IMG/VR virus record: IMGVR_UViG_644736365_000004
Origin: a virus
Lineage: Duplodnaviria > Heunggongvirae > Uroviricota > Caudoviricetes
Strand: one strand, 5' to 3'
Length of the DNA stretch: 30,979 bases
In this document: one piece after another, positions 1 to 30,979 of the stretch
Layout: every line of letters begins with the position of its first letter
Position numbering within the stretch: the first letter of the stretch is position 1
Notes under the pieces: generated by a model
What the model saw: only the letters and a program-made list of their open reading frames with translations
What the model was told of the DNA's origin: nothing
Databases searched by the model: none
Made by a program: the position numbers and the translations under genes

Positions 1-290
1 CTATTTATCGGAAGGTTTATCTTGCTGCGGTTTGTTGTTGACCATATCGCACAACATAGAGAGCAGCATTAACCGTACTTTAAAGGGAGAATGACTAAAC
101 ACGCGCATACACCTCTTGAACTCATTCATAAGACCTCCTGACTTGCTAATCCCGTCGATCCTTGAGGGATGATTGCATTACATACAGATATAGCACAGGC
201 TATATTATAAAGCATTAACTATCTACGAAAAACAGTAACTTACAGTGTTATCAATAAGTTACGTTAGTTAATATTCGTGAGTATTCGGCA

Positions 291-390
291 GTGTTTCTAA
301 GTTATCGCGACAATTTTGCGACATTTTAAGGGGTTAAGCGTACAGCTTCTTCAAGGTAGCTTGGGGCGAAATGCACCGCGCAATGCGGGG
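291..390 (-). pseudogene. integrase 3'-end remnant (partial duplicate of the int C-terminal region)
   Basis: 322-375 aligns with 1222-1276 (3' end of the intact int) with a few mismatches and one 1-nt indel; 291-301 matches 1202-1212. Minus-strand translation reads ...HFAPSYLEEAVRLTP* versus int ...HFAPSHLEDAVRLNPLKC... Similarity is lost right of ~390, so only about 20 C-terminal codons remain. Confidence 0.45.
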
Positions 391-467
391 GTAGCGGCTG
401 CAAGCCAGAAAGCGGCTGAAATTAAAATGGGTACGCTTACAGAGTGATTACCTTTTCAATTGTTATG

Positions 468-497
468 TTGAGTTAGCTGCTTGAAGTTATGTAGAAT
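468..497 (+). promoter_or_regulatory. candidate sigma70 promoter for the 580-1161 ORF
   Basis: TTGAGT (468-473), 18-nt spacer, TAGAAT (492-497), about 80 bp upstream of the ATG at 580. Hexamer match only. Confidence 0.2.
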
Positions 498-579
498 TTC
501 TATTCTAAGAACTAGAGTAGGGTGAACGACTGCTTTAGGAACACGGTGGGTAACCATTTCAACTTTTTGTGGACAAGTA

Positions 580-1161
580 ATGAATATACTTACTCAGTAT
601 GGGAAAGAAATATTTGCACTTTTTGTTCCTATTTTTACCTTATTTATCAATAAGATTTTTAAAAATGGAGCGAAAATTTGCTATGGAGAGCTTCACCAAT
701 ATAGCTATTTAATTAACGAGCCGTTACGTAATGCTGAAGGTGAAATTGTTAAGGCAAAACAGGTGGTGCATACAAAATCCTATGCCTTTAAAAACGAAGG
801 AAAAGAACCTGCTACTAATGTGGAGATAATTTTCAATTACCCACCTATGTACGTAAACATTTGGCCCTCAAGGCATTACACAATTAAGAGTGATGCCGAA
901 GAAAGGCAGGTTATGTTGTTTGATTATCTTGCACCACATGAATCTATACGATGTGAGGTTATGTCGATAAATACTGACTTACCCGCGTTGCTCACAGTGA
1001 GATGTAAAGAAGGAATTGCACGAAATATAACCTTGGTTCCTCAAAAACTTCACCATCCGGCCTTTATTCATTTTTGTCAACTATTGCTGTTTCTGGGGTC
1101 TGTAACTTTAATCTACATTGTTGTTGTTTTCCTCCAGTGGTTGTTGCTGAAAACAGGTTAG
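580..1161 (+). CDS. hypothetical membrane protein, cargo gene between int remnant and int
   Basis: 193-aa ORF in a visibly AT-rich segment, convergent with int. Hydrophobic N-terminal segment (FALFVPIFTLFINKIF) and C-terminal TM helix (FCQLLLFLGSVTLIYIVVVFLQWLLL) flank a ~140-aa soluble region. No recognisable family. Confidence 0.5.
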   Translation: MNILTQYGKEIFALFVPIFTLFINKIFKNGAKICYGELHQYSYLINEPLRNAEGEIVKAKQVVHTKSYAFKNEGKEPATNVEIIFNYPPMYVNIWPSRHYTIKSDAEERQVMLFDYLAPHESIRCEVMSINTDLPALLTVRCKEGIARNITLVPQKLHHPAFIHFCQLLLFLGSVTLIYIVVVFLQWLLLKTG

Positions 1162-1181
1162 AGACCTTTTATCCTTGTTGT

Positions 1182-2237
1182 TTATGTTTTGGTACTCGAC
1201 AGTATTTCTAAGCTGCTGCGGCATTTTAAGGGATTAAGCCGCACAGCGTCTTCAAGGTGGCTTGGGGCGAAATGCGCATACCGCATTGTCATAGTGATAT
1301 CGGCATGGCCGAGGATTTTTTGGAGAACCAGAATGTTGCCGCCGTTCATCATAAAGTGGCTGGCAAATGTATGGCGTAGTACGTGGGTAAGCTGACCTGC
1401 TGGTAGTTCAATGCCAGCACGTTCCAGAGCGGAACGGAAAGCGTTATAGCAGGGCTTTGGAAACAGAGCGCCTTTTGTTTCGGGTAGTTCAGCCAGCAGT
1501 TCATCATCTAACGGAATGGTACGGTTCCTTTTCCCTTTTGTTTTTATGAAGGTGACTTTTCCGCCAGCTATCTGGGAACTTTTGAGTGTTGCCGCTTCAT
1601 TCCATCTTGCGCCAGTCGCCAGACAGATTTTTACGACTAACTCTAAATAACTTACTTTACTGCGTTTGCATTCCAGCAAAAGCCGATCAATTTCCTCAGC
1701 AGTGAGAAATGCCATTTCAGTTTCATCTGTACGGTACTGTCTGACGTTCTCCAGTGGGTTAGGGGCTGACCACTCACCGATCCGTTTCAGTTCATTGAAC
1801 ATAGCCAGAAAATATGCGTGTTCAAGGTTCATTGTTTTAGGTGAAACCTTAGAAACACGGTTAGTACGGGCATAATGCCCTTCAAGCCTTTTTGCACGGT
1901 ATGCTGTAAACAGCTGGGCATTAAACTCAGTGGCCAGCGGAAAACCCATACACTCCGCCGCCCAGGTCATTGCGTCTTTACGCTTTTTACCATTGCGTAG
2001 GGCAACGCCGTGGCGCTCGTACCACATTGTAATCAGGTCGATTAATGTTCGTTTATCTTTCCCTTCACCTAACCACGGCGCACTATCTACCTTTTGAAGC
2101 GTGTGATTCTCAAATGCCAGGGCTTCTCCCTTAGTGGCAAATTTTTTACGTATACGCTTCCCGTTTTTACCATTGCTGCGGTTGACGGTGTAGAAGTCGG
2201 CGATCCATTCGCCAGTAGGAAGTTTACGAACACTCAT
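1182..2237 (-). CDS. int: tyrosine site-specific integrase (P2/186-type)
   Basis: 351-aa ORF. C-terminal catalytic signature ATGARWNE ... HVLRHTFASH ... MTMRYAHF (R, H-x-x-R, Y). Sits next to the repressor at the prophage edge. Confidence 0.9.
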   Translation of the reverse strand: MSVRKLPTGEWIADFYTVNRSNGKNGKRIRKKFATKGEALAFENHTLQKVDSAPWLGEGKDKRTLIDLITMWYERHGVALRNGKKRKDAMTWAAECMGFPLATEFNAQLFTAYRAKRLEGHYARTNRVSKVSPKTMNLEHAYFLAMFNELKRIGEWSAPNPLENVRQYRTDETEMAFLTAEEIDRLLLECKRSKVSYLELVVKICLATGARWNEAATLKSSQIAGGKVTFIKTKGKRNRTIPLDDELLAELPETKGALFPKPCYNAFRSALERAGIELPAGQLTHVLRHTFASHFMMNGGNILVLQKILGHADITMTMRYAHFAPSHLEDAVRLNPLKCRSSLEILSSTKT

Positions 2238-2238
2238 T

Positions 2239-2820
2239 TTATTTAATCGTCAGAACTACGCGGCCAATGATTTTTATGTCGTCGATGCCACAATCAAAAG
2301 CCATGCCCACGCCACTAACTCTTACTTTGCGTACTGGAATTCTTGTCAGTGTACGAATGCTAATTTTTCCTTCTACTTCAACCAGCCAATCGTCGTCATA
2401 AACTTCAGAGTAAGACTGGTCAACGATGTACTGTACAAGACCATCCAAAACGCATAACGGCTGTTGTGGTAGTGATTTACCTGGTAGGAAAGTGACTTTA
2501 TCAAGCATAAGAGTGCCTGAGTCGTAAAGCTGGCCATCAACGATCTTGCTGCGTGGAATTCTGAGAATGTCTAATTCTTCATCATTAAATTTTGGGCCGT
2601 GACCAGTAGCTAGCCATTCCAGGTTAGCGCCTGTTTCAGCAACACATTTAACGACGATATCAGCTGGGAAAACTCCACGTTTATAGCGTGATGATAGAGA
2701 ACTGGCAGCCATGTCCAGATGTTCTGCTAGCTGTAACTTCTGCGTAAATCCGTAAGCCTCGATCACCCGATCCAGAATCGGGGTGCTGTCAACGTTCAGG
2801 TCAATTTTGAATGTGCTCAT
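2239..2820 (-). CDS. CI-type prophage repressor (phage 186 cI-like by size and position)
   Basis: ORF immediately upstream of int on the same strand, divergent from the Apl/CII-like operon. ATG at 2818-2820 (MSTFKIDLN...) gives 193 aa; the track start at 2862 is GTG. Start choice is uncertain. Confidence 0.55.
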   Translation of the reverse strand: MSTFKIDLNVDSTPILDRVIEAYGFTQKLQLAEHLDMAASSLSSRYKRGVFPADIVVKCVAETGANLEWLATGHGPKFNDEELDILRIPRSKIVDGQLYDSGTLMLDKVTFLPGKSLPQQPLCVLDGLVQYIVDQSYSEVYDDDWLVEVEGKISIRTLTRIPVRKVRVSGVGMAFDCGIDDIKIIGRVVLTIK

Positions 2821-2834
2821 AACGAATCCATAAA

Positions 2835-2884
2835 TCTCGATTCGAGAAATTGTGATTGACACTTCTCGAAACGCGAATTAATCT
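2835..2884 (+). promoter_or_regulatory. lysis-lysogeny switch region: operator-like palindrome and rightward promoter
   Basis: Perfect 13-bp palindrome TCTCGATTCGAGA (2835-2847). TTGACA (2856-2861), 17-nt spacer, TAATCT (2879-2884). A TCTCGAA half-site repeats inside the spacer (2864-2870). Lies between the divergent repressor and Apl-like genes. Confidence 0.35.
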
Positions 2885-2955
2885 GGCTCCACATTTCGAA
2901 TGCAGCCTTATATAACCCTGTATTGCCGTACAGGTTAACTTGTGGAGTTTGCCTT

Positions 2956-3177
2956 ATGCGTCCAAACATTACAATCATCATCCCAGAACCATACCTGCCT
3001 CTAGACGAGTATTGCCGCCGTACTGGTACTAACAAAGAAACCGCTAGGAACCTGATCGAATACGGAAAATTACCTATCAAGCCGAAGGGTAAGCAAAAGA
3101 AAGGCCTGGTCGAAGTCAACATGGCCGCGCTTACCATTCAGGCGTTAAGCGAATGTGATATTTCGCTTAACGCGTAA
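2956..3177 (+). CDS. Apl/Cox-like small DNA-binding regulator or excisionase
   Basis: 73-aa ORF from the ATG at 2956, with GGAG 8 nt upstream. Divergent from the repressor, first gene of the rightward early operon. Basic patch GKLPIKPKGKQKKG is typical of Cox/Apl-type proteins. Confidence 0.5.
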   Translation: MRPNITIIIPEPYLPLDEYCRRTGTNKETARNLIEYGKLPIKPKGKQKKGLVEVNMAALTIQALSECDISLNA

Positions 3178-3207
3178 TCCATCCTACGGATTAGGGAGAG
3201 GCAAACA

Positions 3208-3711
3208 ATGTTTGATTACCAGACCTCTAAACATGCTCACTTTGATGCGGCTTGCCGAGCATTTGCAATTGAACACAATCTGGAAGATGTAGCCGCTGCC
3301 GTTGGTATGAGGCCGCAGATTCTGCGTAACAAATTGAATCCAGCACAGCCGCACCGTTTAACCTGTGACGAGCTTTTAGCTATTACGGATTACACCGAAG
3401 ATGCACGTTTACTGGATGGAATGCTGGGGCAGATAAACTGCCTCCCATCCGTACCGGTGAACAATGCCACAGAAGGCAACATGCAGTTGTGTGCACTAAG
3501 TGCCACAGCCTGTGTGGGTGCAATTGCTGGGGAAGCCGTATCAACTGGTCATATGACCGCCGCCCGCCGTACACAAATTCTGGATCGCGCTCGCGATGCC
3601 ATCCGCAGCTTATCCGTGCTGGCTTATACCGTTGAAAGCCGTATCCAGTCTGCGCCCGTTTTGGCCGCAGCGGTGGATCTGGTGACGGCTAATGCGACCG
3701 GCTTGATGTGA
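3208..3711 (+). CDS. CII-like regulatory protein (phage 186 CII family)
   Basis: 167-aa ORF with strong RBS GGGAGAGG. N-terminus MFDYQTSKHAHFDAACRAF...LRNKLNPAQPH resembles 186 CII as I recall it. Position after Apl matches the 186 early operon. Confidence 0.6.
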   Translation: MFDYQTSKHAHFDAACRAFAIEHNLEDVAAAVGMRPQILRNKLNPAQPHRLTCDELLAITDYTEDARLLDGMLGQINCLPSVPVNNATEGNMQLCALSATACVGAIAGEAVSTGHMTAARRTQILDRARDAIRSLSVLAYTVESRIQSAPVLAAAVDLVTANATGLM

Positions 3712-3720
3712 GGGAGCACC

Positions 3721-3893
3721 ATGAAAGCGTTCGTCACTTATCTGAAAAATGAATCACCGGCTAAGCAGCTGCCAAGCGGTTCCACTGGCTGGATCGAACT
3801 GCCAACTGGTCAGCGCTGGAATCCAAGTCATATGTACAAATTCAATGGTCAGCAACCGCGCCGTCCGTGGTGGCGTCGCCTGATGGGGCTATA
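3721..3893 (+). CDS. hypothetical small early protein
   Basis: 57-aa ORF (MKAFVTYLKNESPAKQL...), not in the ORF track because it is under 60 aa. GGGAG 5 nt upstream of the ATG, directly after the CII-like stop. Confidence 0.3.
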
Positions 3894-3902
3894 GGGGGGG
3901 TT

Positions 3903-4331
3903 ATGGCAATTAGTCAGGAACAGCAACAGCGCGGACTGGAACAGCTTAAAAAGATTCGCCGCAAATACTTCAATACCAGTAGTGAGGCTGCTGACTGGTG
4001 GGACAAATTAACACCTGAATGGCGCGGGGTAGTTCTCCATGCCGCCGCTGTTAATTCTGGCTTGAGTGTATTCAAAGCCCACTTAAGCAAATGCTGCTGG
4101 CGGGAGCTGTTTGAGCGTCTGGATTACCGGGCAATGATTCAACTGCGTTGCGGCATTTCACGAGCGCGTCTGACGATGAACGGATTCGGGTCATTGCGTG
4201 ACAGTGATTTTTCTAAAAGTACCGTGAACCGTCCGATAAAGCGGGTTTATCCAATCAATAACAATCGGGGGCCGCAGATGATTATCGCGCCTCACATCGT
4301 CCATAAGTTGCAACAACAAGGGAATCTCTGA
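3903..4331 (+). CDS. hypothetical early protein
   Basis: 142-aa ORF from the ATG at 3903, preceded by a G-rich Shine-Dalgarno. Stop overlaps the next start (TGATG). Confidence 0.4.
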   Translation: MAISQEQQQRGLEQLKKIRRKYFNTSSEAADWWDKLTPEWRGVVLHAAAVNSGLSVFKAHLSKCCWRELFERLDYRAMIQLRCGISRARLTMNGFGSLRDSDFSKSTVNRPIKRVYPINNNRGPQMIIAPHIVHKLQQQGNL

Positions 4332-4732
4332 TGGCCATTATTTCCGTTGAAGGTAAATCGTTAGGGGCTGAATTGGCCGCGTGGGGAGTTCCTCACAATT
4401 ACGCTGTGGCTTTTGCTGAGAAAAGTACCAGTAAAAATGGCCGTATCGCTTTGCATCCTTTCTTCTTCAATGACACCGAACACATGACTAACCCGCGTCA
4501 TTGGCTGGCGATAAATGCCGCTTTCTGGTGCTGCGTGTACCGCGAGGCAGAGAGCAAAGAAGCGCAAATTGAAGCAATTGCCGGAATCCGCGCAATTTTC
4601 TATACGGCCGGGGCGTTGGGTGTTGGCGAGATTAAAGCACTGATCCAGGAGTGGTGGCGGACAACGTACGAGCTGCACCTTATTCCAGCACCGAATCATT
4701 CCGCAGTCACTGTACAACCCGCTTTTCACTAA
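4331..4732 (+). CDS. hypothetical early protein
   Basis: 133-aa ORF translationally coupled to the upstream ORF. No recognisable motif. Confidence 0.4.
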   Translation: MAIISVEGKSLGAELAAWGVPHNYAVAFAEKSTSKNGRIALHPFFFNDTEHMTNPRHWLAINAAFWCCVYREAESKEAQIEAIAGIRAIFYTAGALGVGEIKALIQEWWRTTYELHLIPAPNHSAVTVQPAFH

Positions 4733-4799
4733 TTAACAACCTGAATTTTTTGGCCACAGCTTAGGTGGCCGGGGATTCTTTTGCCTTAAGGAAATCAAA

Positions 4800-5033
4800 A
4801 TGCACATGACACGTCAGGATTTACCCGCAACAAAATCAGGCACTGACCTGCTGGCTATGCTCACCAAAGCCACGCAGGAAGGTAAAGCAGCTGCTGCTGA
4901 TCTGTGTTCCACCCGCCTGGATAAGCTGGCCACCCATGCCGTCAATGAAGGTTTAAGCGCAACAGAAATCGTTGAGTTAATCCGCGAAGAAGCCGCAGCG
5001 ATTTGCAGTAAAGGCGGTGCAGCATGGCAGTAA
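4800..5033 (+). CDS. hypothetical small Ala-rich protein
   Basis: 77-aa ORF with RBS AAGGAAA. Its stop overlaps the dam start (ATGGCAGTAA). Confidence 0.35.
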   Translation: MHMTRQDLPATKSGTDLLAMLTKATQEGKAAAADLCSTRLDKLATHAVNEGLSATEIVELIREEAAAICSKGGAAWQ

Positions 5034-5893
5034 AAACTCCGCTTAAGTGGGTGGGCAGTAAAGCCCGCCTTATGCCGCAGTTGCTTCCCCATCTGCCGGA
5101 GGGCAAGCGCCTTATAGAACCTTTTGCTGGTTCCTGTGCAGTCATGATGAATACGGATTATGACGAGTACCTGATCGCTGATGTGAATCCTGATCTGGTT
5201 AATCTGTATAAGACTATGGCCTATCAGACTGATGCATTGCTCATTGAGCTGGAAGCTTTATTTTCTGCCGGTTCATTAGGCGATGAAGAAAGTCGCGCTG
5301 TTTTCTATTACGCGGTGCGTGATGCCTTCAACCAGTCCGGCAAATCCTTTGGTTCTGAATCTGTGGAAGCTGCTGCGCGTTTTCTTTATCTGAACCGTCA
5401 CTGCTTCAATGGCCTGTGCCGATACAATCGTCGTGGCCAGTTCAATGTTCCGTTTGGTAAGTACAAAAAAACCTACTTTCCTGCTGATGAAATCCGCGCT
5501 TTTGCAGAAAAAGCGAAACGTGCAACGTTCATTACTGCCCACTATTCAGAAACGCTTGATTTGGTAAGGGACGGGCATGACGTTGTTTATTGTGATCCGC
5601 CTTACCTGACTGATACCGACAATTTCACCGCGTACCATGAGCGCGGTTTTTCTCACATGGATCAGGGGCGGCTGGCGCGTAAGCTGCGCCGCCTGGCTGA
5701 GCGTGGGATTAAGGTTGTCGCGTCAAACAGCGATCTGGAAATGGTGCATTACCTGTATGCAGGATTTGACGCTGTGCGGGTAAATGCCCCACGCAGTGTG
5801 GGTGCAGCAGCTGCAAGCCAGAAAGTTGCCGCAGAGCTGATTCTTAAGTCACCTGCAAACCCCGCGATCGGCGTTAGGGCGGTGATGGCATGA
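5024..5893 (+). CDS. dam: DNA adenine (N6) methyltransferase, Dam family
   Basis: 289-aa ORF with AdoMet-binding motif EPFAGS near the N-terminus and catalytic DPPY (VYCDPPYL). N-terminus MAVKTPLKWVGSKARL is typical of Dam-type enzymes. Confidence 0.85.
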   Translation: MAVKTPLKWVGSKARLMPQLLPHLPEGKRLIEPFAGSCAVMMNTDYDEYLIADVNPDLVNLYKTMAYQTDALLIELEALFSAGSLGDEESRAVFYYAVRDAFNQSGKSFGSESVEAAARFLYLNRHCFNGLCRYNRRGQFNVPFGKYKKTYFPADEIRAFAEKAKRATFITAHYSETLDLVRDGHDVVYCDPPYLTDTDNFTAYHERGFSHMDQGRLARKLRRLAERGIKVVASNSDLEMVHYLYAGFDAVRVNAPRSVGAAAASQKVAAELILKSPANPAIGVRAVMA

Positions 5894-6102
5894 TGACGGA
5901 AATTATCACCGGCTTTTATGCCTTGTTTGCCTGTATCACTTTCGCCTTTCTCTTATGGGGCGAATGCCAGGACGAATTTGATCATGATGCTGAGGATTTA
6001 GGGTTAATCACACTGAGCGCGGTTTTCTGGCTACCACTGGTAGCGGCCGTACTTGTGGCCTTTCTGATTGATTTCTGGCGCAAGTGGGTTAACCGTGGTT
6101 GA
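5890..6102 (+). CDS. hypothetical small membrane protein (two predicted TM helices)
   Basis: 70-aa ORF. Start overlaps the dam stop (ATGATGA); its stop lies 1 nt before the replication gene ATG. Two hydrophobic stretches separated by an acidic loop. Confidence 0.4.
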   Translation: MMTEIITGFYALFACITFAFLLWGECQDEFDHDAEDLGLITLSAVFWLPLVAAVLVAFLIDFWRKWVNRG

Positions 6103-6103
6103 T

Positions 6104-8119
6104 ATGCTGGAGCCTGGCCAACACCATGCCGTCAATGCCTGGCGGCGTGAAACCTTTGCGCCTGGTACCCCGTCAGATGCGACGATCACCGAACGCCGCC
6201 TGTGGGCTGTTAACCCACAGGATTATGAATGGCGTTCCCAGTACCTGCATGAGATACCCGACTGGTTAGCCGGGTATTTCGGCAACCGTTACGAAAAGCT
6301 GCTGGCTGGTCGTGACGGGCGTCGCCGTGCCAATACATTCTTGCGCAAAACTATCGGCGAGAATGTATTGCCACGTCTGCGCAAAGTGGCTGCACGTTAC
6401 AAGCTGGCTGCTGATGCACTTGATCTTCCTTTCGGTAAGTCGCTGGAGCGACTGCCGTCACTTGACCGCCCGGACCTCAAAAAATTGGCTGGCCAGATAT
6501 CTGGCTGGATCTCACAGTCACTTTATGACTTCACCGATCAGTTTGTGGGCAGCACTGACGGTGCCGCAGAGCTGCGCCGCCGTACGCTGGAGTCTTACCG
6601 CCATTTATGCACGTGTTCCCTGATGCTGAACAATCAACCGCCGTACTGGGCAGAACATGAAGCTAATGGCGGACAACTGGAAACACGTAAGACTGAATCC
6701 GGGATTCTCCGCATGATGGCACCTGAATGGTGGTATCTGCGTCTTAAGCGGGCGCGGGATATGCAGCGTGAGCATATGGCCATTGCCGTGGGGCAGGTGC
6801 AAAAAGCAGCCAGTGCTTATGTGTCCCGTAAAACCCTGGGTGAATGGATAGACCAGAAAAAGCGGAACCTTGAGTTCTTTAAAAAGTTTGATCTGCTGAA
6901 TGATGAAGGGCTGCGTATTGCACTGGACAGCATGGTGCACCGCAGCGTTGCTAATCCGGCGATCCGTCGCTGTGAGCTAATGGTAAGAATGAGAGGATTT
7001 GAAGATATGGCCAATGAAGAAGGGCTGGCCGGTGAGTTTTACACCATCACCGCGCCATCGCGGTTCCATGCGGTACACAGCAAAGGGGGCTTTGTTTCAC
7101 AGTGGGATGGCTGCACCCCACAGGACACCCAGCGCTATTTATGTGGTGTATGGGCGAAAGCCCGCGCTGCTATTTCCCGTGCAGGTATCCATGTTTTTGG
7201 TTTTCGTGTGGTAGAGCCTCACCACGATGGGACACCGCACTGGCATATGCTGCTTTTTATGCGTCCTGGTGACGTGGATACCGTGCGCGATATTCTTTGC
7301 TATCACGCCAGAATTACCGACTCCGAAGAACTGCAAACGCCAAACGCGCTAAAGGCACGTTTTCATGTTGAAGCCATCGATCCCGCTAAAGGTTCGGCTA
7401 CGGGTTATATCGCCAAATACATATCCAAAAACATTGATGGATTTGCGCTGGATGGTGAGCAGGACGATGAAACAGGGGAAAGTCTGCGGGATATGGCCAA
7501 ATCCGTTTCTGCATGGGCTTCACGCTGGCGCATTCGCCAGTTTCAGCAGATTGGTGGTGCGCCGGTTACAGTCTGGCGTGAGCTGCGCCGGTTACGTGAT
7601 CAGGTACTGACTGACCGCAGAATGGATGCGGTTCTGGCTGCTGCGGATGTTGGGGACTGGGCGGCATATACCCAGGCACAGGGTGGCGCACTGGTTGCCC
7701 GCCGCGATCTGGTTGTTCGTCTGGCTTATGAAATCACTGAGCAGGGTAATGAATACGCAGAGGACGTGCAGCGCGTTCAGGGTGTCTATTCTCCATTGGT
7801 TCCAGATTCGGCGGTATGTACGCGCCTGGTGAAGTGGCAGAAGGTTGCGAAGTTGGCCGAAGCGCCAGCGGAGGCGGGTTTTTCTGGCGGCAACGCCGCC
7901 CCTTGGAGTTCTGTCAATAACTGTACGGAGGGTGGAACCCGCAGACGGTTAAAACTGGAATTGCGCAGCCGGGGTTTTGATGGTTCTGACGATGAAATAG
8001 CCATTCTCATGCGGGGCAGTGGTTTGAGATTTGGCCAGGTGGCATTGATTTACCGTAATGGCCGGTTGCAAGAGACACGAAGCGAGCCAACGCACGAGCT
8101 GTGGCCGGGGTGGTTGTAG
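6104..8119 (+). CDS. rolling-circle replication initiator (P2 gpA / 186 A family)
   Basis: About 671 aa from the ATG at 6104 (track start 6068 is TTG). Metal-binding HxH motif (PHWHMLLF) and tyrosine motif GYIAKYISKN are characteristic of gpA-type initiators. Size and position match. Confidence 0.8.
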   Translation: MLEPGQHHAVNAWRRETFAPGTPSDATITERRLWAVNPQDYEWRSQYLHEIPDWLAGYFGNRYEKLLAGRDGRRRANTFLRKTIGENVLPRLRKVAARYKLAADALDLPFGKSLERLPSLDRPDLKKLAGQISGWISQSLYDFTDQFVGSTDGAAELRRRTLESYRHLCTCSLMLNNQPPYWAEHEANGGQLETRKTESGILRMMAPEWWYLRLKRARDMQREHMAIAVGQVQKAASAYVSRKTLGEWIDQKKRNLEFFKKFDLLNDEGLRIALDSMVHRSVANPAIRRCELMVRMRGFEDMANEEGLAGEFYTITAPSRFHAVHSKGGFVSQWDGCTPQDTQRYLCGVWAKARAAISRAGIHVFGFRVVEPHHDGTPHWHMLLFMRPGDVDTVRDILCYHARITDSEELQTPNALKARFHVEAIDPAKGSATGYIAKYISKNIDGFALDGEQDDETGESLRDMAKSVSAWASRWRIRQFQQIGGAPVTVWRELRRLRDQVLTDRRMDAVLAAADVGDWAAYTQAQGGALVARRDLVVRLAYEITEQGNEYAEDVQRVQGVYSPLVPDSAVCTRLVKWQKVAKLAEAPAEAGFSGGNAAPWSSVNNCTEGGTRRRLKLELRSRGFDGSDDEIAILMRGSGLRFGQVALIYRNGRLQETRSEPTHELWPGWL

Positions 8120-8196
8120 CAGTATAAATCTGTGTAACACGTTCATTTGTCAGTAGATGGCAGGAAAATACATTTCACAATTTGTGCTTTACGGTG

Positions 8197-8216
8197 TACT
8201 GTATGTATATACAGTT
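8197..8216 (+). promoter_or_regulatory. LexA (SOS) box
   Basis: TACTGTATGTATATACAGTT fits the CTGT-N8-ACAG consensus, 23 bp upstream of the 8239 ORF. Confidence 0.6.
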
Positions 8217-8238
8217 ATATATTGTTTGTGGGGGCTAA

Positions 8239-8445
8239 ATGGATCTTTTGGAAGCGTCGGCACAGCTGGAGCGCATTGAGTTATTGGCCAAAATTGCCCA
8301 TGTGTACGAAAGTAACCAGAGAGAAAAAACAATCGCTTTGGCCTGGATTGGTGAGATTGCTGGAGAAATGCGGGAGATGGTCAGAACAGAAGCTAAAAAC
8401 CCCCAGGAAGGGGGCTTATCAGGCGGCGGGAGTCGCTTTCAGTAG
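8239..8445 (+). CDS. putative SOS-inducible antirepressor (Tum-like)
   Basis: 68-aa ORF with G-rich RBS, directly downstream of the LexA box. Position after the replication gene matches tum of phage 186. No direct sequence recognition. Confidence 0.4.
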   Translation: MDLLEASAQLERIELLAKIAHVYESNQREKTIALAWIGEIAGEMREMVRTEAKNPQEGGLSGGGSRFQ

Positions 8446-8688
8446 GTCTAATGCCATTTGGCGCTGATCGGGTGAAAGTGCATTCAGTATTTTCTGCACC
8501 ATCGCATCACCCGTTTTCGCGCTGGGGCTGAGAGTGTGGGAGAACGTCAGATTCATCACAAACGTATGGCCACACTCCACATCTGAACAGGCGCAGTAAA
8601 TATCCGCAATCTGCCGGTGCTTCCGGTTTGTTTTACGAATAACAGCCTTTGAGCCGCATTCCGGGCATTCGATTTTCAGAACTCGCAT
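8419..8688 (-). CDS. Ogr/Delta-family zinc-finger late transcription activator
   Basis: 89 aa from the ATG at 8686-8688 (MRVLKIECPECG...). Cys spacing C-x2-C-x22-C-x4-C matches Ogr/Delta. The track ORF extends to 8742 but those upstream codons overlap the portal stop. Confidence 0.6.
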   Translation of the reverse strand: MRVLKIECPECGSKAVIRKTNRKHRQIADIYCACSDVECGHTFVMNLTFSHTLSPSAKTGDAMVQKILNALSPDQRQMALDLLKATPAA

Positions 8689-8738
8689 ATTCCATGCTCC
8701 AGCTGTTAAATGATGCCTGGATTTTAGCCTTTTTCGCC

Positions 8739-9800
8739 TCATGCCGCATCCTTATCCGTTGATTCTGTGTAACTTAAATCAAAGTTAAGGTGCAGACGTT
8801 CCGGTATTTCGGGATCGTTGTTAACAGCGGTCATAAACCGGCGCTGAATGGGCGCTATCTCACTTTTCTTGTAAATCCTTTCCGCCTTTTCAACATCCCC
8901 CAGACCGGCAGTGTTCTGCGGGACAATTCCTGCCAGCCCAGCGGGAAAGCGGTGCGCGTTGAGAATGTCCTGCGCACTGATGTTTTTGATGTTGGCAAAT
9001 TCATCTTTTGCGGAGATATCCCCCATTTCAATGAACTTGATCGCATCCCCATCCCCGCCAGGAATGTTCACCAGAATGGTGGAGAAGTTGCCGATACCTT
9101 TGCTGTCACGCAGCTGCTGTTCAATTTCTTCTTCCATTTCATCCGTCATGCTGGGATCGCGTGTATAGAGAATGCCGCCAGTATGAGCGCCGTTGTGGTA
9201 GTAGCGGCGGCGGAAAATCACGGCTTCACTGTTAAGCAATGCCGAGTGTACGCCACCGATATAGTCTGGCAGCCCGTAGATATGCTGCTGCGGGTCGTAC
9301 ATCTTGATAAAAATGATATCTTCCTGCGGCCATACCTGCGGTTCACCGTCCTGTAACACCACATAATCGCCGGGCTGGTCTGTGGCGTTGTCCCTGACTT
9401 TACGGCGGCGAATATACAGGCCGGGTAAAGGTTCCAGGGCAATTACATCCCCCCATCCGTTGCGGATTTTGCCAATCGCAATATCCCCGAAGGTTGTATA
9501 GTCAAACGCTGCGGCTTCCAACTGGTCGTAAGTCAGGCCACCGCCCAGGTAATCAGACACAATCATATTTTTCCGGGCGTGGATGATGCCGCCATGCTGA
9601 CCATTCAGATTGATAAGCTGTGCCAGTGCCAGCCGGTCAATCGGCTGGGTAAAGTGATCGGCGGCATTGTCGTACCAGATGTCGCGGTAATCCGTGCCGG
9701 TGGTCAGGACAGGTTCCGGTTTGCCGAATGTGATGATGCTCATTTTTTTGGACTTATCGCCGCGCGGGTTGCGCTTAACGAAGCGGTTTTTTTTACTCAT
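8739..9800 (-). CDS. portal protein (P2 gpQ-like)
   Basis: 353-aa ORF immediately downstream of and overlapping the terminase large subunit. Size and synteny match the P2 Q-P leftward operon. Confidence 0.8.
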   Translation of the reverse strand: MSKKNRFVKRNPRGDKSKKMSIITFGKPEPVLTTGTDYRDIWYDNAADHFTQPIDRLALAQLINLNGQHGGIIHARKNMIVSDYLGGGLTYDQLEAAAFDYTTFGDIAIGKIRNGWGDVIALEPLPGLYIRRRKVRDNATDQPGDYVVLQDGEPQVWPQEDIIFIKMYDPQQHIYGLPDYIGGVHSALLNSEAVIFRRRYYHNGAHTGGILYTRDPSMTDEMEEEIEQQLRDSKGIGNFSTILVNIPGGDGDAIKFIEMGDISAKDEFANIKNISAQDILNAHRFPAGLAGIVPQNTAGLGDVEKAERIYKKSEIAPIQRRFMTAVNNDPEIPERLHLNFDLSYTESTDKDAA

Positions 9801-11572
9801 GCAGCCTCTTTCCTTACACCCCAGCGGGATTTCGGTTTGTTTTCGTAGTTGAGTGGTTCGTTATGCAGGGCGTGGGTAATTGCCCAGAACGCCTCCGCGT
9901 GGCCAGTGTCCTGGCTGCGGTCAGCGACAAATGTCATGGCGTTACCGCTTTGCGTGGTGGTGCGGCGTACAGCCATAAAGCTGGCCGGGATCTCTTTAAG
10001 GTTCTTGTCCCATTCAATACGCTGACTTTCCACCACGTCCGCCGCTTTCAGTACCAGCTGATTTTTTGTGTTCATGTCGTAACGAATGGCGACGGCCACG
10101 CGCATGGCAAAATGCTGGATGTTGTCAAAAACACCCTGGCCAATACCGGTAACGTCCACTCCCAGATAGGTGAAGTTGTATTTTTTAAACAGGAGTTCGA
10201 TCTGCCTGGCCTGATAGCGGAAGTTCATGCCCTTCCAGTTAATGACCTTCAGAACGCGGAATTTCTCTGCGGCATACATCGGCGGGGCAATAATCACAAA
10301 ACACGACAAATCGCCGCTGCGTGCCGGGTCAAAGCCTCCCCATACTGGCCTGTCACCAAATGGCCGCGCAGCGTCCGGGTTGTGATCCTGCCAGGTGTCC
10401 ACCTCCACACCGCAGGCTTCCAGATCTGAAAAGCTGAATACAGAATCCTTGCTGTCCACGAACACGCACATATAGAGCATGTTGAAGGTGGCAGTGTTGT
10501 AGCGGTTGCGCAGCTTCTCGATGTTGGCCAGGTTGAAGCCGCCCGCAATGGCATCCTCCATCGTGATGACATAGCGCCACTGACCGTCCGGGCAAAGCCG
10601 TCCGCCGTTGCGCATTTCATCAAAGGACGGGAACCGGGCGGCCGCGCGTTTTTTGCTGCCCTGTTTCCATTCCTCACCCGTCCAGAACGGGTAAGCCTGG
10701 TGTGTTTTGGCCGATGGTGTTGAAAAGTAGGTGGTGCGCCATTTGTCATGGGTGGCCATTGCGCTGGCCACTTCGTTAAGCCTGGCGAAGTTAGGCACCC
10801 AGAAATATTCGTCACAGTACAGGTGGCCACTGTAGGACTGTGCCGTGTTTTTGTTGGTTGAGAGAAAACGCAGTTCAGCGCCATTGCTGAGGCGGATCGG
10901 GTTGCCGGTCAGCGTGATGCCAAAATACTGCTCTGCAATGTTGACGATGTAAGACCGGAAGTATTCCGCCTGGACTTTGGAGGCTGACAGGAAGATTTGC
11001 GGATCGCCTGTCATGACCGCGTTTTCAAAGGCTTCAAATGCAAAGTACCAGGTGGCACCGATCTGGCGGCTTTTAAGGATGTTCCTGACCTGCTGGCCAA
11101 TATTCCTGCGCAGGTGTTTCTGGTATTCAAAAAGATGTTCATCCGCCCAGGTGTCAAAATCCGCCTGAGTCAGAGAAGAAATATCGTTTTTCCTGTTTTT
11201 GCGTTTGGGGCGCGGTTCATCGCTGTTACTGTCCCGCTCAGCTGCCTGACCGTTACTCTGGCCGCTGGCCATCTTTTCTTTATGCTTATTGCTTTGAGCA
11301 CGCAGCTTTGTGGCGTGGGCAATCAGCATGTCCATTTCTTTCAGGTCGAGATCGGTTTTATTATCGCGGCTGGCCAGCAGCTGGTAGCGGCGTTCGATTG
11401 CCTCCTCTGTACTTTCAAAACTGAGTAAATCAGCCCAGCTGTATTTCTCAGCCCAGTAGTAAACGATCCGCGCATTCGGCAGATTTAATTCTGATGCAAT
11501 TTCTTTTGGCGTATAGCGGCGCAAATAAAGTGCGCGGACAACGCCTTTTAGTTCTTCTGAGTATTTAGCCAT
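9797..11572 (-). CDS. terminase large (ATPase) subunit (P2 gpP-like)
   Basis: 591-aa ORF divergent from the scaffold gene. Contains LKSRQIGATWYFA, a motif I recall from P2-type terminases. Length matches gpP. Confidence 0.85.
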   Translation of the reverse strand: MAKYSEELKGVVRALYLRRYTPKEIASELNLPNARIVYYWAEKYSWADLLSFESTEEAIERRYQLLASRDNKTDLDLKEMDMLIAHATKLRAQSNKHKEKMASGQSNGQAAERDSNSDEPRPKRKNRKNDISSLTQADFDTWADEHLFEYQKHLRRNIGQQVRNILKSRQIGATWYFAFEAFENAVMTGDPQIFLSASKVQAEYFRSYIVNIAEQYFGITLTGNPIRLSNGAELRFLSTNKNTAQSYSGHLYCDEYFWVPNFARLNEVASAMATHDKWRTTYFSTPSAKTHQAYPFWTGEEWKQGSKKRAAARFPSFDEMRNGGRLCPDGQWRYVITMEDAIAGGFNLANIEKLRNRYNTATFNMLYMCVFVDSKDSVFSFSDLEACGVEVDTWQDHNPDAARPFGDRPVWGGFDPARSGDLSCFVIIAPPMYAAEKFRVLKVINWKGMNFRYQARQIELLFKKYNFTYLGVDVTGIGQGVFDNIQHFAMRVAVAIRYDMNTKNQLVLKAADVVESQRIEWDKNLKEIPASFMAVRRTTTQSGNAMTFVADRSQDTGHAEAFWAITHALHNEPLNYENKPKSRWGVRKEAA

Positions 11573-11627
11573 GCGGATAATTATGCCGTGGCTGTTATGA
11601 AAAAACGGTGGTGTTAATTCGCGTCTG

Positions 11628-11650
11628 TTCGGTAATACGTGATAACCGAA
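11628..11650. promoter_or_regulatory. dyad symmetry element in the divergent late promoter region
   Basis: TTCGGTAA-N7-TAACCGAA (7 of 8 arm positions complementary), flanked by CTGTTC direct repeats (11625-11630 and 11651-11656), in the 161-bp region between the terminase and scaffold starts. Confidence 0.3.
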
Positions 11651-11733
11651 CTGTTCAGAATAAAGCGTGATGCGGTGGTGGTTTTATTTGGCAATAATTG
11701 ATTTGCAGCGTCGGTGAATAAATCAGGGGGGAT

Positions 11734-12537
11734 ATGTCGCATTTAAAAACTGACTGGCTGTGTGTTGCTACCGAAGGGGATACCGTTGACGGCAGGGATA
11801 TTAAACGCCAGTGGATTATCGATATGGGGGAAACCTATGACTATAACCACTATGTCGCTTTAATCTGGCCAGAACACGAGGATGATTGCGGTAATTTTGG
11901 GGAGGTACTGGAAGCCACCTGGCATGATGGTGAGGACGGACTGGCGCGGCTTTACGTCAGCCTTTGCCCGAATATGCGATTAATATTCGCCAACCATGAA
12001 GATCAGCTCCTGTTCTTCTCGATTGAACCGGAAGAAAACTGGCGCGGTAGTGGGCGTACATACCTCAAGGGGCTGGCGGTTACAGATACTCCCGCCAGTG
12101 TTGGCACCACACGGCTGCGCTTTAGTAGTCGGCGCAAAAAATTATCTAAGCAGGGATATTACAGTTGTGTGATTTCCCGTGATGGAAAAATTAAACAGGA
12201 AATACGAATGAAGAACTGGCAAAAATTGTTTGGTATTAAACCGAAGTTTGAAGATGAAACGCCGCCTGATGATACCGCGCAGGGTGATGATAAGTTACAG
12301 GCGCTGGCCAACGCGGTAAACGAACTGGAAGGCCGTGTAGCCAAAATTGAAAATCAGCTCAATGATGTTCAGGGTGATGTGGATACCATTGCGGAAGTGG
12401 TCGATACCGAAGAATTTGCGGTTATTCGTGATAATGCAAAAGATATCGTTAAACGTTTTAACGATCTGGGTAATAAATCCACCCGTACACCAGGGCGCAA
12501 GATTTCAGAAAAAGCGGGTAAATTTAATTTCCTGTAA
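11734..12537 (+). CDS. capsid scaffolding protein (P2 gpO-like)
   Basis: 267-aa ORF. Motifs VATEGDTVDGR and LKGLAVTDTPASVGT match the conserved gpO signatures (EGDTCDGR, LVGLAVTDDPASLGT) as I recall them. Confidence 0.8.
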   Translation: MSHLKTDWLCVATEGDTVDGRDIKRQWIIDMGETYDYNHYVALIWPEHEDDCGNFGEVLEATWHDGEDGLARLYVSLCPNMRLIFANHEDQLLFFSIEPEENWRGSGRTYLKGLAVTDTPASVGTTRLRFSSRRKKLSKQGYYSCVISRDGKIKQEIRMKNWQKLFGIKPKFEDETPPDDTAQGDDKLQALANAVNELEGRVAKIENQLNDVQGDVDTIAEVVDTEEFAVIRDNAKDIVKRFNDLGNKSTRTPGRKISEKAGKFNFL

Positions 12538-12598
12538 TACGTTCTGACGTTAATTAGTACAAAACATTTTTATTATCGCTTAATCGCGAGGGAGTTTT

Positions 12599-13621
12599 AT
12601 GCACCTTAATAATCGTGCACGGGATTTACTGGATAAATATTCGAGTGGTATGGCGCAGCAGTTTGGCGCACGTGATACCAGTCGTTATTTTTCCCTGAAT
12701 GACCCGCAGGAAAATGCGCTGCGTCTGGCGCTGCTGGAGTCCGTGGAGTTCCTGAACATGATCACCTGTCTGGATGTTGACCAGCTGAGTGGCCAGGTGA
12801 TTTCTGTCGGCTCCTCCGTGCTGCATACCGGCCGCAGTGAAAATGGCCGCTTTGTTCGTCAGGTTGGCGTGGACGGCAATGACTATTCACTGGTTGAAAC
12901 GGACAGCTGCGCCGCACTGCGCTGGGATCTGCTTTCCGTCTGGGCCAATGCCGGTAAGGACGAAAACGAGTTTTACAACCTGGTCCAGGCGTTTACCACA
13001 CAGGCGTTTGCGCTGGATATGCTGCGTATTGGTTTTAACGGTAAGAGCCGTGCCAAAACGACGAATCCAACGGATAACCCGAACGGCGAAGATGTCAACA
13101 TCGGCTGGCATGAGCGTATGAAAACGCTGCTGGGTGGTAATCAGATTATGACCGATCCGGTCGTGCTGGATGAAGCCGGGGATTACAAGTCACTGGATGC
13201 AATGGCTTCAGACCTGATTAACGCCAAGATTCCTGCCCAGTTCCGCAATGACCCGCGTCTGGTGGTTCTGGTTGGTGCCGATCTGGTTGCTGCTGAACAG
13301 TACCGACTGTATCAGGCCGCAGACCGCCCGACTGAGAAAATCGCGGCGCAGATGCTGGGCAGCACTATTGCTGGCCGTCCTGCTGTTATCCCGCCGTTTA
13401 TGCCGGGTAAACGTATGGTCGTCACGCCACTTTCTAATTTGCACATCTACACCCAGCGCAACACCCGTATGCGTAAGGCTGAATTTGTTGAAGATCGTAA
13501 GCAGTTCGAAAACAAATACCTGCGCAATGAAGGTTACGCGGTTGAAGTGCCGGAGCTGTACGCGGCCATTGATGAATCCGCCGTGACCATTGGCAAGGTT
13601 TCCGAACCAGCAGAGGGCTGA
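12599..13621 (+). CDS. major capsid protein (P2 gpN-like)
   Basis: 340-aa ORF with RBS GAGGGAG, immediately after the scaffold gene. Size and synteny. Confidence 0.8.
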   Translation: MHLNNRARDLLDKYSSGMAQQFGARDTSRYFSLNDPQENALRLALLESVEFLNMITCLDVDQLSGQVISVGSSVLHTGRSENGRFVRQVGVDGNDYSLVETDSCAALRWDLLSVWANAGKDENEFYNLVQAFTTQAFALDMLRIGFNGKSRAKTTNPTDNPNGEDVNIGWHERMKTLLGGNQIMTDPVVLDEAGDYKSLDAMASDLINAKIPAQFRNDPRLVVLVGADLVAAEQYRLYQAADRPTEKIAAQMLGSTIAGRPAVIPPFMPGKRMVVTPLSNLHIYTQRNTRMRKAEFVEDRKQFENKYLRNEGYAVEVPELYAAIDESAVTIGKVSEPAEG

Positions 13622-13624
13622 TAA

Positions 13625-14326
13625 ATGGCACTTTCTCCCGCGCAGCGTCACAGCCAGCGCATTGCGATGGAACAAAAGCTGAAACGCAGTCAGGCACTGG
13701 AAACCACAGAAAGCATGCACCTGCTGATTAAGGCGCTGGAAACGGATGTGGAACATGCCCGTAACCTGCCGACAATCGCGGATCGCGTTGAGTTTAAGCG
13801 GGATGTGTTGCTGCCGCGCTGGACACCGACTGTGGAAGCGTATCTGGAAAACGGGCAGGTGTACGCCAACCCGGTATTTGCCTGGTGTGTTATCTGGCTG
13901 TTTGACGTGGGCGATCTGGATAAGGCGCTGGACTGGGCTGACATTGCAATCAGCCAGCAGCAGGCAACCCCGGATCGGTTGCGCAGTAATTTTCCCACGT
14001 TCGTGGCCGATACGATGCTGGCCTGGGCGCAGGAAACATCAGGGCGCGGGGAAAGTGTTGAACCGTATTTCTCCCGCACCTTTGATCGTGTCGCCAGTAC
14101 TTGGCGGCTGCATGAACAGGTCACGGCCAAGTGGTTCAAATTCGCTGGGTTGAGGCTGCTGCGCAACGAAGATGGCCAGACAACGGCAGCGAGTGTCGAT
14201 GATATCGAAACGCTAGAGAAAGCCGATCAACTGCTGGCCACCGCAGAAAAATACTATTTAAAAATCAGCGTCAAAACGGCACGGCAGACGATTGCCGCCC
14301 GTATCCGAAAACTGACGCAGGGGTAA
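13625..14326 (+). CDS. terminase small/endonuclease subunit (P2 gpM-like)
   Basis: 233-aa ORF following the capsid gene. Size and synteny with P2 O-N-M-L. Confidence 0.7.
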   Translation: MALSPAQRHSQRIAMEQKLKRSQALETTESMHLLIKALETDVEHARNLPTIADRVEFKRDVLLPRWTPTVEAYLENGQVYANPVFAWCVIWLFDVGDLDKALDWADIAISQQQATPDRLRSNFPTFVADTMLAWAQETSGRGESVEPYFSRTFDRVASTWRLHEQVTAKWFKFAGLRLLRNEDGQTTAASVDDIETLEKADQLLATAEKYYLKISVKTARQTIAARIRKLTQG

Positions 14327-14422
14327 AGACTACCGCAAGCCAGGCGGACGCGGTGGAGGGCAGAACACTCCGTGTGTCACTGTGCCGTGGAAACCGGTCA
14401 GTCCGCCTTTTTCGGGGGAATT

Positions 14423-14875
14423 ATGTTTAGCGGAAAACCGCTGGATTATCAGGATGAACCGCTGACGAATAACGGGTTCTGGCCGGATCTGAATCTGAAG
14501 GACTTTCAGGCGCAGCGGTCACTGCCAGCCGATATTGACGCGGACACCATCAGTCAGGCGCTGCTGGCCGCTGTTGCAGAGGTGAATGCCGAGCTGGAAA
14601 ACGTGGAGGCCAGCTGGAAAGCAAAAGGCCACACGCTGGCAGCAGATGTTCCGGGCGTAAAAATGGGCGGGCTTAACAGTCTGTGTGCCCAGTACATGAA
14701 AGCGGTATTTGCCAGGGCAAAAGCGGATCTGCTGGGGGAGTTCGCCACTGTAGGGCGACGTGAAACCCATCCGGGACAGGAAAGTATGGAAACCCGCGCC
14801 GGGTTACTGGCTGAGGCTTCAGTGGTTATCCGCCGCATGAAGGGGCTTAAACGTGCAACGGTGAAAAAAGTATGA
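14423..14875 (+). CDS. head completion/stabilisation protein (P2 gpL-like)
   Basis: About 150 aa from the ATG at 14423 (RBS GGGGGAA). Sequence pattern resembles gpL as recalled (xxFxAxRSL, LLAAVAEVNxEL, W...G..L.D.P). Confidence 0.7.
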   Translation: MFSGKPLDYQDEPLTNNGFWPDLNLKDFQAQRSLPADIDADTISQALLAAVAEVNAELENVEASWKAKGHTLAADVPGVKMGGLNSLCAQYMKAVFARAKADLLGEFATVGRRETHPGQESMETRAGLLAEASVVIRRMKGLKRATVKKV

Positions 14876-15378
14876 GCCAGACGCAGCTTGAGAGCCTGAC
14901 TGCATTTTTTCAGCAAAACGTGCCGCCGCGCGCCATGCAGTCATTTGACAGTGTGCTGGATGAAATGAAGTTCATCCCCGCCGCGAAGGACTACGGGCTG
15001 GGACAGTACCGCCAGGCGGTGATTCGCTATGACGCGGTAATCAGCTGGCAGCGTTTCCCGTACCGCCTGTGTCCGCCGCAGTTGCTTATGTCGCTGCTGG
15101 CCGCGTGGCTGGATGAGGCTGACAGGGAATTACTGGATGAAGTCGGCCTGACTGAAGCTGAACCGGACTGGGATGTGTCAGTGGAGGATGAGGAAACCGC
15201 CACCATTGTACTGACAGTTCCAATGGCGGAAGAACTGGTGATCAGGGAGGACGAAAACGGGGCGATCCCGTGGCAGGGGAAACGCTGGTCACTGGTTAAC
15301 CCTGAGGTCTGGATAGCGATCACCGCCAATATTTATGGCGTGGATGAAACCGGTGCGCCGATAGGCGGTAACGAATGA
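14872..15378 (+). CDS. putative tail completion protein (gpR-like)
   Basis: 168-aa ORF translationally coupled to gpL (ATGA overlap). Assigned by position and weak resemblance to gpR. Confidence 0.4.
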   Translation: MSQTQLESLTAFFQQNVPPRAMQSFDSVLDEMKFIPAAKDYGLGQYRQAVIRYDAVISWQRFPYRLCPPQLLMSLLAAWLDEADRELLDEVGLTEAEPDWDVSVEDEETATIVLTVPMAEELVIREDENGAIPWQGKRWSLVNPEVWIAITANIYGVDETGAPIGGNE

Positions 15379-16082
15379 TTGCCGGTGGTGAGCTGAATAA
15401 AAAGCAGCTTGCAGAGTTGCGTAAATCACTGGCCAGCATGGAGCTGTCGCCCAAAAAGCGCCAGCGCCTTATCTGGAGGCTGGCCAAATACGGCGTGATT
15501 GCCGCCGCAAAACGGCACGTTCGCAATCAGGAAGCACCGGATGGTCAGAAGTGGCCGGGGCGTAAAACGAAGCGCAAAGGGAAGATGCTGCGGAACCTGC
15601 CAAAACTGCTGCATATCCGTGAAATGCCAGAAATTCAGGCGGTACGGATCTATTTGCAGGGTGGTGGCTACCGGAACGGGGAAACGCCGGTACCGGCCGG
15701 GACAGTCGGATATGCGCAACAAAACGGGATGCGCGTCAGTGTCAGCCGTCGCAGCCAGCCACGGAAGGTGGAGGCCGGAAAAATGGCCACGCCAGCCCAG
15801 GCCAAAAAACTGCGGGCGCTGGGGTACCGGGTACGCACCGGTAAACGCTGGAAAAAGCCCACGCTGGGCGAGTTAACCAAAACGATGCCATACAGCCGGG
15901 CGGGGCTACTGATTCGAAAACTCAGCGGTAAGGCGGTGAAAACCAGCTGGACAGTGGATGTTCCTGCCCGTGTTTTTCTGGGCATGAGTGACGATGAATT
16001 TGATAACGCGCTGGCGCGTCAGCTTCAGGCCATCGGCTTTGGCTGGGATGTTAAGGCGCAGGATATTAAGGGGAAAACATGA
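15375..16082 (+). CDS. putative virion morphogenesis / tail completion protein (gpS-like)
   Basis: 235-aa basic protein coupled to the upstream ORF (ATGA overlap). Assigned mainly by position. Confidence 0.4.
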   Translation: MIAGGELNKKQLAELRKSLASMELSPKKRQRLIWRLAKYGVIAAAKRHVRNQEAPDGQKWPGRKTKRKGKMLRNLPKLLHIREMPEIQAVRIYLQGGGYRNGETPVPAGTVGYAQQNGMRVSVSRRSQPRKVEAGKMATPAQAKKLRALGYRVRTGKRWKKPTLGELTKTMPYSRAGLLIRKLSGKAVKTSWTVDVPARVFLGMSDDEFDNALARQLQAIGFGWDVKAQDIKGKT

Positions 16083-17206
16083 CCTGGCCAAACGTGACCG
16101 TGAACCAGGTAAACCAGCTGCTGGGTGAAACCAATGAAGTGGAACGCACGCTGCTGTTTATCGGTACGGGTACCAAAAATGTGGGGAAAACGCTGGCGGT
16201 GAATGCCCAGAGTGATTTTGATGCACTGCTGGGAGAAGGGGAAAGCCCGCTGAAAAGCGATGTTCTGGCGGCGCTGGCAAACGCCGGTCAGAACTGGTGG
16301 GCATTTATTCATGTGCTGCCCGCAGATGCTGAGGACGATGCCTGGGTGAAAGCGGTCCTGGCCGCACAGGTGGTGTGTTCGGTGGAAGGGGTGGTGCTGT
16401 CCAGTGATGTGACGGCAAAAGCCCAGGTGAATCAGGCGGCGACGTTACGATCCACGCTGATTTCCAAATATGGGCGCTGGGTGTGGTTCATCCTGGCCGT
16501 GCAGGGAATGCAGGAAGAAGAAGCCCAGGCGGATTACCTGACCCGTGTGTCTGCTATTCAGGATGGTATTGCAGAGAAGGCGGTGCAACTGGTTCCGCGT
16601 CTGTGGGGAAATGAGCCGGGTGTGCTGGCTGGCCGTCTGTGCAGTCGTGCCGTGACTATCGCTGACAGTCCCGCCCGTGTGAAAACCGGGGCGCTGCTGA
16701 ATCTGGGCAGTAATGAAATGCCGGTTGATGGTACCGGGGCGGTGCTGGAACTGGCCACGCTTCAGGCGCTGGAAGCACAGCGCTTTAGTGTACCGATGTG
16801 GTACCCGGATTATGACGGTTTTTATTGGGCTGACGGGCGGACGCTGGATGTGGAAGGCGGCGATTACCAGTCGATTGAAACCCTGCGAGTTGCCGATAAA
16901 GCGGCGCGTCGTGTGCGTCTGCTGGCTATCAGCAAAATTGCGGATCGTTCACTGAACAGCACACCGGGCAGCATTGCTGCACACCAGACGCTGTTTGCAC
17001 GTCCACTGCGTGAAATGTCCACGGCGGCCAGTATCAATGGCGTGTCATTTCCGGGAGAAGTGAAGCCGCCCCAGGAAGGTGATGTGACCATTGTCTGGAA
17101 GAACAAAAAGACGGTGGATATTTATCTGGTGGTACGCACCTGGGAAGTTCCGCTGCAAATCACCATCAGTCTGTTACTGGATGCCAGTCTGGAGGGTGCT
17201 GCATGA
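16079..17206 (+). CDS. putative tail sheath-like structural protein
   Basis: 375-aa ORF coupled on both sides, immediately upstream of a ~150-aa tube-sized ORF. Positional inference only; not P2 FI-like by sequence. Confidence 0.35.
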   Translation: MTWPNVTVNQVNQLLGETNEVERTLLFIGTGTKNVGKTLAVNAQSDFDALLGEGESPLKSDVLAALANAGQNWWAFIHVLPADAEDDAWVKAVLAAQVVCSVEGVVLSSDVTAKAQVNQAATLRSTLISKYGRWVWFILAVQGMQEEEAQADYLTRVSAIQDGIAEKAVQLVPRLWGNEPGVLAGRLCSRAVTIADSPARVKTGALLNLGSNEMPVDGTGAVLELATLQALEAQRFSVPMWYPDYDGFYWADGRTLDVEGGDYQSIETLRVADKAARRVRLLAISKIADRSLNSTPGSIAAHQTLFARPLREMSTAASINGVSFPGEVKPPQEGDVTIVWKNKKTVDIYLVVRTWEVPLQITISLLLDASLEGAA

Positions 17207-17658
17207 GTAAACGTATTTCGGGTATGTCGTTTGATACCTATCTTGACGGCGATCTGATCCACATCGAGAAAATCACGCTCGATATCACGGATAACAGCGC
17301 CGCCGCCCAGACCCGTGGTGTGCCGGATGGTCATGTTGATGGCGATGTGGCCGCAGAGGGCGAAATTGAAGTCAGTTCCAAAGTGCTGGGTGTGCTGACG
17401 GCCAAAGCCCGCGCAGCAGGTTCGTGGCGTGGTATTCCGCCGCTGGATTTTCTTTTCTATGCCAAAGCGGGCAGCGAAGAAATGAAAGTGGAATCGTTCG
17501 GCAACAAACTCCAGCTGAGTAATCTGCTGGATATCGATCCAAAGGGCGGCGGTGTGGCGACGCACAAAATCAAATATTTTGTGACCAGTCCCAAGTTCGT
17601 GAACATCAACGGTGTGCCGTATCTGGAAGCGGAAGCCACGGAAAACCTGATCGGATAA
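17203..17658 (+). CDS. putative tail tube-like structural protein
   Basis: 151-aa ORF coupled to the sheath candidate. Positional inference only. Confidence 0.35.
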   Translation: MSKRISGMSFDTYLDGDLIHIEKITLDITDNSAAAQTRGVPDGHVDGDVAAEGEIEVSSKVLGVLTAKARAAGSWRGIPPLDFLFYAKAGSEEMKVESFGNKLQLSNLLDIDPKGGGVATHKIKYFVTSPKFVNINGVPYLEAEATENLIG

Positions 17659-17668
17659 GGAAGCCGGA

Positions 17669-17971
17669 ATGCAGGAACATGAAAAAAGTCTTTATTCACT
17701 GCTGATTATGGGGGCGCTCATTGCTGTTGCAAAAGTGCTGGCCAGTGATGATCCCATTACACCGCGCCTGTTTATCAGCCGCGTGATCCTGGGCAGTTTT
17801 GTTTCAGTTATCGCTGGCGCGGCGCTGATTCAAATCCCGGAGGCCAGCCCGCTGGCTATTCAGGGGCTGGGGGCTGCGCTGGGTATTGCTGGTTATCAGG
17901 CTGTTGAAATGTGGCTGCGCAGACGTGCAGCGGGAAAGAAGAACGGGAGCGTGACAAATGACCCTGAGTGA
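17669..17971 (+). CDS. holin
   Basis: 100-aa protein with three hydrophobic TM-like segments and a charged C-terminus (RRRAAGKK). RBS AAGGAAG. Immediately upstream of the endolysin. Confidence 0.55.
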   Translation: MQEHEKSLYSLLIMGALIAVAKVLASDDPITPRLFISRVILGSFVSVIAGAALIQIPEASPLAIQGLGAALGIAGYQAVEMWLRRRAAGKKNGSVTNDPE

Positions 17972-18299
17972 AAAGCAGCAGCTGTTTACCGTCATGGTGG
18001 CCAACCTGATCCACTGGGCGGAAGAACGCGGCTACCGGCTGACGTTTGGTGAAGCGTACCGCACCCCGGAACAGGCGGCGCTGAACGCGAAGAAGGGCAG
18101 CGGCATTTCTAACAGTCTGCACACCCAGCGTCTGGCCGTGGATTTTAATCTGTTTGTGAATGGCCAGTACCAGACCCGTACAGAGGACTATCTGCCGTTG
18201 GGTGAATACTGGGAATCACTGGGCGGAAGCTGGGGCGGGCGCTTCAAATCCAGACCGGATGGTAATCATTTCAGCCTGGAACATAACGGGGTGCGCTGA
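17958..18299 (+). CDS. endolysin, peptidase M15-type (L-alanyl-D-glutamate peptidase-like)
   Basis: 113-aa ORF with zinc-ligand spacing H-x6-D (HTQRLAVD) and C-terminal GNHFSLEH, typical of small M15 phage endolysins. Sits between holin and spanins. Confidence 0.7.
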   Translation: MTLSEKQQLFTVMVANLIHWAEERGYRLTFGEAYRTPEQAALNAKKGSGISNSLHTQRLAVDFNLFVNGQYQTRTEDYLPLGEYWESLGGSWGGRFKSRPDGNHFSLEHNGVR

Positions 18300-18679
18300 T
18301 GAGTCACGCGCAGTGGCTGGTTGTGGTGGCGCTGGCGTTTGTCTGGGGCTGGCTGACAGCTGACTGGCGGCGCGACAGTCTGGAGCTGGCAATCAACACG
18401 GCGGCGCAGGTGGCTGGCAATGAATCGCGAAAGGTTATGCAGGGCATTGCCAGTGATTCCGCCAGGGAGCTGGAAGATAAACTGGAGGCGCTACGAAATG
18501 CGCAACCGCGAGAGATCCGCACGGAAGTGCTTAAGCCGGTTTTTACTAACAGGTGCCTGTCTGATGAGTTTGTCAGCATGTACAACAGCGCCGTCGCCGG
18601 TACCGAACGTGCGTTATCAGGAAAACCTGAAAACACGATGCGCCACGCAGCTGCCGCGCCTGAACGGGGCAACAGGTAA
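18299..18679 (+). CDS. i-spanin (Rz-like)
   Basis: 126-aa ORF with an N-terminal TM anchor (WLVVVALAFVWGWL) followed by a charged, helical periplasmic region. Start overlaps the endolysin stop (TGATG). Confidence 0.5.
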   Translation: MSHAQWLVVVALAFVWGWLTADWRRDSLELAINTAAQVAGNESRKVMQGIASDSARELEDKLEALRNAQPREIRTEVLKPVFTNRCLSDEFVSMYNSAVAGTERALSGKPENTMRHAAAAPERGNR

Positions 18680-18797
18680 AGATGCAGCGGAACTGCTGAC
18701 TTTTTACCTTGAAATATATGGCCAGTGTGCGGCGCGTCATAATCAGTTAGTCGATGAAATTAATTTAAGAGAGCGTGTTATTTATGGAACAAATTAA
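18498..18797 (+). CDS. o-spanin (Rz1-like outer-membrane lipoprotein)
   Basis: +1-frame ORF starting inside the Rz gene and extending past it. Signal peptide MRNRERSARKCLSRFLLTGACLMSLSAC with lipobox LSAC, then a Pro-rich mature region. GGAGG 8 nt upstream of the ATG. Confidence 0.45.
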   Translation: MRNRERSARKCLSRFLLTGACLMSLSACTTAPSPVPNVRYQENLKTRCATQLPRLNGATGKDAAELLTFYLEIYGQCAARHNQLVDEINLRERVIYGTN

Positions 18798-19041
18798 ACT
18801 GAGTGTTTGTGGCGCAGATATTGTTTTTGAACCTAATCAGACTGCTTACAATAAACTGATTAATGAAATGGCAATGGATAATAAAGTTGCACCTGCAAAT
18901 AATTATCTGATGCGTATTGTTACCCCGGAAACGAAAGAAGCACTGGTTGATGTATTAAAACGTCCGGGTGCAGCGTTGCAACTGGTCAGTAAGGTTAATG
19001 ATATTTACGCGCCAGAACTGGAGATTGAAGTAAAAAACTGA
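18784..19041 (+). CDS. tail assembly chaperone (short product)
   Basis: About 85 aa from the ATG at 18784, immediately upstream of the tape measure gene. Ends with the slippery heptamer A AAA AAC just before its stop. Confidence 0.6.
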   Translation: MEQIKLSVCGADIVFEPNQTAYNKLINEMAMDNKVAPANNYLMRIVTPETKEALVDVLKRPGAALQLVSKVNDIYAPELEIEVKN

Positions 19042-19232
19042 CAAAGCGAGTCCATGATATTGAACGAAATGGACTCGAACAGTATTTAATTCTTCGCCGT
19101 CATTATTTACCACATGGTCAGGATTCCGTTGACGATATTGCCGCCGCTATATGGCTGGATAACCGTCACTGGGAATATACGGGAATAGCCGTGGCTAATG
19201 GCGTGGCTAAAGCATTTAAAGGCACTGAATGA
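18784..19232 (+). CDS. tail assembly chaperone, predicted -1 frameshift fusion product
   Basis: Zero-frame codons GTA AAA AAC TGA (19030-19041) contain the X XXY YYZ heptamer A AAA AAC at 19032-19038. The -1 frame is open for 64 codons from 19038 to TGA at 19230-19232, overlapping the tape-measure ATG at 19229. Confidence 0.45.
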
Positions 19233-21289
19233 AACAGTTAGATTTTACATTAAGCCTTATTGATAAATTGTCCCGCCCGTTAAAACAGGCGCAGGGCAAC
19301 GTAACGGGCTTTGCTGAAAAATCAAAAGAAGCCTTTATGCAGATTGGCGGCGGTGTTCTGGCGCTGACGGGTACAGGGATGGCCATTAAAGGTGCGCTGA
19401 TGCCCGCCATTGAAATGTATGACGCGCTGAATGATGCGGCCGCAAAAGGGATCGATGATTCTGCGCTTAAGGCTGTTCAGCGTGATGCGCTGCGCTTCAG
19501 TACAACCTACGGCGCCAGCGCAGTGGAGTTTGTACAGTCCACGGAAAGTATAAACGCCTCCATTGCCGGGCTGACCGGGAATGAGCTGCCGAAAGTGACG
19601 AAAGTCGCCAATACCCTGGCGTTTGCGCTCAAATCCACCGCAGCGGAAACCGCTGAGTTTATGGGGCAGATGTTCGGTAACTTTTCCGCCGATGCCAACC
19701 GGCTGGGAAAGGTTGAGTTTGCTGAACAGCTCGCCGGAAAAATGGTGTACATGCGCAAAACCTTTGGCACGGAAATGGCTGCTATCAAGGATTTGATGGA
19801 AGGGGCGCGCGGCGTGGGTACCAACTACGGCGTGGGGCTGGATGAACAGCTGGCCGTGCTGGGACAGCTTCAGCGGACACTGGGCACGGAAGCCAGCAGC
19901 GCTTATGAAGGCTTTATGACCGGAGCCATTGAGGGCGGTAAAAAGCTGGGGATGTCCTTCACGGATTCCACCGGCAAAATGTTGTCCATGCCTGAAATGC
20001 TGATCAAGTTACAGGGCAAGTATGGCAAAAGCCTGGAAGGGAATCTGAAAGCCCAGGCTGAACTGGATGCGGCATTTGGTGACAGTTCGGCTGTGGTGAA
20101 ACACCTTTATGGCAATGTGGCGCTGCTTCAGCGCAATATCACAGAGCTGGGCGGTGCTGATGGTCTGAAGCGTACCCAGGAAATGGCGCAGAAAATGGTG
20201 AAGCCGTGGGATCGCTTTGTCGCAATCCTGAAGGCTATCCAGACCGTAATCGGCCTGACGCTGATCCCGGTGCTTTATCCGGTTCTGAACCGCCTGGCCG
20301 ATATGGGGCAGACTTTTGCCCGCTGGATGCAGCTGTTTCCCAACATTGCGCGTGTTGTCGGGTATGCGGCAATGGCCTTACTCAGCTTTGCAGCTGTGGG
20401 GGCAGTCGCCAATATCGTGATGGGTGTCTCCAGATTCATCATGATGGGGTTGCGCGGGATCTGGGTGGCGCTGACGACCGTCACGAAAATCTACACCGCC
20501 ACTGTCTGGTTGGGGAACATTGCCGTGGTTGCCTGGAACGCCACGCTGAAATTTCTGCGCGGTACGTTGCTGGCGGTTCGTATGGCGGCAATGATGGCCG
20601 GGATAGGTATTAATCTGATGAGCTGGCCGATCCTGCTTGTGATTGGTGCCGTTGCCTTACTTGCTGCTGGTTGCTGGCTGCTGATTAAACACTGGGACAC
20701 GGTAAAGAACGCGGTCATGGATACCGCTGCATTTCAGGCATGCGCCAGGGTAGTGGCATGGCTTGCCGGGGTGTTTGCTTCAGCCTGGCAGTTTATCAGC
20801 GAAGGCTGGAACAGTTTTATTTCCATGCTGACCGGGTTTTCTCCTTCTCAGGCATTAAGCGGGCTGGCCACGGGCATTGTGTCATTGTTTGATAATGTCT
20901 GGCTGTCGGTTAAAAACGGCTTTCTGAAATCATGGAACTGGATTGTAAGTAAATTAAATAATATTCCGGGTGTCGATATTGAACTGGCGGGGGCTTCTTC
21001 AGCAGGTATCGCTAAAAATGAAACAGCGGTGTATCCGGTACCAGAGTTAAAACAATCCGCAAAAGCTGAAGGCGCACTTCCTGCGGTGACGCAAAATAGT
21101 TTCACCCCAGACAGGCTTTTAACCGGAGGTGAATTAAAAGACATTGAGAAGGGCGGAATTACCAAAACGATTAACAGTAATGCTAAGTCCTTGACCGACA
21201 ATAGCCGGAAAATTGACACAGTAAACATTTATCCGAAAGAAATGATTACACCCGGTCAGTTAATGGAATTTCAGGAGCTGGGCGCATGA
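19229..21289 (+). CDS. tail tape measure protein
   Basis: 686-aa Ala/Gly/Leu-rich ORF with internal hydrophobic segments, directly after the frameshifting chaperone. Confidence 0.7.
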   Translation: MKQLDFTLSLIDKLSRPLKQAQGNVTGFAEKSKEAFMQIGGGVLALTGTGMAIKGALMPAIEMYDALNDAAAKGIDDSALKAVQRDALRFSTTYGASAVEFVQSTESINASIAGLTGNELPKVTKVANTLAFALKSTAAETAEFMGQMFGNFSADANRLGKVEFAEQLAGKMVYMRKTFGTEMAAIKDLMEGARGVGTNYGVGLDEQLAVLGQLQRTLGTEASSAYEGFMTGAIEGGKKLGMSFTDSTGKMLSMPEMLIKLQGKYGKSLEGNLKAQAELDAAFGDSSAVVKHLYGNVALLQRNITELGGADGLKRTQEMAQKMVKPWDRFVAILKAIQTVIGLTLIPVLYPVLNRLADMGQTFARWMQLFPNIARVVGYAAMALLSFAAVGAVANIVMGVSRFIMMGLRGIWVALTTVTKIYTATVWLGNIAVVAWNATLKFLRGTLLAVRMAAMMAGIGINLMSWPILLVIGAVALLAAGCWLLIKHWDTVKNAVMDTAAFQACARVVAWLAGVFASAWQFISEGWNSFISMLTGFSPSQALSGLATGIVSLFDNVWLSVKNGFLKSWNWIVSKLNNIPGVDIELAGASSAGIAKNETAVYPVPELKQSAKAEGALPAVTQNSFTPDRLLTGGELKDIEKGGITKTINSNAKSLTDNSRKIDTVNIYPKEMITPGQLMEFQELGA

Positions 21290-21615
21290 GTGAGAGTCTT
21301 TATATTGATTTGCTTATTCAGGGCGGTGATTTTGTTCTGAATACCGGATATGAACCTGAACTGTGTAATAACCGTAAAAGTATCGGACAGGACATTATTC
21401 ATTCCATTATTGAAAGCGGGCTGGCAACGGAACTGATTGCCGAACGCAGCCCAACAATGCGGGCGGATATTTTTACCCGTATGGAATTACTGATTGAAGA
21501 TGATGAACGGATTATTCCGGGAACAGTGGAAATCAGTGAGGAAAGTCAGAAACGATTATGGATAACGGCCAGCACCTATGATTTTGGCGGCATTTCTGCG
21601 CAGGTGGATTTATGA
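21286..21615 (+). CDS. putative baseplate protein (gpW/gp25-like position)
   Basis: 109-aa ORF coupled between the tape measure and baseplate J genes. Size and position only. Confidence 0.35.
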   Translation: MSESLYIDLLIQGGDFVLNTGYEPELCNNRKSIGQDIIHSIIESGLATELIAERSPTMRADIFTRMELLIEDDERIIPGTVEISEESQKRLWITASTYDFGGISAQVDL

Positions 21616-22796
21616 CAGAAAAACCGCAGGTTGATTTTGAGGAAGTGGTGAAGGCCAGCGGGATGCCGGTGACGGAATCTGAAGTGCGGGATCGCTTTAA
21701 TGCGATTGCGGCTGAGGAAGGCATGATCACCAACACATCCCGCATGTCACCGTTCTGGCGGTTAGTCACGGCCATTGTGACTGCGCCGGTGATGTGGCTG
21801 AAAGAGGTTCTGGTATCCACGGTGCTGGCCAATATGTTTGTGGCCACGGCCAGCGGGAGCATGTTGCGTCTGCTGGCCTGGGCGGTGAACGTGACGGCGA
21901 AGCCCGCCAGCGCCGCGCAGGGTGTGATCCGCTTCTTTAAGGAAGATGCCAGAGCCGTTGTGACGGTGAAGGCCGGGACGGTTATCCAGACTGAACGCAT
22001 CAACGGCAGGGTGTACGAACTGGCGACCACCGGCGATGTGGTGATCCCTTCCGGCACGGCCAGCGCATTGCTGCCGGTGAAAGCCACCGGAACCGGGGGA
22101 GCCTATAACCTTGCACCAGGGTATTACCGCATTTTGCCTGTGGCCGTGGATGGTATCAGTCATGTGGCCAGCGAGGAAAACTGGCTGACGGTGCCGGGTG
22201 CCGATGAAGAAAGTGATGATGAACTGCGTGAACGTTGCCGCAACCAGTTCAACCTGGTGGGCAATTACCACACGGATGCGGTTTACCGTTCAATGATTGC
22301 CGGTGTTGCCGGGCTGAGTATTGACCGGATTTTCTTTGAGCATGAAGCGCCGAGGGGACCGGGTACCGCAAACGCCTATTTATTGTTGGATAGCGGGGTG
22401 GCTTCCGCGCCGTTTGTGAATGCGGTGAATGATTACATCAACACGCAGGGACACCACGGCCACGGCGACGATATGCAGTGTTACGCCATGCCGGAAACCC
22501 GTCACGATCTGGCCGTAACGGTGTACGTCAGAAATCTGGCCAACCTGACAGACGACGAACAGAACAGCCTGAAGGCCGGGATTGAAAACATGATCCGCTG
22601 TGCTTTTCGTGAAAACGCTGATTTTGACGTCAGAAAAACGTGGCCATATTCGCGGTTCTCGTTTTCTCAGTTGGGGCGGGAGATCCACAAAACCTTTGCG
22701 CTGGCGGATTCGCTGTCCTTTTCACTGGGAGACATTACCAGTGAGCTGAATGTGCCGCGCCTGAAGTCACTGGTAGTGAGTCTTGAGAATGAATGA
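21612..22796 (+). CDS. baseplate J-like protein
   Basis: 394-aa ORF coupled upstream of the gpI-like and tail fiber genes. Assigned by synteny with the W-J-I-H-G order. Confidence 0.5.
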   Translation: MTEKPQVDFEEVVKASGMPVTESEVRDRFNAIAAEEGMITNTSRMSPFWRLVTAIVTAPVMWLKEVLVSTVLANMFVATASGSMLRLLAWAVNVTAKPASAAQGVIRFFKEDARAVVTVKAGTVIQTERINGRVYELATTGDVVIPSGTASALLPVKATGTGGAYNLAPGYYRILPVAVDGISHVASEENWLTVPGADEESDDELRERCRNQFNLVGNYHTDAVYRSMIAGVAGLSIDRIFFEHEAPRGPGTANAYLLLDSGVASAPFVNAVNDYINTQGHHGHGDDMQCYAMPETRHDLAVTVYVRNLANLTDDEQNSLKAGIENMIRCAFRENADFDVRKTWPYSRFSFSQLGREIHKTFALADSLSFSLGDITSELNVPRLKSLVVSLENE

Positions 22797-23376
22797 GTTC
22801 ATGAAAAAGCTGGCCGGGATGGTGCTTCCCTCCTGGATGGATCAGGGGGAGCCGAACAAGCTGCTGAAAACAGCCCGGCGATTCTGGGCGGAGGTTTACG
22901 GCTGGATAACCTGGCCACTGAACCAGTTTGATCCGCTGACCTGCACACCGGCATTACTGAACCTGCTGGCGTATGACCGGGACATAACCCGCTTTGATGG
23001 TGAGCCATTGAGTCTGTTCCGCAAACGGGTGGCGTTTGCCTTCGTGAATGCGCGTGATGCCGGTTCCGTTGAGGGATTTATCAACATCTTTGAACGGCTG
23101 GGCATTGGATATGTGGAGCTGCGGGAGCGTCAGCCGGGTATTGACTGGGATGTGATCCTGGTACGTGTGACAGACAGCCAGATAGCGGACAACACGCAGT
23201 TGCTTATCCAGATAATCCGGCAGTACGGGCGAACATGCCGCCGTTATCAGTTTGAGGTGATCACATCGGAAAAAATGGCTATCAGAGCCGGATGGGATCA
23301 GGGGGAATATGTGGTTTATCCGGCTTCGTTAGCAGGGACGGAAACCCACAGCGCGACATTCAGCGCAGGTTTGTAA
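22789..23376 (+). CDS. baseplate/tail protein (gpI-like)
   Basis: About 195 aa. ATG at 22789 overlaps the J stop (ATGAATGA); the ATG at 22801 is an alternative start. Lies between J and the tail fiber. Confidence 0.45.
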   Translation: MNEFMKKLAGMVLPSWMDQGEPNKLLKTARRFWAEVYGWITWPLNQFDPLTCTPALLNLLAYDRDITRFDGEPLSLFRKRVAFAFVNARDAGSVEGFINIFERLGIGYVELRERQPGIDWDVILVRVTDSQIADNTQLLIQIIRQYGRTCRRYQFEVITSEKMAIRAGWDQGEYVVYPASLAGTETHSATFSAGL

Positions 23377-23386
23377 GGAGTTTTTT

Positions 23387-25435
23387 ATGTCACAGACAGC
23401 TATCACGCTGGCATTTGAGCACTGGAAAGCGCAGCAGGGTGCAACCGGCGAGCCGGTGTTACTGGATGAATTTGTGTTTGCGAATGTACCAGGACTAACC
23501 CCGGATACACCTGTTGATCGCAGTGAAGCAATGCCGCCTGTGGAGCAGATTGTGCACCGGCAGCCTGTTACCCGCACTGGCGTGGTGAATGAAAATGGCG
23601 TGGTGTATTCCGCCGTTCTAGGCGCTGATGTGGGTGATTTCAGTTTCAACTGGATTGGTCTGCTGAATAAGGCCAGCGGCACCCTGGCCATGATTGTTCA
23701 TGCGCCTGTGCAGCAAAAGCTGAAAACAGCGGAAGGGCAGCAGGGGAACGTGCTTACCCGTTCGTTTCTGATGGAGTACAACGGCGCACAGACCGAAACC
23801 GGGATTACTACACCGGCTGAGACTTGGCAGATTGACTTCACGGCGCGTATGGCCGGGATGGATGAGCGTCAGCGCCTGGAAAATGCGGATATTTACGGCG
23901 CTGCGGCATTCTTTGGCGATGGTTATCTGGTCGGTAAAACGGGCAATCAGTTCTTTGTCACCAAAGGCACCGGCTATGTGGCGGGACTGCGTACGTCACT
24001 GGCTGCAAATCAGAATATCACTGTGACGGTAAAGCCAGTCAAAGTCTGGCTGGATGTGTGCTGGACGGGAGCACTGACCAGTGTCTGGAATGTGCAGAAC
24101 AAAATCACCGTGGCGGAAAACCTGGCTGATTACGTGCAGAACGGTGTGCAGCATTACGTGTTTGCTGTGGCCAGTGTTGATGTAAATGGCAATATCACTG
24201 ATTTACGGCCTAAAGGGTCGCTAAATGAGCAGGTGGCCAGCGATGCGCTAAAAAAGCATGAGCAGTCCCGGAATCATCCTGATGCGACGACCAGCGCGAA
24301 GGGATTCACCCAGTTAAGCAGCGCGACAGACAGCGCCAGTGAAGAACTGGCCGCGACGTCGAAAGCGGTTAAAATCGCGATGGATAACGCCAACGCACGT
24401 CTTGCGAGAGACCGAAACGGTTCTGATATTCCTAATCCAGCCTTGTTTGTTCAAAACATTGGTTTGCAGAGTACTGTAAATAAAGCTGACGGTGCTATTC
24501 AGAGGTCCGGCGACAATATGGACGGACCGCTCGGTCTTAAACGAACATCCTCTTTTGGTGTGGGTACTGAGAACGCGCTCGGCGGAAACTCCATTGCCAT
24601 CGGTGACAACGATTCAGGGTTTAAGTCAAATGGTGACGGTAACATTGCGCTGATGGCAAATAGTGTTCTTGCCGGGTATTTTTCGGAAAATGAATTACAG
24701 CATCGGAAAAAAATGCTGACAAAAATTTTTCAGGCCATTGCAGAAAACAACTGGACGGAAGGTGCCGGAGGTTTTGGTTCGCAACTTGGAAGTGGCGCAC
24801 CTTTTATCAGTCCGCGAATAACCCGACCAAATGATGACAACAATTATTTCCCTTTCTGGAAGCAAATTGTCTCTCTTGTCTCTGGTTATCCCGTTGCCGC
24901 TTCAATGGGGTTAATGACGACAGGGAAAACAAACTTTCCGCAGATTGTTATTCATGCGAAAACGGATTTTGAGGTCAATGACAAGCTATGGGTGTTTGAT
25001 GTTGCAACCGGAGAGTTTCGCGCACCGGCTAAAATTACCGCCCGCGAAATTGAGCTTAGCAGCAATGGTGGCGTAGCCGCTGATGGCCAGTTACGTGGCT
25101 CTGCGTGGGGCGGGACGTTAAGTAACTATCTGGATAACAGGTTCAACCGAAAAAATACGGCAACACTAGGTTTTTCTGGCTGGAGTCGTGATGAATCAAC
25201 GGGGCTGATTATGCAGTGGGGAAATGTTGACAATGCCAGAGGAACCTATTCTTTCCCAAGAGCATTCAGTGATACTTGCTTTGCAGTATTTGCCTGTAAC
25301 AAAGACGGGCAACTCGGGGCAATAGACAACGCATATGGCTATCCGGTGAGTAAAACGCAGTTCTATCTCGCGAGTAAAGCGAACTCTGGCGCTGATACTG
25401 CATGCGGCATTTCATGGTTTGCACTGGGGTACTGA
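23387..25435 (+). CDS. tail fiber protein
   Basis: 682-aa ORF followed by a Tfa gene. Contains the collar motif [24 protein letters not shown] (coded ~24300-24390), shared by many tail fibers. C-terminal half is visibly more AT-rich. Confidence 0.8.
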
Positions 25436-25437
25436 TA

Positions 25438-25854
25438 ATGACTGAGCAATATTACTACAGCTATTCGGCGAAGGGCTTTTTCTGGCTGAGTGCAGATGAA
25501 CTTAAGGGAAAAGATATTCCCGCTGACCTGATACCCGTCAGCGAGGAAGATCACGCCGCACTGTTCCTCGGTCAGGAGCAGGGGAAATACATTAACCATA
25601 CTCCTGATGGACCCCTTCTGGTTGACCAGCCTGATTACTCGCCAGAAGAACTCATTGCACAGGCAGAAATCAAAAAGGAAAAACTTCTATCAGAGGCTGA
25701 AGTTGTCATAGCGCCACTGGCTCGGGCAGTAAAACTGAAAATTGCAACAGATGAAGAGATTGCATTGCTGGAAGCATGGGAACTCTACAGCGTTATGGTT
25801 AACCGTGTTGATACTTCAGATCCTGAATGGCCGGAGGTGCCTGATGTGGCGTGA
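25438..25854 (+). CDS. tail fiber assembly protein (Tfa)
   Basis: About 138 aa from the ATG at 25438 (track start 25402 overlaps the fiber). C-terminal region [55 protein letters not shown] matches the conserved Tfa signature. Confidence 0.85.
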
Positions 25855-26569
25855 AGCGCGTCTGGCTTTTACTGACTCACTGGCCGCGCTGAATTGTTCG
25901 GTCATTCCGGCGCATCCGTGGATAAACGGACTGGGGCAACAGACGGATAACGGCGCATATCTTAGCCCGGTGAATGCCGTCCGTTATCTTGCTGAAAGAC
26001 TGGCCGGAACAGGGGGGAATATCGATGTGATGATCATGATGGTGACTGGTCAGACGCATGAGAATTTTATGACCCGCCTCAACGGTCTGGTCGATGTTTT
26101 CCCGGCACCGGCATTCACGCAGGTAAAACGCCTGGCGCAATCCGCTGCGGCGCTGGCCATCGAAAAAATGCAGATCCCCGCCAAAGCTAGGGCGGGGTTG
26201 CCGGTTGCCATTCCGCTGTCAGTTCCAACCACCAGGGCGGCATTGTCTGCGGCGGCTGTCAGCCAGGCACAGAAAGCAGCCAGTGCGGGATTCAGCCTGG
26301 ACGGATTAAAGCAGCAAATGGGTGAGTTCGCGCAGCTGCGCGACAGCCTGATCAGTGATGTGGCCAGCGGGCTGAATGATTTGCAGGGGAAAAGCGCGAG
26401 GGCATGGGTGTTTACCAGCACCGGCGATACGGCCACCACGCTGCTGGAACTGGTAAAAGATATCCCGCAACCGTCAGCCGTCTATACCGCGGCGGTGATG
26501 CTGGTCGGTGACAATCTGGATGGAATAAAGGGAGTGATTCATGACTTCGATCCCAACGCTGGCGCTTAA
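25844..26569 (+). CDS. hypothetical late-operon protein
   Basis: About 241 aa from the ATG at 25844, overlapping the Tfa stop (ATGTGGCGTGA). GC content matches the phage. No recognisable motif. Confidence 0.4.
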
Positions 26570-27086
26570 TGGTGAAGCTATCCAGCTGAAAAACATGCGT
26601 GTGACCGTATCGCAGCAATTTCAGGATAAAGACCAGTCCGGCCAGACAAGCGCCACAACCAAATCAGAACAGGGGGCAAAAGGGAAAGAGCTGCGTATCA
26701 GTGGTGAAATTCCGTTTAAAAGCCCGGAGATCCTGAAGCGTATTTTTGAACTGGCCAGCGCCACGGATGCCGGAGGCAACCGCCAGAAATACCGCGTGGC
26801 ACATGAAGCGGCCAGAGCCGTGAATTTTCGCGAGGCGACATTCAGTGGAATGCTTGATGCCCCGCAGCAGGACGGGAAAATGGCCTGGCTGGTCACGTTC
26901 ACCCTGACAGAACATATCAGCGTGCAGGAAAAGCGGGAAGCCAGGGCAACAGGTAAAACGTCTGCCAAAAAACAGACGGCCGGTAATGCGGGACAATCTG
27001 GCGGTCAGAGTGCCGGGGAAGATGAAGAAAAACTGACGTGGTTTGAAAAACGGGTGCTGAAACCCGTCAATGATGCTTTGGGTTAA
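26541..27086 (+). CDS. hypothetical late-operon protein
   Basis: 181-aa ORF with strong RBS AAGGGAG. Overlaps the upstream ORF by 29 nt and the downstream ORF by 1 nt (TAATG). Low-complexity basic/Gln-rich C-terminal region. Confidence 0.4.
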   Translation: MTSIPTLALNGEAIQLKNMRVTVSQQFQDKDQSGQTSATTKSEQGAKGKELRISGEIPFKSPEILKRIFELASATDAGGNRQKYRVAHEAARAVNFREATFSGMLDAPQQDGKMAWLVTFTLTEHISVQEKREARATGKTSAKKQTAGNAGQSGGQSAGEDEEKLTWFEKRVLKPVNDALG

Positions 27087-28789
27087 TGATGAAACCAGTT
27101 AAACGCCTGTACCTTTCAACGGATGAAGTTCACCTGGCTGATGCCAGCCTGGTGCTGGAGCTGAACAGCTGCGGCCGGGGATTTATCACCGCACAGACTG
27201 ACGCGGATTACACCGGGAAACTGGTGCGACTGGATGTGGGATATTCCGATCTGCTTTTGCGATGGTTTACCGGCTACGTGGAACGCTCGCAACCAGCCGA
27301 AAACGGTTTTCAGCGTCTGTTTGTGCGCGAGCTGGTCGGCGTATTTGAAAGGATGTGGCCATGTTCATTTCAGCATCCCACTTTGCGCAAGATAGCCAGC
27401 TGGCTGGAGGAAAACAGCGGAATTGTTGTCAGTGTGCCGGATGCCCCCTACAGCGATATGCCGATCCCCCATTTCACCCATAACGGCACGGGTTATCAGT
27501 TGCTGAATAATCTGGGCAGAGCATTCAGTATTCAGGATTACATCTGGTACCAGTTGCCGGATGGTTCCCTGTATGTGGGCGGTGCGGAAAAAGCGATGTT
27601 TGCCGGTCGTCCGGTCGATATCCCGGCAGAGTTCAGCCAGGGTGCTGCTGGCGGTAATTCCATGACGCTGCCGGTGATCCAGAGTCTGCGGCCGGGAGTG
27701 GAGCTGAATGGGGAGCGTGTGACCAAAGTTCATCTGACCAATGACACAATGGCCGTCACCTGGACACCCAGAAACCGCGCAACAGGTCAGCCATTACAGA
27801 AAACACCTGCACAGCGCCAGATTGAGAGCCATTACCCGGAACTGGCTTCCGGGCTGCATCTGCCAAAACTGGCCAGAGTGGTGGCACCCAGTGAGGCTGT
27901 GAAAAGTGGTAATTTTGCCGATCCGTTCCGGCCGCGCTATGCCGTTGATGTGCAGCTGCTTGATGCAGATGGCAACCCGGACAACCAGACACCGGTTTAT
28001 TCTGCGGTGCCGCTGCCGGTACCTATGGCCGGGAATGACTCTGGCATGTTCCAGTTCCCGCCAGAAGGGACGCTGGTTGAAGTGGCATTTACCGGAGGTC
28101 GCCCGGATAAACCGTTTATCAGGCAGACACTGCCGGATGGTACCAGCCTGCCGGATGTTAAACCCGGTGAGCAGCTGCAACAGCAGCGGGCGGAAGTGTC
28201 GCAACGCGTTACCCAGGCTGGCGACTGGGTGAGGCAGACCGATCAGACCATCAGCGAAACATCGATGGCGCGGACGATCAAAGCCGATACGGAACAGCGC
28301 GAGCTGGTCAGCCGTGAAACAACGGTTAAAGCTACGGATAAGACCACGGTTCTGGGTACCTCCACCCTGATGGCCGGAGCCATCCAGCAGGTCAGTGCCG
28401 GTGATTATAGCCAGGCCGTGAAATGCAACAGGCTGGCCAGCATTGAGGGGAATGACGAAGCCGATATAACTGGCAAACAATCCACGAAAGTGGCCGGTGC
28501 CGTGGATGTTGATGTGGGGGGAGTCCTGACAGAAAAGATTGCCGCATTGCGTAAATCGGTGGCGGCGGGCGGCCAGCAGATTATGGGGCCAACCGTCCAT
28601 ATTGGCAGTGAGAGCGTCAACACCCTGACCATGATGCTGGACACCATTGATTTGCTGGCAGAGCTGGCGCGGCAATGTGCGAGCCATTCACACCCCAGCG
28701 TTGGTACGCCAACCAATGCCGAAGCATTTACCCAGACAGCAGAGAAGGCCGGACAGACCCGGAGTAAGTACCAGAAAATAATCGCCTGA
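27086..28789 (+). CDS. putative baseplate hub-spike protein (VgrG-like, gpD/gpV-type fusion)
   Basis: 567-aa last gene of the late operon. Internal motif GTLVEVAFTGGRPDKPFI resembles the gp5/gpV/VgrG OB-fold signature (VxVxFxxGDxxxPxI), followed by ~220 aa of Gly/Thr/Val-rich sequence. Confidence 0.5.
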   Translation: MMKPVKRLYLSTDEVHLADASLVLELNSCGRGFITAQTDADYTGKLVRLDVGYSDLLLRWFTGYVERSQPAENGFQRLFVRELVGVFERMWPCSFQHPTLRKIASWLEENSGIVVSVPDAPYSDMPIPHFTHNGTGYQLLNNLGRAFSIQDYIWYQLPDGSLYVGGAEKAMFAGRPVDIPAEFSQGAAGGNSMTLPVIQSLRPGVELNGERVTKVHLTNDTMAVTWTPRNRATGQPLQKTPAQRQIESHYPELASGLHLPKLARVVAPSEAVKSGNFADPFRPRYAVDVQLLDADGNPDNQTPVYSAVPLPVPMAGNDSGMFQFPPEGTLVEVAFTGGRPDKPFIRQTLPDGTSLPDVKPGEQLQQQRAEVSQRVTQAGDWVRQTDQTISETSMARTIKADTEQRELVSRETTVKATDKTTVLGTSTLMAGAIQQVSAGDYSQAVKCNRLASIEGNDEADITGKQSTKVAGAVDVDVGGVLTEKIAALRKSVAAGGQQIMGPTVHIGSESVNTLTMMLDTIDLLAELARQCASHSHPSVGTPTNAEAFTQTAEKAGQTRSKYQKIIA

Positions 28790-28800
28790 TCATCCCATTA

Positions 28801-28825
28801 GCCCGCGCGTAATGCGGGTTTTTTT
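28801..28825 (+). terminator. Rho-independent terminator ending the late operon
   Basis: Stem CCCGC (28802-28806) / GCGGG (28814-28818) with a 7-nt loop, followed by a run of 7 T (28819-28825), 12 nt after the hub-spike stop. Confidence 0.6.
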
Positions 28826-29333
28826 GTACCCATTCCCAGACCTCACCAGACGCATTCTAAGCGCTTCTTTTATCTGACCACTACCGCGCAACACCACAAA
28901 AGGATCTGTGCTGTCACGTTACGCTGACGGCGTTACACGCTGACGAAATAAATCTTTCGCAGACAAAAACGGCACTACACCGCACCCGCCTGCGGTTTCT
29001 GGATCGATAAAATTTTTCATTTTTCTTTTTCTTCAAACAACCAACCCAGACAGCGCCATTACTGGGGGATTAGCGGCTAACGTGAACTGAAAAGATTGAA
29101 AAGAATTTCAGTATTTTTCAGTGGAAAGGATCGATGGCGGGAATGATGAAATTACTAACATGTTGATATTTAATTAGTAATTTAGTTTTATGCGGGAGGG
29201 GGAGGATCCTTTCGTGCTGAATGGTTCTGAGAACATAAAGCCCGTGAAGATAGGAACTACGCGGGCTGTACATACTTTGTGTGTGATTTCAAAACTGAAA
29301 TTTATCAGCTGTGGCATCAGCAACTAGTTTTAA

Positions 29334-29504
29334 CTAACGTTTTTTAGGTGGTGGAGCAATATGTTGGGTTTGTTGGGTCTGGCGTGGTGGTTGGTAGCCA
29401 TTGTTTTGTTGGTCTGGCCTGCTTGTAGGCTGGTAACCTTTTTCTACAGGTTGCCAACCATCGTGGATAGTTCTTGGATTGTTAGCCGGTTTATCTTCAA
29501 CCAT
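29334..29504 (-). CDS. hypothetical small Pro/Gln-rich protein
   Basis: 56 aa from the ATG at 29502-29504, which overlaps the stop of the upstream membrane-protein ORF (AATGGTTGA). Contains repeated G[WY]QP motifs. Low complexity, so coding status is uncertain. Confidence 0.3.
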   Translation of the reverse strand: MVEDKPANNPRTIHDGWQPVEKGYQPTSRPDQQNNGYQPPRQTQQTQHIAPPPKKR

Positions 29505-30135
29505 TTTCTGCCTCACCTTTGTTAGGATTACTATTATGTACTTTAATAAATTCAACACTTTCTATTTCATTAGTCAATATAATTATCCCTAATGTATCGG
29601 TTAGTTCGTGATCGAAATCACTATTGTCATCTAGTGCCCAATGTTTTTCTAGATATATTTGCTCCGGTTCGGGACTACTTGACGCAAATGAAGCACTACC
29701 ATAATAGCCACCATATTTTTTACCATTCTTAAGTGTGACCAGCACCCAGCAGCATTGTCTGGTTGAAAAGAAGTAGTCCCATGAACGCCCAATAGGGTGA
29801 GGTAGGAAACGTTTGACCATTTCACAGTTTCGAATGAATATTAAAAATATAGGTAGTAGTACAGGGATAACTATTAATACACAGAAATAAAATAAATAAT
29901 AAAGGATTGGGTTAGTAAGGAATATATCATTATCTTCAATTAGATATATTGGTATTAATAGAAAAGAATAATTTATACAGCTATAAGAAACTACATCTAT
30001 CAGAATTTTTGAAGTGTCAGAATCCGCAGATGGGTGAAAGAGCCTGTAAACTCTCATGCTAATAAAGCCGGGCATGATGAAAAGCACAAATAACAGTAGT
30101 TTACCCTTTTCTAGTATGTCCATTTTTATATCCAT
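29497..30135 (-). CDS. hypothetical polytopic membrane protein
   Basis: 212-aa ORF in very AT-rich sequence. About three N-terminal TM helices (LLLFVLFIMPGFI, SFLLIPIYLI, LFYFCVLIVIPVLLPIFLIFI) and a ~110-aa soluble C-terminal domain. Confidence 0.5.
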   Translation of the reverse strand: MDIKMDILEKGKLLLFVLFIMPGFISMRVYRLFHPSADSDTSKILIDVVSYSCINYSFLLIPIYLIEDNDIFLTNPILYYLFYFCVLIVIPVLLPIFLIFIRNCEMVKRFLPHPIGRSWDYFFSTRQCCWVLVTLKNGKKYGGYYGSASFASSSPEPEQIYLEKHWALDDNSDFDHELTDTLGIIILTNEIESVEFIKVHNSNPNKGEAENG

Positions 30136-30180
30136 GAAATAAATATTTAAGCCGAATTAATTATAATTCGGCAATTAAAA

Positions 30181-30438
30181 TTAGAAATCTTCAATATCGA
30201 ATGAGTTAATGTCAGCAGGTTTAGCCTGGGGACGTTTACCCACGAGATTTTCTGTTTCTCTGAAAAGGACATCTTCTGCCCCACCTCTTTCGCGGTGAGA
30301 ATCCTCTTTGATGTAAAGACGTTCTTGCTGCATACGAAGAATCGTTCTTTCAATTAGCTCATACAAATCGCATCCTGAGTGATTTAACTCTGTTAATAAT
30401 GCCTTGAGGGCAAGCTCAGTTTGGTATCTGGTAGCCAT
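30181..30438 (-). CDS. hypothetical small soluble protein with acidic C-terminal tail
   Basis: 85 aa from the ATG at 30436-30438 (track start is TTG two codons upstream), with AAGGA upstream. Predicted helical N-terminus; ends ...ADINSFDIEDF. Confidence 0.45.
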   Translation of the reverse strand: MATRYQTELALKALLTELNHSGCDLYELIERTILRMQQERLYIKEDSHRERGGAEDVLFRETENLVGKRPQAKPADINSFDIEDF

Positions 30439-30481
30439 TTGCAAATATCCTTAAGTGAAGGTTAATCTGGCTGCGAAATTG

Positions 30482-30979
30482 CTACAGCTTTCCTTCCGAA
30501 ATCTTGAAGTCCACAACTTCTTTAGTTTTCAGATCAAGCGTGCAAGCATAAGTCATGGTCATTTTGGCATTGAAGCCATTGGTGAATTTGACCTTATCAC
30601 CGATGAAAGTTAACTGGTTCTTTTTGCTATCAATTCGGCCATGTGAAAACATAGGGTCTAACATCCCATCAGTCCATTCAAATTCATATTTTGCCGAACG
30701 CTCAACCAATGGTTTGCATTTGGTCACCGCATCGATCAGGTTCTTATCAAAGTTGCACTGAGTGTCTGTGTTAGAGCATACCTTCGTGGCCTCAGCTGCT
30801 TTATCGTCGTCGCTATTGCCAACGAAGTACATGACTATCCCGACAATAATAATCAGTATCAGACAGCCGCTAAGTTTCTGTTTAGCACCAAAGCCCGGAT
30901 CTTTAACGCCGCAGTGAGGGCAGGTCTTTGCAGAGGTTGATACTTCTTTTTTGCATTCTTTGCATTTAGTGAGTGCCAT
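30482..30979 (-). CDS. hypothetical zinc-ribbon membrane protein
   Basis: 165-aa ORF. N-terminal zinc ribbon C-x2-C-x10-C-x2-C (CKECKKEVSTSAKTCPHCG), one TM helix (LILIIIVGIVMYFVG), and a Cys-containing ~115-aa C-terminal domain. Its ATG is the last 3 nt of the window, so the N-terminus and promoter may be cut off. Confidence 0.5.
   Translation of the reverse strand: MALTKCKECKKEVSTSAKTCPHCGVKDPGFGAKQKLSGCLILIIIVGIVMYFVGNSDDDKAAEATKVCSNTDTQCNFDKNLIDAVTKCKPLVERSAKYEFEWTDGMLDPMFSHGRIDSKKNQLTFIGDKVKFTNGFNAKMTMTYACTLDLKTKEVVDFKISEGKL

Follow-up and report, generated by a model that had tools for sequence, protein, structure and literature searches.

Why should a temperate phage keep a broken piece of an integrase gene beside its attachment site when an intact integrase gene lies 0.9 kb away? 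The locus that raises this question belongs to a Peduoviridae (P2/186-like) prophage that occupies the interval between mntS and mntR in E. coli, and the stretch of DNA that we analyzed (30,979 nucleotides; hereafter the window) contains the left end of that prophage, beside mntS. The chromosomal side of the junction has two features:

1-129, minus strand: mntS, the chromosomal gene flanking attL, which carries this annotation in every matching E. coli genome
198-209, plus strand: att core GGCTATATTATA, the attL crossover region and the sole block common to attL (window), attR and the empty attB of K-12

Comparison with the empty attB of a prophage-free strain, which had been suggested from the sequence alone as a way to place attL, sets it at 198-209: window 1-216 is homologous to prophage-free K-12, and the core is identical in attL, in attR (taken from the same prophage in NZ_CP106924, L004) and in the K-12 attB, as is the case for attP of the P2/186 type. 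The core is present as a single copy in the window with up to two mismatches allowed, and we found no second core or att between the cargo gene described below and the intact integrase. The site is intergenic, with no tRNA gene found at att in the window. A DNA search of a phage database with window 1-2300 gave no near match, and we found nothing in the literature on mntS as a P2-like integration site; mntS|mntR, with its minimal attP, is a new integration site that can be used in prophage boundary calling and in integration vectors.

On the prophage side of attL, the two copies of the integrase 3' end and the gene between them are arranged as follows:

297-374, minus strand: int 3' stub, a pseudogene of ~26 codons with a 1-nt deletion, the ancestral stop at 297-299 and a frameshifted translation
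580-1161, plus strand: cargo193, 193 aa, with a beta-sandwich domain between two transmembrane helices (residues 3-27 and 160-192)
1182-2237, minus strand: int2, the intact integrase, 351 aa (Pfam Int_N, 4.6e-31; Phage_integrase, 6.6e-25)
1192-1275, plus strand: repeat copy 2, which forms the 3' end of the intact int; of its two 11-nt arm-repeat units, one has been deleted and the second is degenerate (CTGCGGCATTTT)

The sequence-only reading had proposed that the 3' end of int recurs as a direct repeat, and the pairwise alignment confirms it. When window 260-450 was aligned against 1161-1350, the local alignment of 281-374 with 1192-1275 reached a score of 44, compared with a mean of 7.9 (sd 1.1, maximum 15) in 2000 shuffles, with 86.6% identity (71/82 aligned columns) and 12 gap columns; a repeat search returns the similarity as two blocks, 324-374/1225-1275 and 281-316/1192-1227. 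The single 1-nt indel noticed earlier is present, as a deletion in the upstream copy, but an 11-nt indel had been overlooked, an TCGCGACAATT-type unit that is missing from the intact int. The similarity had also been drawn too far, up to 390: likeness to int ends at 374, and from 362 a match to the 3' end of dam takes over. Translation of the minus strand of the upstream copy gives the integrase C-terminus as ...HFAPSYLEEAVRL, a frameshift, and then NPLKCRKIVAIT followed by a stop, in agreement with its description as a frameshifted dead remnant, and cargo193 is indeed the only intact gene between the copies.

Same-orientation direct repeats around a single gene would also be expected if insertion of the cargo had duplicated the int 3' end in situ and in tandem, in the manner of a target site, and the copies had later diverged. 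The copies, ~95 nt long, are however 13% apart and differ by two indels, whereas the seven prophages found to carry this arrangement differ by no more than 0.4% in this region, and on this discrepancy the model is rejected. The stub is, moreover, closer to the int alleles of other phages (90-91%) than to the neighboring int2 copy (86.6%), a dam fragment separates it from the cargo, and there is neither a transposase nor an inverted repeat, so that such a duplication is extremely improbable. We also rejected target-site duplication by a transposable element, given the length and 13% divergence of the repeats, their indels, and the absence of a transposase and of terminal inverted repeats.

The origin of the upstream copy emerges from the relatives at the same site. 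Among 30 E. coli genomes with a prophage at mntS|mntR, 23 have int directly beside attL, with no cargo and no repeat, and the other seven, among whose host strains are MFDS1016424 and EC42405, have the same arrangement as the window, with both. Homology with the cargo-less relatives covers 213-373 and resumes at ~1189, and the stub is orthologous, by position and by sequence (~90-91%), to the int 3' end of the 23 cargo-less prophages. Because their int 3' end sits exactly there, the upstream copy is, judged by this comparison, the int 3' end in its ancestral position, now frameshifted. The sequence-only reading had interpreted the arrangement as the product of a module inserted or exchanged at the 3' end of int, close to att, and had suggested a comparison of related prophages; the polymorphism of the cargo at this position (7/30 with, 23/30 without) supports that reading, and presence in seven and absence from 23 prophages at one att site is the pattern that marks a moron.

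Between the stub and cargo193, and again between cargo193 and int2, the sequence is composite, and at least three junctions require explanation:

362-374, no strand assigned: junction J1 between int stub and dam stub, with imperfect microhomology TGGGGCGAAATGC (exact AAATG)
375-447, plus strand: 3' remnant of a D12-class Dam methylase gene, with a TGA stop at 445-447, 80-84% identical to 5775-5825
448-559, plus strand: orphan spacer, within which 468-497 (TTGAGT-18-TAGAAT) resembles a promoter
1162-1191, no strand assigned: junction J3, where the 3' flank of the cargo meets that of int2; cargo homology ends by 1172 and int flank homology begins at ~1189-1192
5775-5825, plus strand: dam segment paralogous to the dam stub, inside the intact dam 5024-5893 (Pfam MethyltransfD12, 2.8e-66)

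J1 is placed by the end of the int-type repeat at 374, the start of the dam-type match at 362, and the end of the relatives' int homology at 373. The dam-type match extends from 362 to ~430, and the whole remnant, junction included, spans 362-447. Its first part, 362-412, is 80% identical to 5775-5825 of the phage's own dam (84% over 44 nt by blastn, E 4e-7), which ranks second among all matches within the window (score 26.5; all others 12 or less), and the remnant peptide NAPRNAGVAAASQKAAEI matches NAPRSVGAAAASQKVAAEL of the intact protein. Only ~25 C-terminal codons are left, and we therefore treat the remnant as a gene fragment and not as a member of the D12 methylase family. The remnant allele ends ...AASQKAAEIKMGTLTE. 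Searches for a donor of the dam stub and spacer returned only the carriers' own dam in E. coli (distant blastn), only noise in phages (tblastn of the stub peptide, E=4), and only the same phage in IMG/VR (back-translated pattern), while a protein word search gave no candidate; they did not find the source of this cargo193 allele either. The spacer 448-559 has no similarity to 42 comparison loci or to the rest of the window.

Since an int stub joined to a dam stub is what internal deletion of the early region would be expected to produce, the stub, dam remnant and cargo could together be a chromosomal relic of an older prophage, beside which the present phage integrated and from which it would excise without the block. 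Comparable relics do exist: L009 and L039 are deletion remnants that still have cargo193, L009 a relic and L039 with int fused to a tail gene. This explanation is nevertheless very unlikely. As noted, no second core or att lies between cargo and int2; across 5426 E. coli genomes the stub-dam-cargo block was never seen without the full prophage; and an IMG/VR provirus call (L032) includes the same arrangement as the window. In addition, the block is near-identical in hosts whose chromosomal flanks differ by 2-3%, with the first 5 kb of the prophage differing by 0.6% or less. Flanks at 2-3% against a prophage at 0.6% or less indicate that the composite spread horizontally, integrating at the same core, and by this measure diverged lineages of E. 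coli have acquired the composite phage. Like grounded or decayed prophage remnants, the locus joins the 3' end of int to that of a rightward early gene (dam); unlike them, it belongs to a prophage that is apparently complete and spreading horizontally. An origin as a relic that was later captured is compatible with the explanation that we favor, in which the stub serves as the P' arm of the attachment site.

The features that bear on such a role are:

210-330, plus strand: P' arm of attL/attP, 91-93% identical to cargo-less relatives; it contains an IHF-like site (249-261) and a tandem arm-type repeat (307-323)
307-323, plus strand: tandem repeat GCGACAATTTTGCGACA with an 11-nt period, a putative Int arm-type binding site on comparative grounds

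In the attP of P2 and 186 (Peduoviridae with heterobivalent tyrosine integrases), int adjoins attP, the core is common to attB, and the integrase has an Int_N domain; the same is true here, int2 being a tyrosine recombinase, encoded beside att, that combines a catalytic domain with an arm-binding domain at its N-terminus. Repeats in both arms are a further mark of a P2/186-type attP (PMC3448106), and they are found here. With up to one mismatch allowed, the 31-kb window matches the tandem GCGACAnTTTTGCGACA motif at one place only, in the stub. Relatives have the motif in both att arms: on the P' side it is contained in the 3' end of int (L002, L006, L024-27), and on the P side it adjoins attR or the core (L004, L005, L014, L015, L016, L018, L034). 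In L004, GAGACATTTTTGCGACA is 60 nt to the left of the core, and GCGACAATTTTGCGACA is 97 nt to its right in the window, a layout that relatives share. The spacing of the P' arm is also conserved: from the core, the IHF consensus match is at 39 nt and the tandem repeat at 97 nt in the window, Yersinia phage vB_YenM_324 (on which we found nothing in the literature) has the same 39/96-nt spacings despite a different core, and in L037 the arm repeat is again 96 nt from the core, though here too the core differs.

Because the motif is found in both att arms of relatives at conserved spacing, we infer that it is an Int arm-type site. IHF would bind at the predicted site 249-261, for which the consensus count in the window (three matches against 1.2 expected) is weak evidence. 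The motif GCGACAnTTTT differs from the published consensus of both P2 (tgTGGaCa) and 186 (tgccGCCActt), and is likely to represent a third arm-site type for P2/186-like integrases, one in which the distances from the core are conserved at 39 nt for the IHF-like site and 96-97 nt for the tandem repeats. Repeats of the 186-like form, GCCACTT, are present in L036. The P2-type consensus was considered as well and rejected as an arm site, as TGTGGACA occurs once only, at 568-575, which is chance level.

Further differences from P2 and 186 are that attB is the mntS-mntR intergenic region and that the P' arm repeats, normally contained within the coding sequence of int in this phage lineage, are here in the stub, 0.9 kb from int. 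The intact int2 has no match to the arm motif: at its 3' end one repeat unit is gone and the other reads GCGGCA. Compared with the integrase allele of cargo-less relatives (346 aa), int2 is 98% identical in amino acids and only ~88% in nucleotides, and its C-terminal tail, SSLEILSSTKT, is new and results from the 11-nt deletion.

Because this indel takes one likely arm-type repeat unit from int2, the stub probably persists because it functions as a P' arm in attP and attL, and is probably not merely a scar. The contrary view, that it is a neutral scar of illegitimate recombination and that P' arm function is provided elsewhere or is not needed, draws on the frameshift and truncation of the stub, on the near-identity of the carriers, which makes the event look recent and may have left too little time for decay, and on the conservation of the motif relative to the rest of the stub, as identity is 88% outside the motif against 91-93% in the arm part, slightly more decayed and not statistically distinct. 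We nonetheless regard a neutral scar as unlikely, since the window has no second copy of the tandem motif, which stands at exactly the family-conserved distance from the core and has been lost from the intact int; the composite phage, furthermore, still integrated at the same core in diverged hosts, and the older-looking L037 keeps only the motif by the core, the remainder of any stub having gone.

For a stub acting as the P' arm, the following order of events can be proposed from the sequence comparisons. In the layout normal for this lineage, the last ~10 codons of int would double as the P' arm of attP; they contain two 11-nt direct repeats (GCGACAnTTTT GCGACA) ~97 nt from the core, with an IHF-like site in between. 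The original int would have been lost by deletion or by an illegitimate join at short microhomology, which left ~26 terminal codons fused to the end of a dam gene (its 3' part), and the cargo gene and then a second, already diverged int allele would have come to lie beyond the dam remnant; recombination of a phage with either a related phage or a decayed resident prophage would be the simplest source. The stub, now non-coding, would have been kept as the sole provider of P' arm-type Int sites correctly spaced from the core. The intact int, no longer in need of these sites, could then have lost one repeat unit, probably by slippage, the resulting frameshift giving the new tail, five residues longer. 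Excision by attL x attR would regenerate an attP composed of P arm, core and stub, with the dam remnant and cargo carried as a new moron between attP and int. Taken as a whole, this account of a stub serving as P' arm, a replaced int and a cargo traveling with the phage is one that we hold to be likely.

A broader proposition is more tentative. As P' arm-type sites are embedded in the last int codons, gene capture at the att-int boundary would have to leave an int 3' stub by the core, and the two roles would then be divided, with arm binding left to the stub and coding to the new int. The window would be a young case and L037, with a bare motif by the core and its cargo before int, an old one; both L037 and L036, relatives that integrate at tRNA genes, have other cargo between the P' arm and int. 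The fused int/dam remnant suggests that an infectious phage may have used the attL of a decayed resident prophage to rebuild its attP, rescuing the cargo of the relic. As a general rule this is speculative, and we consider it possible rather than probable.

A partial parallel comes from KplE1 (CPS-53), where att-arm sites overlap the integrase gene region at attL/intS so that each constrains the other, although the overlap there is reported to concern the promoter and regulation of intS (PMC2951348), and here it concerns the int 3' coding end, with a stub retained. What our locus offers is a testable reason for a pseudogene fragment being kept by att, namely that it carries recombination signals that formerly overlapped coding sequence. 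This is ordinary phage mosaicism, and it refines the reading of int/att mosaic junctions without overturning current understanding.

The cargo itself has the marks of a moron of temperate phages, being an AT-rich single gene with presence/absence polymorphism at a module boundary next to att. Its GC content is 33-40%, a deviant composition against 45-52% in neighboring genes. It converges on int2 across a 20-nt gap, no terminator is predicted at the cargo 3' flank and J3, and the promoter-like site at 468-497 is not above chance. Profile searches with cargo193 gave no Pfam or PADLOC match and one insignificant PHROG match, and a fold search gave only generic beta-sandwich matches. A scan of GTDB genomes with the single cargo protein returned one locus only. 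In contexts drawn from encoding contigs and IMG/VR, the family is widespread, with att-proximal cargo positions and defense-island-like contexts, which make it a candidate for tests of lysogenic conversion or exclusion. The setting in the window departs from the usual one, as the family is normally found across attP, at the right end, and here the gene stands without a terminator and with a dam fragment: in nearly all relatives, including L015 at the same mntR site, cargo193 lies on the P-arm side of attP, after the tail gene.

The left end of the prophage lies between mntS and mntR of E. coli. Positions 1-216, followed by mntR, are matched by 5422 of 5426 complete E. coli genomes, and we compared the window's attL with the empty K-12 site and with L004, which holds this prophage's attR in NZ_CP106924. 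The shared core is present as a single copy in the window, even when up to two mismatches are allowed. The prophage is of the 186/P2-like type, with genes for int, CI, CII, Fil, Dam, replication endonuclease, portal, terminase, capsid, and tail, and among named phages Yersinia phage vB_YenM_324 (Peduoviridae) is closest to it. The features at this end are:

1-129, mntS
198-209, att core GGCTATATTATA, common to the window attL, the L004 attR, and the empty K-12 site
1182-2237, minus strand, intact int (int2), 351 aa, with Pfam Int_N and Phage_integrase

The direct repeat of the int 3' end that had been seen by eye is confirmed. A repeat search of the window returned the blocks 324-374/1225-1275 and 281-316/1192-1227, which a gapped local alignment merges into 281-374 versus 1192-1275 with a score of 44, compared with 7.9±1.1 (maximum 15) for 2000 shuffles. 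When aligned with MAFFT, the copies are identical in 71 of 82 aligned columns (86.6%), and of the 12 gap columns, one marks a nucleotide that the upstream copy has lost and 11 a unit that the downstream copy lacks. Minus-strand translation of the upstream copy gives HFAPSYLEEAVRL, a frameshift, and then NPLKCRKIVAIT up to a stop; this copy is a broken int C-terminus, referred to here as the stub.

A prophage occupies the mntS/mntR site in 30 E. coli genomes, and in 23 of these int is directly beside attL. Window positions 213-373 are 90-92% identical to the P' arm and int 3' end of these cargo-less prophages, whose int stop codon falls at 297-299; the similarity ends at 373 and restarts at ~1189. 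The window's arrangement is found in seven genomes (the carriers) at 99.6-99.9% identity, and with 23 cargo-less and seven carrier prophages to compare, the sequence-only reading of module insertion or replacement at the int 3' end was essentially right. The stub shares 90-91% of its nucleotides with the cargo-less alleles and only 86.6% with the neighboring int2 copy, while the int2 and cargo-less int proteins share 98% of their amino acids at ~88% nucleotide identity. The stub is thus the int 3' end in its ancestral position, from an allele other than int2. Duplication in situ is excluded: the copies are 13% apart while the carriers differ by at most 0.4%, so they had diverged as alleles before the join.

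From 362 onward, the upstream copy ceases to look like int and looks instead like the dam 3' end of this same phage. Positions 362-412 match the dam segment 5775-5825 at 80% (blastn, 84% over 44 nt, E 4e-7), the region's second-best match in the whole window, and the remnant is in frame (NAPRNAGVAAASQKAAEI versus NAPRSVGAAAASQKVAAEL) up to a stop at 445-447. The early region lies between the leftward int and the rightward dam, so its complete deletion would leave their 3' ends joined, and the dam fragment appears to mark a junction of this internal-deletion type. The two remnants meet at 13 nt of imperfect microhomology, within which AAATG matches exactly. Beyond the dam remnant are a 112-nt spacer, the cargo gene (cargo193; 580-1161, plus strand), and the int2 3' flank, which starts 20-30 nt past the cargo193 stop codon; the composite contains at least three junctions. 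The spacer has no relatives among the fetched loci or in the rest of the window, and E. coli blastn, phage tblastn, IMG/VR pattern, and protein word searches turned up no source for either the spacer or the dam allele. In the prophage relic L039 (1217-2393), an integrase 3' half (minus strand) runs directly into the 3' part of the 567-aa tail gene (plus strand), and cargo193 comes next; this is a deletion remnant analogous to the int-stub/dam-stub junction.

One unit of the tandem repeat GCGACAATTTT GCGACATTTT accounts for the 11-nt indel. Allowing one mismatch, the pattern GMGACAN5GCGACR is found at a single place in the 31-kb window, 307-323, within the stub. The same tandem is present in the last int codons of the cargo-less relatives and the Yersinia phage, where it codes for ...CRKxVA..., and a further copy, oriented the same way, is found across the core, beside attR or in the P arm, in the related loci L004, L005, L014, L015, L016, L018, and L034. 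In the window, the related loci L002 and L037, and the Yersinia phage, the repeats begin 96-97 nt from the core edge; the window, L002, and the Yersinia phage also have an IHF-consensus match 39 nt from the core, weak by itself as the window has three versus 1.2 expected. This core-to-repeat geometry is conserved despite differing cores, and the motif is probably a third sequence type with the architecture of the P2/186 arm sites. The P2-type arm consensus TGTGGACA was rejected as an arm site: it occurs once, at 568-575 just 5' of the cargo start, with one occurrence expected by chance.

At the int2 3' end, one repeat unit is gone and the other reads GCGGCA, and the 11-nt loss shifts the frame to give the tail SSLEILSSTKT and a protein of 351 aa versus 346. 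We propose that the overlapping roles of the ancestral int 3' end were split, with the stub supplying arm sites that are correctly spaced from the core, and int2 the coding sequence; as the stub holds the window's only P' arm-type repeats, this would explain its retention.

In the 6 kb of chromosomal sequence preceding attL, carriers differ from each other by 2-3% per 500-nt bin, whereas the first ~5 kb from the prophage boundary show 0-3 differing positions per 500 nt; in one pair, the flanks are 2.1% diverged and the prophage starts about 0.05%. Diverged flanks around near-identical prophage starts indicate that the arrangement arose a single time and subsequently reached several E. coli lineages by integrating at the same core. 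The same gene order is present in the IMG/VR provirus L032, the stub-dam-cargo block was never found without the full prophage in 5426 E. coli genomes, and there is no second core between cargo193 and int in the window. This spread argues that the composite is a working phage whose attP functions with the stub as its P' arm. Among the seven carriers (L031 and the window versus L028-L030), the dam/replication-gene region (locus ~11000-14300, window ~5000-8300) is mosaic, at 4-8% per 500-nt bin with indels, whereas int-cI-cII is nearly identical, so module exchange went on after the composite arose.

Homologues of cargo193 form ~40 clusters in Enterobacterales, nearly all of exactly 193 aa, with a mean column identity of 71%. 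In relatives, including L015 at the same mntR site and the Yersinia phage, the gene is on the P-arm side of attP, where it follows the 567-aa tail/baseplate gene, and it persists in the relics L009, L012, and L039. Its location between the P' arm and int is seen in the window's arrangement only, and relative to its usual side cargo193 appears to have moved across attP. The case is an instructive variation on ordinary phage mosaicism, the ancestral-position stub, the dam fragment, the P' arm repeats in the stub, and the side switch of the cargo at attP being additions to the first reading. Here cargo193 and int are convergent, with 20 nt between their stop codons (1159-1184). No terminator is predicted between them, those after cargo193 in the other phages L005 and L007 are missing, and read-through from cargo193 would run antisense to int.

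The AlphaFold model of cargo193 (pLDDT 85) has helices 3-27 and 160-192 on either side of a beta-sandwich, and homologues have Gabija-like genes as neighbors in Pectobacterium and HipA/DUF6338 genes in Pantoea. From architecture and context, our guess is a membrane-located role in lysogenic conversion or exclusion. In the Pectobacterium loci L019/L020 (1-2210; 4001-4585), the homologue is ~1.8 kb from a Gabija-like pair, an OLD-TOPRIM/AAA ATPase and a UvrD-helicase, which hints at a defense-island context.

The position between the P' arm and int holds other cargo in two tRNA-integrating relatives, L036 (positions 600-1100 and 1012-1881) and L037 (positions 900-1500), and is thus a recurrent cargo slot; the cargo is a 289-aa ORF in L036 and ~1.8 kb long in L037. 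The arm repeats of L036 differ, with GGGGACGAAAAGGGGACA in the P arm and the 186-like GCCACTTTATCGCCATT in the P' arm, and L037 retains the GCGACATTTTTGCGACA motif alone, at 96 nt from the core.

Past the 567-aa tail gene, a conserved non-coding block at 28790-29130 (…CAGACAAAAACGGCACTACACCGCACCCGCCTGCGG…), which may be a cos or regulatory region, recurs in L015 (3400-3740), L007 (4790-4940), and L009 (3560-3720); it is upstream of cargo193 in L009 and downstream in L007. The right end carries cargo of its own:

29497-30135, minus strand, DUF6338 protein (Pfam DUF6338, 4e-37)
30482-30979, minus strand, zinc-ribbon protein

The zinc-ribbon protein runs past the window end and is 411 aa long in NZ_CP106924, and a DUF6338 gene also adjoins the cargo193 homologue in the Pantoea locus L021.

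Follow-up and report, generated by a model that had tools for sequence, protein, structure and literature searches.

T4 Imm, HK97 gp15 and P22 SieA are membrane superinfection-exclusion proteins that block the entry of phage genomes. Among the transmembrane effectors of abortive infection, CBASS Cap15 carries both of its transmembrane helices ahead of a beta-barrel and depends on a cyclase encoded beside it. P2-like phages are in turn known for cargo carried in hotspots (2022, PMC9122126; PMC13586616). A 2026 survey of these phages lists the interval between att and int as a minor defence hotspot that holds 3% of systems (PMC13586616). HK97 gp15 is cited in PMC13190303.

The gene described here lies at positions 580-1161 of a stretch of DNA of 30,979 nucleotides, hereafter the window. 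It represents an unrecognised family within a known kind, the membrane cargo of prophage hotspots. It resembles HK97 gp15, T4 Imm and P22 SieA in that its product is small, predicted to reside in the inner membrane and devoid of an enzymatic domain, and in being an extra gene of atypical composition that related phages lack. It differs from them in showing no sequence similarity (PHROGs were negative for 66 family members), in having a helix-sandwich-helix architecture with the soluble domain predicted to be cytoplasmic, and in its carriers, which span myo-type phages, filamentous phages and satellite-like elements. Like Cap15, the protein combines two transmembrane helices with a compact beta domain and could couple binding to membrane damage; unlike Cap15, its helices flank the domain, no conserved partner gene accompanies it and no homology was detected. 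It shares with the cargo of P2-like hotspots a location in the variable att-flanking region of Peduoviridae, where genes are swapped between phages, and neighbours that include PIN, KAP NTPase and DUF6338 genes. In contrast to that cargo, it matches 0 of 5027 PADLOC models.

Positions 1-213 of the window are E. coli chromosome with 99.5% identity to K-12, and homology to K-12 stops at 213. Beyond this flank lies a prophage of approximately 31 kb that belongs to the ESSI-2-like Peduoviridae. Its structural genes are 86% identical to those of Escherichia phage ESSI2_ev129, and its early region is phage 186-like, with int, cI, apl-like, cII and fil genes. The att core was derived by comparing the window with K-12 and with the two ends of the near-identical prophage in strain MFDS1016424. 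Since this core lies at 197-209 and K-12 homology ends at 213, the gene falls between attL and int and belongs to the excisable element. The initial annotation had placed it at the integrase-proximal edge of a prophage and in the opposite orientation to int. Both statements hold: the gene converges on int, with the two stop codons 20 nt apart. The features of this end of the prophage are as follows.

Positions 1-129, minus strand: mntS, a host gene in the chromosomal flank, bearing this annotation in every matching E. coli genome
Positions about 197-209: att core (attL), GGCTATATTATA, in the mntS/mntR intergenic region, common to attB of K-12, attL of the window and attR of MFDS1016424
Positions 214-373: phage arm plus int remnant, common to prophages without the ORF; 91% identical to prophage L002 over 214-373 alone and 96% over 1-373
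Positions 297-373: remnant of an int 3' end, 77 nt; the int stop of L002 falls at the window equivalent of 297
Positions 362-447, plus strand: C-terminal remnant of a Dam-type methylase, ending in NAPRNAGVAAASQKAAEIKMGTLTE and a stop codon; the translation matches the Dam C-terminus
Positions 374-1188, plus strand: insert of 815 nt without counterpart in sister prophages at the mntS site; L002 matches only 1-373 and 1189-2400
Positions 468-497, plus strand: candidate sigma-70-like promoter, TTGAGT-18-TAGAAT, matching 9 of 12 consensus positions
Positions 580-1161, plus strand: gene for a protein of 193 residues (transmembrane helix, beta-sandwich, transmembrane helix), with its ATG at 580
Positions 1182-2237, minus strand: tyrosine integrase gene int (Pfam Int_N and Phage_integrase), convergent with the 580-1161 gene
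Positions 2239-2862, minus strand: CI-type repressor gene (Pfam Phage_CI_repr and Phage_CI_C), directly upstream of int on the same strand

The gene is real, intact and under purifying selection. Its ATG follows a weak Shine-Dalgarno-like GGA at 571-573, 6 nt upstream, and complete E. coli genomes carry it as the hypothetical protein WP_071290238.1. DNA of 36% GC contains approximately 0.069 stop codons per codon, which by arithmetic estimate gives a chance of about 1e-6 for 193 open codons. Against ten homologs, the non-synonymous difference is approximately 0.2 and the synonymous difference, which is saturated, approximately 0.8; dN/dS is 0.13-0.14 in the two measurable pairs. The AT-richness seen earlier is confirmed, with a GC content of 36.3% (33.7% at third codon positions) against 52.4% for positions 1189-28789 of the window, and the homologs all fall between 31 and 41%. 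A search of positions 1-3200 against Rfam returned no match, so the region is not explained by an RNA element.

The variable region flanking attP carries the gene as solitary accessory ('moron') cargo. Close relatives, the sister prophages at the mntS site, lack it at the corresponding position, and its composition sets it apart from the surrounding phage genes. Approximately 20 other E. coli prophages at this site match the window over 1-373 and from 1189 onward, without 374-1188. One of these prophages is L002, whose int shares 98% protein identity with that of the window over residues 1-340. The insert occurs in 7 of 5426 complete E. coli genomes and the gene in 9, the additional two having a homolog of 70% identity at the opposite prophage end.

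Comparison of its parts indicates that the insert is a patchwork of recombination scars around an intact gene. Positions 324-374 repeat 1225-1275, part of the real int 3' end (1189-1275), in direct orientation and at 80% identity. Positions 362-412 match 5775-5825, a segment of the dam gene that the window itself carries (5024-5893), likewise at 80%. The Dam remnant reads NAPRNAGVAAASQKAAEI where the window's own dam reads NAPRSVGAAAASQKVAAELI. These back-to-back int and dam fragments at 297-447 show that related phages were joined non-homologously to build up the att-proximal region. Non-homologous patchwork recombination of this kind set the gene on the int side of attP. Deletion within a tandem prophage was considered as another source of the int-side position and is unlikely, as no second att core is present between the ORF and int.

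Standard libraries do not recognise the protein. Neither the window protein nor 66 diverse relatives gave a significant match in Pfam-A, NCBIfam, PHROGs or PADLOC (5027 models), and the relatives returned only scattered single matches at E>=0.005. The best hit of a sequence profile search of the PDB was to an unrelated ribosomal protein (E 0.025). No paper found in the literature names the protein accessions, and none names the Yersinia phage discussed below or DUF6338 in this context. A word-indexed search nevertheless retrieved 40 close clusters, all of approximately 193 residues and all from Enterobacterales. An exhaustive profile search extended these to 658 clusters at E<=1e-3 and 369 at E<=1e-10, with clusters defined at 50% identity. 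Nearly all of the 658 are 180-205 residues long, match over their full length and have the same architecture, and their taxonomic reach extends as far as Pseudomonas and Alphaproteobacteria. The window protein itself matches the profile over its full length and has the transmembrane helix/beta-sandwich/transmembrane helix architecture, the sequence motifs, G173 and Y179. The profile evidence thereby places it in a large, uncurated and unstudied family. The statement in the initial annotation that no family was recognised is correct for curated libraries, but a large uncurated family of approximately 190-residue proteins does exist.

Within the circular phage genome, the gene usually sits between the last tail gene (551-568 aa) and attP. 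This tail-side position is found in Yersinia phage vB_YenM_324 (gp38), in Pantoea pESL4.2, a 'plasmid' that is a circular P2-like genome, and in many prophages and viral contigs. At the mntS/mntR site of strain mip270_05, a tail gene is followed in turn by the homolog, a PIN-domain gene, attR and mntR. The spacer between the tail gene and the homolog is unconserved and ranges from approximately 100 to 1150 nt, being about 600 nt in loci L019 and L021 and about 100 nt in L015 and L017. In the window, the gene is on the opposite side of attP, and the tail-side slot is filled by different AT-rich cargo that includes a DUF6338 protein:

Positions 28790-30979, minus strand: second AT-rich cargo block (GC 33-40%) on the tail-gene side, the far side of attP; includes small ORFs
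Positions 29497-30135, minus strand: DUF6338 membrane protein with multiple transmembrane segments (Pfam DUF6338, E 4e-37)
Positions 30482-30979, minus strand: Zn-ribbon plus transmembrane protein within the second AT-rich block

There were no PADLOC matches in this block, and in the prophage of MFDS1016424 other genes replace it. Homologs of the DUF6338 gene adjoin homologs of the ORF in L005, L033 and L034. Given that the gene and the DUF6338 cargo occur on either side of attP, the whole interval from the tail gene to int behaves as one hotspot with attP inside it. The order att core (197-209), gene (580-1161), int (1182-2237), with the same core at attR of MFDS1016424, corresponds to the att-int interval of the 2026 survey.

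The family extends well beyond P2-like phages. In metagenomic contigs L023-L025, a filamentous (Zot / REP_ORF2-G2P) inovirus prophage carries a 36%-identical homolog (8001-8573 in L023). Its accessory module runs in the order of an HTH protein, the homolog, an SNase-domain protein 47 nt downstream and a Gp49/HTH (HigBA-like) toxin-antitoxin-like pair; the homolog and the SNase-domain protein could form a two-gene membrane-anchored nuclease unit. In IMG/VR contigs L036-L044, a 44%-identical homolog ends a row of D5_N/Pox_D5 primase-helicase, ProQ/FinO and HTH_17 genes, an element that looks like a satellite-like integrative element and not a complete phage. A Pseudomonas prophage carries a homolog near integrases. 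Defence-like neighbours of homologs include a PIN_8 protein, a KAP NTPase and an OLD-family ATPase with a UvrD helicase (Gabija-like). In Pectobacterium, the homolog is near Hcp and large unknown genes, and some distant members are found in ordinary chromosomal settings where a mobile element is not recognisable. The loci of the family share no conserved partner gene. These contexts show that the gene is solitary cargo moving between hotspots of unrelated temperate elements.

Intact homologs also persist in decayed prophage remnants (L010, L011, L013). They accompany a split int, cI, apl and a truncated cII in Lelliottia, tail-gene fragments in Citrobacter and an int fragment in Y. massiliensis. 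In Edwardsiella, the homolog stands alone between host genes, at the same chromosomal site as L013. The Lelliottia remnant L011, of 6.4 kb and located beside mug, seems to be bounded by a 56-nt direct repeat (4386-4441 and 10851-10906), as read from a single BLAST match of L012 versus L011. The related strain RIT714 (L012) has a different island with a homolog at the same site.

A short conserved ORF of 61-64 residues containing VKEIEVISSLWAEKAGEKKVNKLLASGEW converges on the homolog in closely related Yersinia-type loci only and is absent from the window. Its positions are:

L004: 28871-29065
L013: 10644-10838
L018: 8644-8838
L028: 6866-7051
L029: 6643-6828

An AlphaFold2 model of the protein, built with an alignment of 31 sequences, is confident, with a pLDDT of 83.8. 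In it, a beta-sandwich of nine strands (residues 33-142) is flanked by helices at 3-27 and 160-192, and pLDDT block means are approximately 87-93 over most of the sandwich. The maximum of a 19-residue Kyte-Doolittle profile is 1.5 at residues 9-29 and 2.5 at 165-186. Hydropathy and model thereby bear out the earlier description of hydrophobic ends around a soluble core, with terminal helices flanking the sandwich, and the two terminal hydrophobic helices predict an inner-membrane protein. The parts of the protein correspond to the following positions.

Residues 3-27, positions 586-660, plus strand: moderately hydrophobic N-terminal helix with the motif YGKEI at its start (AlphaFold2)
Residues 33-150, positions 676-1029, plus strand: beta-sandwich domain of approximately 120 residues, predicted cytoplasmic (AlphaFold2, charge bias)
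Residues 160-192, positions 1057-1155, plus strand: strongly hydrophobic C-terminal transmembrane helix (AlphaFold2)

Conserved residues are found in the helices as well as in the sandwich. Y7, G8, K9, E10 and I11 are invariant in the Enterobacterales clade, as are Q186 and W187. In the broad family, conservation reaches 75% for E10 and 89% for Y179, and G173 does not vary. The sandwich has the conserved motifs NxG..A..VE..FN, WP and LAPxE. The presence of conserved polar or small residues within the helices suggests that these do more than anchor the protein. An N-terminus of the type IV pilin or pseudopilin kind was ruled out: K-E follows G8, which is not the +5 Glu pattern, and a C-terminal transmembrane helix is present.

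Topology was predicted from charge. Counts were taken over the 66 diverse relatives, and the close clade gives the same picture:

15 residues after helix 1: mean K+R 3.2, mean D+E 0.2
15 residues before helix 2: mean K+R 2.2, mean D+E 0.7
N-terminal tail: mean K+R 0.8, mean D+E 2.0
C-terminal tail: mean K+R 0.4, mean D+E 0.1

The flanks adjoining the sandwich average 5.5 K+R against 1.2 at the termini, a pattern present in 65 of the 66 members. The positive-inside rule, the single basis for this assignment, predicts a cytoplasmic sandwich and two short periplasmic termini. The tail after the C-terminal helix is G193 alone if the AlphaFold2 end is used, or the three residues KTG if the segment ends at L190. 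At most about 15 residues, comprising the short acidic N-terminal tail and a few C-terminal residues, are therefore predicted to be exposed to the periplasm. The nearest fold matches are only generic Ig/CBM-like. CBM2, pilin and integrin domains are extracytoplasmic, which counts against a cytoplasmic sandwich. Identity to these CBM2/chitin-binding, pilin, integrin and TRAP-beta sandwiches is 4-17%, and folds of this kind are too widespread to be informative about function. A conserved disulfide was ruled out as a sign of periplasmic location: C125 occurs in 8 and C142 in 21 of the 66 members, and no conserved cysteine pair was found among them.

The initial annotation had suggested a lysogenic-conversion, superinfection-exclusion or abortive-infection factor. 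The moron character and variable cargo positions of the gene fit this suggestion, but no homology points to a specific function and the promoter is at chance level. An anti-phage role, inferred without homology to a characterised protein, is our preferred reading and falls a little short of an even chance. It is supported by purifying selection and by the constancy of length and architecture across 658 clusters. The status of the gene as cargo that is absent from sister prophages, rare, AT-rich and bordered by scars argues in the same direction, as do its repeated capture by unrelated mobile elements and the defence-like neighbours in its hotspots. Further support comes from its intact retention in decayed remnants and from the description of the att-int interval as a defence hotspot (PMC13586616). 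The reading is weakened by the negative results with curated libraries, the generic fold, the chance-level promoter, the convergence on cI-int and the plain chromosomal contexts of some distant members.

If the gene is anti-phage, its product would be made in the lysogen and would act at the inner membrane to guard the cell against other phages. A component of the phage or of the host might be bound or sensed by the cytoplasmic sandwich, and the output might come from the conserved pair of helices (E10, G173, Y179, Q186), either as a disturbance of the membrane (abortive infection) or as an obstruction of the route of genome entry. The simplest model would have a periplasmic domain that stops the tail of an incoming phage, and the predicted cytoplasmic location of the soluble domain speaks against it; together with the conserved helix residues, this location favours a binding sandwich with helix output over periplasmic tail-blocking. 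A bolder form of this proposal is speculative and in our judgement rather doubtful. It holds that the gene is the first member to be noticed of a widespread single-gene anti-phage system, an inner-membrane protein in which the cytoplasmic sandwich senses a phage component and the flanking helices oligomerise to stop infection. P2-like phages, filamentous phages and satellites would pass this system among themselves, and hosts would keep it after prophage decay.

Should the gene prove protective, it would add to the anti-phage repertoire a compact single-gene membrane system that current defence-finding databases miss. Its spread over at least three unrelated kinds of temperate element would then show how cargo moves between hotspots, and its survival in prophage remnants would show how such cargo becomes domesticated by hosts. 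Without a protective role, it is simply another hypothetical membrane moron.

Classical superinfection exclusion, in which an inner-membrane protein blocks entry of the incoming genome without killing the cell, overlaps the preferred reading and differs from it in output only. In its favour, the prophage-encoded protein is small, is predicted to lie in the inner membrane and lacks both an enzymatic domain and a partner gene, and the gene has the position and composition of a moron. We nonetheless consider it unlikely: at most about 15 residues are predicted to be periplasmic, and no PHROG family was matched, those of known Sie proteins included. In addition, its inovirus and satellite-like carriers have differing entry routes, which general defence fits better than exclusion of the phage's own type.

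The persistence of the intact gene in decayed prophages, and its solitary place between host genes in Edwardsiella, could equally reflect lysogenic conversion apart from phage defence, either as toxin or bacteriocin immunity or as an envelope or fitness factor. The Pectobacterium locus near Hcp and the plain chromosomal settings of some distant members are in line with this. The absence of a conserved adjoining toxin partner, and the prevalence of phage and satellite cargo hotspots with defence-like neighbours among the contexts, make it improbable.

A late phage-serving function, such as lysis timing or membrane modulation through read-through from the tail operon, would account for the commonest arrangement, in which the gene directly follows the last tail gene and shares its direction. 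We regard it as quite improbable, given that the spacer of approximately 100-1150 nt after the tail gene is unconserved, that the gene is absent from most related phages and has moved away from the late operon in the window, and that it survives in remnants without lytic genes. A functionless passenger or chance ORF left by recombination might be suspected from the surrounding scars and the non-significant promoter, but is effectively refuted by conservation (dN/dS approximately 0.13, 658 clusters of the same length, a chance of about 1e-6) and retains almost no probability.

Returning to the preferred anti-phage reading, the question of expression bears on it directly. The initial annotation had assigned the gene a candidate promoter of its own at 468-497. 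The sequence exists, but it does not rise above chance: two such sigma-70-like sites are found in the region against 3.4 expected in shuffles. Nor is it conserved in homolog loci, which share no promoter or cassette border and have in common only the coding sequence and the weak GGA. No terminator was predicted on either strand between the gene and int, and lysogenic transcription of cI-int may, we infer, run antisense through the gene.

Two further aspects of the locus concern genes on either side. The att core GGCTATATTATA sits within the divergent mntS/mntR promoter region. The 5' end of the K-12 rybA/mntS transcript corresponds to approximately position 196 of the window, so the prophage replaces all sequence upstream of the mntS start. 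Integration of the prophage may change the regulation of manganese homeostasis genes. A sigma-70-like site, ATTACA-18-TATATT (177-206, plus strand), spans the att core and is directed into the prophage, towards the 580-1161 gene.

On the other side, the interval from int to cI holds an additional gene in related phages, at 1190-1888 in L004, 9436-10311 in L005 and 6885-7775 in L011. It encodes approximately 230 residues in L004 and 291-296 residues in L005 and L011, and the genes of the latter two are homologous. This slot is empty in the window, where int abuts cI.

What the first reader, a model, noticed from the sequence alone, without database searches (positions are those of the whole stretch)
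3721..5033. Block of four translationally coupled early ORFs of unknown function upstream of dam
Between the CII-like regulator and the methyltransferase lie four small ORFs (57, 142, 133 and 77 aa) with good ribosome-binding sites and TGATG or ATG/TAA overlaps. A hairpin (GGCCAC-N7-GTGGCC, 4752-4770) followed by a T-rich stretch separates the first three from the fourth. This is where 186-type phages carry host-takeover genes (fil, dhr and others), and I recognise none of these proteins, so novel host-modulating or anti-defence functions could reside here.
Basis: partly seen in the sequence, partly recalled or inferred. Interest (0 to 1): 0.4.

Follow-up and report, generated by a model that had tools for sequence, protein, structure and literature searches.

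The report
Conserved early genes of a 186-type prophage
The four small genes are real and conserved, but they are the fixed backbone of a P2/186-family prophage rather than a variable anti-defence slot: a Fil cell-division inhibitor, a gene pair whose first member is distantly related to the phage P2 helicase-loading protein B, a terminator, and a DUF2732 gene.

Summary
All four ORFs are under purifying selection (dN/dS 0.02-0.22).

The window is an E. coli prophage of the 186 type (Peduoviridae).
- ORF1 is a Fil homologue (Pfam PF10893 above its cut-off; hhalign E 2e-18 to 186 Fil).
- ORF4 is DUF2732, the counterpart of 186 orf79 and P2 orf80.
- The hairpin matches the annotated 186 terminator tR1 and the P2 terminator in position and 3' sequence.
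- ORF2 and ORF3 are an inseparable, tightly coupled pair in all 167 related loci examined.

That pair fills the slot that holds dhr in 186 and gene B in P2. The three fillings never co-occurred in 327 loci. ORF2 is a distant, single-module relative of P2 gpB, a DnaB helicase loader (hhalign E 2e-4 to 6e-4, plus PHROG bridging). ORF3 is an orphan family with a confident helical model and no informative match.

The block does not vary. The variable slot lies downstream, between DUF2732 and gene A. My best guess is that ORF2/ORF3 act on host DnaB for phage replication; this is inferred, not shown. Interest is modest.

The parts
3721..3894 (+). ORF1, 57 aa: Fil-family protein, a homologue of the phage 186 cell-division inhibitor Fil
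   Evidence: Pfam PF10893 scores 37.1 bits against a cut-off of 25. It matches phrog_7623 (E 6e-27) and phrog_816 'cell division inhibitor' (E 1.5e-7). It is 32% identical to the N-terminus of 186 Fil. A profile of this lineage's Fil against 186 Fil gives hhalign probability 99%, E 2.2e-18 over 52 columns. RefSeq names it 'phage filamentation protein Fil family protein'. dN/dS is 0.03-0.22.
3903..4331 (+). ORF2, 142 aa: all-helical protein; residues ~27-100 form one copy of the ~55-aa module that is duplicated in P2 gpB; the C-terminal tail carries conserved DFS and AP motifs
   Evidence: It matches phrog_33841, of unknown function. The family is tiny: 38 representatives among 1.84 billion proteins, a few of them spurious repeat proteins. 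A broadened profile against the gpB profile gives hhalign E 3.1e-4, 5.8e-4 for the whole protein and 2e-4 for the N-half. An ORF2 HMM hits P2 gpB at E 4.9e-5 in two stretches, with 33 targets. PHROG bridging through phrog_14551 and phrog_5349 links the two families. It occupies the same position as P2 gene B. The AF2 model has pLDDT 68, with the core near 80.
4331..4732 (+). ORF3, 133 aa: orphan family, obligate neighbour of ORF2; its start overlaps the ORF2 stop (TGATG)
4747..4785 (+). Intrinsic-terminator-type hairpin (stem 4747-4775, core GGCCAC/GTGGCC 4752-4770, T-rich tail 4776-4785); counterpart of 186 tR1 and of the P2 terminator after gene B
   Evidence: It is the top-ranked terminator-like site in 2200-8600. 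186 tR1 sits at the same place and shares ...GCCGGG(G/C)ATTCTTTTGCC. P2 has CGCAC/GTGCG followed by GGGGCTTCTTTTTGCC. A strict terminator search finds it in 96 of 149 loci; inspection of the intergenic sequences shows a comparable hairpin in most of the rest, with differing but complementary stems. Its energy alone is not exceptional. There is no Rfam match.
4800..5033 (+). ORF4, 77 aa: DUF2732 protein, counterpart of 186 orf79 and P2 orf80; its last 10 nt overlap the dam start
   Evidence: Pfam PF10809 scores 47.7 bits against a cut-off of 25. It matches phrog_128 at E 7e-22. It is 32% identical to 186 orf79. The 186 record annotates that gene as 'unknown function; not essential'. It occupies the same position after the terminator in P2, 186 and nearly all relatives.

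Best explanation
The region is a fixed segment of the early lytic operon of a 186-type (cI/apl/cII) P2-like prophage of E. coli.

**What each part most likely does.**
- Transcription from the early promoter runs through apl and cII into ORF1.
- ORF1 is a Fil homologue, which by analogy with 186 would block host cell division when expressed.
- Next come ORF2 and ORF3, made in fixed proportion through closely spaced or overlapping stop and start codons.
- ORF2 is a one-module relative of P2 protein B. P2 B binds host DnaB helicase and serves as the phage's helicase loader.
- I infer that ORF2, with ORF3 as its partner subunit, engages DnaB to support replication started by the A nickase. A likely side effect is drawing DnaB away from the host chromosome.
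- This fits the slot, which in 186 holds the host-replication inhibitor Dhr and in P2 holds B.
- The hairpin after ORF3 is the tR1-type terminator. It attenuates transcription into the downstream part of the operon (DUF2732, dam, membrane protein, A) until it is read through.

**What is shown.** Gene identities for ORF1 and ORF4, the conservation, the pairing of ORF2 and ORF3, the three-way exclusivity of the slot, and the terminator's homology.

**What is inferred.** DnaB binding, the ORF2-ORF3 complex, and any effect on the host.
For: **Anatomy and identities.**

**Slot correspondence.**
- P2: cox-orf78-B-terminator-DUF2732.
- 186: cII-fil-dhr-tR1-DUF2732.
- Window: cII-Fil-ORF2-ORF3-hairpin-DUF2732.

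**Mutual exclusivity of the slot fillings.**
- 167 loci carry ORF2+ORF3 and none carries gpB or Dhr.
- 80 gpB loci carry no ORF2/3.
- 80 Dhr loci carry no ORF2/3 or gpB.

**ORF2-gpB homology.**
- hhalign gives E 3.1e-4 and 2e-4 to 5.8e-4, always over the same region (ORF2 27-100, gpB 30-91).
- The ORF2 HMM hits both gpB repeats.
- The two halves of gpB are repeats of each other (E 6.5e-6).
- All 9 distant ORF2 relatives hit phrog_5349 (best 3.6e-10) and 8 of 9 hit phrog_14551. P2 gpB hits the same families at 1.7e-5 and 1.2e-11.
- A Yersinia phage record already labels its ORF2 homologue 'replication protein GpB'.

**P2 B as a helicase loader.** PMC12661323 lists it among helicase loaders, citing Odegrip et al. 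2000.

**Core rather than accessory.** Minimal relatives have only apl-cII-Fil-ORF2-ORF3-DUF2732-A. Purifying selection acts on all four ORFs.
Against: **Weaknesses in the homology.**
- hhalign probabilities are only 29-46%.
- The narrow ORF2 profile gave E 0.45.
- Bit scores in HMM-sequence tests are 14-18.
- ORF2 homologues carry no precomputed PF26815 hit, whereas gpB homologues do.
- ORF2 has one module where gpB has two.

**No structural support.**
- The ORF2 model found nothing in BFVD.
- No solved structure exists for either family.

**ORF3 gives no functional clue at all**.

**Other points.**
- From my own knowledge (Sivaprasad et al. 1990; Hooper and Egan 1981), 186 replicates with gene A alone and uses host DnaC, so a B-like function is not obligatory for this type of phage.
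- ORF2 and ORF3 can recombine apart: against ESSI2_ev015, ORF3 is 95% identical and ORF2 only 79%. This argues against tight co-adaptation.
Confidence: 0.5

Rival explanations
1. ORF2 and ORF3 are host-takeover or anti-defence accessory proteins. They would be functional analogues of Dhr that arrest or reprogramme the host, or neutralise a defence system, and would play no part in phage replication itself.
For: They sit exactly where 186 has dhr, annotated 'inhibits host DNA replication'. They are small early proteins without enzyme motifs or database annotation. ORF3 has a helical, Trp-rich, protein-binding-type fold. A DnaB-binding protein could itself act as a host replication inhibitor, so this reading overlaps with the best explanation.
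Against: The pair is invariant in 167 loci across many genera and down to about 25% identity. The truly variable genes lie between DUF2732 and A. Anti-defence genes are usually patchy. ORF2 has remote homology to the replication protein gpB. Neither protein resembles Dhr. No PADLOC hit was found, which is weak evidence because PADLOC models defence systems rather than anti-defence proteins.
Confidence: 0.25
2. ORF2/ORF3 regulate the operon itself. For example, they could promote read-through of the tR1-type terminator immediately downstream, or otherwise control the timing of DUF2732-dam-A expression.
For: The 186 record says the terminators in this region are anti-terminated during early lytic development. 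The pair always lies directly upstream of the conserved hairpin. The U-tract can pair with the ORF4 ribosome-binding site.
Against: The same terminator follows unrelated genes (dhr, B) in 186 and P2, so it does not need ORF2/3. No nucleic-acid-binding domain or motif was detected. The gpB similarity points to a protein-protein function.
Confidence: 0.1
3. The small ORFs and the hairpin are chance features of an intergenic or decaying prophage region.
For: The hairpin's folding energy is not better than shuffled sequence. An antisense ORF of 122 aa overlaps ORF3.
Against: dN/dS is 0.02-0.22 in the + frames. There are hundreds of homologues of constant length and order. Family HMM matches exceed the curated cut-offs. 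The hairpin is conserved, with changed but complementary stems.
Confidence: 0.01

Closest known systems
Phage 186 early lytic operon segment cII-fil-dhr-tR1-orf79 (NC_001317)
   Same: The order and spacing match. The window has cII (PF06892), a Fil homologue and a terminator with the shared 3' sequence GCCGGG(G/C)ATTCTTTTGCC. A DUF2732 gene follows, and further downstream variable genes and the A replicase.
   Different: The single 66-aa dhr gene is replaced by the unrelated pair ORF2+ORF3. Fil is shorter here (57 against 75 aa). There is no DksA-like orf80 after DUF2732. dam sits in place of orf80-orf84.
Phage P2 protein B (gpB, Pfam PF26815, phrog_235), the DnaB helicase loader
   Same: The genomic position is the same: after a ~56-aa first ORF and before the terminator and DUF2732. 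ORF2 residues ~27-100 align with gpB 30-91 and share an R-x-hydrophobic-H-A-A/G motif. The two families share PHROG matches.
   Different: gpB is 166 aa with two copies of the module, whereas ORF2 has one copy plus an unrelated tail. Neither direct family HMMs nor PF26815 recover ORF2. ORF2 always comes with ORF3, which P2 lacks. DnaB binding is untested here.
Yersinia phage vB_YenM_324 gp06-gp09 (NC_070917) and Escherichia/Cronobacter ESSI-2-like phages (Quadragintavirus, Seongnamvirus)
   Same: They carry the same block, Fil-ORF2-ORF3-hairpin-DUF2732, upstream of A. ORF2 is 31-81% and ORF3 49-95% identical to the window's proteins.
   Different: These records call ORF2 either 'hypothetical' or 'replication protein GpB', without evidence. 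The accessory genes between DUF2732 and A differ: none in YenM_324, exonuclease plus DUF3850 plus dam in ev015.
Lambda P and other phage-encoded helicase loaders or hijackers
   Same: This is only a functional analogy under the best explanation. These are small early phage proteins that capture host DnaB for the phage origin and thereby also harm host replication (PMC12661323).
   Different: No sequence or fold similarity was detected.

Membership tests
Phage_186_Fil (Pfam PF10893) | Match to the family HMM above the curated gathering score | tested here: met
   ORF1 scores 37.1 bits against a cut-off of 25, E 2.5e-9. A profile of the lineage against 186 Fil gives hhalign probability 99%, E 2.2e-18.
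Phage_186_Fil (Pfam PF10893) | Position directly after cII in the early operon | tested here: met
   ORF1 starts 9 nt after the cII stop, as fil does in 186.
Phage_186_Fil (Pfam PF10893) | Overexpression blocks cell division (filamentation) | not testable with these tools
   Only the 186 record's note is available. This needs expression in E. coli.
DUF2732 (Pfam PF10809; 186 orf79, P2 orf80) | Match to the family HMM above the gathering score, and position after the early terminator | tested here: met
   ORF4 scores 47.7 bits against a cut-off of 25. It is 32% identical to 186 orf79. The position is the same in P2, 186 and nearly all relatives.
P2 replication protein B (gpB; PF26815, phrog_235) | Direct match to the family model | tested here: not met
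   ORF2 homologues carry no precomputed PF26815, whereas gpB homologues do. ORF2 does not hit phrog_235. The gpB HMM against ORF2-family ORFs scores only about 10-11 bits.
P2 replication protein B (gpB; PF26815, phrog_235) | Remote homology by profile-profile comparison | tested here: inconclusive
   hhalign gives E 3.1e-4 at probability 39% and E 2e-4 to 5.8e-4 at probability 29-46%. The narrow profile gives E 0.45. PHROG bridging is consistent with homology.
P2 replication protein B (gpB; PF26815, phrog_235) | Two-module architecture of ~166 aa | tested here: not met
   The N and C halves of gpB are repeats (E 6.5e-6). ORF2 contains a single module in 142 aa.
P2 replication protein B (gpB; PF26815, phrog_235) | Binds DnaB and is required for lagging-strand synthesis | not testable with these tools
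   Known for P2 only (PMC12661323 citing Odegrip 2000; P2 record note).
186 Dhr (phrog_6069) | Sequence similarity to Dhr | tested here: not met
   BLASTP finds no alignment or E 12. hhalign gives E 0.37-0.49.
Rho-independent terminator, 186 tR1 type | G+C-rich stem-loop followed by a T-run, between the upstream cassette and DUF2732 | tested here: met
   The stem has 11 pairs (5 G-C) with a 7-nt loop and a TTCTTTTG tail. It shares its 3' sequence with 186 tR1. It is conserved with variant stems.
Rho-independent terminator, 186 tR1 type | Terminates or attenuates transcription in vivo | not testable with these tools
   Needs Term-seq or a reporter assay. The thermodynamic z-score alone is unremarkable.
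Known anti-phage defence proteins (PADLOC) | Match to any PADLOC model | tested here: not met
   None of the four ORFs hits a model at E up to 1.

The most novel reading that the evidence does not exclude
ORF2 and ORF3 together form a two-subunit helicase loader or hijacker that has not been described. One gpB-type module (ORF2) would pair with an unrelated helical partner (ORF3), in place of the duplicated module of P2 gpB. This would give a large lineage of 186-type phages DnaC-independent replication. It would also deplete DnaB from the host, uniting the roles that P2 B and 186 Dhr play in the same genomic slot.
Probability: 0.2. Interest if true: 0.55.

Novelty: new member of a known kind. 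Interest (0 to 1): 0.28.

Why it matters
This finding mainly corrects the map. In this widespread group of enterobacterial prophages, the region after cII is conserved backbone. The place to look for cargo or anti-defence genes is further right, between DUF2732 and the replicase gene.

It also gives a concrete and cheap hypothesis for two 'hypothetical' families found in many genera of Enterobacterales (Escherichia, Salmonella, Klebsiella, Enterobacter and others). One genomic slot takes three mutually exclusive fillings: the P2 helicase loader B, the 186 host-replication inhibitor Dhr, or the ORF2+ORF3 pair. That suggests all three act on the same host target. If so, the pair would explain how 186-like phages that lack dhr deal with DnaB. 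It might also hint at what Dhr does, which is still unknown.

Tried and rejected
**ORF2 and ORF3 against curated libraries.**
- Pfam, NCBIfam and PADLOC scans found nothing.
- PDB sequence searches with profiles of ORF2, ORF3 and gpB gave only chance hits with E above 0.3.

**Fold searches.**
- ORF2 and ORF3 by Foldseek against BFVD gave nothing below E 0.4. BFVD did not return ORF3's own phage homologues either, so its silence on gpB is weak evidence.
- The afdb50 library was unavailable.

**Comparisons among phage proteins.**
- Direct BLASTP of ORF2 and ORF3 against Dhr and gpB gave nothing.
- ORF3 against gpB (whole and halves), ORF2 and every P2/186 early protein gave nothing. The idea that ORF3 is the missing second half of gpB is therefore not supported by sequence.
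- P2 orf78 as a Fil relative has only a 14-residue N-terminal resemblance (E 0.012) and is not claimed.

**RNA and hairpin.**
- RNAalifold on an ungapped alignment of the hairpins predicted no structure, because loop-length differences put the 5' arms out of register. Conservation was shown per sequence instead.
- The Rfam scan gave only chance hits.

**Literature and other hits.**
- Searches for 186 dhr/fil and for the Yersinia phage returned nothing usable, and Odegrip 2000 is not held.
- Three long repeat proteins in the representative search were flagged; the two inspected (P0320, P0337) are spurious repeat sequences.

Full report
**1. What is there**

The window's left part is a P2-family prophage. 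It is 99.5% identical over this region to one integrated next to mntS/opgE in E. coli SC477. Its closest named phages are the ESSI2-like Quadragintavirus group of Peduoviridae.

The gene order is as follows:
- int (1182-2237, minus strand)
- cI repressor (2239-2862, minus strand)
- apl/cox (2956-3177)
- cII (3208-3711; PF06892, E 1e-46)
- the four ORFs of the finding
- dam (5024-5893)
- a 70-aa membrane protein (5890-6102)
- the A replicase (to 8119)

The TGATG overlap between ORF2 and ORF3 and the 10-nt overlap between ORF4 and dam are real. The cII-ORF1 and ORF1-ORF2 junctions are gaps of 9 and 8 nt, each with a ribosome-binding site. ORF3 and ORF4 are separated by 67 nt that hold the hairpin.

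**2. The frames are genes**

Against five relatives at 50-99% protein identity, dN/dS is 0.02-0.22 for all four ORFs, similar to cII. ORF2 has about 100 and ORF3 about 90 clusters of homologues at 90% identity. All are in Enterobacterales and all are labelled hypothetical.

**3. ORF1 and ORF4 are known families**

ORF1 passes the Pfam gathering score for Phage_186_Fil. A profile of its lineage aligns to 186 Fil over 52 columns with E 2.2e-18. RefSeq already names it a Fil-family protein.

ORF4 passes the DUF2732 cut-off and is 32% identical to 186 orf79. The 186 record marks that gene as non-essential and of unknown function. P2 orf80 is the same family.

**4. The hairpin is the tR1-type terminator**

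In 186 the annotated terminator tR1 lies between dhr and orf79. Its sequence is CTTGGCG-TAAACC-CGCCGGGCATTCTTTTGCC. The window has TTTTTGGCCAC-AGCTTAG-GTGGCCGGGGATTCTTTTGCC. P2 has a putative terminator, CGCAC-TTAATT-GTGCGGGGCTTCTTTTTGCC, at the same place after gene B.

A strict search finds a terminator-like hairpin after ORF3 in 96 of 149 loci, and by inspection the intergenic sequences of most of the rest hold a comparable one. The 3' arm and tail are conserved. The 5' arms and loops differ, yet the stems stay complementary: GGCCATC/GGTGGCC, GGCTTTCC/GGATAGCC, GTGGTTAT/ATAGCCGC and others.

The folding energy by itself is not significant (z -0.84). A formal RNAalifold test failed for alignment reasons. 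The evidence is therefore comparative rather than thermodynamic.

**5. ORF2 and ORF3 are an obligate pair in a three-state slot**

I fetched four sets of loci:
- 80 viral loci through ORF3
- 71 viral loci through the most distant ORF2 relatives
- 16 genomic loci
- 80 loci each for P2 gpB and 186 Dhr

Nearly every ORF2/3 locus with enough flank reads cII-Fil-ORF2-ORF3-DUF2732-(variable)-A. In every one of them ORF2 and ORF3 are adjacent, and neither occurs with gpB or Dhr. The gpB loci and the Dhr loci carry neither ORF2 nor ORF3.

The ORF2-ORF3 junction is a 1-nt or 4-nt overlap in 80 loci. In the rest it is a gap of at most 17 nt (7-10 nt in about 65 of them), typically with a GGA-type site.

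What varies is the stretch between DUF2732 and A. It can hold nothing, dam, an exonuclease, DUF3850, DUF5405, PAPS reductase or the small membrane protein.

**6. ORF2 is a distant single-module relative of P2 gpB**

Pairwise BLAST and the narrow profile see nothing. An exhaustive HMM search found only 38 representatives in 1.84 billion proteins. These included a distant group at 25-30% identity. One member of that group is the Yersinia phage gene annotated 'replication protein GpB'.

With these sequences added, several tests converge:
- The ORF2 profile aligns to the gpB profile at E 3.1e-4.
- With locus-derived sequences it aligns at E 5.8e-4 to the whole protein and 2e-4 to the N-half. The region is always the same.
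- The gpB halves align to each other at E 6.5e-6, so gpB is a tandem duplication of a ~55-aa module.
- The ORF2 HMM hits both copies.
- All nine distant ORF2 relatives match phrog_5349 and eight match phrog_14551. P2 gpB matches the same two families.

Each link is modest: hhalign probabilities stay below 50% and bit scores are 14-18. The links agree with each other and with the synteny.

Structure gives no help. The ORF2 model is mediocre (pLDDT 68), BFVD returned nothing, and no structure of gpB exists.

**7. ORF3 remains an orphan**

Its invariant residues are mostly aromatic, with four Trp and a C-terminal His. This suits a binding protein rather than an enzyme, but that is only an impression.

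**8. Mechanism**

*Shown:* the identities, order, coupling, conservation and exclusivity.

*Established elsewhere:* P2 B is counted among the DnaB helicase loaders (PMC12661323). The 186 record notes that Fil blocks division on overexpression, that Dhr inhibits host replication, and that the terminators of this region are anti-terminated during early lytic development.

*Inferred:* ORF2, with ORF3, acts on DnaB for A-initiated replication. I put this at roughly 0.4-0.5. The takeover reading (about 0.25) overlaps with it, because a DnaB binder can also starve the host. A role in terminator read-through is possible but unsupported (about 0.1).

**9. Novelty and score**

Two of the four proteins and the hairpin are already-known elements. 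ORF2's link to gpB is hinted at in one database record. ORF3 is uncharacterised but ordinary in distribution.

The useful results are the corrected map and the three-state slot. I file the block as a new member of a known kind, with modest interest. One testable novel reading remains: a split, two-subunit loader.

Noticed in passing
window 5034-6103 and the same stretch in L007-L173: The truly variable part of the early operon lies between DUF2732 and gene A. Relatives carry nothing there, or combinations of dam, a 3'-5' exonuclease, DUF3850, DUF5405, PAPS reductase and a 70-aa membrane protein.
   Followed up: partly
window 5890-6102 (+): A 70-aa protein with two predicted hydrophobic segments overlaps the dam stop and ends at the start of A. 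It is present in only a subset of relatives and has no family match.
   Followed up: no
window 580-1161 (+): A 193-aa hypothetical protein with a hydrophobic C-terminus lies between the host mntS gene and the integrase gene, a typical place for prophage cargo. It has no PADLOC hit.
   Followed up: partly
window 4776-4793; L003 3905-3930: In the minimum-energy fold, the terminator's U-tract pairs with the ribosome-binding site of the DUF2732 gene (UUCUUU with AAGGAA). The same pairing appears in phage 186. It may simply reflect base composition.
   Followed up: no
L134 5323-5368, L142 5808-5853, L100 4949-4994 and similar: In a distant sub-lineage the hairpin is enclosed in an extra outer helix (GCACGA...TCGTGC) and lacks a T-run. 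There it may not act as a simple intrinsic terminator.
   Followed up: no
L006 1959-2459 (P2 gene B): P2 gpB is an internal tandem duplication. The N-half (31-86) aligns to the C-half with hhalign E 6.5e-6, probability 85%, sharing an R-x-T-hydrophobic-F-H-A motif.
   Followed up: yes
window 3903-4732 compared with L002 3704-4533 (ESSI2_ev015): There is a mosaic joint between the paired genes. ORF3 is 94.7% identical and ORF2 only 79.4%, with dS near 1 in both. Different ORF2 alleles evidently work with the same ORF3.
   Followed up: partly
L254-L333 compared with L007-L173: Nearly all Dhr-carrying phages have the DksA-like zinc-finger gene (186 orf80) right after DUF2732, and so does P2. None of the 167 ORF2/ORF3 loci has it.
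   Followed up: no
L006 1792-1962 (P2 orf78) compared with window 3721-3894: P2 orf78 occupies the Fil position and shares an N-terminal L-(L/K)-N-E-S-P stretch with ORF1. The similarity is only 14 residues long (E 0.012 to 0.013).
   Followed up: partly
window 4361-4729 (-): A 122-aa antisense ORF lies wholly inside ORF3. It was treated as mechanical, because ORF3's own (+) frame is under strong purifying selection.
   Followed up: no

Follow-up and report, generated by a model that had tools for sequence, protein, structure and literature searches.

Does the small open reading frame (ORF) that follows the replication gene of this prophage encode the protein that couples induction to DNA damage? 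A LexA box directly upstream of the ORF had raised this possibility, and we examined it in the window, that is, the whole 30,979-base stretch of DNA that was analyzed, and in 94 related loci taken from genomes and viral contigs. On the evidence presented below, the ORF at positions 8239-8445 very probably encodes a stand-alone Tum-type antirepressor, which would be controlled by LexA and would trigger prophage induction through the CI repressor. [quoted passage not shown]

A LexA box overlaps the predicted promoter of a 68-codon open reading frame

The following elements lie at the start of the locus:

8174-8179, plus strand: predicted -35 hexamer TTCACA, identical to the annotated -35 of the 186 p95 promoter
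8197-8202, plus strand: predicted -10 hexamer TACTGT, the left end of the LexA box, assigned by alignment
8197-8216, no strand assigned: LexA (SOS) box TACTGTATGTATATACAGTT
8230-8234, plus strand: Shine-Dalgarno-like GGGGG, 4 nt 5' of the ATG, read from the sequence
8239-8445 (stop included), plus strand: Tum-N-type (TumA-like) antirepressor candidate, 68 aa, ATG start, assigned by homology to PHROG 698
8239-8373, plus strand: conserved core of the tum-like ORF (codons 1-45)

The original prediction had described a near-perfect SOS box located 23 bp before a 68-aa ORF, and both parts of this description proved correct. The box departs from the 20-mer LexA consensus TACTGTATATATATACAGTA at two positions and is the sole match with up to three mismatches in the 30,979-base window, while 0 of 100 dinucleotide-preserving shuffles yielded any match at this threshold. 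It differs from the box of 186 p95 at 2 of 20 positions as well, and it holds a perfect CTGT-N8-ACAG core, of which the window has two copies (0.42 expected). As a near-consensus palindrome with an AT-rich spacer that lies within a promoter, it has the features used to recognize enterobacterial SOS boxes. The ATG starts 23 nt past the last base of the box, with 22 bases in between (8217-8238), and opens a frame of 68 codons.

The predicted promoter closely resembles annotated 186 p95, in which TTCACA (-35) is followed after an 18-nt spacer by TACTGT (-10), where the LexA site starts. In the window the spacer between the same two hexamers is 17 nt, and this layout, with TACTGT within the box, is kept in the enterobacterial relatives. 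In the upstream alignment, most of the related enterobacterial loci keep a TT(C/T)ACA-like -35, and a G-rich run is also kept at the Shine-Dalgarno position. A promoter proposed by a scan at 8147-8174 (TTGTCA-16-TACATT) was rejected as chance-level (1 found, 1.2 expected); it is kept among close relatives only. A search of Rfam with positions 7900-8900 returned no credible RNA family.

The second CTGT-N8-ACAG core (2918-2933) lies inside the perfect palindrome CCTGTATTGCCGTACAGG (2917-2934; 6-bp arms and a 6-bp spacer), with a pR-like promoter (TTGACA, 2855-2860) on one side and the apl start codon (ATG, 2957) on the other. We did not count it as a second LexA site, because its spacer is rich in GC and it lies in the pR/pL-apl region. 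Exact copies of this palindrome occur in 18 of the 98 fetched loci, some of them with a CI N-domain that is only 59-63% identical, and it may alternatively be an Apl or pL element.

The box is retained across enterobacterial genera and beyond alignable flanks

A CTG-N10-CAG box is found 14-28 nt 5' of the start codon in about 90 of 95 related loci, and 41 nt away in Fels-2. The loci that bear it come from Citrobacter, Escherichia, Salmonella, Enterobacter, Klebsiella, Kluyvera, Pectobacterium, Yersinia, Xenorhabdus and Photorhabdus. The box persists from near-identical copies in Citrobacter and Escherichia to homologues in Yersinia, Xenorhabdus and Photorhabdus that are 35-45% identical and whose flanks cannot be aligned. 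When all matches to TACTG-N10-CAG were collected in 1.39 Mb of related loci, 128 out of 191 fell within 60 nt before a tum-like start. In some copies of the Salmonella/E. coli type, the right half of the box reads CCAG rather than ACAG, which still preserves the CAG seen in many genuine SOS boxes of E. coli.

Two loci have damaged boxes. In the viral contig L033, an insertion at 6677-7897 with an ISL3-like transposase gene (406 aa) falls exactly in the LexA box and promoter and has deleted the left half-site and the -35; the tum-like gene follows at 8001-8207 of that contig. Judged from this arrangement, the insertion would have naturally uncoupled the antirepressor from the SOS response. In locus L091, only the right half-site of the box is left.

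The open reading frame is a real gene with a constrained core

To compare selection along the ORF we used 32 distinct alleles of 68 codons. The ratio pN/pS is 0.16 over codons 1-45, 0.75 over codons 46-59 and 1.0 over codons 60-68. Codons 1-45 are therefore under purifying selection. This pattern indicates that the gene is real and that its functional portion coincides exactly with the stretch alignable to Tum (see below).

Because the ORF is short and overlaps a convergent gene, and because the annotation pipeline missed it in several E. coli genomes, one could argue that it is not a real gene, or that the box is a chance palindrome. This reading is effectively refuted by the shuffled sequences, the near-fixed distance between box and start codon across about 90 loci, the low pN/pS of the core, a match to PHROG 698 at 2.8e-24 and the existence of 108 related protein clusters in public data, all of them unnamed or 'hypothetical'. 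In Citrobacter freundii, an identical protein is on record for at least 1000 contigs. The region is carried by 25 of 5426 complete E. coli genomes, and in several of these the ORF was left unannotated: in the homologous region of NZ_CP046006, NZ_CP087564, NZ_CP182145 and NZ_AP045820, only the genes for the Ogr/Delta-like protein and the replication endonuclease are listed. An overlapping ORF of 106 aa in another frame (8147-8467) had no family match and was dropped.

The conserved core is homologous to the antirepressor half of Tum

Scans of the 68-aa ORF against Pfam (E <= 0.01) and NCBIfam returned no family. Besides PHROG 698, the ORF matches PHROGs 8554 (2.5e-10) and 1993 (2e-3), and all three are listed as 'unknown function'. 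The same three groups connect it to proteins of the Tum family. Residues 1-61 of 186 Tum match PHROG 1993 at 1e-22, 8554 at 1.4e-11 and 698 at 2.4e-5; STM2728, the upstream one of the two separate tum halves in Fels-2, is a core member of PHROG 698 (6e-38); and the 'tum protein' of a Yersinia phage matches 8554 at 2.7e-28 and 698 at 1.2e-9.

Direct comparisons point in the same direction. In BLASTP alignments, residues 4-41 of the ORF are 34% identical to residues 5-42 of 186 Tum (38 residues), and residues 2-54 are 32% identical to STM2728; identity to E. coli HS ECHS_RS04495 is 30%. Identity to characterized Tum proteins is thus only 30-34% and is confined to a core of about 40-50 residues. 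When 20 members of the window subfamily were aligned with 15 members of the 186 subfamily using hhalign, the match had a probability of 89.6% and an E-value of 1.9e-6 over 37 columns, and tied the first 45 residues of the ORF to the N-terminal antirepressor half of 186 Tum. The two share the motif ER[IV][ED]..A[KR]........[RK][ED][KR]..AL..I.E[IL]A. A profile search of 1.84 billion representative proteins recovered 62 relatives, nearly all of 45-110 aa. The 146-aa Tum was not among the hits at E <= 1e-3, so that the link to 186 Tum rests on the PHROG profiles and hhalign.

The AlphaFold model of the ORF is a two-helix hairpin (H3-21 and H27-53; mean pLDDT 83, about 90 in the helices) with a tail, codons 54-68, that is predicted to be disordered. 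Foldseek found no match to the hairpin in the PDB at E <= 0.001, only generic helical hairpins, and when the family profile was searched against PDB sequences, the hits were noise alone (E >= 0.065).

Such a generic fold without significant structural neighbours could also belong to a different kind of small SOS-induced protein directed at the host, for example a toxin, a division inhibitor or a modulator of RecA, and the resemblance to Tum would then be incidental. LexA regulons commonly include small toxic peptides, and the ORF belongs to no Pfam or NCBIfam family and has no solved structure. We consider this explanation very improbable, because the homology to the N-terminal part of Tum is recovered through three PHROGs and hhalign, and because the gene has the exact synteny of tum, after gene A and nearly always together with a 186-type CI. 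Moreover, the product does not match DinI and is predicted to be soluble and helical, with no visible hydrophobic segment in its sequence.

The prophage carries a 186-type repressor without a self-cleavage domain

Pfam and PHROG scans identify the window as a 186-like prophage of the P2 family. Its genes around the locus are:

1182-2237, minus strand: integrase
2239-2862, minus strand: 186-type CI repressor (Pfam Phage_CI_repr 8.8e-23, Phage_CI_C 1.6e-31)
2923-3177, plus strand: Cox/Apl-like excisionase
3208-3711, plus strand: CII (CP76)
5024-5893, plus strand: Dam methylase
6068-8119, plus strand: replication protein A, a rolling-circle nickase (Pfam Phage_GPA 4.1e-103), directly upstream of the box
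8419-8742, minus strand: Ogr/Delta-like zinc-finger late-gene activator (Pfam Ogr_Delta 9.1e-20; PHROG 603, transcriptional regulator)
8739-9800, minus strand: portal
9797-11572, minus strand: likely terminase, from its position and the annotation of a related phage

The gene A homologue ends at 8119, just upstream of the box, in agreement with the proposal that the ORF occupies the place of 186 tum after the replication gene. CI of the window is 47% identical to 186 CI and has no match to Peptidase_S24 at E <= 0.01 in Pfam. Together with the homology to the N-terminal half of Tum, this supports the original prediction that induction would proceed through an antirepressor rather than through cleavage of the repressor. 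A 186-type CI is present in every related locus that reaches far enough upstream, with the exception of L013 and L076.

Among deposited phages, a Salmonella phage fragment (83% nucleotide identity) and Quadragintavirus phages (72%) come closest; there the ORF is annotated as a 'hypothetical protein'. A search of the window for the P2 cos consensus gave no match. The tail and baseplate region has an HP1 ORF34-like baseplate protein (26541-27086), which implies that morphogenesis does not follow the P2 pattern alone. The far end (29497-30979) holds genes for a DUF6338 protein (29497-30135, minus strand) and a zinc-ribbon protein (30482-30979, minus strand), which look like cargo or flanking genes.

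Relation to known Tum systems and the missing DinI-like part

In phage 186, Tum is a LexA-controlled antirepressor that binds CI; its antirepressor activity resides in the N-terminal half, and its second half is DinI-like (PMC3121763). Binding of Tum to CI prevents the repressor from binding its operators (Shearwin et al. 1998, as cited in PMC3121763). Fels-2 and PSP3 encode the two parts of Tum in separate genes, and the upstream gene is the one with antirepressor activity (PMC3121763). In the E. coli HS prophage DuoHS, the replication endonuclease gene is followed by ECHS_RS04495, a 62-aa 'hypothetical protein', and by a DinI-like protein. In-frame deletion of ECHS_RS04495, named tum in the supplement of the same study, abolished induction of DuoHS by mitomycin C, as did lexA(Ind-) (PMC12055606 and supplement). 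Since ECHS_RS04495 differs from STM2728, the core member of PHROG 698, by a few residues, this experiment provides direct genetic evidence for the role in a near-copy of STM2728.

The locus in the window shares with 186 Tum (146 aa, p95) a LexA box placed over the -10 of a TTCACA/TACTGT promoter, a position directly after replication gene A, a partner CI of the 186 type without a self-cleavage domain, and a homologous N-terminal core of about 40 residues. Unlike 186 Tum, which matches the DinI-like domain (PF06183) at 1.8e-17, the ORF has no such C-terminal domain, and no orf97 follows; the SOS unit consists of one gene, which faces the convergent Ogr/Delta-like gene. Searches with tblastn using two DinI-like queries found nothing in the whole window, and both the DinI-like part and orf97 are absent from the window and from the region downstream in the related loci of this clade.

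The ORF also resembles PSP3 TumA, Fels-2 STM2728 and DuoHS tum, which are likewise stand-alone genes of 60-70 aa in PHROG 698, with an upstream LexA box and a position after gene A. In these three, however, a separate DinI-like gene (TumB) directly follows, whereas the window has none. A stand-alone tum without adjoining DinI-like gene is also found in the Yersinia P2-like phage vB_YenM_06.16-2 (60 aa, PHROG 8554). Its LexA box lies 28 nt upstream, and its product is 39% identical to the ORF over 44 residues; in contrast to the window, its best PHROG is a different one, and small genes rather than a convergent Ogr-like gene precede the portal gene. The control logic is further shared with Gifsy GfoA and GftA and with N15 AntC, in which a small LexA-repressed antirepressor binds and inactivates a non-cleavable repressor (PMC3121763). 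These proteins belong to unrelated phage groups and act on other repressor families, and the likeness described here is one of control.

The absence of a DinI-like partner is also one argument for a different view, in which the ORF is a LexA-controlled homologue of the Tum N-terminal part without being the inducer. It would then be a weakened or modulatory remnant, for instance one that tunes the induction threshold, and the prophage would be induced by another factor or would not be inducible at all. Several Tum-derived products of 186 only modulate induction (NC_001317 annotation), CI and tum-like genes have been shuffled among the relatives, and some prophages with Tum, among them BTP5, express tum without yielding detectable phage (PMC7067206). 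The modulatory products of 186 are, however, C-terminal DinI-like parts and not N-terminal ones (NC_001317 annotation; PMC3121763). The strong purifying selection on the core and the retention of the box across many genera argue for a maintained function, and we saw no other antirepressor candidate or LexA box in the window. A remnant of this kind thus seems quite unlikely, and the Tum-type inducer is retained as the favoured reading. The induction behaviour may nevertheless differ from that of 186, if the DinI-like part is needed for proper kinetics.

The gene converges on an Ogr/Delta-like activator

The last 27 nt of the tum-like ORF overlap the Ogr/Delta-like gene, and this convergent neighbour is also present in most related loci. 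A further element lies within the ORF:

8400-8413, minus strand: intrinsic terminator hairpin of the Ogr/Delta-like gene, found by a terminator scan, inside codons 54-59 of the tum-like ORF

As RNA of the minus strand, this hairpin has a predicted energy of -16.1 kcal/mol (z -3.06) and is followed by UUUUU. Its plus-strand version is no better than shuffles, and no convincing terminator of the tum-like gene was found. The tail of the ORF combines a pN/pS near 1 with lowered synonymous divergence. This low synonymous change without constraint on the protein is probably due to the overlapping 3' end of the neighbouring gene and its terminator. Without a terminator of its own, the tum-like transcript may read antisense into the Ogr-like gene.

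The Ogr/Delta-like activator lies directly downstream of the portal gene, beside the replication and SOS region; in P2 and 186, the activator of this type is near the tail genes and attP. As the Ogr_Delta Pfam domain begins at residue 25, the true start of this gene may be the ATG at 8688 (MRVLKIECPECG...).

CI and tum-like genes have been exchanged among relatives

Tum-like ORFs that are 100% identical occur beside CI proteins that are 65-76% identical to that of the window, in both CI domains, while near-identical CI proteins are accompanied by ORFs that are 73-78% identical. The gene and CI have been recombined among relatives, and strict one-to-one pairing between Tum and CI is not evident from the association of identical ORFs with such divergent repressors. 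An analysis of co-variation between CI and Tum, aimed at locating the target domain, revealed no domain-specific pattern.

The loci L018-L025, in which the tum-like protein is 100% identical, have integrases that are 56-100% and CIs that are 65-100% identical to those of the window. These comparisons show that the immunity and integration region is exchanged in a modular fashion, independently of the region for replication, SOS response and packaging.

A speculative extension, to which we assign some chance but consider rather doubtful as a whole, is that the 45-residue core acts as a broad antirepressor of 186-type CIs and that SOS-induced read-through, antisense to the neighbouring gene, delays late transcription. 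A broad antirepressor would recognize a conserved feature of 186-type CIs instead of one immunity type. A single copy, once switched on by the SOS response, could then also induce co-resident 186-like prophages with another immunity, and cross-induction of this kind is a property of the Gifsy antirepressors. Read-through, if it occurs, would produce antisense RNA to the Ogr/Delta-like late activator, which might delay late transcription.

Proposed mechanism of induction

The box, the promoter layout, the coding status, homology and synteny of the ORF and the type of CI can all be read directly from the DNA. For LexA binding, binding of the Tum-type protein to CI and induction itself, we infer the behaviour of the locus from 186 and DuoHS.

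In the lysogen, host LexA bound at 8197-8216 would cover the -10 and the predicted transcription start (near 8209), and because of this position the gene would be kept off. Upon DNA damage, activated RecA would promote self-cleavage of LexA and the promoter would open. The small two-helix protein would then accumulate and bind the 186-type CI (2239-2862), which has no recognizable self-cleavage domain. Loss of CI from its operators by titration would open pR, the early lytic promoter, and the prophage would be induced, with Apl and the early operon driving excision and replication after the de-repression of pR.

Implications for P2-family prophages

The SOS induction pathway of the 186 type is already known; what is new is an unannotated member of it in this prophage. 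The biology is that of the textbook 186 pathway in a relative and as such holds little surprise. The gain lies in annotation, since the subfamily is a 'hypothetical protein' in every database copy that we saw and is not even called in some complete E. coli genomes, and PHROGs 698, 8554 and 1993, still of 'unknown function', correspond to the Tum antirepressor module. Recognition of this module would make it possible to predict inducibility by DNA damage, including damage caused by antibiotics, for individual P2-family prophages of Citrobacter, Escherichia, Salmonella, Enterobacter and Klebsiella.

What the first reader, a model, noticed from the sequence alone, without database searches (positions are those of the whole stretch)
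8419..8688. Ogr/Delta-type zinc-finger gene sits after the portal gene and overlaps the Tum-like gene tail-to-tail
In P2 and 186 the late activator lies at the other end of the genome, next to att. Here a gene with the C-x2-C-x22-C-x4-C spacing is the last gene of the leftward terminase-portal operon. Its 3' end overlaps the 3' end of the convergent LexA-controlled ORF by 27 bp (8419-8445), which could couple SOS induction to late activator expression through transcriptional interference. It also occupies the A-to-portal interval where P2 carries exclusion genes.
Basis: partly seen in the sequence, partly recalled or inferred. Interest (0 to 1): 0.4.

Follow-up and report, generated by a model that had tools for sequence, protein, structure and literature searches.

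The report
Phage late-gene activator in its usual place
This is the Ogr/Delta-family zinc-finger gene that most likely switches on the late genes of an ESSI-2-like P2-family prophage; its place after the portal gene and its 27-base overlap with a DNA-damage-controlled neighbour are real, but both are normal for this branch of the family and the gene is already annotated in databases.

Summary
On the minus strand, 8419-8688 encodes an 89-aa protein with C-x2-C-x22-C-x4-C. It matches Pfam Ogr_Delta at 70.8 bits (cut-off 26.3) and is the only such finger in the window. It follows the portal gene and overlaps a convergent 68-aa ORF by 27 bp. That ORF has a perfect LexA box and is homologous to the N-terminus of 186 Tum.

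The arrangement is not unusual. The window is an ESSI-2-like (Quadragintavirus) prophage with a 186-type early region and an HP1/K139-type late region. The Ogr-like gene lies directly after the portal gene in all six Peduoviridae genera examined and in 80 of 80 related viral contigs. The literature already notes this position for K139. RefSeq annotates the gene as "ogr/Delta-like zinc finger family protein".

The overlap looks like compaction. The gene's conserved terminator hairpin (8395-8414) lies inside the Tum-like ORF, which reads on to the first antisense stop. Relatives with cargo inserted at this junction lack the overlap.

No TGT-N12-ACA late-promoter site exists. A conserved dyad at 11627-11651 is the likely target. 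SOS coupling through transcriptional interference is untested and unsupported. Interest is low.

The parts
8419..8688 (-). Ogr/Delta-family zinc-finger gene, 89 aa: the presumed late-gene activator. It has an N-terminal C4 zinc ribbon (residues 1-50) and a subfamily-specific C-terminal part (residues 51-89, predicted as two helices at low confidence).
   Evidence: Pfam PF04606 E 9e-20; PHROG 603 transcriptional regulator E 2e-40; 100% identical to gene products of the ESSI2_ev phages; strong third-position bias in variation; hhalign to Ogr, B and Delta over the finger only; AlphaFold secondary structure, mean pLDDT 54.
8689..8738 (-). Portal-to-activator spacer. It holds the Shine-Dalgarno GGAG (8700-8697) and an invariant block GGYTAAAATCCAGGCA, whose -10-like TAAAAT lies at 8726-8721. 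This is a possible weak promoter of the gene's own, with a poor -35.
   Evidence: In an alignment of 42 distinct upstream sequences the block is invariant, and it is also present in YenM324. The consensus scan finds no sigma-70 promoter here. Promoter function is inferred, not shown.
8395..8414 (-). Intrinsic terminator of the leftward terminase-portal-activator unit. The stem is CCCCC/GGGGG (8400-8404 with 8410-8414) and the T-run is 8399-8395. It lies 4 nt after the activator's stop codon and inside the Tum-like ORF.
   Evidence: Terminator scan. A hairpin plus T-tract is present in nearly all of 60 distinct downstream sequences, including a different stem (GCCACC/GGTGGC) in L070 and L071.
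8239..8445 (+). Convergent 68-aa ORF, a probable SOS-induced antirepressor. It is homologous to residues 5-43 of 186 Tum and lacks the rest of the 146-aa Tum protein. Its last ~16 residues are encoded by the terminator hairpin and by the antisense of the activator's 3' end.
   Evidence: PHROG 698 E 2.8e-24; BLASTP to Tum E 8e-6; hhalign probability 94%, E 1.4e-7; family alignment; highly variable tail.
8419..8445 (.). The 27-bp tail-to-tail overlap. The two reading frames are codon-for-codon antisense: the activator's Leu-Leu-Lys is the Tum-like Phe-Gln-stop.
   Evidence: Sequence. Present in at least 58 of 78 loci. An antisense stop at this position occurs in 59 of 60 alleles, and the Leu codon is always YTA.
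8182..8216 (+). Predicted SOS promoter of the Tum-like gene: TTGTGC (8182-8187), 18-nt spacer, TATATA (8206-8211). It is overlapped by the LexA box TACTGTATGTATATACAGTT (8197-8216).
   Evidence: Exact CTGT-N8-ACAG. A box at the same place occurs in most related loci and in YenM324. The layout matches 186 p95 with its LexA site. The hexamers were read by eye.
8739..11572 (-). Portal gene (8739-9800) and large terminase gene (9797-11572): the late operon that ends with the activator gene.
   Evidence: Pfam Phage_portal and Terminase_6N/6C/5. Same order in 80 of 80 loci.
11627..11651 (.). Dyad GTTCGGTAAT-N5-ATAACCGAAC in the middle of the divergent terminase/scaffold promoter region. It is the candidate binding site of the activator.
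   Evidence: Unique in the window at 0 mismatches. The left arm TTCGGWTA is invariant in 52 distinct relatives. Related dyads lie at the same place in ESSI2_ev040, YenM324, K139 and HP1. P2 and 186 have one activator site at the same position. Binding is inferred.
2239..2862 (-). 186-type CI repressor (context): the presumed target of the Tum-like protein.
   Evidence: Pfam Phage_CI_repr plus Phage_CI_C; 47% identity to 186 CI.

Best explanation
The gene at 8419-8688 is the late-gene transcriptional activator of an ESSI-2-like (Quadragintavirus) Peduoviridae prophage. It belongs to the Ogr/Delta/B zinc-finger family, in the HP1/K139 subfamily, and it sits where that branch of the family normally keeps it, directly after the portal gene.

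Shown:
- Family membership at the domain level.
- It is the only such gene in the window.
- Strong purifying selection.
- Conserved position across six genera.
- A conserved terminator just after it.

Inferred:
- The protein binds the dyad at 11627-11651 between the divergent terminase and scaffold genes and activates both late promoters, as Ogr and B do from one site at the same position in P2 and 186.
- The gene is first expressed weakly, perhaps from the conserved TAAAAT element in the 50-bp spacer. It is then co-transcribed with the terminase and portal genes, giving positive feedback. P2 ogr and 186 B likewise end a late operon and share its terminator.
- Transcription ends at the hairpin at 8395-8414.
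- The convergent LexA-controlled ORF is a short Tum-type antirepressor acting on the 186-type CI.
- The 27-bp overlap is a compaction by-product. The Tum-like ORF reads through the activator's terminator and into the antisense of its 3' end until the first stop codon.
For: - Family: Pfam Ogr_Delta 70.8 bits against a 26.3-bit cut-off; PHROG 603; hhalign to P2 Ogr, 186 B and P4 Delta with all four Cys aligned; the only such finger in the window.
- Real gene: 47 variable third positions against 9 first and 1 second in codons 1-50.
- Position is conserved: ESSI2_ev040, K139 orf13 (annotated 'zinc-finger protein'), HP1, YenM324, phiO18P and Pseudomonas phi3; 80 of 80 IMG/VR loci; the published remark on K139 and Smhb1 (PMC8537503).
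- Already annotated: RefSeq calls it 'ogr/Delta-like zinc finger family protein' in 28 E. coli genomes and many Enterobacterales.
- Operon end: no terminator between the portal gene and this gene, and a conserved one after it. P2 and 186 annotations show ogr and B sharing the terminator of a late operon. No consensus sigma-70 promoter anywhere in 8400-11800.
- Target site: the dyad is conserved at the divergent late promoters from enterobacterial relatives to K139 and HP1.
- Neighbour: Tum N-terminal homology; 186-type CI; LexA box conserved across the lineage.
- Overlap: the Tum-like tail is hypervariable, and the overlap is lost where cargo is inserted.
Against: - No member of the HP1/K139 subfamily has been shown experimentally to activate late promoters, as far as I could find.
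- Identity to Ogr and B is only 19% and is confined to about 40 residues.
- The classical TGT-N12-ACA element is absent from the late promoter regions, so the target site is a guess from conservation.
- Only one full dyad exists for about 20 kb of late genes. It is not evident in phiO18P or Pseudomonas phi3.
- No convincing promoter for first expression was found.
- The invariant YTA Leu codon, which keeps the antisense stop, hints that the exact end of the Tum-like ORF is under selection. The overlap may therefore not be wholly neutral.
Confidence: 0.82

Rival explanations
1. The convergent, overlapping layout is a regulatory device. SOS-induced transcription from the Tum-like promoter runs antisense through the activator gene, because no rightward terminator stops it. 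It delays or tunes activator expression by polymerase collision or antisense RNA. Later, strong late transcription shuts off the antirepressor.
For: - The hairpin at 8400-8414 carries a T-run only on the minus strand, so it should not stop rightward transcripts.
- The only plus-strand terminator-like site inside the activator gene (8613-8627) is weak, and its stem is broken in ESSI2_ev040.
- A convergent pair made of an SOS-boxed small gene and the Ogr-like gene recurs in this lineage, in YenM324 and in K139.
- The antisense stop codon is maintained in 59 of 60 alleles.
Against: - There are no expression data.
- Several relatives carry 1.0-1.3 kb of cargo, or an AbiC-like gene, between the two genes and so lack the direct overlap.
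- The overlapping protein tails are the least conserved parts of both proteins.
- Convergent gene ends that share a terminator region are common in compact phage genomes (general knowledge).
Confidence: 0.12
2. The gene is an independent transcription unit with its own, possibly regulated, promoter in the 50-bp spacer. It is not functionally part of the terminase-portal operon.
For: - The block GGYTAAAATCCAGGCA is invariant at all codon positions of the putative N-terminal extension frame, which points to a DNA or RNA signal.
- The block is also present in YenM324.
- The K139 record annotates a putative promoter P13 before orf13.
- HP1 has a perfect TATAAT upstream of its copy.
- P2 ogr and 186 B each have their own promoter.
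Against: - The -35 region is poor and the scan reports no promoter.
- There is no terminator after the portal gene, unlike tQ in P2 and tW in 186, so read-through from the late promoter is expected in any case.
- This rival is compatible with the main explanation rather than exclusive of it.
Confidence: 0.4
3. The protein is a zinc-ribbon regulator with a different job, for example control of lysogeny or of a host gene, and late genes are controlled by something else.
For: - Only about 40 residues align with Ogr and B.
- The C-terminal 40 residues are subfamily-specific.
- There is no TGT-N12-ACA.
- No experimental work on this subfamily was found.
Against: - It is the only Ogr-type gene in a complete-looking prophage.
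- Its link to the late packaging operon is strictly conserved.
- A subfamily-matched dyad sits exactly where P2 and 186 have their activator site.
- The late region has no consensus sigma-70 promoters, so an activator is needed.
Confidence: 0.06

Closest known systems
ESSI2_ev040 gp26 (YP_009877508.1) and its counterparts in ESSI2_ev015, ESSI2_ev129 and Cronobacter phage ESSI-2 (Quadragintavirus and relatives)
   Same: The protein is 100% identical in the ESSI2_ev015 and ESSI2_ev129 records listed and 94% in ESSI-2. Gene order is the same: terminase, portal, zinc finger, convergent small ORF, gpA. ESSI2_ev040 has the same 27-bp overlap (10410-10436 of L001), LexA box and terminator hairpin.
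   Different: The convergent Tum-like gene is a divergent allele, about 44% identical, and is annotated there as an 86-aa hypothetical protein.
Vibrio phage K139 orf13 ('zinc-finger protein')
   Same: 55% identity over the full length, including the C-terminal extension. It lies downstream of the portal gene and is convergent with a small LexA-boxed gene (orf12). A related dyad, TTCGGATAT-N6-ATATCCGAA, lies at the divergent terminase/scaffold promoters.
   Different: An extra small ORF (orf14) lies between the portal gene and orf13. The gene ends abut without overlapping. A CTGT-N8-ACAG box lies at orf13's own putative promoter. orf12 is not detectably homologous to the Tum-like family.
P2 Ogr and 186 B
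   Same: They share the C-x2-C-x22-C-x4-C zinc finger, and both match the subfamily profile by hhalign (E 2e-5 and 7e-5). Each is the last gene of a late operon and shares its terminator. Each phage has a single activator site between the divergent terminase and scaffold promoters.
   Different: Identity is 19%. Ogr and B are 72 aa with unrelated C-termini. They lie after tail gene D, next to att. They are associated with TGT-N12-ACA-type sites, which are absent here (motif as cited in PMC3931495).
P4 Delta
   Same: The subfamily finger aligns to Delta residues 80-125 (hhalign E 8e-5).
   Different: Delta is a 166-aa protein encoded by a satellite phage.
186 Tum (for the neighbouring ORF)
   Same: LexA-controlled, located after gene A, and found in a phage with a 186-type CI. 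Residues 4-42 align with Tum residues 5-43.
   Different: The ORF is 68 aa against 146 aa for Tum and lacks everything beyond the N-terminal segment. In 186, orf97 and cos separate tum from the portal gene.

Membership tests
Ogr/Delta/B late activators (Pfam PF04606) | Four cysteines spaced C-x2-C-x22-C-x4-C | tested here: met
   Cys8, Cys11, Cys34 and Cys39. They align with the Cys of Ogr, B and Delta.
Ogr/Delta/B late activators (Pfam PF04606) | Profile match above the curated threshold over the whole domain | tested here: met
   70.8 bits against a 26.3-bit gathering score, model positions 1-47 of 47.
Ogr/Delta/B late activators (Pfam PF04606) | Small protein encoded in a P2-family (Peduoviridae) genome, one copy per phage | tested here: met
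   89 aa; Quadragintavirus-type prophage; single copy.
Ogr/Delta/B late activators (Pfam PF04606) | Late promoters carry a dyad (TGT-N12-ACA in P2 and 186) near -55 that the protein binds | tested here: not met
   The three TGT-N12-ACA matches in the window all lie outside late promoter regions, and the count is below chance. A different conserved dyad occupies the equivalent position at 11627-11651. This bears on site specificity, not on domain membership.
Ogr/Delta/B late activators (Pfam PF04606) | Activates late transcription; binds zinc; contacts the RNA polymerase alpha subunit | not testable with these tools
   Needs genetics and biochemistry. The residue aligned with Ogr Tyr42 (the ogr52 site, from my own knowledge) is Asn46 here, which is not informative.
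HP1/K139-type Ogr subfamily (PHROG 603) | Full-length similarity including the C-terminal extension, and a position directly after the portal gene | tested here: met
   PHROG 603 E 2e-40. 55% identity to K139 orf13 and 37% to the HP1 fragment. Synteny in six genera.
186 Tum antirepressor (neighbouring ORF 8239-8445) | LexA box overlapping the promoter | tested here: met
   TACTGTATGTATATACAGTT at 8197-8216, conserved in relatives.
186 Tum antirepressor (neighbouring ORF 8239-8445) | Sequence homology to Tum over its length | tested here: inconclusive
   Only Tum residues 5-43 align (hhalign 94%, E 1.4e-7). The remaining ~100 residues of Tum have no counterpart.
186 Tum antirepressor (neighbouring ORF 8239-8445) | A cognate 186-type CI repressor without a self-cleaving domain | tested here: met
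   Pfam Phage_CI_repr plus Phage_CI_C, with no S24 peptidase hit; 47% identity to 186 CI.
186 Tum antirepressor (neighbouring ORF 8239-8445) | Binds CI and relieves repression | not testable with these tools
   Needs a binding or induction assay.

The most novel reading that the evidence does not exclude
The conserved junction is a convergent-transcription timer. It consists of an SOS promoter, a short Tum-type ORF that reads through a one-way terminator, and the late activator gene on the opposite strand. The timer would tie how long and how strongly the SOS signal lasts to when the late activator can accumulate, and would let late transcription switch the antirepressor off. A lesser novelty is also open: the HP1/K139-type activators may recognise a different dyad (TTCGGWTAT-N5-6-ATAWCCGAA) from the classical TGT-N12-ACA.
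Probability: 0.12. Interest if true: 0.4.

Novelty: already known. Interest (0 to 1): 0.15.

Why it matters
It matters little beyond correct annotation. The finding shows that this prophage is a mosaic. It has a 186-type immunity and SOS module (CI, CII, a short Tum) and an HP1/K139-type late module whose activator gene sits after the portal gene. Two small points could interest P2-family specialists. The candidate operator for this activator subfamily differs from the classical one. The SOS-controlled gene ends inside the activator's terminator and coding tail. Neither point changes how these phages are understood unless experiments show that the convergent layout has a regulatory effect.

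Tried and rejected
- TGT-N12-ACA search: 3 hits, none at late promoters, and fewer than chance.
- Half-site TTCGGWTA: 3 hits against 1.35 expected, not significant; no second full dyad.
- Strict dyad pattern across the fetched loci: it matched K139 only, because the right arm varies.
- CI control of the activator, as at 186 pB: the CI/apl promoter region and the activator's upstream region share no operator-like words.
- The 107-aa form starting at 8742, which overlaps the portal stop (ATGA): the frame stays open in relatives, but variable sites fall 4/7/8 by codon position, so there is no coding signature. The 8688 start with its invariant GGAG is kept; the long form is not excluded.
- Plus-strand terminator at 8613-8627: weak, within the chance expectation, and its stem is broken in ESSI2_ev040.
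- K139 orf12 as a Tum-like homologue: hhalign probability 5%.
- Solved structures: no sequence match at E up to 1.
- AlphaFold with a shallow 30-sequence alignment: mean pLDDT 54, too poor for a fold search, so none was run.
- The K139 genome paper (PMID 12426348, PMC135448) is not held. What its authors said about orf13 and late promoters is known only from the GenBank record and from citing papers.

Full report
**What is at the coordinates.** The minus strand of 8419-8688 carries an 89-aa ORF that begins MRVLKIECPECGSK. Its cysteines at positions 8, 11, 34 and 39 give the spacing C-x2-C-x22-C-x4-C. It matches Pfam Ogr_Delta (PF04606) over the whole 47-position model, at E 9e-20 and 70.8 bits against a 26.3-bit cut-off. 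It also matches PHROG 603, "transcriptional regulator", at E 2e-40. A six-frame scan finds no second Ogr-type finger in the 31-kb window.

Across 60 distinct alleles from related loci, codons 1-50 have 47 variable third positions against 9 first and 1 second. This is a translated gene under strong purifying selection.

Databases often call a 107-aa form that starts at 8742 and overlaps the portal stop codon. I prefer the 8688 start for two reasons. A GGAG 8 nt upstream is invariant while its flanks vary. The 18-codon extension shows no third-position bias, with 4, 7 and 8 variable sites by codon position.

**Surroundings.** Directly upstream on the same strand lie the portal gene (8739-9800) and the large terminase gene (9797-11572). 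The scaffold gene diverges from 11734. Replication gene A ends at 8119.

Between A and the zinc-finger gene lies a 68-aa plus-strand ORF, 8239-8445. A perfect LexA box, TACTGTATGTATATACAGTT (8197-8216), overlaps a plausible promoter made of TTGTGC, an 18-nt spacer and TATATA.

The small protein belongs to PHROG 698, of unknown function (E 2.8e-24). It aligns with residues 5-43 of 186 Tum by BLASTP (E 8e-6). A 14-sequence family profile gives hhalign probability 94% and E 1.4e-7. It lacks the rest of the 146-aa Tum protein.

The window's repressor (2239-2862) is a 186-type CI. It matches Pfam Phage_CI_repr plus Phage_CI_C and is 47% identical to 186 CI, with no hit to a self-cleaving peptidase domain. 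A CP76-type CII follows. "Tum-like" is therefore reasonable for the N-terminal module and for the regulatory setting, but the protein is not a full-length Tum.

**What the element is.** The window is a prophage of the ESSI-2 group (Peduoviridae, Quadragintavirus). The region matches Escherichia phages ESSI2_ev040, ev015 and ev129 at 95-96% and Salmonella phage S.Kent 1-2-1 at 88%. The annotated ESSI2_ev040 map is collinear with the window. The zinc-finger protein is 100% identical to the product encoded in the ESSI2_ev015 and ESSI2_ev129 records, where it is annotated "transcriptional regulator" or "putative phage gene". It is 99% identical to a RefSeq "ogr/Delta-like zinc finger family protein" of Citrobacter. 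PGAP gives the same name in 28 complete E. coli genomes.

**Is the position unusual?** Compared with P2 and 186 it is. Their ogr and B genes follow tail gene D, next to att. Within the family it is not. The Ogr-like gene lies directly after the portal gene, on the same strand, in six genera:
- Quadragintavirus
- Tresduoquattuorvirus YenM324
- Longwoodvirus K139, where orf13 is annotated "zinc-finger protein"
- Hpunavirus HP1, where the gene is unannotated
- Bielevirus phiO18P
- Phitrevirus phi3

All 80 related IMG/VR loci have the order terminase, portal, zinc finger, and nearly all continue with a convergent Tum-like ORF and gpA. A 2021 paper states that the K139 ogr homologue lies between the portal and replication genes, as does that of Smhb1 (PMC8537503). 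HP1-like phages also differ from P2 in having cos next to attP rather than after the portal gene (PMC2771037). The A-to-portal stretch is therefore continuous in this architecture. In Burkholderia phi52237 the homologue sits in the early region instead, which shows that the gene's location varies across the family.

**Relationship to Ogr, B and Delta.** Pairwise identity to P2 Ogr and to 186 B is 19%, against 55% to K139 orf13. A 30-sequence subfamily profile aligns residues 6-45 with Ogr residues 2-41 (E 2e-5), with B residues 2-41 (E 7e-5), and residues 1-46 with Delta residues 80-125 (E 8e-5). All four Cys are in register. Homology covers the finger only. The C-terminal 40 residues are specific to the HP1/K139 subfamily. 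AlphaFold predicts two helices there, but at low confidence (mean pLDDT 54), so I ran no fold search. No solved structure matches by sequence.

**How it probably works.**
- *Need for an activator.* No consensus sigma-70 promoter occurs anywhere in 8400-11800 on either strand, against 2.8 expected. This fits activator-dependent late promoters.
- *Candidate target site.* The classical TGT-N12-ACA element is absent from late promoter regions. Instead a 25-bp dyad, GTTCGGTAAT-N5-ATAACCGAAC (11627-11651), lies midway between the terminase and scaffold genes and is unique in the window. Its left arm, TTCGGWTA, is invariant in 52 distinct relatives. Related dyads occupy the same place in ESSI2_ev040, YenM324, K139 (TTCGGATAT-N6-ATATCCGAA) and HP1. 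P2 and 186 each have one activator site at this position serving both divergent promoters. I infer that this dyad is the subfamily's operator. That is conservation evidence, not proof, and the dyad is not evident in phiO18P or Pseudomonas phi3.
- *Operon structure.* No terminator separates the portal gene from the zinc-finger gene. P2 and 186 have tQ and tW right after their portal genes. A hairpin with a T-run lies 4 nt after the zinc-finger stop codon (8395-8414, minus strand). It is kept in nearly all of 60 distinct downstream sequences, once with a different stem. This gives positive feedback. The same logic holds in P2 and 186, where ogr and B end the tail operon and share its terminator.
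- *First expression.* How the gene is first expressed is unclear. The 50-bp spacer holds an invariant GGYTAAAATCCAGGCA block with a -10-like TAAAAT but a poor -35. No CI-operator-like sequence is shared with the immunity region.

**The overlap.** The terminator hairpin lies inside the Tum-like ORF and encodes its conserved K-N-P-x-x-G-G. The ORF then continues as the antisense of the activator's last codons. The two frames are codon-for-codon antisense, so the activator's Leu-Leu-Lys reads as Phe-Gln-stop.

The Tum-like tail is hypervariable (SGGGSRFQ, SHSRRGFQ, SRGGCGFQ and others). The activator's tail is mildly variable (ATPAA, AAPAV and others). Relatives with a DUF2806 gene or an AbiC-like gene inserted at the junction have no such overlap. 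The simplest reading is compaction at a convergent junction.

Two points keep a regulatory reading alive. First, the hairpin has a T-run on the minus strand only, so SOS-driven rightward transcripts are not obviously stopped before they run antisense through the activator gene. Second, the activator's Leu codon is always YTA, which keeps the antisense stop in 59 of 60 alleles, although about 95% of third positions in codons 1-80 vary. I put the interference model at about 0.12.

**Verdict.** The identity as an Ogr/Delta-type gene is confirmed. The position and the overlap are lineage-typical and already annotated, and the proposed SOS coupling is unsupported. The finding is already known and of low interest.

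Noticed in passing
L002 (K139) 3938-3953 and 4526-4541; L088 (phiO18P) 4431-4446; L003 (HP1) about 3895-3930: K139 has CTGT-N8-ACAG boxes at both convergent promoters. One overlaps the putative promoter of its Ogr-like orf13 and one lies at orf12. phiO18P has a near-identical box (CTGTATAAAAACACAG) about 58 nt upstream of its Ogr-like gene. HP1 has a degenerate copy followed by a perfect TATAAT. The late activator itself may therefore be under LexA control, or under another operator, in these phages. The window has no such box upstream of its own gene.
   Followed up: partly
L003 (HP1, U24159) 3927-4219: The Ogr-like gene of HP1 is unannotated and split between two reading frames. The C-x2-C lies in ORF 3927-4097 and the remainder in ORF 3992-4219. 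This is either a frameshift in strain HP1c1 or an error in the 1996 sequence.
   Followed up: no
L060 6432-7466; L078 5868-6659 and L079 6261-7052; L038 6554-7774: In relatives the activator/Tum-like junction and the stretch before gene A are cargo slots. They hold a DUF2806 gene, a putative AbiC-like abortive-infection gene convergent with the activator (4-bp overlap), and an IS-type element whose 406-aa ORF I read as an ISL3-family transposase without a family scan. This echoes the tin/old slot of P2.
   Followed up: partly
L087 (Yersinia phage vB_YenM_324) about 4790-5000: A LexA box (4982-4997) lies in the unannotated stretch between the zinc-finger gene and gpA. It may mark a missed small convergent gene like the Tum-like ORF here. 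I did not call an ORF there.
   Followed up: partly
window 2918-2933: A second exact CTGT-N8-ACAG (CTGTATTGCCGTACAG) lies in the divergent promoter region between the 186-type CI gene and the first rightward gene (ATG at 2957). It could be a LexA site or a phage operator.
   Followed up: no
window 11573-11733 and the aligned loci: Besides the dyad, two -10-like blocks are almost invariant in relatives and lie nearly symmetrically, about 54 nt from the dyad centre. They are GGCATAAT, just before the terminase ATG, and GCAATAAT on the scaffold side. If GGCATAAT is the -10, the terminase mRNA would have almost no leader.
   Followed up: partly
window 8419-8688 compared with 8739-9800 across L007-L086: The activator protein is 85-100% identical across the 80 loci, while the adjacent portal protein is 71-100% and the Tum-like protein 34-100%. 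The regulator is thus more conserved than the structural gene next to it, and the Tum-like gene occurs as at least two divergent allele types.
   Followed up: partly

Follow-up and report, generated by a model that had tools for sequence, protein, structure and literature searches.

The unit that is conserved in the present case is a pair of genes, that is, a gene for a membrane protein of the Pfam family DUF6338 along with, directly following it, a gene for a small proline-rich protein, the linkage between the two being near-obligate and extending over many bacterial phyla. In the window, i.e., the whole 30,979-nt stretch of phage DNA analysed here, this pair forms one portion of a four-gene cluster which is itself a composite, consisting of a zinc-ribbon (Zn-ribbon) membrane protein, an orphan 85-aa protein, and the self-contained DUF6338-peptide module. 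The prophage is of the P2 family and is integrated in the host mntS promoter, with the cluster occupying what can be described as an attR-proximal cargo ‘slot’. The best explanation, to which we give a probability of about one half, is that of a cargo slot holding a composite whose DUF6338-peptide module acts in conflicts between mobile elements and phages.

Table 1. Features of the window bearing on the cluster and its surroundings (aa, amino acids; TM, transmembrane; MFE, minimum free energy).
Feature	Position	Strand	Basis or remarks
attL core	199..213	.	GCTATATTATAAAGC; lysogen NZ_LR778152 vs empty K-12 site
Intrinsic terminator of late (tail/baseplate) operon	28800..28829	+	Terminator scan; 3' of 567-aa gene
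Conserved non-coding border element, inner edge of cargo slot	28941..29136	.	Homology to relatives
Variable insert vs cargo-less relatives	29137..30482	-	85-aa gene, DUF6338, peptide gene, ~200 nt of 3' sequence
Hairpin AGCCCG...CGGGCT then TTTATGTT	29230..29268	-	Sequence reading and MFE fold; ~65 nt past peptide stop
56-aa Pro/Gln-rich disordered small protein	29334..29504	-	Partner of DUF6338
DUF6338 protein, 212 aa	29497..30135	-	PF19865; alternative start 30123
Conserved RNA-type hairpin	30151..30172	-	MFE fold; between 85-aa stop and DUF6338 start
Orphan 85-aa soluble protein	30181..30438 (from ATG)	-	87 aa from upstream TTG
Zn-ribbon/TM protein, 165 aa	30482..30979	-	Putative N-terminal C4 Zn-ribbon, one TM helix, periplasmic domain

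The cluster's four ORFs, all on the minus strand, extend over 29334-30979 (Table 1), with gaps of 43 and 45 nt and with the last pair overlapping by 8 nt; their GC fractions are 0.33-0.41 versus 0.53-0.59 in the neighbouring late genes. A preliminary description of this DNA had pointed to four AT-rich, closely packed, same-strand ORFs found about 500 bp past the late-operon terminator, and had seen among them no housekeeping or phage structural family. Coordinates, strand, spacing, and drop in GC all are confirmed, as is the distance from the terminator to the start of the cluster at 29334, and the genes indeed are accessory ones, occupying a slot of variable content at one end of the prophage. 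That description also placed the cluster just outside the late operon, on a prophage flank; the att cores and comparison with the empty site put it inside the prophage, with the last tail gene on one side and attR on the other. Position 1 of the window maps to the end of mntS, the attL core pattern occurs just once in the window, and the attR core is found ~190 nt past the window's right end, inside the host mntS promoter. The 567-aa baseplate/spike-like gene (27086-28789) matches phrog_2258, a baseplate protein (E = 5e-277). Scanning of the whole window against Rfam found no family.

All four ORFs are real genes, this being based upon the dN/dS ratios of the two orphans, the match to PF19865, and the existence of Zn-ribbon homologues with invariant cysteines. 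The ratios indicate purifying selection, i.e., 0.03-0.18 for the 85-aa gene and 0.02-0.11 for the peptide among enterobacterial copies. The PF19865 match is unequivocal (E = 4e-37; 128.2 bits against a gathering cut-off of 26.5), with residues 12-199 aligning to profile positions 7-202 of 205. The 212-aa protein, that is, is a full-length member of an uncharacterised family, one whose relatives in RefSeq are named ‘DUF6338 family protein’ and there begin four codons later. Among Pfam, NCBIfam, and PADLOC models with known function no component of the cluster finds a match, nor do the four proteins match anything in PADLOC-DB v2 at E <= 1. Scans of the DUF6338 protein, the 85-aa protein, and the peptide against PADLOC, NCBIfam, and PHROG likewise were without matches, and the peptide finds no family in Pfam as well.

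The sole PHROG match within the cluster is that of the Zn-ribbon protein, to the function-unassigned phrog_13160. The cysteines of its putative ribbon (C6, C9, C20, and C23) do not vary among 30 homologues, with more than 150 homologues having invariant cysteines overall. The ribbon scores 25.9 bits against PF10571 (cut-off 29) and 23.8 bits against PF13248 (cut-off 27), and many of the homologues carry precomputed matches to one or the other of these profiles. The periplasmic domain is NTF2/cystatin/VirB8-like and possesses four invariant cysteines; VirB8/NTF2-like periplasmic domains have an alpha+beta cone fold following a single TM helix, which is the arrangement seen here. As a side observation, the Zn-ribbon gene is frequently found at the prophage end in the present phage lineage. 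The idea that its product might be a recurring upstream partner of DUF6338 was rejected, as this arrangement is seen at 3 of 77 loci, one of which is a degraded remnant.

The 85-aa protein is conserved over its N-terminal half and ends in an acidic-aromatic tail (SFDIEDF). Its gene is seen solely within the four-gene block, and searches of family models, the PDB, phage databases, and further viral contigs found no relative of it. The hairpin that follows this gene reads GCCGAAUUA-UAAU-UAAUUCGGC, is succeeded by a U/A-rich tract, and retains its pairing among relatives through changes to both arms (L126 and L097) or a G-U pair (L133). It is a candidate attenuator, terminator, or processing site.

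The AlphaFold model of the DUF6338 protein consists of three TM helices (N-out/C-in) along with a cytoplasmic, C-terminal, Sm-like beta-barrel, the latter displaying what defines the Sm fold, i.e., an N-terminal helix and then a strongly bent five-stranded beta-sheet. Two conserved motifs, HP..R.WDYFF and SFASS.PE.EQ, are the family's own. Compared with Sm, LSm, and Hfq ring proteins, the domain here differs in being tethered to the membrane by three TM helices; both ring formation and RNA binding are hypothetical for DUF6338. MscS too possesses three TM helices and, after them, a Sm-like beta domain in the cytoplasm, in that case as a heptameric ring, and MscS-type channels share with DUF6338 this order of domains. 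MscS nevertheless does not rank with the best structural matches of the model, and Pfam searching of the protein gave no LSM or Hfq match at E <= 1, nor any to a transporter or to MS_channel (PF00924), a profile that takes in the pore helix TM3 along with the beta and alpha/beta domains. A catalytic triad, C53-H113-D120, as suggested by a 24-sequence alignment, was rejected: H113 and D120 are conserved in a 73-sequence alignment but C53 is not. Apparent fusions of DUF6338 to a low-complexity tail (P0072 and P0089) similarly were set aside, as they seem to be out-of-frame read-through of the peptide gene rather than true fusions. The family is found in Proteobacteria, Chloroflexota, Planctomycetota, Nitrospirota, Acidobacteriota, and one archaeal metagenome-assembled genome (MAG). 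DUF6338 is mentioned by a single paper in the literature searched, with searches on PF19865 and on GYQP finding nothing relevant, and both its three-TM plus Sm-like architecture and its partner peptide are worked out here.

That partner, in the window, carries three GYQP-type repeats (DGWQP, KGYQP, and NGYQPP) and ends with the tail APPPKKR. Its start and the DUF6338 stop have 8 nt in common (ATGGTTGA), and a Shine-Dalgarno sequence (AAGGTGAGG; 29511-29519) is found 6 nt 5' of its ATG. Past its stop, the hairpin at 29230-29268 is a possible terminator of the DUF6338-peptide unit, an assignment which is tentative since a stricter terminator scan did not detect it. Across loci generally, an ORF for such a peptide comes directly after DUF6338 at 76 of the 78 loci from genomes and 54 of the 56 from viruses, giving approximately 130 of 134 informative loci with both genes, from Enterobacteria to Planctomycetes and including the archaeal MAG. 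Of 76 peptide starts that were scored, 34 overlap the DUF6338 stop and 35 more fall within 40 nt of it. Members of the partner family are 31-85 aa in length, disordered, and possess two to three GYQP-type repeats along with a tail that is either PPPKK-type or an acidic PPG(D/E)E-type; as background, at most 15 of ~9,200 small ORFs contain two or more of the motifs. These peptides have no signal or leader and no cysteines, are predicted to be cytoplasmic, and are rich in Gln, Asn, and Thr, with a median charge of +2.5. Some loci have two or three peptide genes in tandem. When 1.8 billion proteins were searched with a profile of the peptide, just 22 matches were obtained, of which ~17 are genuine small-protein members, the large proteins matched being spurious, i.e., eukaryote-like repeat proteins. 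Gene callers usually overlook the partner peptide, and RefSeq does not annotate it in the nearest E. coli relative.

The linkage is not without its exceptions. One locus has a nonsense-truncated peptide but an intact DUF6338 gene (L142) and another has DUF6338 without a peptide (L194), while conversely at two loci DUF6338 is frameshifted but the peptide is intact (L070 and L085). These natural exceptions argue against a strict dependence in either direction. A related arrangement has been described from P. stutzeri, in which a DUF6338 gene is followed by genes for three novel small proteins that are rich in proline and have PPPPK(K/R)-type tails, these being detected within cells by mass spectrometry, unprocessed and essentially full-length, and at high spectral counts under ordinary growth (PMC10433244). 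Those authors considered the proteins to be confined to P. stutzeri, with no conservation outside of it (PMC10433244), whereas the partner family as delimited here spans phyla and has GYQP repeats that are largely missing from the P. stutzeri copies.

Do the two proteins bind each other? The charge of the peptide's tail is inversely related to the charge of the Sm surface among loci (Spearman rho of -0.79, with correction for phylogeny being partial). At position 132 of DUF6338, 19 loci combine K/R with a non-basic tail, 47 combine a basic tail with the lack of K/R, and 7 are discordant. Six coinciding changes are seen on a UPGMA tree of loci, one that was built with the tested columns left out. 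Inverse charge covariation of tail and barrel surface implies binding, and the 56-aa peptide appears to be an adaptor-like partner of DUF6338. More specifically, the docking site for the peptide's C-terminal tail would be a part of the Sm-like domain close to residue 132, in a beta-strand, and to the loop of residues 167-182, and by analogy to Sm proteins these domains might assemble DUF6338 into a ring-shaped oligomer.

The slot within which this pair resides is variable, as the preliminary description had suggested checking among prophage-bearing strains. Its inner edge is the border element, which contains CTGAAA/TTTCAG repeats as well as an invariant GC-rich hairpin with a T-run on the minus strand at 28969-28986, a terminator-like site in the scan and likely the terminator of the cargo transcript. 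RNAalifold found no covariation in this element, and a 33-aa ORF within it was rejected as a gene since it is not conserved among relatives. The element is present in 456 of 5,426 complete E. coli genomes, against only 4-5 with the cargo of the present prophage, and it is shared too with IMG/VR relatives, with homology ending sharply at ~29132. By blastn, window segments 30483-30979 and 28600-29136 both have counterparts in relatives such as L086, where 174 nt separate the two segments versus 1,346 nt in the window. Other cargo found at the slot in related prophages includes PIN-domain proteins, an ATPase+STAS+PIN trio, and the PADLOC defence candidate PDC-S64. The anti-phage hotspots of P2-like prophages (Rousset et al. 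2022, PMC9122126) likewise hold variable, AT-rich cargo that includes defence-type genes. The published P2 hotspot, however, is found between the replication gene gpA and the portal gene gpQ, adjacent to cos (PMC9122126), whereas the present slot is at the attR end, 3' of the last baseplate gene; the gpA-gpQ interval of the present phage contains just ogr and one small ORF. Differing as well from those hotspots (PMC9122126), the cargo here and most of the cargo sampled from relatives match no validated system.

It is this context which suggests that DUF6338 and its peptide represent a conflict-related, peptide-regulated membrane module, the pair possibly working in defence, exclusion, or abortive infection during conflicts between mobile elements and phages. 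Same-strand genes upstream of DUF6338 include a reverse transcriptase (12-nt gap), an AbiGi-like gene, an MmeI-type restriction-modification enzyme, and PDC-S64, this last being the PADLOC match found near DUF6338 and only as a neighbour in other genomes. Also nearby are SNF2, nSTAND3, AAA_13, Abi_2, a TIR protein, and integrases, as listed without a background rate. The neighbourhood overall is heterogeneous (92 Pfam families in 115 neighbours, none found in more than 3) and includes some housekeeping genes, among them ligA and one for a short-chain dehydrogenase. In phage lambda, RexB is a polytopic inner-membrane protein and RexA is its cytoplasmic partner, a folded protein of 279 aa, with both supplied to lysogens as prophage-expressed cargo. 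The present pair is perhaps alike in outline, i.e., a membrane protein plus a cytoplasmic partner, that partner here being a disordered 56-aa peptide instead, and the peptide might regulate a membrane-perturbing activity of DUF6338 as RexA does with RexB. RexA and RexB models are not among the family matches of the cluster's proteins. A more detailed version, offered tentatively as a less likely possibility, is that of a previously unrecognised, widespread two-component system in which a disordered, multivalent peptide would hold or gate a membrane-anchored, Sm-like ring, with this serving phages, plasmids, and defence islands as a stand-alone abortive-infection or exclusion effector that sometimes is appended to a sensor (reverse transcriptase, AbiGi, STAND, or SNF2).

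The preliminary description had instead seen a layout fitting a phage-defence or exclusion island, and a reading along these lines would have all four genes as a single system, with the Zn-ribbon protein as a sensor, the 85-aa protein as an adaptor, DUF6338 as the effector, and the peptide as a small accompaniment. The genes' common orientation and tight spacing are consistent with such a system, as is retention of the block in at least four diverged prophage lineages (74-85% identity for the 85-aa protein and 77-86% for DUF6338). The complete block nevertheless is limited to a few related prophages, i.e., of Salmonella, of E. coli GF131, and of one IMG/VR contig, at att sites which differ (adjoining mug/rpoD in Salmonella and at tRNA-Ile in GF131). 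Elsewhere its parts occur separately. Checking for co-occurrence, as had been proposed, finds the Zn-ribbon gene without the other three in 34 of 35 related viral contigs, and finds DUF6338 plus peptide without the Zn-ribbon or 85-aa genes in 80 of 80 genome loci of other taxa and in E. coli Combat13F7. A conserved hairpin, furthermore, splits the 85-aa gene from DUF6338, and the insert boundary is found directly after the Zn-ribbon stop codon. A single four-gene system is quite improbable, and the roles that had been assigned to its parts, such as a zinc ribbon facing nucleic acid, find no support, the Zn-ribbon protein being bitopic with an NTF2/VirB8-like periplasmic domain. Restricting consideration to the pair, its two small, translationally coupled genes, as found on prophages, a phage-plasmid, and small plasmids (e.g., of 10.5 kb in A. 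pittii and 16 kb in Fluviibacter), could be an addiction module, that is, toxin-antitoxin-like, with DUF6338 as toxin and the peptide as labile antidote, stabilising the element without any anti-phage role. Direct binding, as the covariation would imply, fits with this. A membrane-protein-first gene order is atypical for type II toxin-antitoxin systems, however, and DUF6338 remains intact where the peptide is truncated or absent (L142 and L194). The P. stutzeri peptides, given their high spectral counts, also are not obviously labile (PMC10433244). We consider addiction to be unlikely.

A function in membrane physiology, e.g., as a small-protein-regulated channel, transporter, or stress module which hitch-hikes on mobile elements, would account for the many phyla spanned by DUF6338, for the housekeeping genes among some neighbours, and, by way of analogy, for a three-TM plus Sm-like layout that recalls MscS. 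The abundance of the peptides in P. stutzeri under standard growth also fits a non-conflict role (PMC10433244). Such a function is nonetheless somewhat unlikely given a scattered and infrequent occurrence (5-8 E. coli genomes out of 5,426, and 12 plasmids out of 72,556), the heterogeneous neighbourhood, residence in prophage cargo slots, and the lack of similarity to MS_channel or transporter families in Pfam; within viral contigs 25 kb or longer, the DUF6338 gene is a median of 4.9 kb from a contig end. The peptide might, lastly, be a proline-rich antimicrobial (PrAMP) or RiPP-like product, with DUF6338 exporting it or conferring immunity to it. Tandem peptide genes are often seen in bacteriocin loci, as they are at some of the present loci, but the composition and predicted location of the peptide led to rejection of the analogy. 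PrAMPs are Arg-rich, whereas these peptides are only mildly charged and are Gln/Asn/Thr-rich, and both they and the Sm-like domain are predicted to be cytoplasmic. Neither signal or leader, nor cysteines, nor a conserved modifying enzyme nearby is seen. In P. stutzeri, where proline-richness was named an antimicrobial-peptide trait and DUF6338 was placed in biosynthetic gene clusters, the peptides are found inside of cells unprocessed and essentially full-length (PMC10433244), and an antimicrobial product seems very improbable indeed.

Several consequences may be noted. A manganese-responsive promoter would seem to be rewired by the prophage, given that the slot is situated in the promoter of host mntS. 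An uncharacterised Pfam family gains, as predicted from sequence and model, a concrete architecture, that is, a membrane-tethered Sm-like domain together with a multivalent, disordered small protein, and a family is added to the poorly charted small proteins of bacteria. Should the pair indeed be a defence, exclusion, or addiction module, then it would represent a new type of effector, and the attR-proximal slot of this prophage lineage, a common one that 8% of complete E. coli genomes carry, would be a new place in which to find such systems.

DUF6338 (Pfam PF19865), of which the 212-aa protein of the four-ORF cluster is a full-length member (E = 4e-37), is encoded together with a small, proline-rich partner peptide as a near-obligate, translationally coupled gene pair. 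Scanning of a DUF6338 alignment against one genome per species yielded 80 loci, these from Proteobacteria, Chloroflexota, Planctomycetota, Nitrospirota, Acidobacteriota, Synergistota, Sporomusaceae, and one Lokiarchaeota MAG. Among the 78 with downstream sequence, 76 possess a partner ORF directly downstream and on the same strand, and in both of the remaining two DUF6338 itself is truncated. Partner starts overlap the DUF6338 stop in 34 of the 76 and lie within 40 nt in another 35, and the linkage is repeated in an independent IMG/VR set (54 of 56 usable loci). Partners are 31-85 aa long (median 55) and carry the repeat [K/E/D/N]-G-[Y/W/H]-[Q/K/V]-P, most often three times (range one to four), along with a C-terminal tail of PPPKK(P/R/K), PPKKK or PP(G/K)(D/E/G)(E/R); of the ~9,270 small ORFs found elsewhere in this DNA, at most 15 contain two or more such motifs.

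The partners are cysteine-free, have hydrophobic runs of no more than three residues, and are 17% proline, so disorder and a cytoplasmic location are predicted. They are not matched by any model in Pfam, NCBIfam, PHROG or PADLOC, and when 1.8 billion proteins were searched with their profile only 22 matches were returned, ~17 of them true members. In RefSeq the partner gene is unannotated in the closest lysogen, but is annotated in E. coli GF131 and Combat13F7. The one literature link found is a P. stutzeri proteogenomics study (PMC10433244), which detected, downstream of a DUF6338 gene, the products of three novel small genes, all rich in proline and ending in PPPPKK, PPPPPKRDSK and PPPPPKKGG. 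These were reported as exclusive to P. stutzeri, without conservation further afield, whereas the partner as described here is found downstream of DUF6338 across phyla. Two or three tandem partner genes follow DUF6338 at some loci (L069, L076, L135 10119-10430, and P. stutzeri CP036186 2666728-2667116), with two such genes annotated on a 10.5-kb A. pittii plasmid.

As modeled by AlphaFold2 (24-sequence alignment, pLDDT 75), DUF6338 shows a three-TM plus Sm-like architecture, that is, three long helices (2-33, 41-68 and 76-103), then a short helix and a small beta-barrel over 118-198. Invariant family-wide are P22-G23-F24 (TM1), Y51-S52-x-x-N55-Y56 (TM2), P91, H113-P114, W119-D120, F123, G143 and G183. 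The N-terminus averages 0.5 K+R and 2.3 D+E, and the segment past TM3 averages 3.7 K+R; an N-out/C-in topology is indicated, with which the Sm-like domain would be cytoplasmic, i.e., in the same compartment as the peptide.

The net charge of the peptide's last residues varies inversely (Spearman rho -0.79, 73 pairs) with Sm-domain surface charge, scored over position 132 and loop 167-182. Basic tails pair with a hydrophobic residue 132 and an acidic residue 171, the window's own pair being tail PPPKKR with loop DDNSDFDHELTD, and acidic tails (PPGDE, PPGAE) pair with K/R at 132. Tail charge and residue 132 class are concordant at 47 + 19 loci and discordant at seven. On a UPGMA tree from which the tested columns were omitted, tail class changes 10 times and K/R132 eight times, with six of these changes on shared branches. 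This charge covariation, in combination with the six coincident changes, supports a docking of the peptide tail on the Sm-like domain. Such a pairing might be viewed, from a different perspective, as a strict toxin-antitoxin relation, but loci broken on either side count against that reading. In L142, an IMG/VR contig, a nonsense codon (KGH*PTSRP, ~3620-3790) truncates the peptide with DUF6338 intact, and L194 has a divergent, intact DUF6338 without a recognisable peptide. In L070 (a Citrobacter genome) and L085 it is instead DUF6338 that is frameshifted, beside an intact peptide.

All four ORFs are present in the window exactly as initially claimed, with gaps of 43 and 45 nt, and with the last pair overlapping within ATGGTTGA, a Shine-Dalgarno (AAGGTGAGG) lying 6 nt upstream of the peptide ATG. 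The reported switch in composition is also seen, GC dropping past the late-operon terminator from 0.53-0.59 to 0.33-0.41. The four are genuine genes, as dN/dS among diverged copies is low for both the peptide (0.02-0.11) and the 85-aa gene (0.03-0.18), and as the zinc-ribbon and DUF6338 proteins belong to sizeable families.

Coordinates of features in and adjoining the window
Feature	Position	Strand	Remarks
Host gene mntS	1-129	-	its end lies at position 1
attL core	199-213
Late-operon terminator	28800-28829
Non-coding border element	28941-29136		~200 nt, conserved; inner edge of slot
Variable insert	29137-30482		contains 85-aa, DUF6338 and peptide genes
Peptide gene	29334-29504	-	56 aa, MVEDKPANNPRTIHDGWQPVEKGYQPTSRPDQQNNGYQPPRQTQQTQHIAPPPKKR
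DUF6338 gene	29497-30135	-	212 aa
Hairpin between 85-aa stop and DUF6338 start	30151-30172	-	pairing kept by compensatory changes in three lineages
85-aa protein gene	30181-30438	-
Zinc-ribbon/TM protein gene	30482-30979	-	165 aa; CxxC...CxxC knuckles and one hydrophobic helix
attR	~190 nt past window end (L001 14357-14371; K-12 locus L004 4068-4082)		between zinc-ribbon ATG and mntR

The window is a prophage of the P2 family. In RefSeq, a lysogenic E. coli with 97% identity is annotated with integrase, CI, CII, Fil, replication endonuclease and ogr, and also with portal, terminase, P2-type capsid, tail and baseplate genes. Comparison of lysogen with empty K-12 site defines a 15-bp att core, GCTATATTATA(T/A)AGC. 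As the window starts in mntS, it covers host DNA, attL and nearly all of the prophage, and as attR lies beyond the cluster, the cluster is inside the prophage rather than outside of it. The right end of the window falls at the zinc-ribbon ATG, and the promoter region of the cargo operon therefore lies beyond. The att core is palindromic, MntR-box-like, contains TATAAT, and extends from -3 to -17 relative to the 5' end annotated for RybA/mntS. Upon integration, mntS at attL retains the core but has its -35 region replaced by phage DNA; the upstream half of the mntS promoter, intact, is at attR facing the prophage and zinc-ribbon operon, and so this manganese/MntR-regulated host promoter may drive the cargo operon.

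That the four genes form one system is only partly supported, and they do not make up a single unit. As a block they do travel together, the same four being found in related prophages at other att sites, i.e., in Salmonella adjoining mug/rpoD and in E. coli GF131 at a tRNA-Ile gene. The zinc-ribbon gene, however, occurs on 35 IMG/VR contigs, in most cases at the very end and adjoining the baseplate/spike gene, with the other three accompanying it in only one and the gene alone in 34. The DUF6338-peptide pair likewise occurs without the others: no zinc-ribbon or 85-aa homologue was found in the 80 DUF6338 loci from other genomes, and in Combat13F7 an 84%-identical DUF6338 plus peptide is preceded instead by PDC-S64 and other genes. 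A zinc-ribbon ORF as recurrent upstream neighbour of DUF6338 was rejected (3 of 77 loci).

What surrounds the pair is a variable cargo slot. By blastn, 30483-30979 (the zinc-ribbon gene) and 28600-29136 are conserved in cargo-less relatives, 174 nt apart in one of these (L086) versus 1,346 nt in the window. The border element, whose homology stops sharply at ~29132, carries CTGAAA/TTTCAG repeats as well as a CCGCAGGCGGGTGCGGTGTAGTGCC segment that is invariant and is followed by a T-run; it is not coding, no covariation was seen in it, and it may be an operon terminator, protein-binding site or recombination boundary. Among 5,426 complete genomes of E. coli, 456 have this element, only five the DUF6338 cargo (a distant variant in three more), and four the zinc-ribbon gene; the locus is highly variable among prophage-bearing strains. 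Past the border other, related E. coli prophages hold a trio of ATPase, STAS and PIN proteins, PIN-domain proteins (372 and 470 aa), two hypothetical proteins of small size, or a 345-aa protein matching PADLOC candidate PDC-S64. PDC-S64 matches (~341-345 aa, E = 1e-42 to 1e-47) were obtained in a PADLOC scan covering Combat13F7 (L002 12343-13368, directly upstream of DUF6338 and peptide) and Br_190_kylling (L130 5461-6498, alone in the same slot); Citrobacter L070 has a 341-aa ORF in the equivalent upstream position (4961-5983). The slot qualifies as a hotspot as Rousset et al. 2022 use the term, but is distinct from their published P2 hotspot, which is between gpA and gpQ (PMC9122126). In this phage the gpA-gpQ-like interval (replication endonuclease to portal, ~8120-8745) contains nothing but ogr and a single small ORF, the variable cargo having moved to the attR end.

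Mobile-element cargo slots are indeed where the pair is located more generally. DUF6338 flanks comprise 115 genes of 92 Pfam families, each in at most three loci. Same-strand genes within ~100 nt upstream include a reverse transcriptase (12-nt gap), an AbiGi-like protein, an MmeI-type R-M enzyme, an ImmA/IrrE-HTH protein, subtilase, PDC-S64 and LigA; also flanking are SNF2, AAA_13, nSTAND3, Abi_2, AAA_21 and integrases. A 47%-identical E. coli variant, in another element, has an integrase, an SNF2 gene and a TIR protein as neighbours. On viral contigs of at least 25 kb the median distance of DUF6338 from an end is 4.9 kb (KS p = 0.0016), and it is found on 12 plasmids, some 10-27 kb, plus a phage-plasmid.

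The 85-aa protein is an orphan, and is under purifying selection. Its C-terminus (30181-30203) is a conserved acidic-aromatic tail, SFDIE(D/V)F, resembling protein-docking tails, e.g., the SSB C-terminal tip. In the hairpin that follows, stem pairing is kept via both-arm changes in the copies from Salmonella and IMG/VR, and in GF131 via a G-U pair; these same relatives have an AAAGGA Shine-Dalgarno at the DUF6338 start, which is absent in the window.

Going by the covariation, the peptide would bind the Sm-like domain of DUF6338, and these domains, by analogy to Sm proteins, may assemble into a ring. Context, along with analogy to RexAB and the TM effectors that PMC9122126 discusses, suggests a conflict-related role in which the peptide would regulate a membrane activity of DUF6338. 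That role is a proposal. The pairing itself, of DUF6338 with a GYQP-repeat small protein, is a previously undescribed one that extends across phyla, and stands outside any described system.
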